Shown here piece after piece: positions 1 to 64,000 of a stretch of DNA of 64,000 nucleotides (position 1 is the stretch's first letter; each line of letters opens with the position of its first letter). Below the pieces are notes generated by a model, which was not told where the DNA came from, made no database searches, and saw only the letters and a list, made by a program, of their open reading frames with translations. The position numbers were made by a program, and so were the translations under genes. Source of the DNA: Salpingoeca rosetta (lineage: Eukaryota; Protista; Choanoflagellata); assembly GCA_033442325.1 (NCBI GenBank), contig JAWQFM010000019.1, positions 479,357 to 543,356 on the forward strand, given 5' to 3'.

Positions 1-3202
<3,202 letters not shown>

Positions 3203-3322
3203 CGTCGCCCAACGATCGCTGTTGTAATCGTCTGTGTCGTCGACGTGCACACGTGCTGCGCTGTTTTGTGGGCGTTTTCGCTTTCTCTTGCTTCTCGTGT
3301 GCGTGTGTGCGTGTGTGTGTGC

Positions 3323-3358
<36 letters not shown>

Positions 3359-3694
3359 GTGTGTGTGTGTTGAAATGTGATAAACATGAGCGTGCGCGCC
3401 TTTCAGCTGCGCTCTTCTCGCTCCCACTCTCACAACCCCTCTCCCCATTCCACTCATTCCTGCACTCACGCATTCATTTACAGAGCAACACAACACAAAG
3501 CAAAGTAACAGTCAAACACATGTGTCACATCACATCATGTCACACCGTGCGGGAACCAAAGCAATTAGCACACACTCCACATAACCATGAACCCATCCCC
3601 TCTTCCTGCTCTCCCTCTGCATCTCCCCACCTCCATCATCTCGACAGCATCGTATCCCACCTTCTCCACATCTCCACATCTTCACAGCACCGCA

Positions 3695-3849
3695 TCACCC
3701 TTGCAGGCCTGCCACCATATCTGCTGCTGCGTACAGGGCTGTGCGCGCGTCTGTCTCCGCTGCCAGTGCAGCGAGAGCGCGCGGCGTTCGCCTCTCATCG
3801 CCCACGTCGCTCGCAGTGCCTGTGGGGGGGGGGGGGGGGGAAGGGTGCC

Positions 3850-3902
<53 letters not shown>

Positions 3903-4131
3903 GGTGTTGTTGTTGTTGGGAATGGGCTGTGAACCAGGGAGCACATTTCACAGATAGATAGATAGGCGGCCAGCCGTTCACGCATTAAGAGACAGACGGA
4001 CACGCAGACACACACAACAGCGTACGCNNNNNNNNNNNNNNNNNNNNNNNNNNNNNNNNNNNNNNNNNNNNNNNNNNNNNNNNNNNNNNNNNNNNNNNNN
4101 NNNNNNNNNNNNNNNNNNNNNNNNNNNATCT

Positions 4132-4190
<59 letters not shown>

Positions 4191-4690
4191 AGATAATAAC
4201 AAGACATGCAGATGTTTGGAGGAGCGGTGTGGCGTGGAACAGACCCAAACGCCCATGGTACCAGCTGCACCAACAGACAGACAGACAGACAGACACGCGA
4301 GCGTGCTATCCACCTTGCATGTGGGGCGCTGATATCGATGATGTGCGCACAGCGGTGACCTGTGGGAACAGAGACCACCTCTGGATATGAGCGCAGCAGC
4401 TCCTGCACCACTCGCTGCCGTTCAGCGTTGACACGCGCATACTGTGTGTATGTGTTTGGGATGATGTGCAACGTGTGAGCAGCTCGAAGCTGATTGGATG
4501 GCGTGGCGACATGCGTACGCAGCGACTCTTGTGCACACACACACACACACACGCACAACAGCTCGCCCTACCTGTGCGAATCCTTGAAAGAACAACTGTG
4601 GGCTGCGAGATCGTTCAACCCTGAGCGAAGCAGCACCACGCACATTCATGTTCACGTTACATGTTTCATAAAGATGAGGGGAAGGCGTTG

Positions 4691-4755
<65 letters not shown>

Positions 4756-5720
4756 GGAAATCACAACCGCACACTTCCGTGCACGCGTGCCATGAACGTT
4801 CAGCATGCACACCACACCCGAAATCAACTGACCGCTGCACAAAGCGTGAGAGCTCTGGCTTGCAGATATCATCAACATGCGCCGCCACACGCTCAATGGT
4901 TTGGCTCTGTGTTGATGCATGTCGGGCATGAGAAACCACGAGAAGTGAGCAGGTCGGGATCTTGGAGTACAGTATAAGCAATCGCTTGACACGCTCCCAA
5001 GCATACACCGACACACACACACACACATACGCACATAGACAGACAGACACATACGCACTGTTCGCTGTTCGTTGACGGCAAAGGTAAGGAAGAAGCCGAG
5101 GCCATGGCAGGTTCCCTTCAGGTTGTATGTGCGGTGTGTTCCAGTGTTACTGATGGCGGCGCCTTCTGGATTCCTGGTCACTGATGTGGTGACTTCTGTG
5201 AACGTGATTCCAGACAGGCTGGCCATGGTCTTGACATGGCCGAGCGCATCGTCCACTTCCACGTGTTGCACGGACTTGTGAGGCGCAGGCCTGTCTTTGT
5301 CGCCCTCGGTTGTCTGTTCCGCTGTCAGCAGCTGCTTCCTGCACGCACGCATGCACGCACGCGACAACGCACAGTAATTGACATGAGGAGTGAAAGCAGA
5401 GCAGCAGCAGCAGCAGCAATGAAGGTAGATACCTCAGGGAGTGGTGCGAACCAGGCAAGCAGCAAGCCCAGGGACAGTCGGCAAGCAAGCAGCCAAACAG
5501 CAACCCACTGCACGACTGACATGATGGCATCTACGTGGTGCTGGTCCACGGACTCCTCCTGGGCGGCGGCCCATTCCTTTCGCAGCTGCGTCACCTCTTT
5601 TCTCAACGCAGCCACACGCGCAGCGAGATCCCGCGTCCTCCCACTGCGTGCCTGCATCGCCGCTATGCCGCTTGTGCCGCTTGTGCCGCTGCTGGTCGTG
5701 GTTGTCGTCGTGGTCGCCAT
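3695..5720 (-). CDS. CENPP: Centromere protein P (CENP-P/Ctf19-like) homolog, multi-exon
   Basis: N-terminal coiled coil (LAARVAALRKEVTQLRKEW), then SLSGITFTEV..HRTYNLKGTCHGLGFFLTFAVNE | TIERVAAHVDDICKPELSRFVQR | VERSRSPQLFFQGFAQ | YARVNAERQRVVQELLRSYPEVV, last exon TPRALAALAAETDARTALYAAADMVAGLQG*. This is collinear with CENP-P as I recall it (HRLSGNCH..FQLEF, SELSEFVSR, LFMFFRSL, KYP). An alternative start is at 5657. Confidence 0.7.
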
Positions 5721-5995
5721 CGTTGTTGTTTGCTGGATGCGGCTGTTTGCTGGATGCGGCTGCTGGATGCACTTCGTATTCGCCAGCAACGACCAGCAAA
5801 GACCGTTACTGCAATTTGTGGTGTCGTTTGGGACATCTGTGTTTGGATTTCTCGGTTGCTTGCGGTGTGTGCTGACTGTTCATTCACCCCCCTGCTTTGC
5901 TTTGCTTGCTTCACTTGTGGCACGATCACCTTTGCGCGGCTCTCCCCGACCTTGTTGTACAGACACAAGGTGCGACAGACAGACAGACAGACACC

Positions 5996-7529
5996 ATGGC
6001 CACGACAGATATGGCGGCGTATTGCTTTGGTGTGTTGGAGTCACACCTGCACGACAAGGACCACCCGGAGCCTTCCTTCGACGATGGCGAATTGTGAGAC
6101 AGCCAACGTTGCACTTGCTGCCTGGCTGTTGTCGTTGCAGCGTTGTTGTCGTTGTTGTCTTTGCTGATTGTTGGTCGCTGCACCACAGCTGTTGTCATAT
6201 CTCGTTTCTCTTGGTTTCTTTTCGTTCCCTTGGCACCTTCCACGGCCACATCTGTGCTTCTTCTCCTTGCTTTGCGTTGGTCATCTGTTTCCACCCCATA
6301 TGCTCACACAACTTTGTCCCACTCGTATGGCCTGGTGTGGTTTTGTTGCTGTTTCTCTTTGCCCTCACCTCACCGCTCTCGCTCCATCAGCCCGCTCTTT
6401 GTGACTTGGAAGAAGTGGCACGACCGCTACGAGGACTGGGTCCTGCGCGGTTGCATCGGCACCTTCTCTCCCACACCCCTCCACGAAGGTCTTCGCGAAT
6501 TTGCGCTCACAAGGTACGCAAGCCCCCGGCGGATCACAGTGCTAATGGGTGTCTTGCTGCGTGTCTTTCGCTTGCCTGGCTGTCGCTTGTCTTGCGCTGC
6601 TGCTGCTTGTCTGCTGTTGGATCAGCTGTATCCTGGCTTGCTTGCTTGCTGGCTGGCTTGCTTGCTTGCTGGCTTGCTTGCTGGTTTTTCAGCCCCCGTC
6701 GCCCCGCCCTCAACCTTTGCCCACCTCTTGCTGCAACAATGCAGTGCGCTGAGGGACACGAGGTTTGATCCCGTGTCGCGGGAAGAGCTCGCCACGCTGC
6801 AGTGCGGCATCTCCCTCCTCACAAACTTTGAGGATGCAGAACACCACCTCGACTGGGAGGTATGTCGCTTGCAATCATGAGCATATGGATGTCCGATGAT
6901 GTGTTCGATGATGTGCATTGACTTGTGCTGACGTGCATTGATTTGCGTTGGTTGCGTTTGCTGTGCAACCCACTGGCTCTTTCGCTCTGCTTGTCACAGT
7001 TCCTCTGGCTGCTCACAGCCTGGTGCTTCTTCGTGATTATCTGCTTCTGTGCTGACTCATATTGGTGATACGCATGTGGATGGCATCTGGATGGCAGGTG
7101 GGCACACACGGCATTTGGATCGAGTTCAAGCACGAGAGTGGCCGCAAGCGCACGGCCACGTTCCTCCCCGAAGTCATGCCAGAGCAAGGTGCGTGCGTGC
7201 GTGCGTGTGTGTGTGTGTACATGTGTGTGTGTGCATGTTTGCATGCCGTTGTTTGTTGCACCAACCATATGAAGCAAGGAGTAGGGCGATGGGTCGCACC
7301 CTTGTGTTCCCGTGTCGGTTTCTCATTCATCCCCCCCCCTTTCCCGCTACAACACGCAGGTTGGAGCAAAGTGGAGGCCATTGACGCTTTGCTGCGCAAG
7401 GGCGGCTACACATCCAAGATCACGGAGGAGTACAGGAAGACTGTCAAGCTCACCCGCTACAAGAGCCACAAGATTGCACTCTCATATGAGGAGTGGAAGA
7501 CCGCTGCATCATCGTCAAAGTCCGACTGA
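5996..7529 (+). CDS. AMMECR1: AMMECR1 family protein (5 exons)
   Basis: MATTDMAAYCFGVL..., PLFVTWKK, the invariant LRGCIG, SALRDTRF, SLLTNFE, VGTHGI, ATFLPEV, WSKVEAIDALLRKGG, LTRY; stop at 7529. Confidence 0.95.
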
Positions 7530-7673
7530 AACAACGCCCCCCCCCCCATCTCTGGTGCTCTGTTTATGTTCTGGTTATGTTCCCCTTCAATGGCGTGACT
7601 GTGTTTGACGTGTGCTGATGTGTGCTGAGCTGTTGTTGCATTCGATCTTGACTTGCTCCTTCTTCGCACTTGC

Positions 7674-7737
<64 letters not shown>

Positions 7738-8319
7738 CATGTGACGACCCCTTTACCGCCGCGCTCGTATCGCGCCCCCTTCCCTTCCTTATTCATGCAC
7801 TGTTATTTGGCGTTGTTGCGTGGTGGCCCTACTCAATGTGCGCTTTTGCTGTTGTTGCCTGACCTTGGTCGTGTACTGGGTGTGTCCCTGACCTGCTGCA
7901 CGCTCCCCCGTGCACACATGAACAACACCGTGAAGACAAAAAGTAAAACAGTCACGAAAACCTCAGTGAGAGAGCCGCCCCAAATGACTCAAGCGCGTCG
8001 TCCAGGAATGAATGATGCAAACATGCGAGCACGGCGCAGCAGCGACAGGGGAGGGGCGTGCCCTCTCAAGCAAACAACAAAACCGAAAGAACTAACGTAG
8101 GGCGCAAGCCGGACACAGGGAACCAAAGAGAGGAGAAGGAACTCAGGAATAGGTGTCACGTCATGTCAACAAATTCAAAGTAGGTAAAAGTGGCGTGGGG
8201 GTTGGTGGATTGGAAATGGGGTCAACGCGTACAGCTGACACGTTGCGTGCAAGCAAGCAAGCAAGCAAGCATCACCAACAACGTGTTGTTGTTGTTGTCG
8301 CAACCGCTGCTGTCGCCGC

Positions 8320-12318
<3,999 letters not shown>

Positions 12319-12592
12319 GACGACTGCTTTGCTGGTTGCTGGTTGCTGGCGGCGGTGGAGCGAAGACAACAAGACGATGAAAGGAAGGAAGCAGAGGTGG
12401 CGCGATATTGGGCACAAACAGGAACAGAAGCGAGGGAAAAAAGGCACGTGGTGGATAGGATGGAGAGGCCTTCAGAGTGCGCACTTTGTGTGGGGAATTG
12501 CCAGGGAGCGACGAAACATACACTGCACACGGGAAACATACGCAAACCACCACTGCAAGAAGAAGAGAAGAAGAGAAGAGACAAGCGAGAGG

Positions 12593-13870
12593 ATGATGAT
12601 GGCTGGTGTGACCCGTGTTGCTGGCCGGCGGTGGCTCTCTGCCGCTGCTGCCGCAACAGCCACGGCTGCTGAGACCCGCGTCACCACGCTCAACAACGGC
12701 TTCCGTGTCGTCACAGAGCAGGTGTGCTTTCTGATGCAGTGATGTGTGTGTGTTGGGAGTGTGTGTTGGGAGGGGGGGGGAGCCTGCAGTCAAGTGTGAA
12801 GGGTGGTGTGAAGGGTGGTGTGGTTGCAGAGTGTTGCATCGTCGGGGGGACAATGAGTGACACTGGCTCACGCCCGCCTGCATGTCCGCACACACTGCAT
12901 TGGCCTTTGCGAATTGTGTTTGGTTGGACGTGTGTGTGTGTTTGTGTAGACGCCGCACCAGACGGCCNNNNNNNNNNNNNNNNNNNNNNNNNNNNNNNNN
13001 NNNNNNNNNNNNNNNNNNNNNNNNNNNNNNNNNNNNNNNNNNNNNNNNNNNNNNNNNNNNNNNNNNNNNNNNNNNNNNNNNNNNNNNNNNNNNNNNNNNN
13101 NNNNNNNNNNNNNNNNNNNNNNNNNNNNNNNNNNNNNNNNNNNNNNNNNNNNNNNNNNNNNNNNNNNNNNNNNNNNNNNNNNNNNNNNNNNNNNNNNNNN
13201 NNNNNNNNNNNNNNNNNNNNNNNNNNNNNNNNNNNNNNNNNNNNNNNNNNNNNNNNNNNNNNNNNNNNNNNNNNNNNNNNNNNNNNNNNNNNNNNNNNNN
13301 NNNNNNNNNNNNNNNNNNNNNNNNNNNNNNNNNNNNNNNNNNNNNNNNNNNNNNNNNNNNNNNNNNNNNNNNNNNNNNNNNNNNNNNNNNNNNNNNNNNN
13401 NNNNNNNNNNNNNNNNNNNNNNNNNNNNNNNNNNNNNNNNNNNNNNNNNNNNNNNNNNNNNNNNNNNNNNNNNNNNNNNNNNNNNNNNNNNNNNNNNNNN
13501 NNNNNNNNNNNNNNNNNNNNNNNNNNNNNNNNNNNNNNNNNNNNNNNNNNNNNNNNNNNNNNNNNNNNNNNNNNNNNNNNNNNNNNNNNNNNNNNNNNNN
13601 NNNNNNNNNNNNNNNNNNNNNNNNNNNNNNNNNNNNNNNNNNNNNNNNNNNNNNNNNNNNNNNNNNNNNNNNNNNNNNNNNNNNNNNNNNNNNNNNNNNN
13701 NNNNNNNNNNNNNNNNNNNNNNNNNNNNNNNNNNNNNGCTCACACGACGAATTGCTTGTCTGTGCTGCTGTGCTGTGCAGAACTCCCCACTCGGCTACAC
13801 CATCCTCGGCCCCGAGGAGAACATCAAGTCAGTCAAGTCAACACACGGTCATGTACCGTCATGCAACATG

Positions 13871-13929
<59 letters not shown>

Positions 13930-14306
13930 GAAGCAAAACATTGTGCTGTCTCGCCACAACCACCCCTCTACACTCACCACCCCTCCTTTCCAAAACATGA
14001 TGCTCACGCCACGCACGCATCCCGCCACTGCAGGTCCATCTCGCGCGAGGACCTGATCAAGTACGTGGAGACGTACTACACGGGCCCGCGCATGGTGCTG
14101 GTTGGCACGGGCGGCGTCGACCACGACCAGCTCGTTGCTGCCGCTGAGAAGGCGTTTGGCGGCCTCTCCGCCGACGACAAGGCCCCCGCCGTCACCACAT
14201 CCGACTTCCACGGCTCCGAGGTGCGTTGCATTCGTGTGTGCACGTGTTTGTGTGAGTATGTGCGTGTGTGTTTGTGTGAGTATGTGTGTGAATGTGAGTG
14301 AGTGAG

Positions 14307-14343
<37 letters not shown>

Positions 14344-16041
14344 CTGTGTGAATGTGTGGCTGATGCAACAATTCATCCCAGGTCATCGTGCATCACCTAC
14401 ATTGCCCACCACGTCCCTAACCGATGTGTGTGTGTGTGTGTGTGTGTGTGCAGCTGCGCTTCCGCGATGACAGCGAGCAGACGGCCAAGTTTGCGATTGC
14501 CGTTGAGGGCGTCAGCTGGAGCGATCCCGACTTTTACTCCATGCTCGTCGGCTCATCCGTACGTTGGGCAGATGTCATGGAGATTCTTCTGCGTGTTACT
14601 GCTGCTGTCACTGCTGCTGTCGTGCTTACTACAGCCTCCTTGCTTGCTTCCACGTGTCTTTGCAAGCGGATGAGTTTTGCCACCTCACACATCCTGTCCT
14701 CCTTCCCATCACACATGCGCACTCACCCTCACTCTCCTCATCCATCGTGACGATGCAAAACACCACCAACACCACCAACACCACCAACACTACCAACACT
14801 ACCAACACTACCAACACTACCCATGTGTGTGTGTGTGTGTGCGTGCGTGTGTGCACAGCTTGTTGGCAGCTGGGACCGCAACTTTGGCGGCTCAGCCAAC
14901 CTGTCGTCCCCGCTTGCCCGCCTCGCTGCGGAGCACTCGCTGGCCCACAACTACATGTCGTTCCAGACGTCGTACACGGACACGGGCCTGTGGGGCTGCT
15001 ACGCCGTCACGGACTACGACAAGATTGAGGACTTTGCCTACGCCCTCACCCAGGAGTGGCTGCGCCTGGCCAACGTATGTTATGTGCTGCTGGCTGGAAG
15101 GCGTGACCAGGGGGTTGATGGGTTGATGTGGCGCAGGCTTGCTTGGAAGCAACGAGTCGCGTGTGACCCGCAATGTTCTCGTCTGTGTTCCTTTCTGTGT
15201 TGTCTTCTCTTTCATAACTTATGTCCGCAATGGATATCCTGTTCTCCACATACCGCTCGTCCGTGCCGCGGTGTTCAGGGCGCGACGGATGCCGAGGTTG
15301 AGCGCGTGAAGCGCCAGCTCAAGTCCCAGCTCATCTTCTCCGTCGACAGTACGTAACACACACACACACACACACAGACAGAGTGCCGATGTGTTGTTTT
15401 TGTTCCTTGCTGCTGTCATCGAGCGTATTGTCACTTGTGTGGTCACGGTGACCACTGCATTGTGACACTATTTGACCACCGCAGAACGTGTTCTCCCACG
15501 TGAATAACATCACCTCTTTCGACGCTTTCTCCCCACCCTCTCCAATTGCCATCGCAACAGGTGCACAGGCGGCCAACGATGAGATTGGACGGCAGATTCT
15601 GACCCTGGGTCGCCGCGTCCCTGCTGCCGAGATCAACGCCCTCCTCGACGTGAGCAGCCCTCAGTACACGCTGCTGCATGTTGTTGTTTAAGTTGTTGTT
15701 TGTTTCAGTTGTTGTTTAAGTTGTTGTTGTTGCTGTTGCTGATGATGATGGTGGCGACGGTGGTCACACACGCACACACACACACACACACGCACGCACA
15801 CACACATATGTGCCTGATTGTCTTCGCTTTTCTGTTGACCCAAATCATTTCCGCTCCTCTTCCCCTTCCCTCTACCCCCTCTTCTTTTTTGGTTTTACAG
15901 TCTGTGAGCTCGTCGACTGTGCGGTCTGCGATGGACAAGTACGTGTACGACCGCTGCCCGGCCGTCGCCGCCATTGGACCCGTCGAGCAGCTCCCAGACT
16001 ACAACCGCCTCCGCAGCAACCTCGTCTGGCTCCGCACCTGA
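12593..16041 (+). CDS. PMPCB: Mitochondrial processing peptidase beta subunit / UQCRC1-like (M16B), interrupted by an assembly gap
   Basis: Presequence-like MMMAGVTRVAGRRWLS, ETRVTTLNNGFRVVTE, SPLGYTILGPEENIK, YTGPRMVLVGTGGVDH, FQTSYTDTGLWG, EIGRQILTLGRR, IGPVEQLPDYNRLRSNLVWLRT*. The HxxEH region would fall in the gap 12968-13737, so catalytic status cannot be seen. Confidence 0.93.
12968..13737. other. Assembly gap; others at 2452-2551, 4028-4127, 23503-24443, 39251-40223, 42653-42752, 47056-47155, 49965-50064 and 57003-57245
   Basis: N runs, mostly flanked by (CA)/(TG) microsatellites. Confidence 0.99.
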
Positions 16042-16576
16042 GCATACGCACCAACACACGTCATCCAACCAACCAACCGTCCAGCCAACCAACCAACCAA
16101 CAAACACCTTTGGATCATCCCCCTTCCTGCTCCCAAACAACCCTTGCATCCTGCAGCCAAGCTTGTCCCTTCAGCATCCTCTGTCCTTGCTCTGTGCTAT
16201 GATGTCGCGTTCTGCGTGCTCATCTGCTGTTGATGTTGTGGTGCTGTGATGAGCATCTTGGTGTTTATGCAGCTACTGTCGTCGTGACATCACATCACAC
16301 GTGTTTGTTCGTCACTTCACACATGTGTTTGTTTTTCTGTATGCACCTCGTCAGTGCTCTGTGCTGCGAATGCCATTGCCTGTTGTCGTTGTGATAAGTG
16401 TTTCTGTTGTCGCTTGTTCGGTTTCGTCTAAAGCATGAAGAGAAGAAGAATGAAGCAATAGCGCGTATGCTCAATCATGTCATGTCATTTCATGTGGAAC
16501 AGGGGCGTCAACAGAATGCTTGCACGAAGCTGCTGCATTATTGACAATCATACATGCAGTCGTGTTGCCTCGCCTG

Positions 16577-16618
<42 letters not shown>

Positions 16619-16708
16619 CTCACACACACACACACACACACACACACGCATACACATACACACACGCACACACGCACACACACATTATGCACACACATAC
16701 GCCGGCTC

Positions 16709-17491
16709 TCAAATCTCCAACCCGGCAAACCTGTTCTGGGCACTGCTGACACTGCTGTTCTTCGACTGCTTTGTTTTGTTACCACTGTGCTTGCCACCTC
16801 TCCCTGCTGCGCGTTGCTTTCCCTTTCCGTGCTTCGGTCGCTGCTGCTGCTGCTGTGACCATCCCCCCTGCTGTCTGTGATTGTGTGGTGCCTGTGTCTG
16901 CGTCTGCTGCCGTCGCAGCATCTCTCGGGCAGCTGTTGCCACGTGTGCTAGAACAGCTCCGCATGTGCCGCCCCACACCGCAGCATACTCCGTTTGTGTG
17001 CATGCCGAGCCACGTGCATCAGTTGCAGTGCGTGTGTCGGGTTTGCTGACGTCACCACATGCAAATGCACGAAACGCGTGTGCGTCAAAGAGACGACTGG
17101 AGAGCCACGCCAGCTGCAACACACCAGCATCGTCATCATCATCGCTTTCATCGTCATCGTTGTCGTTGTCATCATCATCATCACAGACACGCCCACACTC
17201 ATCACGATCGTGCGCTGATGGTGCACTCGAGTTCTCTGTGCACATGTGCAGTTTGCGCACACCGGCGACAAGGACCGCAAACGCCTGCACGGTCGTCTGC
17301 CACTTGCTCAGGTCATCAAGCAACAGCGTCGTGGCGTGTTCCTCGTCACTGCACTCACCACCGACACCAACACCAGCACCACTCCTCGCTGGGCTGCTTG
17401 TTGTCTGCTGTTGGCCCAGGCCATCAGAGCTCCTCTGTTGGAACAGCATGCGGCCCCTCGCCACAGCCGCATCATAAACAGAGCTGTCAAG

Positions 17492-17580
<89 letters not shown>

Positions 17581-20473
17581 GCGAAAGCAGCAATGCCTGC
17601 AGTAGACGTGATAGCGTTCGCGTGTGCCGTGCTGCCGCCGCGTTGTGAAGCGACGCAAACACGGCAACAAGCACCCCTGCAGTCCAACATGCGTGCCATA
17701 GTGCTGCTCTGCCCGACAGCTCACGCCGCTGCCGTTGGTGCTGGTGCGGCTGTTGTTTGTGTTGCTGTGACTGCTGTTGCCGTAGACAGGGTCCATGTGT
17801 GTGGAAGTCGCAGTACTGCCGGCTCAGCATATCTGCCAGCGCTGGCAGCAGCAGCCCAGCATCCCGTAAGCGCACGAGAAACGCCACGTCTTGTCCATAA
17901 CTCCCCGCCAATGATGCGTCCGATGCTGGTGCTTGTAAGTGCGGCGTTGTGTGTATTGGCGTGGGCTGTGTTGTGCGACGACGGTACTGTGCATGGTGGG
18001 GTACGTGGTACGAGGCACTGCTGCTGCCCGCGCTACCAACACGGCGGTGGCACTGGGAGGCGTCACATCCATAGAAGGTGGTGGTCACCGACACCTTGGT
18101 CACGCCCTCGAGAGGGGAAGGACGGGTGCGTGGTTTGGGAGCTGTGGGAGTGTGCGCTGGCTGCTCTGTCTTCATTGAAGGTGGCGATGATGTTAACATG
18201 ACTGCGGAAGACGATGACGACGGCGACACTTTCGCTGCTGCTGTTGTTGTTGTTGCTGTTGTTGTTGATGCTTCTCCTGCTGCCGATAATAACGAAAGAG
18301 CAGAGGTCAGGGCTTGTGCGGCCGCGTGTTGAAGCAGGGAGCAGGCGAGGGTGTTTGCGTCGATTCCCACGGTGCTGTCAACGGCAGGCTCCGCCCGCCC
18401 CTCCAGCTGCACAAGCAGCTCATAGCGGCGTGAAAGTGGCGCTGTTGAACGGTCGCTGTCTGTGTGGCTGCAGCCCGCTGGAGTGCTGTCTTGCTTGTGC
18501 GAGTGATGACATTCACCATCCCCATTCCCACATGCTGCACCATCATCACCGTGGCGTATGCCATCGTCACCACCATCAACTCTGTCACCATCGTCACCTC
18601 CTTCACCACCACCTTCATCGTCGACTGCTCCTGGCGTGATGTGTTGTGCTGTCTGTAAGTTGCCATGCACTGGCTTGAGCCGTGCCGTGGACACGGAGCA
18701 CGGCAGCAGCACCAAGGCAAGTAGGTTGCCTGTGAGCAAGTAGTGGTTATAGAGGAAGCGTGCCAGCACTAGCCACACGGCATCCTGCAGTTGCTGCCCT
18801 TGTCCAGCAGCAAATGAGAGCCACGATGCATGGCGCTGGTGCACAGATATGAGGTTTGTTGCCGCTGTAGCTGTTGCAGCAGCTGTTGTTGTTGTTGTTG
18901 TTGTTGTTGCCGGCATAGCTGTTGTTGCTGCATGACCTTTGGTGTTGACATGCTCGCTGTCCGTCCTCGCAGCGGCAGTCGAGCCATCGCCGCCACCAGC
19001 ACGCGTCTTTGAGCGTGCATCACACCTGACATCATCATCATCACCACCATCACCAACCACCGCACCCGCAGCCATCTCGCCATCAGCACGGCTGGTCTGC
19101 ATGATGTTGTGGCGCCAGGTCGGGTTGCGGGCAAGGAGCAAACCTGTTGGCAGTGGCACGTCCAGCCACATGCCCGGGCTTGTGTCCTTCGCTGACGACA
19201 GAGCACCCGATATGAGGCGCGGGCTTCCTTCATTGCCCTTTCCTCGCTTCTGAGGTCCTTTCTTGTTCTTGTGCTTCTTGTGCTTCTTGCCCTTCTTGTT
19301 CTTCTTCCCCTGCTGGCTTTGCTGGCCTTGAGGATGACGTTGCACAGTACGCTTGTCAGCGCCATTGCCACCATCCCCTTGCTTCCCTGCACCCTTGCTC
19401 CCCTCTGGGCCCTCTCCCTCTCTCCGCTTCTTCTGCGCGCTCAGCCATCGCTGCCGGGCGGCGGCTACAGCGGTTTGCTGTTGTGCGTACTGGGCAACGC
19501 TGAACCGGAACGCCTTTGCGTTTGCCTTGGAGAGCGGCGATCGAAGTCGAGACAGCACGTGGTCTGCAATGCAACAGGCAAGGTCGTTGTCTGCATGAAC
19601 CGTGGGGTCGGTGGGAGAGTTGTTACTGCTGGGGCTGGTGGCTGTCGCACGGCAGATGTAGCTGCGGTGGTAGGCGCGTGTTGCGGTGTTGACAAGTTCG
19701 GCTGCTGCGCCAAAGCTGCCACCCGTGTGATCGGCGGTGATGAAGTGCCGTGTGTAGTCGTTGCCAACGAGGGTTGCCCATACGCAGAGCTGCGCCTGTG
19801 ACTGCAGTCCCAGCTGTAGCATCAGCGCACGCTGATCGAAGACGACGGCGGAGATGGAGGTGCCATCGTCCGTGGCGCAGAACGAGGAAAGCGGGAGGTA
19901 CCTGGAGTTGTAGATGTAAAAGTCCGAGTCGAGGGTGAGCGCATACCCATCGAGGGCATTGGCGAGCACGGCGATCATGGCGTCGCCTTCGTCGATGCAG
20001 TGGATAAGGCTGATGCGGCGGTGGAAGTTGGCGAGGAGAAGATGGGTCATGTACGCAAACAAGCTTCGAGGCAGCAAGGTGGTGTAGGGGCGAGCACCGG
20101 ATTGGGTGCTCTTCCAGCCCGGCTGCGCGAGCTTGTCGTAGAGGTACTTGGCCAGGCGCACCTGCTGCACGAGTCGGTCCTGCGTCGTGGTCTTCTTCCA
20201 GGCTGGGGATGGCCCGTCCATGACAACGACGACGTGTGAAAAGCAGGCTGCCATGGCCCCCACCTCCTCGAGCACGACCATCTCGAAGCGGTCTGTGTTG
20301 GCGATGGGCATGTCTGCGACATGCGCTCTGCGCGCCAGGTGATAGACGAGCGCATGCCCGTCCACGACCAGCGGGTGTTTCTCGCTGTCTTTGCTCTCTG
20401 CCCTGAACGTCACCCGCTCGCCCAAGCCATTCTTCTTGCCCTGCACAAACCCAGTCAGCCCTTGCACACCCAT
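16709..20473 (-). CDS. ASTE1: Asteroid/ASTE1-like XPG/FEN-type PIN-domain nuclease, intronless, about 1254 aa
   Basis: MGVQGLTGFV, LVVDGHALVY, VVMDG, EGD, LDSDFYIY, LVGNDY acidic active-site motifs. One uninterrupted ORF with low-complexity inserts and a (CAA)n polyQ. Confidence 0.8.
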
Positions 20474-20685
20474 CTGCGCTGTTGTTGTTGTTGTTTGTTG
20501 TGTGAAGCACACGACAAGAATGGTCATTCATCAACGACGAGGGGAGTCATTGAAGTGAAAGGAAGGAGGTCAGCAGACAGAAGGGGAGCAAGGCTGGAAT
20601 ATTGAACGACCAACAGACGCCAGGCAGTGGTACCACTGTAAGAAAGGTGTCAGATAACACAAATCACACACAAATCACACACAAA

Positions 20686-20745
<60 letters not shown>

Positions 20746-21259
20746 CACGAATGAGAGCAATACAGGCAAAGGGAGTGCAAAAGGAAGCGGCCACAGAGCT
20801 GGCTAGAAGACGGGAAAGCAAACAGACAAGCAAGCACGCTGGTGCCGGGCACTGGGTCTACATCATTCAGTACTTCTTTGACACACAGGTTGCTGCCATT
20901 CCTCTCTTGTGCAGCACACAAGGTAAACAGCACGTTAGACGGGGGTGGAAGGGGACTTGGGGTCTGCGCAGGAGAGCTGGCGCTGCAAATGTGCAACCTG
21001 CTCACGCAGCCGCTGGTTTGCGCGCGCAAGCGCCATGCTCCGGGTAACAGCGCCGCCACCAGCCCGCATGCGTACATCACCACCACCACCACCACCGCCG
21101 TCACCACCATTGCCCTCTGTCGCTGACGTCGTTGTCGGCAGGTAGAGGGAGTGTGGGCGGCGAGATGGCCCTGAGCCGGCAAGCATCTGCCGCAAGGGTG
21201 GGGTAGGTGCAAACTTTTCGTCATCAGATGCGACAATTTCATCACACACAACACACACA

Positions 21260-21322
<63 letters not shown>

Positions 21323-21511
21323 CACGAATGAGAGCAATACAGGCAAAGGGAGTGCAAAAGGAAGCGGCCACAGAGCTGGCTAGAAGACGGGAAAGCAAAC
21401 AGACAAGCAAGCACGCTGGTGCCGGGCACTGGGTCTACATCATTCAGTACTTCTTTGACACACAGGTTGCTGCCATTCCTCTCTTGTGCAGCACACAAGG
21501 TAAACAGCACG

Positions 21512-26467
<4,956 letters not shown>

Positions 26468-26666
26468 GTGACGTGGTTGTTGTTGTGGTTGTTGTGCTAG
26501 CGTGCTGATGGGTCGTTGTGTTGTGTGTATTGGTCGTGCAAGCGTTTGGTTTTGACGTGCGTGGTTGGGTGTTCACCGTTGTTGTGTTTGTTGGTTGGTT
26601 GGTGGCGCTTGTTTCGTTGTTGGTGCTTGCACTGTTTGCTGTTGTGTCTGCGTGTCTCGTGCACAG

Positions 26667-26704
<38 letters not shown>

Positions 26705-27327
26705 CAGCACATGCGTCATGCGAAGCATACGCACCCTCTTCCTTGCTTGCTTGTCGAGTGCGTTGTTGGATGATGCGAAGCAACTGACGACAGCAGAGAG
26801 GGTTGTGCACACACCTGATGACGACGCCAATGTGGTGCTGGCTTGTGGTTGTTGGTTGTTGTTGGTTGTTGGTTGTTGGTGGTGCGCGCGTGTGCTTGCG
26901 TCGATCGTTGTGGTCGCCGTTTGCTTTGTGCTGCTTCTTGCTTCTTGTTGCTTTGCTTCTTGTTGTTCGAGCCTGCTGCCTGCTGCGTTTGCTTGTGCTT
27001 GTTGAGGGCTTCAGGTTGCCCTCGATTGTTTCCCTATTTTGGACGCATTGCTCGTGCTGTCGGGGCGTTGCGAGTCCACTTCCTGGCAGTGCCGGGACAA
27101 AACGGTTATGTCGTCATGCGTCGTGCGTGATCCCGTGTGACAACAACCCATCGCGCAACCGTGCGTTGCTCGACAACCACCACGGCGGCACCGGGACACT
27201 TTGCCGCTTTGAAAATTCGACGCTGCCGCGCGCACTTTGAAACCCATGGCAGAAAATAAAAAGTTATGAAGGTGATTCGATGATGATTTAATTGCAGTGA
27301 GTTGGTAGCGCCGCGAAACGTTTGAAC

Positions 27328-27375
<48 letters not shown>

Positions 27376-28231
27376 ATTTCTTCTACGAACGTGGGGAGCC
27401 TCCAGACCTAGGTAGACAACGTAACGGGATTTAAAGCCAACGTAGCATCCATAATCTCTTCGTCTTAAAAACGTCCAGAGTCCTCCAAGAATGTCCGCCG
27501 CGTTCAAGGCACGCATGCACCAATTCCCGGTTAGTGGTACAAGGCTGAAGCCGCACTCGCACCATAGCTGGAGCGAAAAAGCCAGCCCTTTTAATTAGCT
27601 ATTTAGTAGTACACCGTTAGGTCTTAGTGTGTTGGTACAGAATAGCGCAGTGCACAAATTTGGGAAGACGGCGGCATTCTGACTATACTTAGCGCCGTCT
27701 CAATGCACACAGGCGGAGTTCTGTCTATGGGTGGGATGCAACGGGAATGAGATATCTTACCTATCTTCCACCCTTAAATGACGTGCACCCTGATGCGCGA
27801 GTCTTCTTCGCCAAAGCCTGGGCGGTTAAGAGCGGATCTAACCACCGGGCCAAGGGCGGCATACCGGATCATGCTTGCGCTTCTCACGGTTGGTTTCCTC
27901 TTACAACTCTAAGCTTCACTAACGACGCGCGCCTTCTAAATACCGAATCCTCCATCCCTATCCAAACTAGATGCAACAAGCTTTTTACATCGAGTGTGTG
28001 TGTGTGTGTGTGCGTGCGTGCGTGTGTCTCACTCACACACACACATACACACACACTCTCTCTCCCCGTCTCGCTCTCTCTGCGCGTAAGGACGAGTTGA
28101 AACCCACTGTTGAAACGAAAGAGGTTTTCTTAGATGGTGTCGACTCTTGGAACAAAAAGGACAGCAGTTACATTACACACATAAACACACATAAACACAC
28201 ACACACATAAACACACATAAACACACGTCCA

Positions 28232-29982
28232 CTACCTTTTGGACTTTGGTGCTTTTGGGGACGGTTTGGCCTTGGGGAAGCGAGCCATGAGGGTCGGGAG
28301 GATGGTGGCCGTGGCGGAGGGTGACAGATGCTTGTCGTCAATCAAGTGGCGGTACAGGTTGGACAGCGTTGCATTCATGACGGCGCCGGCGGTTTCGCCC
28401 CTGCCGCTCACCGCGCCGCGCTCGGCCATGCCTGCAAGCACGTGCGCCAGCTCCTTCTCCTCCAATCCAGCCGGCGCCCGATCAAGAAAGTCAAGCACCT
28501 GCATGTGCAGCGTCACGTGCTTGGCGGCCAGCGGCTCCAAAATCCCGGCAATCGTCTCCTCCTTTCGTCGCACAAACTCCCGCCTGTGTGTTGTGCGTGT
28601 GTGTGTATGTGTTGTGTGTGTGTATGTGCATGTATGTGTTGTGTGTGTGCATGTGTGTGTGTGCGTGTGTACGTGTGTGCGCGTGTGCGTGTGTGCGCGT
28701 GTGCGTGTGCGCGTGTGTGAGTCGCCCGGAAGAAAACGGTAAAGCCAAACAAATGGGAAACGGAAAGTACGCCACAATCGTCACCACCACCATCACCGCC
28801 ATCACCAACCAGTGCTGTGTGAGGATGGCGTGGAGAGCGTCCTTGACGCCTGGGAGGAGCGAGTAGGTCGGGTCGGTCGACTTGCACAGGACCGGCACAA
28901 TCTGCAGCAGGCGCGTCATGTCGCCAGCAGCAGCGCGCCTGGCCATGTACATGGCAAGCAGCACCTCAATGTAGTAGATGTCAACGCCGTAGTCCTGCAG
29001 CTCCTGCGGTACAAACCGCTCGTCCGCCTCGTCCACGTCCCATCGCCACGACCCGTCATCATCATCATCGTCATTGTCGCCACCACCACCACCACCACCA
29101 CCACCATGATGCTGCTGCGTCGCCGTCACTGCTGCTGTCGAGGTGCTTGTCGATGCTGATGGGGTCGTTGGTGTTGGTTTTGCTGCAGTGTCGCTGTCCC
29201 CACCTTTGCTCTGCAGTTTCTGTTTCGCCCTCTTTTCCTTTGCCCGCCGTCTGTGGTGCCGTTTGTGCAGATGCATCGTGCGTGTGTGCGTGCGTACGCG
29301 CGTGTGTACGAGTGATTTAGTGTGGGTGTGTGTTTGTGTGGGAGTGTGTTTGTTTGTTTGTATGTATGGGATACCTATGACAGACCAATAGGCCTGAGTG
29401 TTTGGAAATCCACGCACATGCACACACAGACATCGGGCCTCAGGCACGCGCACACAAACACGAAGGACACTCGCATCGCGTGCGTACATGTGCTCGTCGT
29501 ACAAGACGTCCTCCGCCAGCATATTGGCAAACAGCGGATACGCGGTCTGCGATGGAAGAAAGGAGGGGAGGAGAAAGAGAGATGAACGAAGCCGGTAGAG
29601 GTAAGAGGAATGTACAAAGACGGAAGACAGAACGCTTGAACATCACACACACACACGCACACACACACGCACACATACACACACACACACGCACACACCA
29701 ACCTGGATGATTTCGATGGCAAGGCCTGGCCAGCGGAACGACTGCGCCTCGAACATCTCCCGCACCTGATACCCGGCACCAAGGATCTTTGGGGGGGGGG
29801 CAGTCACGGGCGGAGTGAGTGGGTGAAGATGAGAATGAGTGAGGGTCAGATACACAAGGAGCAAGCAACACCGTCTGCCCATCCTACAGCACACACAGAC
29901 ACACAGACACACAGACACACAGACACACAGACACACAGACACACACACGCACGCACGCACAGACACACACACGCACGCACGC

Positions 29983-30062
<80 letters not shown>

Positions 30063-31568
30063 GCACACACACACACACAACATATTTACACATGCCAGGC
30101 ACCTGGGTGAGCTTGATGAGCCGCTGTTGGAATCGGGGAAGTGCAAGGCGGTCCACGGCAATGACGAGTTGGTTGAGAACGCTCTTGCACAGGAGAAGCG
30201 CCACGCCAGGTGCACGCACCATCATGCCAGCGTCACCAAGGTCCGCGTCGTTGGCCTTGTATGACGTAATCGTCTCAAACAAGGAGGACAGGGCGTCGGA
30301 GGATAGGCGCCCCGTGAGCACCGCCCCATCCACCAGACCCGCAACTTTGCGCAGCGGCGAGCTGTCTTGCAACACGTACGTGCCAACCATGCCCGCACCA
30401 CCTCCCAGCCCGTGCGCAGCTGACGACGGCGCCACTGACGCCGCTGATGTCGCTGATGTCGTTGCTGCTGCCGTTTTTGCTGACACTCCCGTTGCTGCTG
30501 GGGATGATGACTGCATGCCCGCTGCCATGGCCGCTGCTACGCTCGTCACCTTCAACGGTTTCGAAGACACCACTGATGACGACGATGATGCTGGTGGTGG
30601 CGCGGTCGCAGCGAGCGAGGATGTGTGCGACCCCGTTGCCTTCTTCGTCGCCGCTGTGGACATGGCCGTCGTCGTGGCCGTCGTTGCCGTTGTGGCGGTG
30701 GTCGACCCAGCACTCAGCAGCGTTGTGCCAGCGCTCGGTCCAACGCTCTGCATATCCACCGCCGCTGTCAGGGCCACGCGCAAGTGGCAGTACGCCGGGT
30801 CGTTGCTCTGCACGTAGGCAAGGCGAAGGTACTCGAGCAGCCGCTGGTGGAGGTGCGACGACGAGCCAACAAGCTCAAGCAACTTCACCGTGTACTCGGC
30901 AGAGGTTAGGCGGTGCTGCTGTGACGACGTAATCGTGTCATCATCATTGCCACCACCACCAGTTCCACCAGTTCCACCGGTACCTCGCACGCCCAACCTG
31001 GTGTGACCATCACGATCATCATCGTCGTCGTTGTTGCTGCTGCCATCGTCACTGCCATGTACGGCAGCGTCGCTCCCTCGCCCGCGGCGGTGTGTTGGGG
31101 AGGGAAATCCAAACGCAGGCGAGCGGTGTGCGTGGCGGTGGGTTGGTGATGACGTGGCAGAGGACGTGTTGGAGGGCGGGAAGGCCGAATATGATGCCGT
31201 GGACGACGATGGCGATGCCGGTACGGGCGATGATGGCGATGACAGGGAGGTGGTACGCTGATGTTTTGCGGGTGCAGCCGTTGTTGATGGTGTGGTTGAT
31301 GGGGCACCGCCTGTTGTCGGTGCTGTTGTTGCTGTTGCTGATGATGGCGTTGCGGTTGACGAGGGAGAGGGCGGGGTGGCGGATATGGCTGTGCTGTGGG
31401 GCATGTGCACCTGTACCCAGTGGCACGCGTATGCCATGGCGTAGTCGTGCAGCATGGGCTGCAGCACCGCGGAGAACACAAAATCGTCATATTGCCACAC
31501 CTGAACGGTAAAACCAAGGCCGTGGTGGGTTGGTGGTGTTGGTTGTGGAATGGTGTGAAATAAGCGGA

Positions 31569-31662
<94 letters not shown>

Positions 31663-32268
31663 CGCACACACGCACGCACGCACACATTCACACACACACA
31701 CACGCTGTCTCCCACTAACCCATACTCAAACATACACACACACACTGTCTCCCACTAACCCATACTCAAACATACACATACACATGCACGCGAACTGTAC
31801 CTGTCGTTTGACGTCGAGGGAGCACTCATCCATGAGCTTTGGGTGATCCCGGAGATGGCGCAGTACTTTGCTCGGGATGCTGTGGTAGCGGTTGAGGATC
31901 CTTAAGGTCACAGGCCGGAGCTCCTCAAACTGCACATATGGGAACGTCTGCAACAGCAGTTTCCCCAACTCTTCCTGCGACAAGCTGGGGATGCGCTTCA
32001 GCAGCGTCTCGCGCAAGTGCAGCATGATGCTCTCGTGAAACTGTTCAATGTCACGTATGGTGTTTGGCAGAGGGGGTGGAGCAGGTTTACAGTGAGTGTT
32101 ATCAGGGCTTTGGTAGGTGGTGTTGAGGAGTAGGTACGGCATTCACAATGCAAGGGAGGAAGAACACAAACAAGAGTGGCAAAACACAAACACACACACA
32201 CACACACACAAACACAAACACACATAGACACCCACATAGACACCCACACACACACACACACCCACCCA

Positions 32269-32346
<78 letters not shown>

Positions 32347-32687
32347 CATAGACACACACACACACATACGTGCAGAACACGAACCTCGGCTCTGGTGGTT
32401 CCCATAATGTCGATGAGCGGGAGAAGCGGCAGTGTGCCGTCAATGGCTGTATCCTTCTGCAATTGTTTGATTTGCGCCTTTGGCTGGCGGCCTTGAAGCC
32501 GTTGCTGAATCTCCGCGACAGCATCGCCACCGAGCAAGATGCGCCGCGTCTCTCCTTCATTGCCATCCCCATCATCATCCCCTCCAGACTGCTGCTGCTG
32601 CTGCTGCTTCTTCTTCTTCTTCCTCTCCCCACCTGTGCCACTAGCGCCACCACCACCACCACCACCACCACTGCGCCTGCCACTCAT
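28232..32687 (-). CDS. NELFB: Negative elongation factor B (NELF-B/COBRA1) homolog
   Basis: AQIKQLQKD..LPLIDIMGTTRAE|FHESIMLHLRETLLKRI..LRPV..ECSLDVKRQ|VWQYD..VLQPMLHDY, LLELVGSSSHLHQRLLEYLR..YCHLR, LGDAGMM. This is collinear with NELF-B as I recall it (LPFLDLHGTPRLEFHQS, VKRQIWQ, HYCTLR, LGDLSM). Confidence 0.85.
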
Positions 32688-32866
32688 CGTCGGTTGGTGT
32701 CTGTGCCAGTTGAAGTGACGAATATTCGCTTTATCTTCATCAGCTATTCAGCAAACCGGCAAGCAGCAAGCAAGAAGCACAGACAGACGTTCATGTCACA
32801 CATCGCTCCGCGCACACACAGCACATACACAGCACGCGACAAACACATTGCGCATACACACATGCC

Positions 32867-35231
32867 TCAGACATTCTTGCCAAACTCCTCTGTTGTGCAG
32901 AGACCTGCTTGGCGGTAAAACACGTGGCTCTTCATGAACTTGCGCTTGGTGGCGCTCAGCTCCCCAAACAGCGTCGTCTGCTGCATCTCTAGCGTGGAAC
33001 GCACATGGAACGATGTGTGTGGGTGTGTGGGTGAGCGTGCATGTGTGTATGCGTGTATGTTGACGTGTGTGAGCACGTGCGTGCATGTGTGTGTGTGTGT
33101 TGCCATGTGTACAGGGATGTGCTTGCACAGGCATGTCAAATCCACCACACCTGCTTCAACACCCACGACAACCACGACAACAACAACATGCACGCCAGAC
33201 TGACTTGATCGCTTGGTGGGGTTGGCGCCTCCTCGGTTGTTACTGCTGAACGACATGGCCGTGCCTTCCTCATCGTCATCATCATCCTCCCATGTCACCG
33301 CCTGCAGCAATGCACACATAGTTGTGTGTAAGTGTGAGTGTGAGTGAGTGAGTGAGTGTGTGTGTGTAAGTGTGAGTGTGTGTGTGTGTGTGCGTGTGTG
33401 TGCGTTTTGAGCAGACACACTCCAGAGCAGCGCAATATTAAGACAGCCCAGCCAATTCAAACCACGATTTCTCTCTTCACATACACAGAGACATGCACAG
33501 TGGTGCGCACCGCTGCGTGTTTGTCGAGGAGGGTCTGTGCTGTTTGCCAGCTGAAGCGAACGACGCCTGACGATGAAAAGGGAAAACAGATATGGTGTGA
33601 CGATGATGAGTGATCAGTCGTAGAAATGGAAGAGACAAAGTTGGGTGCAGCATCAGCCTTCACAACCCACAAGCCAACACACACACACACACCAAAATGC
33701 ACGCACTTGGAAAGCCAAAGACTTTGTCAATGTTTGCGCGAAGCCACGCCTTTGTCTTTGGATCTGACGGGTAACCGCAACCATATTCGGTGTTGGCGCC
33801 AATTCGCTCTGGATGGCGCCAGGCCGACAGCACGTGATCACGCACAACCTAACGCGCAAAGACGATGAAGGGTGGTGTGGGGTTGATGGGCGTGAGATGG
33901 GAGTCGCACTTGTGGGCTTGGAGTCCAGCACACACGTACACGCAAACACACACACACACACACACGCACAAACACACACACACACACAAAACGCACACAC
34001 ACACACACAAAACAGACACAAACACAGACACACACACACAACACAACACACATACACACACACAAACACACACACACACACACACACAAACACACACGTT
34101 CTCTCACGACGCAAAGGCTGTCCTGACCTTGGCGCAGATACTGGCTGCGCTGACAATGACGTATTTCGAGTCGGCCTTCTTAGACACGGTGATCTTCAGC
34201 TGGGGAAAGATGCCTTGCAGCTTCGCTTGGTACACTGTGTCGGGGCCAACCGTATCCACATACACGGCCTCCAAGTTGACGCCCTGGTCAAGACAGCGGC
34301 GGATCAGCCCAATGCACGTGTCGTGGGACAGTTCGTTGAGCGAGTACTTCTGCCTGGCCAGCATCCCTGTGGAGATGGTGTTTGGGGACAGGCTGTGCAC
34401 CTTCCACCCCATCTTGCCGTGCAGTGAACCAGACTGCACACGAGACGGCAGAGAAGAAGGGTGAGCGAGAGGTGGGAGGCGGTTGGACGGGGGGGGGAAT
34501 TAGGGGCCTGTGAGAAGGGCAATCGTTCAAGGTTCGAAACCAGTGACTTGATCACGCGCACGCGCTTACACGGGTGGACCTGTGCACGCGTATGCACGTG
34601 CACTTAACCACACGCGTATGCAAGCGCACTCAAGCACACGCACACGTGTACACAAACGAAACCACACGCACATCCACGGACACACACCTTCATCTCTGTG
34701 AACAAGCGCTCGCGTTCCTCTTCCTTGACGACTTTGGAGTCGGTAAAGCCCATGTTCTTCAGCGTCTTCTCCATTGGCTTTGGCGCAAATGCGACACCAT
34801 ACACCATGGGACCTGGGTCATGCGGGTATCGCCATCGCGATGAACGATCGATGGGGGCTCATGTGTTGTTTTCGCTCCCATCCACTCACATGCACACAAA
34901 CGCACGCCAACGCTTACGGACACCATTGCCTCAATTGAACAAGGGCAGGCAGGAGAGCAATGTGAGCGCTCATTGACATAATGCGAGGTTGCGCTCGCGT
35001 ACGCACCGCAAACTGGTCCGCGGCCGGCTTCGTCCACGCCCAGAATACATGGCTTTTGCTTGCACACCTGCAGTGGACCAGCACACATGCCACAACAAGC
35101 ACGTGCATCATTGGTGGCTGCAACAGCGAAGAAATAGCTCTCCCACACGCACACCTCCAACCACCGGCATGTGCTCGTGTGCAGCGCTCTGTACCGGCAC
35201 ACACACGCACGCACATACACACACACACAAG

Positions 35232-35262
<31 letters not shown>

Positions 35263-35697
35263 GCACGCACGCACACACACACGCACACACGCACGCACGC
35301 ATGCACACGCACGCACACACACACATACACACACACCAACCTCTGGGATATCGCATTCGATGATGACAGAGTCCCGATTCGTGGCTGTGGCGTGCTTGTG
35401 CACCTTCACATCAATGTGGTGCATGCCATCGGGATCGGTCGTCTCTGTCACGACCACCTCATCGCCATCATCCACTACTTCGTCGCCCTCGCCCTCCTCC
35501 TCCTCCTCCTCGTCTTCCTCCACTTGCACAATCCCCTCGGCCTGGTCCTGCTTTCTCCGTGTCCTGCTGCGTGTTCTCACGCCAACTGGACTAACATCTG
35601 CTTCTTGCTCATCCTCAAACAGGATCGCCATGGCATCCGCCTCGTCCTGGTGATTCTCCCCAGCAGCATCAGCTTCCTCCCTCCCGTTGCCGTTCAT
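32867..35697 (-). CDS. RNASEH2A: Ribonuclease H2 catalytic subunit A
   Basis: [13 protein letters not shown]|[77 protein letters not shown]-terminal [10 protein letters not shown]. Confidence 0.95.
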
Positions 35698-36566
35698 CGT
35701 TGCACTGGCTGGCCGCTGTTGTGGTTGGCTGCTGCGTGTCCTCTTTCCTCTTCTTTCCTCTTTCTTGTTGAGAGCGCCAAATTCGCAAGACAAAATTGAC
35801 TTGGGACAAAGGCAATTTTGCCCTCACCAGCTTTGTTTTGTTGTTTTTGTGCGCCACAAAGCAAGCCAGCAAAGCACTGCGCGTCGAGGTGTGGGGATGG
35901 TGGTGGAGGAGGATACATGCACCTCTTGTTATGAACACACATGTGTTGTGTGTGTGTGTGTGTGTGAGCATAAAGCACTGTGTACTGCTTGCGAGCTGCT
36001 TGTGTGTCACACTCAACACAACAACACCTGTGGTTTTGTCGTTGTGGTTTTGTTTGTGGTTGTGTTGGTGTGTGTTTTGGCAGCAGCCTGCGTTTGACCT
36101 CTCTGGTGTGAAATGGCGGATCCCAAGCATTTGCTGGACGCCCACGTCGTCCAACCCATGATGCGCAAGAAGGGCCCTCGCTATGATCGCAGGCTCTCTA
36201 TCACGCTGGGTGTGTTTCTGTGCGTGTGTGTGTGCGTGCGTGTGTGTGTGCGTGCGTGACGTCTGGGAGAGTCCGTCCCGCCAACTACCAGTATGGCAGT
36301 AATCCCATGGCTTCAAAACCCTACGGTTGCTTCGAGTCCCTTAGAAGCCTGGGTTACGTATGTAATGTAAATTCCTCTAGGTAAGTATCATAGGATGTGG
36401 TTGGATCCTGACCAGTAGGCGGGCAGAGCGCACTGCGATCGTTTTCGTTACGGTTTCTCTCGTTCGAAGTCAGATGCCCCCGTACGTTCAGTGTGTGTGT
36501 GTGTGTGTGTGTTGTGTGTGTGCGTGTGTGTGTGTGTGTGTGCGTGTGTGTGTGTGTGTGTGCGTG

Positions 36567-36601
<35 letters not shown>

Positions 36602-36658
36602 ATGCGTGCGTGCGTTTCTCTTTCTCTCTCTCTCTCTGCCTCTCTGTGCGCGTTTTCA

Positions 36659-46889
<10,231 letters not shown>

Positions 46890-46988
46890 CATCATCTCTC
46901 TGCTGATTCTCTTCGCTGTTCATGTCCTCTTGGTCGGTGTTGTTTCCTCAGCCGTCGTTACTCTTGCATGAGGCCCACCTACATGTTT

Positions 46989-47055
<67 letters not shown>

Positions 47056-47651
47056 NNNNNNNNNNNNNNNNNNNNNNNNNNNNNNNNNNNNNNNNNNNNN
47101 NNNNNNNNNNNNNNNNNNNNNNNNNNNNNNNNNNNNNNNNNNNNNNNNNNNNNNNCGAAAGGAAATAAGAAGGAACGAGGGCCACGAACGTCAACGAGCA
47201 AGTCTAGACAAGGGCCACGAGAGAAGAACATCCAACAAGACAAGGAAGGGTCAATCAACGTGCAAAGGAGATAACAGAAACACACACACACACACACACA
47301 CACTCTCTCTCTCTCTCGCTCTGTCTCACTCACTCACACACACACATGCACGCAGAAGCACACACACAAACTCACTCACTCGCACGTCGGCACAAGGGCA
47401 CATACACAAACAGTGGAGTAATGCAAGTTCACGCGGACACAAATAACGACGCATGTTCTTTTGTCGCATAGTCTCATGTCACACCTAAAAAACTCGAGAG
47501 CAGCGAACGCAGCTGTTGCTGCTTCATACAGCAGAGAGGATTCAACAGCACAACAATAACAGCAATGGCATCGTGGACACGAAAACGGTCGAGTAACAGC
47601 GCATGGACGCGCGAATGTGTATGCCTGTCGATCGGTCAGGATGCAGATTGT

Positions 47652-48613
47652 CTATTGGTGCTGCGGGGCACGCTGGTGCTGTAACTGGTGTTGCAGCTGC
47701 TGCAGCTGTTGAAAGGAGAGCTGTTGATGGGCTGGTTGCTGTTGCTGGGCGGGGAAAGATGGCTGCATGTGCATGCCTGCAAGCATCATCTGCACGCGTG
47801 GCGACCTTTGCAAGAGGGTGGGCCACGCACGCGCACGCAACTCCTTCACCTCATCAAACAGGTCCGTGTACTCCGTGGCCAGCTTCATCTTCGTCTTGTT
47901 GAGCTGGTTGGCAGCGTGTTCAATCTCCTGCCATCGCATGCCCTTCAAGTCCGACAGCGGCGCTGTCGGCTGCGGCCACACGCTGTACGGCTGCTGGTGC
48001 GATTGGGGATCGAGCACCCACACGCCCACAGGAACCGCGCCGTGCATGTGCATGGGGAATTGTGAGAACGCCGAGGCGTGTGGGGGCACGTGCAACTGTG
48101 CCTGCTGAATCTGCTGTGGGTGCTGTGGGTGCTGTGGGTGCTGTGGGTGCTGTGGTTGGGGTAACCCTGGGAATAACACGTGCGGGAGCATCATGCCAGC
48201 GGTTGTGGGAGGGACGCTCGAGAAAGGCTGCTGCTGGTGTTGTTGTAACGGTTGCTGTGACGCGGGCTGCTGTGATGGTTGTTGGTGCTGCTGCTGCTGT
48301 TGTTGGTGGTGTATGGCGAGCAGCGCGGGATTGATGCCCATCATGGCGGGGTGCATCGTGCCTGGTGCCGTCAGTGATGCCGGCACGTGTGGCTGCTGTT
48401 CTTGCTGTTCTTGCTGTTCTTGCTGGTGCTGGTGCTGTGGGTGTTGCTGGTGCTGTGGGTGTTGCTGGTGCTGTGGGTGTTGTTGGAGCATCTGCAACGC
48501 TTGTGCAGTGCTCACGCCTTGCATGCCTTGCATGCCTTGCATGGCATGCAGCAGCTGCGCCATCTGTTGTTGTTGGAGTGGAGACATATGTTGGAGCGAA
48601 GAGTGCATCGCAA

Positions 48614-48644
<31 letters not shown>

Positions 48645-49882
48645 GTGGGAGGATGACGGGGTGTGGTGTTGCGCTCCCTGCGCAAATAGCAAGCTGGACG
48701 GAAAAGCTTTGAAGGCACTGGTTGCTTCGTGTCCGTGTGCTGTTGCGGTGCGCTGGGTGGACGGGTCCAGCCTCGTTGCTTCGGGCGCTGTTGGAGGTGG
48801 AGGTGGCGATGGTGCTGATGCTGTTGCACGTGCCTGTGGTGGCGCTGCTGTTGCTACCGTTGTGGTTGCGGCACCCACAATGCCTGCACTGTCACCAACG
48901 GGCACGGTGAACGAGCTCTTGCGACTGCGGTCGATCCCAGAGTCTGTGGTGCGCGAACGCCTGTCGTCGGGGGCGCGCGCTGCCGACTTCTGTGTCACCT
49001 GCTGTGCCGCTTGCTGCAGCAATGCCAGGCCTTCCTGCTCTGATCCCTCTTCGTCGTGGCCCTGTCCTCGTCCGTGCTGCGGCGGCTGCTGCAGCCGTTG
49101 TTGGCGCTGTTGTTGTGGTGGTTGTTGTGGCATTGGAGTAACGCCGTGCTTTGGACCGTGCTTGCGGTGCTGTGATGACGATGGCACGTCAGTGGCAGTG
49201 TGCATGCGCGTGCGCGCGTGCTCCTGTAGCGGCGCACCTGATCGACCACCGCGCAGTGCCGACTGCTGCTGCTGTTGTTGTTCCTCATGTTGTTGCCGGA
49301 CATGGTGTGGTGCGCGCCCCATCTTTGGCGCCTTTTTCGGCGTTTCGTTATCGCAATCACCGCCACCGCTGTTGCTGTTGCTGTTGTCGCTGCTGTTGCT
49401 GTGCCGGCTGTGTGCAGCACGCTTGCGACTGTGTTTCTTCTTTCTGCGCTTGCGCTCCTTCCTGTCCTTGCGAGAGGACGTGGTGGATGTGTATGCGTGG
49501 CCGTGACCGTGGCCGTTGTTGTGGTTGCCAGTGCGGTGATCGCCACTGTTGTCGCTGCTGCCACTGCCTTCACCGCTGTTGTTGTTGGACTGCTTGTGTC
49601 TCTTGTGCTTTTTGCGCGGGTGATGGTGATGGTGGTGGTGGCGTGGCGGTGCGTTGTGCTCGCGCGCGTGTTCGTGCTTGTCCTCGTGCCCGCTGCCGTG
49701 TTCGGACGTGAGGGGCGAACTGGATGAGCGGGAGTTGTCGCCTCCTTGCCGGTGGGCCTCTTCCACACGGGCGTGGGCCCGTGCATTTGTTGCGCGTATT
49801 GCGCCTGCCGCCGTTGGACGTGTGGAGCCAGTGTCTCCTGCATGCATGCAAGGCAGTGATGCGTGCGCAAAAATTGAGGTAG

Positions 49883-49964
<82 letters not shown>

Positions 49965-50446
49965 NNNNNNNNNNNNNNNNNNNNNNNNNNNNNNNNNNNN
50001 NNNNNNNNNNNNNNNNNNNNNNNNNNNNNNNNNNNNNNNNNNNNNNNNNNNNNNNNNNNNNNNNCAAGACCACCACATGTGTAGTGGAGGGGGGGGGGGG
50101 TCGGCCACGCAACACTTAAGTGTGTGCACTTGCTTGACGTATCACCACCACACTATTGGATTGGCTTGCACCATTGCAACACACAAGCACAATAAAACGC
50201 ACGTGTTGTCAACGCTGATGAAGAAGTGACGAGAGTACCTTGCTGCTTGCCTTCACGCTTGCCTGCAAGCACGGCACCTGCTGAAGGATCACGCTGGTGG
50301 TGGTGGTGGTGGTGGTGGTGGTGGTGGTGGTGGTGCTGCTGCTGCTGCTGGGGCACTGGGGCGGTTGGAGATGGCGTGCTTGCGTGGGACGGGTCTTTGC
50401 TGCTGTGGGCGCGGGATTGTGCCTCTTGCGAATGAGGAGATGCCAT
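47652..50446 (-). CDS. Q/H/P-rich low-complexity protein with a basic NLS-like cluster and a short C-terminal helical segment
   Basis: A stop-free exon of about 2.2 kb (47652-49840) plus a probable first exon MASPHSQEAQ (ATG 50446); contains RKDRKERKRRKKKH and LSDLKGMRWQEIEHAANQLNKTKMKLATEYTDLFDEVKELR. No recognised domain. Confidence 0.6.
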
Positions 50447-50930
50447 CTTGGTGTTGAGGCGGACGAGTGCAAATGTGGAAGGGGGAGGGGAAGTCTGTGT
50501 GCCGTTCTGCATAATGCATGCGAGGAAGCGAAGGGGGAGGGGAGAGGGGAGGTGTGAGAATGGGGATGTGAAACTGCCATCGAGCGACGCTGTGTATGTA
50601 TGTGTGTGTGTGTGTGTGTCTGTGTGTGTGTGTCTGTCTGTCTGTTTGTGTGTGTGAACGAGGGAGGGGTAGCTGTGCATCACAGCGTGCATGCAAGCAA
50701 CCCAGGAAGCGACCCAGGAAGCGCCGATGTACACAGACCTTGATGAGACGCTTGGAGAGGGCACTGTGTGCTCATGTGCTGTTAGTTCGCGAGTTGATCT
50801 ACAAGAAGGGAGTGTGTGCGTGGGGATGTGTGCGTGATGAGGCACGGATGAGGAAGAATGGTTGTCAAGGGGGGGGGGGGGTGATTTCGTCACACAAGTG
50901 GATCAGCGGTGTATGCTGTGCATGGCACAT

Positions 50931-50971
<41 letters not shown>

Positions 50972-53867
50972 CACACACACATGCACACACACATGCACAC
51001 ACACACACACACACGACGTGCATGTATTTCATGTACAATCAGTCACCAAGGCCATCCAGCCAAACCATGCACCGACAAGTCAAATGGACTGGTGGAGAAG
51101 AATATATGGATGGGGGGGGGCGCAATGCATTGCATGTGTGCGCCACTCAAGACCATCACTCACCAAGACCAAGATCGTCCGCTGGTGCAGCGACAGCCGC
51201 TGAATGGTTGGCAAGATGAGGGGTGGAGCGAAGAAGCAATGTGCCGAGACACGCAACAAGCTTGAGTGCATGAGTTGATGCCTCTGGTCGGTGGTGGGGA
51301 GGGCTGTCGTGGAGGGGGAAATGCGCTTCGTTGTTTGAGACGAGATCACAGAGTCACCGTGAGTCAGGTGAACGAGTCAGGATGTTGCTGTGGGGCGAGG
51401 GCAACGGCGTGATGCTTGGGATCAGGGATAGGGATGAAAGCGATGATCGCCCGGCCCGCGCATGTGAGGCGCGGGGCTGCTGGGTTTGTGTGTTGGACTG
51501 CAATGTTTACCTACCAAGCCACACACGCAGTTGTGAGAGTAGCTGCGGTGCAGGCAACGACGTTGCTGCTGCTGCTGCTGCTGCTGCAATGGAGCAAAAC
51601 GGTTGCACGGTTGCACTTGTGCTTGCGCTTGGCACTTGGCACTTGTTGCGAGCTTCACTTGAATATATAAGTGGTGGGCTGGGGTGGTTGGTGTGCTGAA
51701 TTGCTCGAACGTTGATGGTGATCCTGGGTGATGTAGCGGCTGTTGTGGTGGCCAACGTAACGTAAACGTTGATGTGTGTCACTCACCAGGACGGCGACTG
51801 CTTGCAGGAACAACTCGTGAAGCAAGAGGTGAGGGCACAGCAGCCTCGACTCATGCAGAGATCGTGCAGCCGGACCAAACACAGGCCACGATTCAGGAGA
51901 CGATCGACTGCGCCCCAAAGAAAGAGTGATGGTGTGCAGAGCAGCGGCAATGGAGCGGGGGATGCGTCGAAGTGAATGGGTGGTGGAGGCACGCGGTAAG
52001 GCTGGGCTGTGTGGCGTGCAAGGGGATTGGTGTGGAGATCAAGCAACGACAAGCACGGAAGCAAGCAAGGGCGATGAAGGGGCAAGCAAGGCAAGCCAGC
52101 GAGCAGAATCAAGGGAGCGATAGCCCCACCCCACACATGCACCCACACATGCATCAGCGCACACTCACACACGAACATACCGGTGAAGGATGGTGGCGTG
52201 GAAAAATGCGGGCGAGGAGCAAGGCGCAAGCCCCTTTCGCGCGTGGATTGGTCGATTGGCCGTCACACCCCCCTCCTCGTGTGTTGCGTGGGTTGTGCGA
52301 GTGTTTGGGGTGTTTGGGTGCTGAAGCCAGCCGGGGAACCACCGTGCACGAAGAAGTAAGAACAGCAAGGAGGCAGTGGCGTGGCCATCATCATCACTGT
52401 TTTTTGGTTTTGAAACCGCGACAGCAACCAGCAAAGATCCACAGAAAAGGCCAGCAAGCGGACAGGCCGTGTTTGGTTGCGGGTTGTGGTATGCAACGCG
52501 AACGAGCCATCGCAACCACCTTGCGTAGTGTGACATGCCCGATGGACAGGTGGGGAGAGCGCGAAAGTGGTGGAGCGGGAGAGGAGACGGCCAACGAAGC
52601 ACGCAAAGATCAAACGCGCTCATGTAAAACAGCGTGCACATCCTTGCTTCGTTGCACGCCGAACCTGCCTGCGTGCAGGCAGCGAGAGCAAGCAAGCGGC
52701 AAGAAAGCGTGTTCAGCGTGGGAACGCAAACGACGAATGAAGCCGTGAGTGCAGCAAGCGGAAAGCAGCAGCAGCCAGCCAGCAGATTGGCAAAACCTTC
52801 GCCGTTGCATCCATCGTTGCATCGTGGTCGTTGCTTCATTCATCGTTGATCGACAAGCGCTTGTGCTGGGTGGGGGTTGCGCAGAAACGCACCCACGCAG
52901 CCAACACACCCGCAATCACATTGTGTGCGACCATGAGGCAAGCAACGATCTGCATCGGGACATTGGGTGTTTCGGAAGTGGCTCGAAGGCATGTGCGGGT
53001 TGTCCTGGTGTGTCCCGCTCGCGAACCCGCGGCTGCAAATGGGCGGACAGGCATGAAACCTCGTGGCCACGAGCACGTTCGACAGAGTTAAAACAAAGAG
53101 GTGAGGCGTGTGCAAAGAGGGGCGTTCGATACGTCGAATGCCCCGTCCAATCGCGGCAGCTTTTGCAAGGAAGGGTCATTGCAGGCAATCGCGTTCGCGG
53201 GTCATCGAGACTTTCAACGACAACGCGGCGTCCCGGTTTTGTTTTGTTTGGTTTTGTTTTGTTTGTTTGCATGCGTGTGTAGGTGTGTGTGTGGTCGCGT
53301 TCGGTTCTTTGACCCGCGCGAGTTCAAACGCTGACTCGATCTCGAGCAAGTGATGCAAGGTTGCATCAGGCAGAATGAAATCGTGATTGAAGGTCTTTGG
53401 GAGCGTTGTGACTCGCGAGGAAGAGTGGCGGTTAGCGACAGTATGAAGTGTAGTGGAGTGCGACTGACTTCAGGTTTTGACGATGAGTCAGCCACAGTTC
53501 GCATGAGTCATGTGCCAGTGACACTTCACACACTCGGATGGATAGATGGATGGATGATGTACGACACTCGACGAGGATGGATAGGATGGATGGATGACTC
53601 GACTACTCGATGACTGGATGAAACAACCACAACCTAGTCACAGTCGCACAGGGCCTGTAGGCCTGTGCCCATCCCATGCAAGATCGAAGCAAATCTTGCA
53701 GCACTGCAACGAGGATGACGTTCATTTTCCAACCTTCCCTTCCGTCCTTCAGATCTGATCCTTCCAATTCCAAGCACAAGCCTACAAGCCTTCAACAAGA
53801 AGACCCCGTCAAGTCAAGTAGTCAAGTCCATCCGGGTTCCACACGACGACAACAGGACAACTGCAAC

Positions 53868-55370
53868 ATGGGAAGCTCTTCTTCTTCTTCTTCTTCGACT
53901 AGACAACCAAGAAAACCTGACGGTCTTGGAAGCCTTCGTCAATTTCATGACTGGCGTGTCACGGACAAGCGCACGTACTACAACGATCTGAACTCGGGAG
54001 GGGCATGGACTGGGTACGTGTTCGGAGCCATCTTCACGCTCGGCATCAGCACGGCATGCGTTTCCCAGCCACACCACTGGTTTTACGTCTTCGAGATTGA
54101 AAGACGTGTGGCCCAGCACGGACAACAGCGCTTGGAGACGAAATACGTTGCCGTCGGGTTCAACGTCGGCGACAACATCGAGGTGTTCATTCGCAACTCC
54201 AAACAAGAGGCAATCAAGAATGGCATCAGCACTATGGATGGGAGGCCCGCATCGGCATATCAGTTCAACCACGCGACCATGAACTGTACAGTGAAGCACC
54301 TGCACGACGTGCTGTACACGAAACGGAACAAGACCTACGGTCCTTTCAAATACAATTGCCAACACTTTGTCCGGGAGGTCGATCAGCTGCTTCAGAGAGT
54401 GATCGGCAAAGGCTCTTCATCAAAGGCACCGAAGCCTGCTGCACAGCGCCCACCCCCTCACGTTCATGCAGACGCCGCAAAACCCCATCCTTTCCAGCGA
54501 TACCTCGAGAAAGCTGGCGTGCCTGGAAAGGTTTCCGACTACTACAACATCTGCATCATTGGCGCGCAAAACAGCGGCAAAACCACCTTGAGGTACGGTC
54601 TAACGACTGCCTTTCACCTGATTGAGTCGGGAGGATGGGCTCTTCCATCGCACGCGGCGCAGAAACAGGGCAGCACAGTCGGAACGTCAGACCAAGAGCG
54701 TGCGGCTCAGCTCTTTGATCCATTGCTGAAGGAATGGAAAGCCCACATCAAGAAGGCAAAGCGCGAAGGGGGGCGTGACGCCGTTACAAATGACGATGAC
54801 AGACGTGACCCCACCCCATACAAGGTCTCCGACACTGTCATTGTCTGGGACACCAGAGGCTGGGACTGCATTGCAAGCTCGGCAGAGAAGGTCATTCGAG
54901 ACTATGGGCTTCGCTCCATGTCATCAGTGGTTGTGCTGACCCTCAACCAGAACAAGGCCACACGAGAACTTGTGCACTCTCTCAAGGCGGCGTCTGTGCA
55001 CTTCTTGCTGGCCTTGACCAAGATTGACAACGCGCTGAAGGACGACCAGCTTGACGATGACGACGTTGTGCTGACACGGCAAGAGCTGAACGAGGAAGTT
55101 TCGGCCATGTTGGAGAAGGCCAATCGCAGCATATTTGAGCTTCAGCTTCAAGACGGAGAGCAGCTCAGCGACAAGCTGATGGCGGTCAACCTCAAAGGCA
55201 CCATGACATGCGTGCCAGAAAAAGTCACAAGCGCCAACGTGGGTTCCCTTGCCTTTGGCACCCCTCGACTCCTCATTGGGATCCTGAAGCAACTGTTTGA
55301 AACGCACCCACGGGAAGCCTCGAAAGCAGTGGTTTCAAACCTCACATCAGCCATGCGAGCCCTGCAGTAA
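53868..55370 (+). CDS. Putatively N-myristoylated permuted papain-like (LRAT/PPPDE/NlpC-P60) domain fused to an IRG/IIGP-like P-loop GTPase; intronless, 500 aa; may splice onto the downstream arrestin
   Basis: MGSSSS start; HHWFYVF (54072) and YxxxxYNCQHF (54351) permuted His/Cys dyad; G1 GAQNSGKT (54561), PTPY..VIVWDTRG G3 (54849), LTKID G4 (55017). Confidence 0.75.
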   Translation: MGSSSSSSSSTRQPRKPDGLGSLRQFHDWRVTDKRTYYNDLNSGGAWTGYVFGAIFTLGISTACVSQPHHWFYVFEIERRVAQHGQQRLETKYVAVGFNVGDNIEVFIRNSKQEAIKNGISTMDGRPASAYQFNHATMNCTVKHLHDVLYTKRNKTYGPFKYNCQHFVREVDQLLQRVIGKGSSSKAPKPAAQRPPPHVHADAAKPHPFQRYLEKAGVPGKVSDYYNICIIGAQNSGKTTLRYGLTTAFHLIESGGWALPSHAAQKQGSTVGTSDQERAAQLFDPLLKEWKAHIKKAKREGGRDAVTNDDDRRDPTPYKVSDTVIVWDTRGWDCIASSAEKVIRDYGLRSMSSVVVLTLNQNKATRELVHSLKAASVHFLLALTKIDNALKDDQLDDDDVVLTRQELNEEVSAMLEKANRSIFELQLQDGEQLSDKLMAVNLKGTMTCVPEKVTSANVGSLAFGTPRLLIGILKQLFETHPREASKAVVSNLTSAMRALQ

Positions 55371-55566
55371 TGCCCTGCATGCAGCTGTGCACGACCCTGA
55401 AGGACGCGTCCAAGCTTCCAGTCTTCTTCTTGCACCGTCGTGCGACATTCCTTGTTTCCTTTCTCATCCACGTTCTCAGAATCTGTCAATGTTGCCTGTT
55501 TGGTTGCCTGTTCTCTGTTTGACTTCCTTTGCTGCACCCATCATAGACGTTCTTCATGTTCTGCTT

Positions 55567-55651
<85 letters not shown>

Positions 55652-55839
55652 TAGAGAGAGTGTGTGCGTCTGTGAGCGTGTGTGTGTGTGTGTTTGTGTG
55701 TGTGAGCGCAACGCATCTGCTCGGCTGCTTGTTGATGCTGTTTGATTCCACCTCGTATCTCCGCTCTTCACCTCTTCTTTCGCCGCTGCTCTCTCCTTGC
55801 CATCGCCTCACACTCTTGCACTGCCAACGCGGCTTGCAG

Positions 55840-59636
<3,797 letters not shown>

Positions 59637-59829
59637 ATCGCTGTCAACTGCCTCGTGGCTGGCGGCATGTCTGCAAACTGAGCATCATTACCATGTGTGG
59701 CGTGTCCCGGCATCGCTGTTTGCGTGTCTTTTGTTTTGTTGCTTGCTTTTGTTTTGTAATTGCAATGCATGATCTACCTGTGTCTTGACGCCGTTGCGTC
59801 GTCTTCAGCTTCTCGTTTGCTTCTTCACC

Positions 59830-59941
<112 letters not shown>

Positions 59942-60143
59942 ACAAACGTCAATTCATTAAACGACAGCACAAAGTGTATTTTCAACAATTTTCGTCCAAG
60001 CTGTGGTGGTGTTTGTTTGGAAGCAGCAGCAGATACGTGGGGTGTGGTGCGTCCTCTTCTTCCTTGTCTCTCCTCTTCTCCTGGCCGTGCCCTCCCTCGC
60101 ACTCGTTCCTGTTCCCTCAAGTCAAGCAAACAACTCAGGCAGC

Positions 60144-60391
60144 ATGGAGCTTTATCAAAACATTGACGCGCCACCCGCTGGCGGTGAGGTTTTTGTGTTT
60201 GCTTTGAGATTGGGAAGGAGTGGTTCACTGAGTCATGTGACATAAGGACTGTGCTTTTTGTTGTTGCGTTGTTTGTGTTGTGTTGCAACTCACACTGTGG
60301 CCTTTGCTCTTCTTCCTTCCTCCTTTTCTCCTCTGCCTCGCGTTCTGCCATTCACCCCGCTTCCCATATGCACACCCACACACCCACGCAC

Positions 60392-60461
<70 letters not shown>

Positions 60462-61979
60462 GCACGCACGCACGCACCTCAACGTGTAGACTTTCCGTGG
60501 ATGCATGGCCCGATTGGGCGAACCGAGGTGCAGCAGCTGATGGCGCAAAATGGCAACCAGGAAGGCCTGTACCTTGTCCGCGAATCCTCCCGTGCGCCCG
60601 GCAGCTACGTCCTCTCCTGCATTGCCCAAGGCACCCTCCAACACTACATCATCCAGGTGCGCAGCATGTGCATGCGTGTCTGCTTTGTGTGTGTGTGTGT
60701 GTGCTTTGTGTGTGTGTGTGTGTGTGTGCTTTGTGTGTGTGTGTGTGTGCTTTGTGTTTGTGAATCTGCTTTATGTTTGTGTGTGCGAGTGTGTGTTCCT
60801 CGTCATGCCTCCTGTCGTGTTGGCTCCTCGTCAACGAGTTGCCGCTGCATCGATGCACACTGCCACCTCGCGGCACGTGACCAAACCACACCCTTGCTGT
60901 TCCACGTTGCATCGCAGGATGAAGGCGGGGTGTACCGGATTGATGATGGCCCGCCATTCAGCACGCTGGACGAGCTTGTCAACCACTACCACAAGGCCGA
61001 CGACCGCTTCCCCACCATCCTCACGACATATTGTCCAAAGCCCGGCGCCCAGATCCCTCAGCCCGCCACATATGAGGTGCCTTGGTGGCTGTGATTCGCC
61101 CTGTTTGCTTCTGTCTTCCTGGCATTCACCACCGCGTTCACGTGTGTGTGTGTGTGTGTGTATGTACTGGACATGAACAGTGGCTGCTGTGCCCTGTCAC
61201 CTCACCTCCTCTACTTTCAACGCACACACGCACGCACACACACATGCGCGCTAGAACATGTGGAACGCACAACACACCGTGCAGGCAACGATGGCGACAG
61301 CGACGCCAATGGCACAGCAGCCGGCCGTGGCGTGAGTGTTGTTCCCATCACACTGCAGTTGAACTGCTAGCCTGGGCACTTATTTGTCCTTGAAACTGTT
61401 ACCCTCTGTTGCTTCTGTTGTTCATAGCGTCTGTTTGCATTTGCATCTCTTCTCTTCTCCCCACCCCTCATCACTACTCACCATCTGCATCGCCTTTGCT
61501 CTTGCAGACAAGCAACCCAGCAGATGCAATCCATGTCCATCCAGGTAGGCGCGCGCGGTGTGTGTGTATGTGTGTGTATGCATCATGTGTGTGTGTGCGT
61601 GCGTCATATGCAGCACACCATAACCTCGCTTAACGCGGCTTTGTTCCAATTCGCACCTCACATCTCACTCCCCCACTTTTCCCCTTCAAACTGCAGCAGC
61701 CACAGGTCTCGACGGAGCCAGGCGTTGCCTACGCCACCAGCCTCGACGCACGTGAGTGGCCATGTGTAACGTACGTGTGTCTGTCTGTGCTGCATGGTGC
61801 ATTCAATAGTCGTCACCATCATCATCACTCACCGCTGGCATCACCATTGACATCTTGTGCGTGCACTTCCTATCGTCCGCTCATTCTGCGCAGAGTCAGC
61901 CGTGTCCAAGACAGGTGAGGTGGAGGTGGTGATGACCAAGGCAAAGCATCAACACGACGGTGGCCATGGGCTAAATCAA

Positions 61980-62022
<43 letters not shown>

Positions 62023-62048
62023 TACACACACACGCACGCACGCACACA

Positions 62049-62093
<45 letters not shown>

Positions 62094-62560
62094 GTAGCCT
62101 CCTTGTTGTTGACGTAGCCTCCTTCTGTCTTGCCTGCATGCATTCACAGCCACAATGACACCGGGCGGTGCTGCTAACAAGACGGGCACATTTGACAAGG
62201 CTGCCACCCTCACCAGCACCCGTGACGTGCGTACTGTGCTCTGTGCATGTGCATGTGTGTGTGTGTGTGTGCGAAAGCATGCGTGAAGCAACGCTGTTGT
62301 TTGTTGCTGTTGCGGGTTCATTCCCCTCGCCCCCTGTTAACGGACGCCATCACACACCAATCATCCAACCAACCGTTTCACGACGGGTGTCGACACGGCT
62401 GTCTGTGCAGTTTAAGAAGGCGAAGAGCGTGCAATCGTGGATCCAGAAGGGCGAGGAGGTCATGAAGCAGGAGGTCAAGGTCACAGAGACACTCAAGCGC
62501 AAGGACCTCGACGTGAGTGAACAAACGCTTCCAATACATGCCACCTTTTGCACAGCGTGC

Positions 62561-62596
<36 letters not shown>

Positions 62597-62600
62597 TTGC

Positions 62601-62649
<49 letters not shown>

Positions 62650-63265
62650 GCTGTTGTTGTTGTTGCTGTTGTTGCTGTTGTTGTTGTTGTTGTTGCTGTT
62701 GTTGTTGTTGCTGTTGTGGCTGTTGCTGTTATTGCTGTTGCTGTGTTCGCGCAGCTGTGGTGCCTTGTTCCCTGAACTCCCGGCCCGACCCATGACCGCC
62801 ATCATCAACCACCAACCACCCATCATCAATCACCAACCGTCAGGGGTTGTCGCACTCTGGTACGGAGGGAGCAGACGCACACTTCAACAAGTTTGACCGC
62901 GCCGCCCGCGCCGAGGAGAAGGTGATGTGATGATGTGATGATGTGATGATGCAATCATGTGATGGGGTGTCGTGTGATTGGGTGTCGTGATTGAATGATG
63001 CGGGAAAGTGTGGAGAAGAGCAGTGTTGGTGGCGGTTGACGAAGAGGCAATGCATGGTGAACAGCCGTGGTGTTGTTACGGGTACCCGTTCTCACACAAA
63101 CCATGTTCCTTTGCGGCCTTGCCTCCATGTCCATGTCCATGTCAATGTGGTGCACAGATGTATCTGCTGTGGATGAACAACCACCTCAAGGCCTCTGGCA
63201 AGAGCATTGAGGATCTGGGGCCCTCGCTCAAGAACGGCGTGCTCGGTGCGCAGCAGTGACACTGC

Positions 63266-63352
<87 letters not shown>

Positions 63353-63701
63353 CGTGTGTGTGTGCGTGTGTGTGTGTATGTGTGTGTGCGCGCGTGCGTC
63401 TGTGGGTGTCTGTGCGTGTGTGCGCGTGCGTCTGTGTGTGTGTGTACCTGGCGACACGCAATTTCTGTTGCCTCTTTAACTGCACAGCTCCTTCTCACCA
63501 TCTTCCCACCACACACAACAACACCACCCCGTCAATCCCTCTTCGTGCGCTTGCATGTGCAGTGATGCAAGTTCTGACGAAGATTGCGATGCTCCCGCCC
63601 CTGAAATACGCGAAGCGCCCGCTTGTTGTGCAGCAGGAGCGCGACAACTGGCACGTCATCATCCGATACATGAGGTGCCGTCACCGCTCTGCCCCTCTCT
63701 G

Positions 63702-63751
<50 letters not shown>

Positions 63752-64000
63752 CTCATTCCCCTCCACTCGGGTCGCGTGCATCACCTCAAACCCCCCCCTT
63801 CCCCTTCATCCCTGCATCGCCGCGTGTCCCATCAACAGGAAGCTCGGGATCCAGGTCGACCCCCTGCCCCAGCCCGGCGGCGAAGCAGCAGCACTCGACC
63901 CAGACGGTGATACGGATGCTGATGCTGGCAGTGGCGGTGGCGGTGGCGGTGGTGGTGGTGGTGGATAAACACATCGGACGTTGTTTTTTTTTTTTTTTCT
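60144..64000 (+). CDS. SH2 domain plus calponin-homology (CH) domain adaptor; probably continues beyond the window
   Basis: MELYQNIDAPPAG|DFPWMHGPIGRTEVQQLM..EGLYLVRES..GSYVLS..HYII|..GPPFSTLDELVNHY (SH2). Later exons AEEK|MYLLWMNNHLKASGKSIEDLGPSLKNGVL|VMQVLTKI..ERDNWHVIIRYMR|KLGIQV are CH-like. Confidence 0.8.

What the first reader, a model, noticed from the sequence alone, without database searches (positions are those of the whole stretch)
53868..55370. LRAT/PPPDE-like catalytic domain fused to an immunity-related-type GTPase: possible cell-autonomous defence effector
Seen: an MGSSSS start, a Gly-rich hydrophobic stretch (GGAWTGYVFGAIFTLGISTACV), His-then-NC order (HHW...YNCQHF), a Pro-rich linker, then complete G1/G3/G4 motifs with PTPY..VW-D-xxG and TKID. 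Established: His-before-NCxHF is the hallmark of permuted NlpC/P60 enzymes (LRAT/PLAAT phospholipase-acyltransferases, PPPDE isopeptidases), and IRG/IIGP GTPases have similar motif spacing, can be myristoylated and attack pathogen vacuoles. Inference: a GTP-regulated membrane-targeted lipase or peptidase in a bacterivorous protist. This holds whether or not the arrestin fusion is real.
Basis: partly seen in the sequence, partly recalled or inferred. Interest (0 to 1): 0.8.

Follow-up and report, generated by a model that had tools for sequence, protein, structure and literature searches.

The report
Orphan lipid-enzyme-like domain fused to GTPase
The first exon of a choanoflagellate (Salpingoeca rosetta) gene encodes a probably lipid-anchored, very divergent papain-like thiol enzyme domain joined to an equally divergent GTP switch, a combination not described before; nothing yet shows that it works in defence.

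Summary
Window 53868-55370 (+) is a 500-codon ORF, exon 1 of Salpingoeca rosetta PTSG_07382.

- **N-terminal domain (about residues 25-182).** It has no Pfam, PDB-sequence or word-search relatives. A full HMMER scan of 1.84 billion proteins found one relative, a stand-alone 178-aa protein on a Tara Oceans scaffold (E 7.5e-22).
- **Its fold.** An AlphaFold2 model (pLDDT 67.6) puts seven permuted NlpC/P60 enzymes among the top 21 of 48,161 PDB chains: TseH, DeSI-1/PPPDE, CLN5, Aichivirus 2A, YiiX, PLAAT4 and BcPPNE. His70, Tyr157 and Cys164 are invariant in both sequences. The Tyr-Cys spacing of 7 equals that of PPPDE1, and Cys164 starts a helix. I accept a permuted NlpC/P60 thiol enzyme, closer to PPPDE than to LRAT.
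- **GTPase domain.** It is real (G1 232-239, G3 328-331, G4 384-387) but reaches no curated family threshold. IRG-likeness rests only on ESM-Atlas structural neighbours (TM about 0.57).
- **Defence role.** No evidence supports it.
- **Arrestin fusion.** The ORF's stop codon lies inside the annotated splice donor. Splicing would join it to a beta-arrestin that lacks its first 68 residues.

The scan had also noted this same stretch as s1-438638.

The parts
53868..55365 (+). Exon 1 of Salpingoeca rosetta PTSG_07382. It gives 499 codons plus the first two bases of codon 500. Read unspliced to the TAA at 55368-55370, it is a 500-aa ORF.
53868..53885 (+). MGSSSS start (Gly2, Ser6), an N-myristoylation-type signal. 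The Kozak context is strong (aacATGg).
   Evidence: the homologue P0002 starts MGASPS at the aligned position. The fit to the NMT consensus is from my own knowledge and no predictor was run.
53940..54413 (+). Divergent permuted NlpC/P60 (PPPDE/LRAT-like) domain, residues about 25-182. The model's element order is beta1 (30-39), hydrophobic helix (46-58), His69/His70 followed by beta2 (71-83), beta3 (86-98, ending at invariant Asn99), beta4, helix, beta5, helix, Tyr157, then a helix starting at Cys164.
53997..54062 (+). Gly/Thr-rich hydrophobic segment, residues 44-65. Kyte-Doolittle maximum is 1.4 over 19 residues, below the usual transmembrane cut-off. It lies in the beta1-beta2 loop, where YiiX and BcPPNE carry helix alphaB that lines the hydrophobic S1 pocket.
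   Evidence: Equating it with alphaB is my inference.
54072..54077 (+). His69-His70, the candidate catalytic His. Both are invariant and sit just before strand beta2.
54336..54359 (+). Tyr157 to Cys164. The invariant Tyr lies 7 residues before the invariant Cys of the NCQHF motif, and the Cys is the first residue of helix 164-182.
   Evidence: PPPDE1 has Tyr101/Cys108 (PMC3142127, PMC9012467).
54414..54512 (+). Pro/Lys/Ala-rich linker, residues 183-215, modelled with low confidence.
54540..55365 (+). Divergent TRAFAC-type GTPase domain with a helical tail, residues about 225-499. G1 is at 54561-54584, the candidate switch I Thr (TPY) at 54813-54821, G3 DTRG at 54849-54860 and G4 TKID at 55017-55028. 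About 88 residues separate G1 from G3.
55366..55839 (+). Annotated intron 1. The donor CA|GTAATG contains the ORF's TAA stop and the acceptor is ttgcag|TTTCCC. The intron holds a (GT)n microsatellite.
55840..59636 (+). Downstream exons encoding a beta-arrestin homologue that begins at the equivalent of beta-arrestin-1 residue 69. This is context, not part of the finding's coordinates.

Best explanation
Exon 1 of S. rosetta PTSG_07382 encodes a two-module protein.

**Module 1.** This is a founding member of a tiny, previously unrecognised family within the circularly permuted NlpC/P60 papain-like superfamily, nearest to PPPDE/DeSI and CLN5. It carries a His70-Tyr157-Cys164 thiol active site, with Asn99 as a possible His-orienting residue. 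A conserved hydrophobic helix sits in the loop that forms the lipid-binding S1 pocket in solved relatives. The N-terminus is a conserved myristoylation-type signal.

**Module 2.** This is a complete but orphan P-loop GTPase domain with G1, G3 and G4 motifs and a long insert before switch I.

**Most likely mechanism (inferred, not shown).** The protein sits on the cytosolic face of a membrane through its myristoyl group. Cys164 attacks an acyl thioester, ester or amide bond through an acyl-enzyme intermediate. That would be protein S-depalmitoylation or phospholipid acyl hydrolysis/transfer, as in PPPDE1/2, CLN5 and PLAATs. The nucleotide state of the GTPase would gate its localisation, oligomerisation or activity. 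If the annotated splice is used, both modules are delivered by an N-truncated beta-arrestin scaffold.

**My odds.**
- permuted NlpC/P60 fold: 0.85
- catalytically competent thiol enzyme: 0.65
- lipid or acyl substrate rather than isopeptide: 0.55
- functional GTPase: 0.75
- IRG-family GTPase: 0.3
- immune effector: 0.1-0.15
For: **Identity.** The ORF is identical to PTSG_07382.

**Fold.**
- The AF2 model of residues 1-200, built with its one homologue, has pTM 0.66, and the core strands have pLDDT 80-90.
- An exhaustive VIA-align search of 48,161 PDB representatives lists these permuted NlpC/P60 enzymes in the top 21:
  - TseH 6v98, Z 6.5, 117 aligned
  - DeSI-1/PPPDE 2wp7, Z 5.8, 101 aligned, 20% identity
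  - CLN5 6r99, Z 5.5
  - Aichivirus 2A 7zv6, Z 4.2
  - YiiX 2if6, Z 3.7
  - PLAAT4 7zot, Z 3.6
  - BcPPNE 3kw0, Z 3.2
- All seven belong to the permuted NlpC/P60 group (PMC3142127, PMC9012467, PMC10318531, PMC11160734). For Aichivirus 2A and PLAAT4 the assignment is from my own knowledge.
- The independent ESM-Atlas model gives a PPPDE cluster at TM 0.56.
- P0002 touches Pfam PPPDE at the Cys motif, profile positions 102-125, E 0.079.

**Active site.**
- H69, H70, N99, Y157 and C164 are invariant at 38% overall identity.
- Y-x6-C equals PPPDE1 Tyr101/Cys108.
- Cys164 opens helix 164-182 and the His residues precede a strand.

**Lipid leaning.** Permuted members have hydrophobic S1 pockets, and YiiX binds a fatty acid. 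PPPDE1/2 and CLN5 are S-depalmitoylases.

**Module status.** The domain exists alone, with the same MG start, on a Tara scaffold.

**GTPase.** The motifs are in the right order. TIGR00231 matches at E 3.1e-6 from G1 to G4 and PF00009 at E 2.5e-5. All Atlas feature hits are MMR_HSR1, Dynamin_N or IIGP clusters at 0.91-0.92, and the top four structural rows are IIGP.
Against: - No sequence method reaches significance against any NlpC/P60 family. P0001 gives no Pfam hit, the PDB profile search found nothing relevant, and Foldseek against PDB found nothing.
- The VIA Z scores (at most 6.5) are in the range the tool calls common. An unrelated-looking BTV VP5 domain scores as high.
- The model is only moderately confident and rests on two sequences.
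- His-Cys distance could not be measured.
- The Atlas search with my own model gave nothing.
- The GTPase model failed (pLDDT 37.7), and no curated GTPase family threshold is met.
- No expression, splicing or functional data exist here.
- In-frame upstream ATGs (53676, 53715) could abolish myristoylation if the transcript starts further upstream.
Confidence: 0.6

Rival explanations
1. The protein would be a cell-autonomous defence effector: an IRG-family GTPase that targets a myristoylated lipase or peptidase to pathogen or food-vacuole membranes.
For: - The four best Atlas structural neighbours of residues 223-500 are IRG-type (PF05049) clusters at TM 0.56-0.58.
- The MGxxxS start is conserved.
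- An earlier scan note (s1-432461, unchecked) reports other IRG-like GTPase genes in this genome.
- The organism eats bacteria.
Against: - There is no IIGP Pfam hit at E <= 10, and the best sequence hits are EF-Tu, FeoB, MMR_HSR1 and Era models.
- No paralogue was found in the window, and the N-domain has no other relative among 1.84 billion proteins.
- The neighbours are signalling genes (RasGAP, SH2/CH), not a defence cluster.
- The annotated partner is beta-arrestin, a receptor-trafficking scaffold.
- No induction data exist.
Confidence: 0.12
2. The N-domain would be an isopeptidase (deSUMOylase or deubiquitinase, the original PPPDE prediction) rather than an acyl- or lipid-directed enzyme. 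It would act on ubiquitin-like modifications of arrestin-bound cargo.
For: - The second-best structural match is DeSI-1 (2wp7), annotated as a deSUMOylase, and it has the highest identity of all matches at 20%.
- The Tyr-Cys spacing is identical to PPPDE1.
- Arrestins are known hubs for ubiquitin ligases (own knowledge).
Against: - PPPDE1/2 have very low endopeptidase activity towards SUMO precursors, PPPDE2 showed no deubiquitinating activity, and both are efficient S-depalmitoylases (PMC9012467).
- The permuted enzymes share hydrophobic S1 pockets (PMC3142127).
- The myristoylation signal and the conserved hydrophobic helix point to membranes.
Confidence: 0.15
3. This would be a gene-model artefact or a decaying gene. 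The 500-aa ORF and the arrestin exons would be separate genes wrongly joined, or the arrestin part would be a truncated pseudogene. The N-domain's resemblance to NlpC/P60 would be a chance motif on a novel or non-enzymatic fold.
For: - The ORF has its own stop codon at 55368-55370.
- No RNA junction evidence could be obtained.
- No contig encoding exactly the 858-aa, 564-aa or 500-aa product exists outside the reference assembly.
- The fold-match Z scores are modest.
Against: - The stop lies inside a canonical GTAA donor, and the AG acceptor restores the frame into sequence that aligns with beta-arrestin-1 from residue 69 at E 3e-45.
- The arrestin part has no Met for about 280 residues, and no arrestin-like N-terminal exon is visible in intron 1 or in the 3.4 kb upstream.
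- The N-domain is conserved as an intact ORF in a second organism, with all candidate catalytic residues invariant.
- Seven independent permuted NlpC/P60 structures in the top 21 of 48,161 are not expected by chance.
Confidence: 0.13

Closest known systems
PPPDE / DeSI proteins (Pfam PF05903, MEROPS C97; PPPDE1/DESI2, DeSI-1 2wp7) and CLN5
   Same: - The order is permuted, with His before Cys.
- There is a His-Tyr-Cys active-site trio with the same Tyr-x6-Cys spacing as PPPDE1.
- The Cys sits at a helix N-terminus.
- The size is similar, about 150 residues.
- Structural matches are Z 5.8 (DeSI-1) and Z 5.5 (CLN5).
- The only family-level sequence signal is to PF05903, through the homologue P0002.
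   Different: - The Pfam gathering score is not reached (13.2 versus 29.2 bits for P0002, and no hit for P0001).
- A hydrophobic helix of about 25 residues is inserted between beta1 and the His strand.
- The His-to-Cys distance is 94 residues, against 70 in PPPDE1.
- It has an N-myristoylation-type start.
- It is fused to a GTPase, and by annotation to arrestin.
LRAT / PLAAT (H-RAS-like suppressor) acyltransferase-phospholipases and picornavirus 2A H-NC proteins (PF04970)
   Same: - The permuted fold is shared.
- The motif pair HW-x-YV and NC-x-HFV resembles the H-box and NC-box (resemblance from my own knowledge).
- Both associate with membranes.
- Structural matches are Z 4.2 (Aichivirus 2A) and Z 3.6 (PLAAT4).
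   Different: - There is no Pfam LRAT hit.
- There is no conserved second His for the Cys-His-His triad; His84 falls in a gap in the homologue.
- There is no C-terminal transmembrane anchor.
- The structural scores are lower than for PPPDE, TseH and CLN5.
Bacterial permuted NlpC/P60 enzymes: TseH (6v98), YiiX (2if6), BcPPNE (3kw0)
   Same: - TseH is the best structural match (Z 6.5, 117 residues aligned).
- A helix in the beta1-beta2 loop occupies the position of the helix that lines the fatty-acid pocket of YiiX and BcPPNE.
   Different: - No sequence similarity is detectable.
- The acidic third residue (Glu81 or Glu64) is not conserved here; Asn99 is the only invariant polar candidate.
- The protein is eukaryotic and cytosolic, not a secreted toxin or an envelope enzyme.
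Immunity-related GTPases (IRG/IIGP, PF05049) and the wider MMR_HSR1 / dynamin-like G-domain neighbourhood
   Same: - G1 GxxxxGKT, a hydrophobic strand followed by DxxG, and TKxD are present, with about 56 residues between G3 and G4.
- A helical stretch follows G4.
- The Atlas structural neighbours are IIGP clusters (TM 0.56-0.58).
- An N-terminal myristoylation signal is present, as in some IRGs (own knowledge).
   Different: - There is no PF05049 hit.
- About 88 residues separate G1 from G3 because of a charged insert.
- No N-terminal helical domain of the IIGP type is present; a papain-like enzyme domain takes that place.
- The sub-threshold sequence hits go to EF-Tu, FeoB, Era and small_GTP models.

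Membership tests
Circularly permuted NlpC/P60 superfamily (PPNE, including PPPDE, LRAT, YaeF/YiiX) | The catalytic His lies on a beta-strand N-terminal to the catalytic Cys, and the Cys sits at the N-terminus of an alpha-helix. | tested here: met
   His69/70 come immediately before strand 71-83, and Cys164 is the first residue of helix 164-182 in the AF2 model. Both are invariant in the only homologue. The definition is from PMC3142127.
Circularly permuted NlpC/P60 superfamily | An additional conserved Tyr upstream of the Cys, giving a His-Tyr-Cys trio. | tested here: met
   Tyr157 is invariant and lies 7 residues before Cys164. PPPDE1 has Tyr101 and Cys108.
Circularly permuted NlpC/P60 superfamily | A core of a five-stranded beta-sheet plus two helices, superposable on solved members. 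| tested here: met
   The model has five strands followed by helices 142-153 and 164-182. Seven permuted NlpC/P60 structures are among the top 21 of 48,161 chains, at Z 3.2-6.5. Caveat: the Z values are modest and Foldseek found none of these structures.
Circularly permuted NlpC/P60 superfamily | His and Cys side chains juxtaposed in three dimensions, with a third polar residue orienting the His. | not testable with these tools
   Model coordinates are not returned. Asn99, invariant at the end of the strand paired with the His strand, is a candidate by inference only.
Pfam PF05903 Peptidase_C97 (PPPDE) | A profile match at the gathering score of 29.2 bits. | tested here: not met
   P0001 gives no hit. 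P0002 scores 13.2 bits (E 0.079) over the Cys motif only.
Pfam PF04970 LRAT / PLAAT | A profile match, a Cys-His-His triad and a C-terminal membrane anchor. | tested here: not met
   There is no Pfam hit at E <= 10. There is no conserved second His after His70; His84 is gapped in P0002. The domain is followed by a linker and a GTPase, not a transmembrane helix.
P-loop GTPase, TRAFAC class | G1 GxxxxGK[ST], G3 DxxG after a hydrophobic strand and G4 [NT]KxD, in that order. | tested here: met
   The motifs are at 232-239, 328-331 and 384-387. TIGR00231 spans G1 to G4 at E 3.1e-6 and PF00009 matches at E 2.5e-5, both under the curated cut-offs.
IRG / IIGP immunity-related GTPases (PF05049) | A profile match to PF05049, or grouping with IRGs in a phylogeny. 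| tested here: not met
   There is no PF05049 hit at E <= 10, and no homologue at all by word search. No phylogeny is possible without relatives.
IRG / IIGP immunity-related GTPases (PF05049) | A G domain structurally closest to IIGP, with flanking helical domains. | tested here: inconclusive
   The top four neighbours of the Atlas ESM model are IIGP clusters at TM 0.56-0.58, but that model has mean pLDDT 0.60. My own AF2 model failed at pLDDT 37.7.
IRG / IIGP immunity-related GTPases (PF05049) | Induction by infection, or a role at pathogen vacuoles. | not testable with these tools
   No reads could be laid, and no paper mentions the gene.
Beta-arrestin (downstream exons, context) | Complete Arrestin_N and Arrestin_C domains. 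| tested here: not met
   Arrestin_C matches at E 4.5e-10, and Arrestin_N matches only from profile position 61. The alignment to beta-arrestin-1 starts at its residue 69, E 3.4e-45. The first 68 residues are absent.

The most novel reading that the evidence does not exclude
PTSG_07382 would be a genuine three-part machine. The phosphate-sensing N-terminal strands of a beta-arrestin have been replaced by a myristoylated, lipid-directed thiol hydrolase (depalmitoylase or phospholipase type) and a GTP switch. That would make it an arrestin-targeted, nucleotide-gated enzyme acting on receptors or membranes in the closest relatives of animals. Splicing versus read-through of a stop codon embedded in the splice donor would choose between the 858-aa scaffolded form and a free 500-aa form.
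Probability: 0.15. Interest if true: 0.75.

Novelty: new variant of a known kind. Interest (0 to 1): 0.5.

Why it matters
**A very small family.** Permuted NlpC/P60 enzymes (PLAATs, LRAT, PPPDE/DeSI, CLN5) have become known as lipid and protein-acyl remodelling enzymes. This domain is a member so divergent that a scan of 1.84 billion proteins finds one relative. It shows that the superfamily still has hidden eukaryotic branches that only structure-level comparison reveals.

**An undescribed fusion.** I found no paper describing a fusion of such a domain to a GTPase, or to a beta-arrestin. If the fusion is real, it would give a directly testable case of a nucleotide-gated, scaffold-targeted acyl hydrolase. 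Salpingoeca rosetta is a genetically tractable choanoflagellate (own knowledge), so the case bears on how arrestin and GPCR trafficking and protein lipidation were wired before animals arose.

**Limits.** As it stands this is a one-species orphan with no functional data, and the immunity framing is unsupported.

Tried and rejected
**Sequence searches**
- Pfam, NCBIfam and PADLOC scans of each domain gave only sub-threshold GTPase hits, nothing for the N-domain of P0001, and no defence-system model.
- PDB sequence searches were blank or noise. They used the whole ORF, the two-sequence profile and the GTPase domain, and returned DHX58 and weak FeoB P-loop matches.
- Word-index homologue searches were run on the 500-aa ORF, the N-domain and the GTPase domain. 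The first found only the gene itself and the other two nothing.

**Related loci**
- The search for related loci found nothing with the N-domain alignment (metagenome and viral collections) or with the GTPase (genome and metagenome collections).

**Structure searches**
- Foldseek against PDB gave no significant match. Foldseek against BFVD gave only marginal reovirus VP2 and DUF4105 rows.
- The pdb_via re-ranking gave only BTV VP5 and Mediator subunits, because Foldseek had not shortlisted any NlpC/P60 chains.
- The Atlas shape search with my own model gave TM <= 0.33.
- The single-sequence AF2 model of the GTPase was unusable at pLDDT 37.7, so I ran no fold search on it.

**RNA evidence**
- Exact-product look-ups for the 564-aa and 500-aa ORFs found no other contigs.

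**Readings rejected**
- A transmembrane reading of residues 44-65: hydrophobicity is 1.4, below the usual cut-off, and a myristoylated N-terminus argues against it.
- An unannotated arrestin N-terminal exon in intron 1 or upstream: none is visible by eye.
- A GTPase downstream of the stand-alone homologue: none lies in the remaining 500 bp.
Full report
**What is there**

Window 53868-55370 (+) is a 500-codon reading frame inside a longer ORF that begins at 53676. Residues 1-499 are identical to the first 499 residues of an 858-aa NCBI protein. That protein is hypothetical protein PTSG_07382 of the choanoflagellate Salpingoeca rosetta, on scaffold GL832976.1.

- the MGSSSS start
- the hydrophobic stretch at residues 44-65
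- HHW at 69-71
- NCQHF at 163-167
- a Pro/Lys-rich linker at 183-215
- G1 GAQNSGKT at 232-239
- TPY at 316-318
- G3 DTRG at 328-331
- G4 TKID at 384-387

**Gene structure**

The TAA stop at 55368-55370 lies inside the annotated 5' splice site (CTGCA|GTAATG). The acceptor (ttgcag|TTTCCC at 55839/55840) restores the frame. The downstream exons align to beta-arrestin-1 with E 3.4e-45, but only from arrestin residue 69 onward. Pfam Arrestin_N matches only from profile position 61.

Several points fit the annotated fusion:
- The arrestin part has no Met for about 280 residues.
- I saw no arrestin-like N-terminal coding piece in intron 1 or in the 3.4 kb upstream.

The fusion is therefore the only reading that gives the arrestin exons a start codon, but it is not proven. 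Exact-product look-ups found no other contig encoding the 858-aa, 564-aa or 500-aa products. Spliced and unspliced transcripts would give an 858-aa and a 500-aa protein respectively.

**The N-terminal domain: sequence evidence**

Sequence methods are almost blind here.
- Pfam, NCBIfam and PADLOC gave no hit for P0001.
- PDB sequences gave no hit, even with a profile.
- The word-index search found nothing.
- A full HMMER scan of 1.84 billion representative proteins found exactly one relative. This is P0002, 178 aa, E 7.5e-22.

P0002 lies on a 2.1-kb Tara Oceans metagenome scaffold. It is a stand-alone ORF that starts with MGASPS at the aligned position and ends in a stop with no GTPase after it.

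At 38% identity the invariant residues include Gly2, Ser6, His69, His70, Asn99, Tyr157, Asn163, Cys164 and Phe167. P0002 gives the only family-level sequence signal. It is a sub-threshold match of its NNCQSF region to positions 102-125 of Pfam PPPDE (PF05903), E 0.079.

**The N-terminal domain: fold evidence**

AlphaFold2 on the two-sequence alignment gave pLDDT 67.6 and pTM 0.66, with the core strands at pLDDT 80-90. The element order is:
- strand 30-39
- helix 46-58
- strands 71-83, 86-98 and 104-109
- helix 112-121
- strand 130-141
- helix 142-153
- helix 164-182

The two His residues sit immediately before a strand, and Cys164 is the first residue of a helix. This is the papain-type arrangement in permuted order.

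Foldseek against the PDB found nothing. An exhaustive VIA-align comparison with 48,161 representative chains listed the following:

| PDB chain | Protein | Z |
|---|---|---|
| 6v98 | TseH | 6.5 |
| 2wp7 | DeSI-1/PPPDE | 5.8 (20% identity over 101 aligned residues) |
| 6r99 | CLN5 | 5.5 |
| 7zv6 | Aichivirus 2A | 4.2 |
| 2if6 | YiiX | 3.7 |
| 7zot | PLAAT4 | 3.6 |
| 3kw0 | BcPPNE | 3.2 |

The literature places these in the circularly permuted NlpC/P60 group:
- YiiX, BcPPNE and PPPDE1 (PMC3142127)
- CLN5 and PPPDE1/2 (PMC9012467)
- DeSI-1 and LRAT/PLAAT (PMC10318531)
- TseH, with triad Glu81-His64-Cys172 (PMC11160734)
- Aichivirus 2A as an H-NC protein, from my own knowledge

Each Z value alone is unremarkable. 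A bluetongue-virus VP5 domain scores equally well, which I cannot explain. Even so, seven members of one small structural group in the top 21 of 48,161 chains is not a chance result.

The independent ESM-Atlas model also lists a PPPDE cluster at TM 0.56. BFVD gives marginal rows for dsRNA-virus proteins and a DUF4105 protein. DUF4105 is the domain carried by Lnb, whose periplasmic domain resembles TseH.

**The N-terminal domain: active site and sub-family**

[quoted passage not shown] In PPPDE1 the trio is His38, Tyr101 and Cys108. Here Tyr157 is invariant and lies exactly 7 residues before Cys164.

I therefore accept the permuted NlpC/P60 assignment at about 0.85, and place the domain nearer PPPDE than LRAT:
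- There is no conserved second His for the LRAT Cys-His-His triad.
- There is no C-terminal membrane anchor.
- The structural scores to LRAT-type proteins are lower.

It is not a member of either Pfam family by their own thresholds.

**The hydrophobic stretch**

Its Kyte-Doolittle maximum is 1.4 over 19 residues, below the usual transmembrane cut-off. It lies in the beta1-beta2 loop. In YiiX and BcPPNE this loop carries helix alphaB and helps form a hydrophobic S1 pocket, and the YiiX pocket holds a fatty acid.

I read the stretch as a pocket or interfacial helix rather than a membrane span. This is an inference. Membrane attachment would come from the MGxxxS start, which fits the N-myristoyltransferase consensus (own knowledge) and is conserved in P0002.

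One caveat remains. In-frame ATGs at 53676 and 53715 would give a longer, non-myristoylated protein if transcription starts further upstream. The strong Kozak context at 53868 and the homologue's start argue for the MG start.

**The GTPase**

The G1, G3 and G4 motifs are complete and in order. TIGR00231 small_GTP matches from G1 to G4 (E 3.1e-6). PF00009, FeoB_N and MMR_HSR1 match weakly. All of these are below their curated cut-offs.

About 88 residues, including a charged insert, separate G1 from G3. No relative was found by word search or in the genome and metagenome collections.

My single-sequence AF2 model failed (pLDDT 37.7). For the ESM-Atlas model of the annotated protein, all feature hits are MMR_HSR1, Dynamin_N or IIGP clusters. 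The four best structural rows are IRG-type (PF05049) clusters at TM 0.56-0.58.

That makes 'IRG-like' a reasonable lead, at about 0.3, and not a finding. PF05049 itself gives no hit at E <= 10. The best PDB sequence match is the P-loop of FeoB.

**Function**

Shown:
- domain identities at superfamily level
- invariance of the candidate catalytic residues
- the modular nature of the N-domain, which stands alone elsewhere and is fused here

Inferred:
- Cys164 is a nucleophile acting through an acyl-enzyme intermediate.
- The substrate is more likely an acyl thioester or lipid ester than an isopeptide. PPPDE1/2 and CLN5 are efficient S-depalmitoylases with poor peptidase activity. Permuted members have hydrophobic pockets. 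The protein also carries membrane-targeting features.
- The GTPase gates localisation or activity.

Nothing supports an immune role. The neighbours are RasGAP and SH2/CH signalling genes. No paralogue expansion is seen in the window, and the N-domain has no other relative in the big search. The annotated partner is a receptor-trafficking scaffold. No paper mentions the gene or such an architecture.

An earlier scan note reports other IRG-like GTPases in this genome (s1-432461). I could not compare them.

**Verdict**

This is a real and previously undescribed domain combination. It is built from a very divergent permuted NlpC/P60 module, for which two sequences are known, and an orphan GTPase. 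By annotation it is fused to an N-truncated beta-arrestin.

I class it as a new variant of a known kind of enzyme in a new architecture, and not as a demonstrated defence effector. Interest is moderate (0.5). It would rise if the three-part fusion and a nucleotide-gated acyl-hydrolase activity were shown.

Noticed in passing
window 55366-55370: The TAA stop of the 500-aa ORF lies inside the annotated 5' splice site (CA|GTAATG). Splicing removes the stop and intron retention restores it, which is a built-in choice between an 858-aa and a 500-aa product.
   Followed up: partly
window 55840-59636: The downstream exons encode a clear beta-arrestin homologue (E 3.4e-45 to beta-arrestin-1). It lacks the first 68 residues, which hold the N-terminal strands carrying the phosphate sensor in animal arrestins (own knowledge). 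It has no Met for about 280 residues.
   Followed up: partly
L001:1106-1642 (Tara Oceans scaffold TARA_SAMEA2622858_METAG-scaffold_32892): This is the only relative of the N-domain among 1.84 billion proteins. It is a stand-alone 178-aa ORF with the same MG start and the same His, Tyr and Cys residues. The scaffold has GC 54% and its source organism is unknown.
   Followed up: partly
window 53676-53867: There are in-frame upstream ATGs at 53676 (weak Kozak context) and 53715. If they are transcribed, they would add 64 or 51 residues and remove the myristoylation signal.
   Followed up: no
N-domain model compared with PDB 7rtn/7rto/8rt0 (bluetongue virus VP5, residues about 360-512) and 8k42 (Banna virus): Outer-capsid proteins of dsRNA viruses score Z 5.4-5.9 with the N-domain model, level with the PPPDE-type hits. 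I could not tell whether this reflects a shared permuted-papain-like core or a common beta/alpha arrangement.
   Followed up: no
window 47652-50446 (-): The upstream neighbour is an 809-aa predicted protein with no Pfam family on record. RasGAP genes lie on both outer flanks and an SH2+CH gene lies downstream.
   Followed up: no
   Followed up: no
window 55570-55650, 50600-51100, 56100-57330: There are long (GT)n/(CA)n and (GA)n microsatellites, and an assembly gap (N run 57003-57245) inside the introns and flanks of the gene.
   Followed up: no
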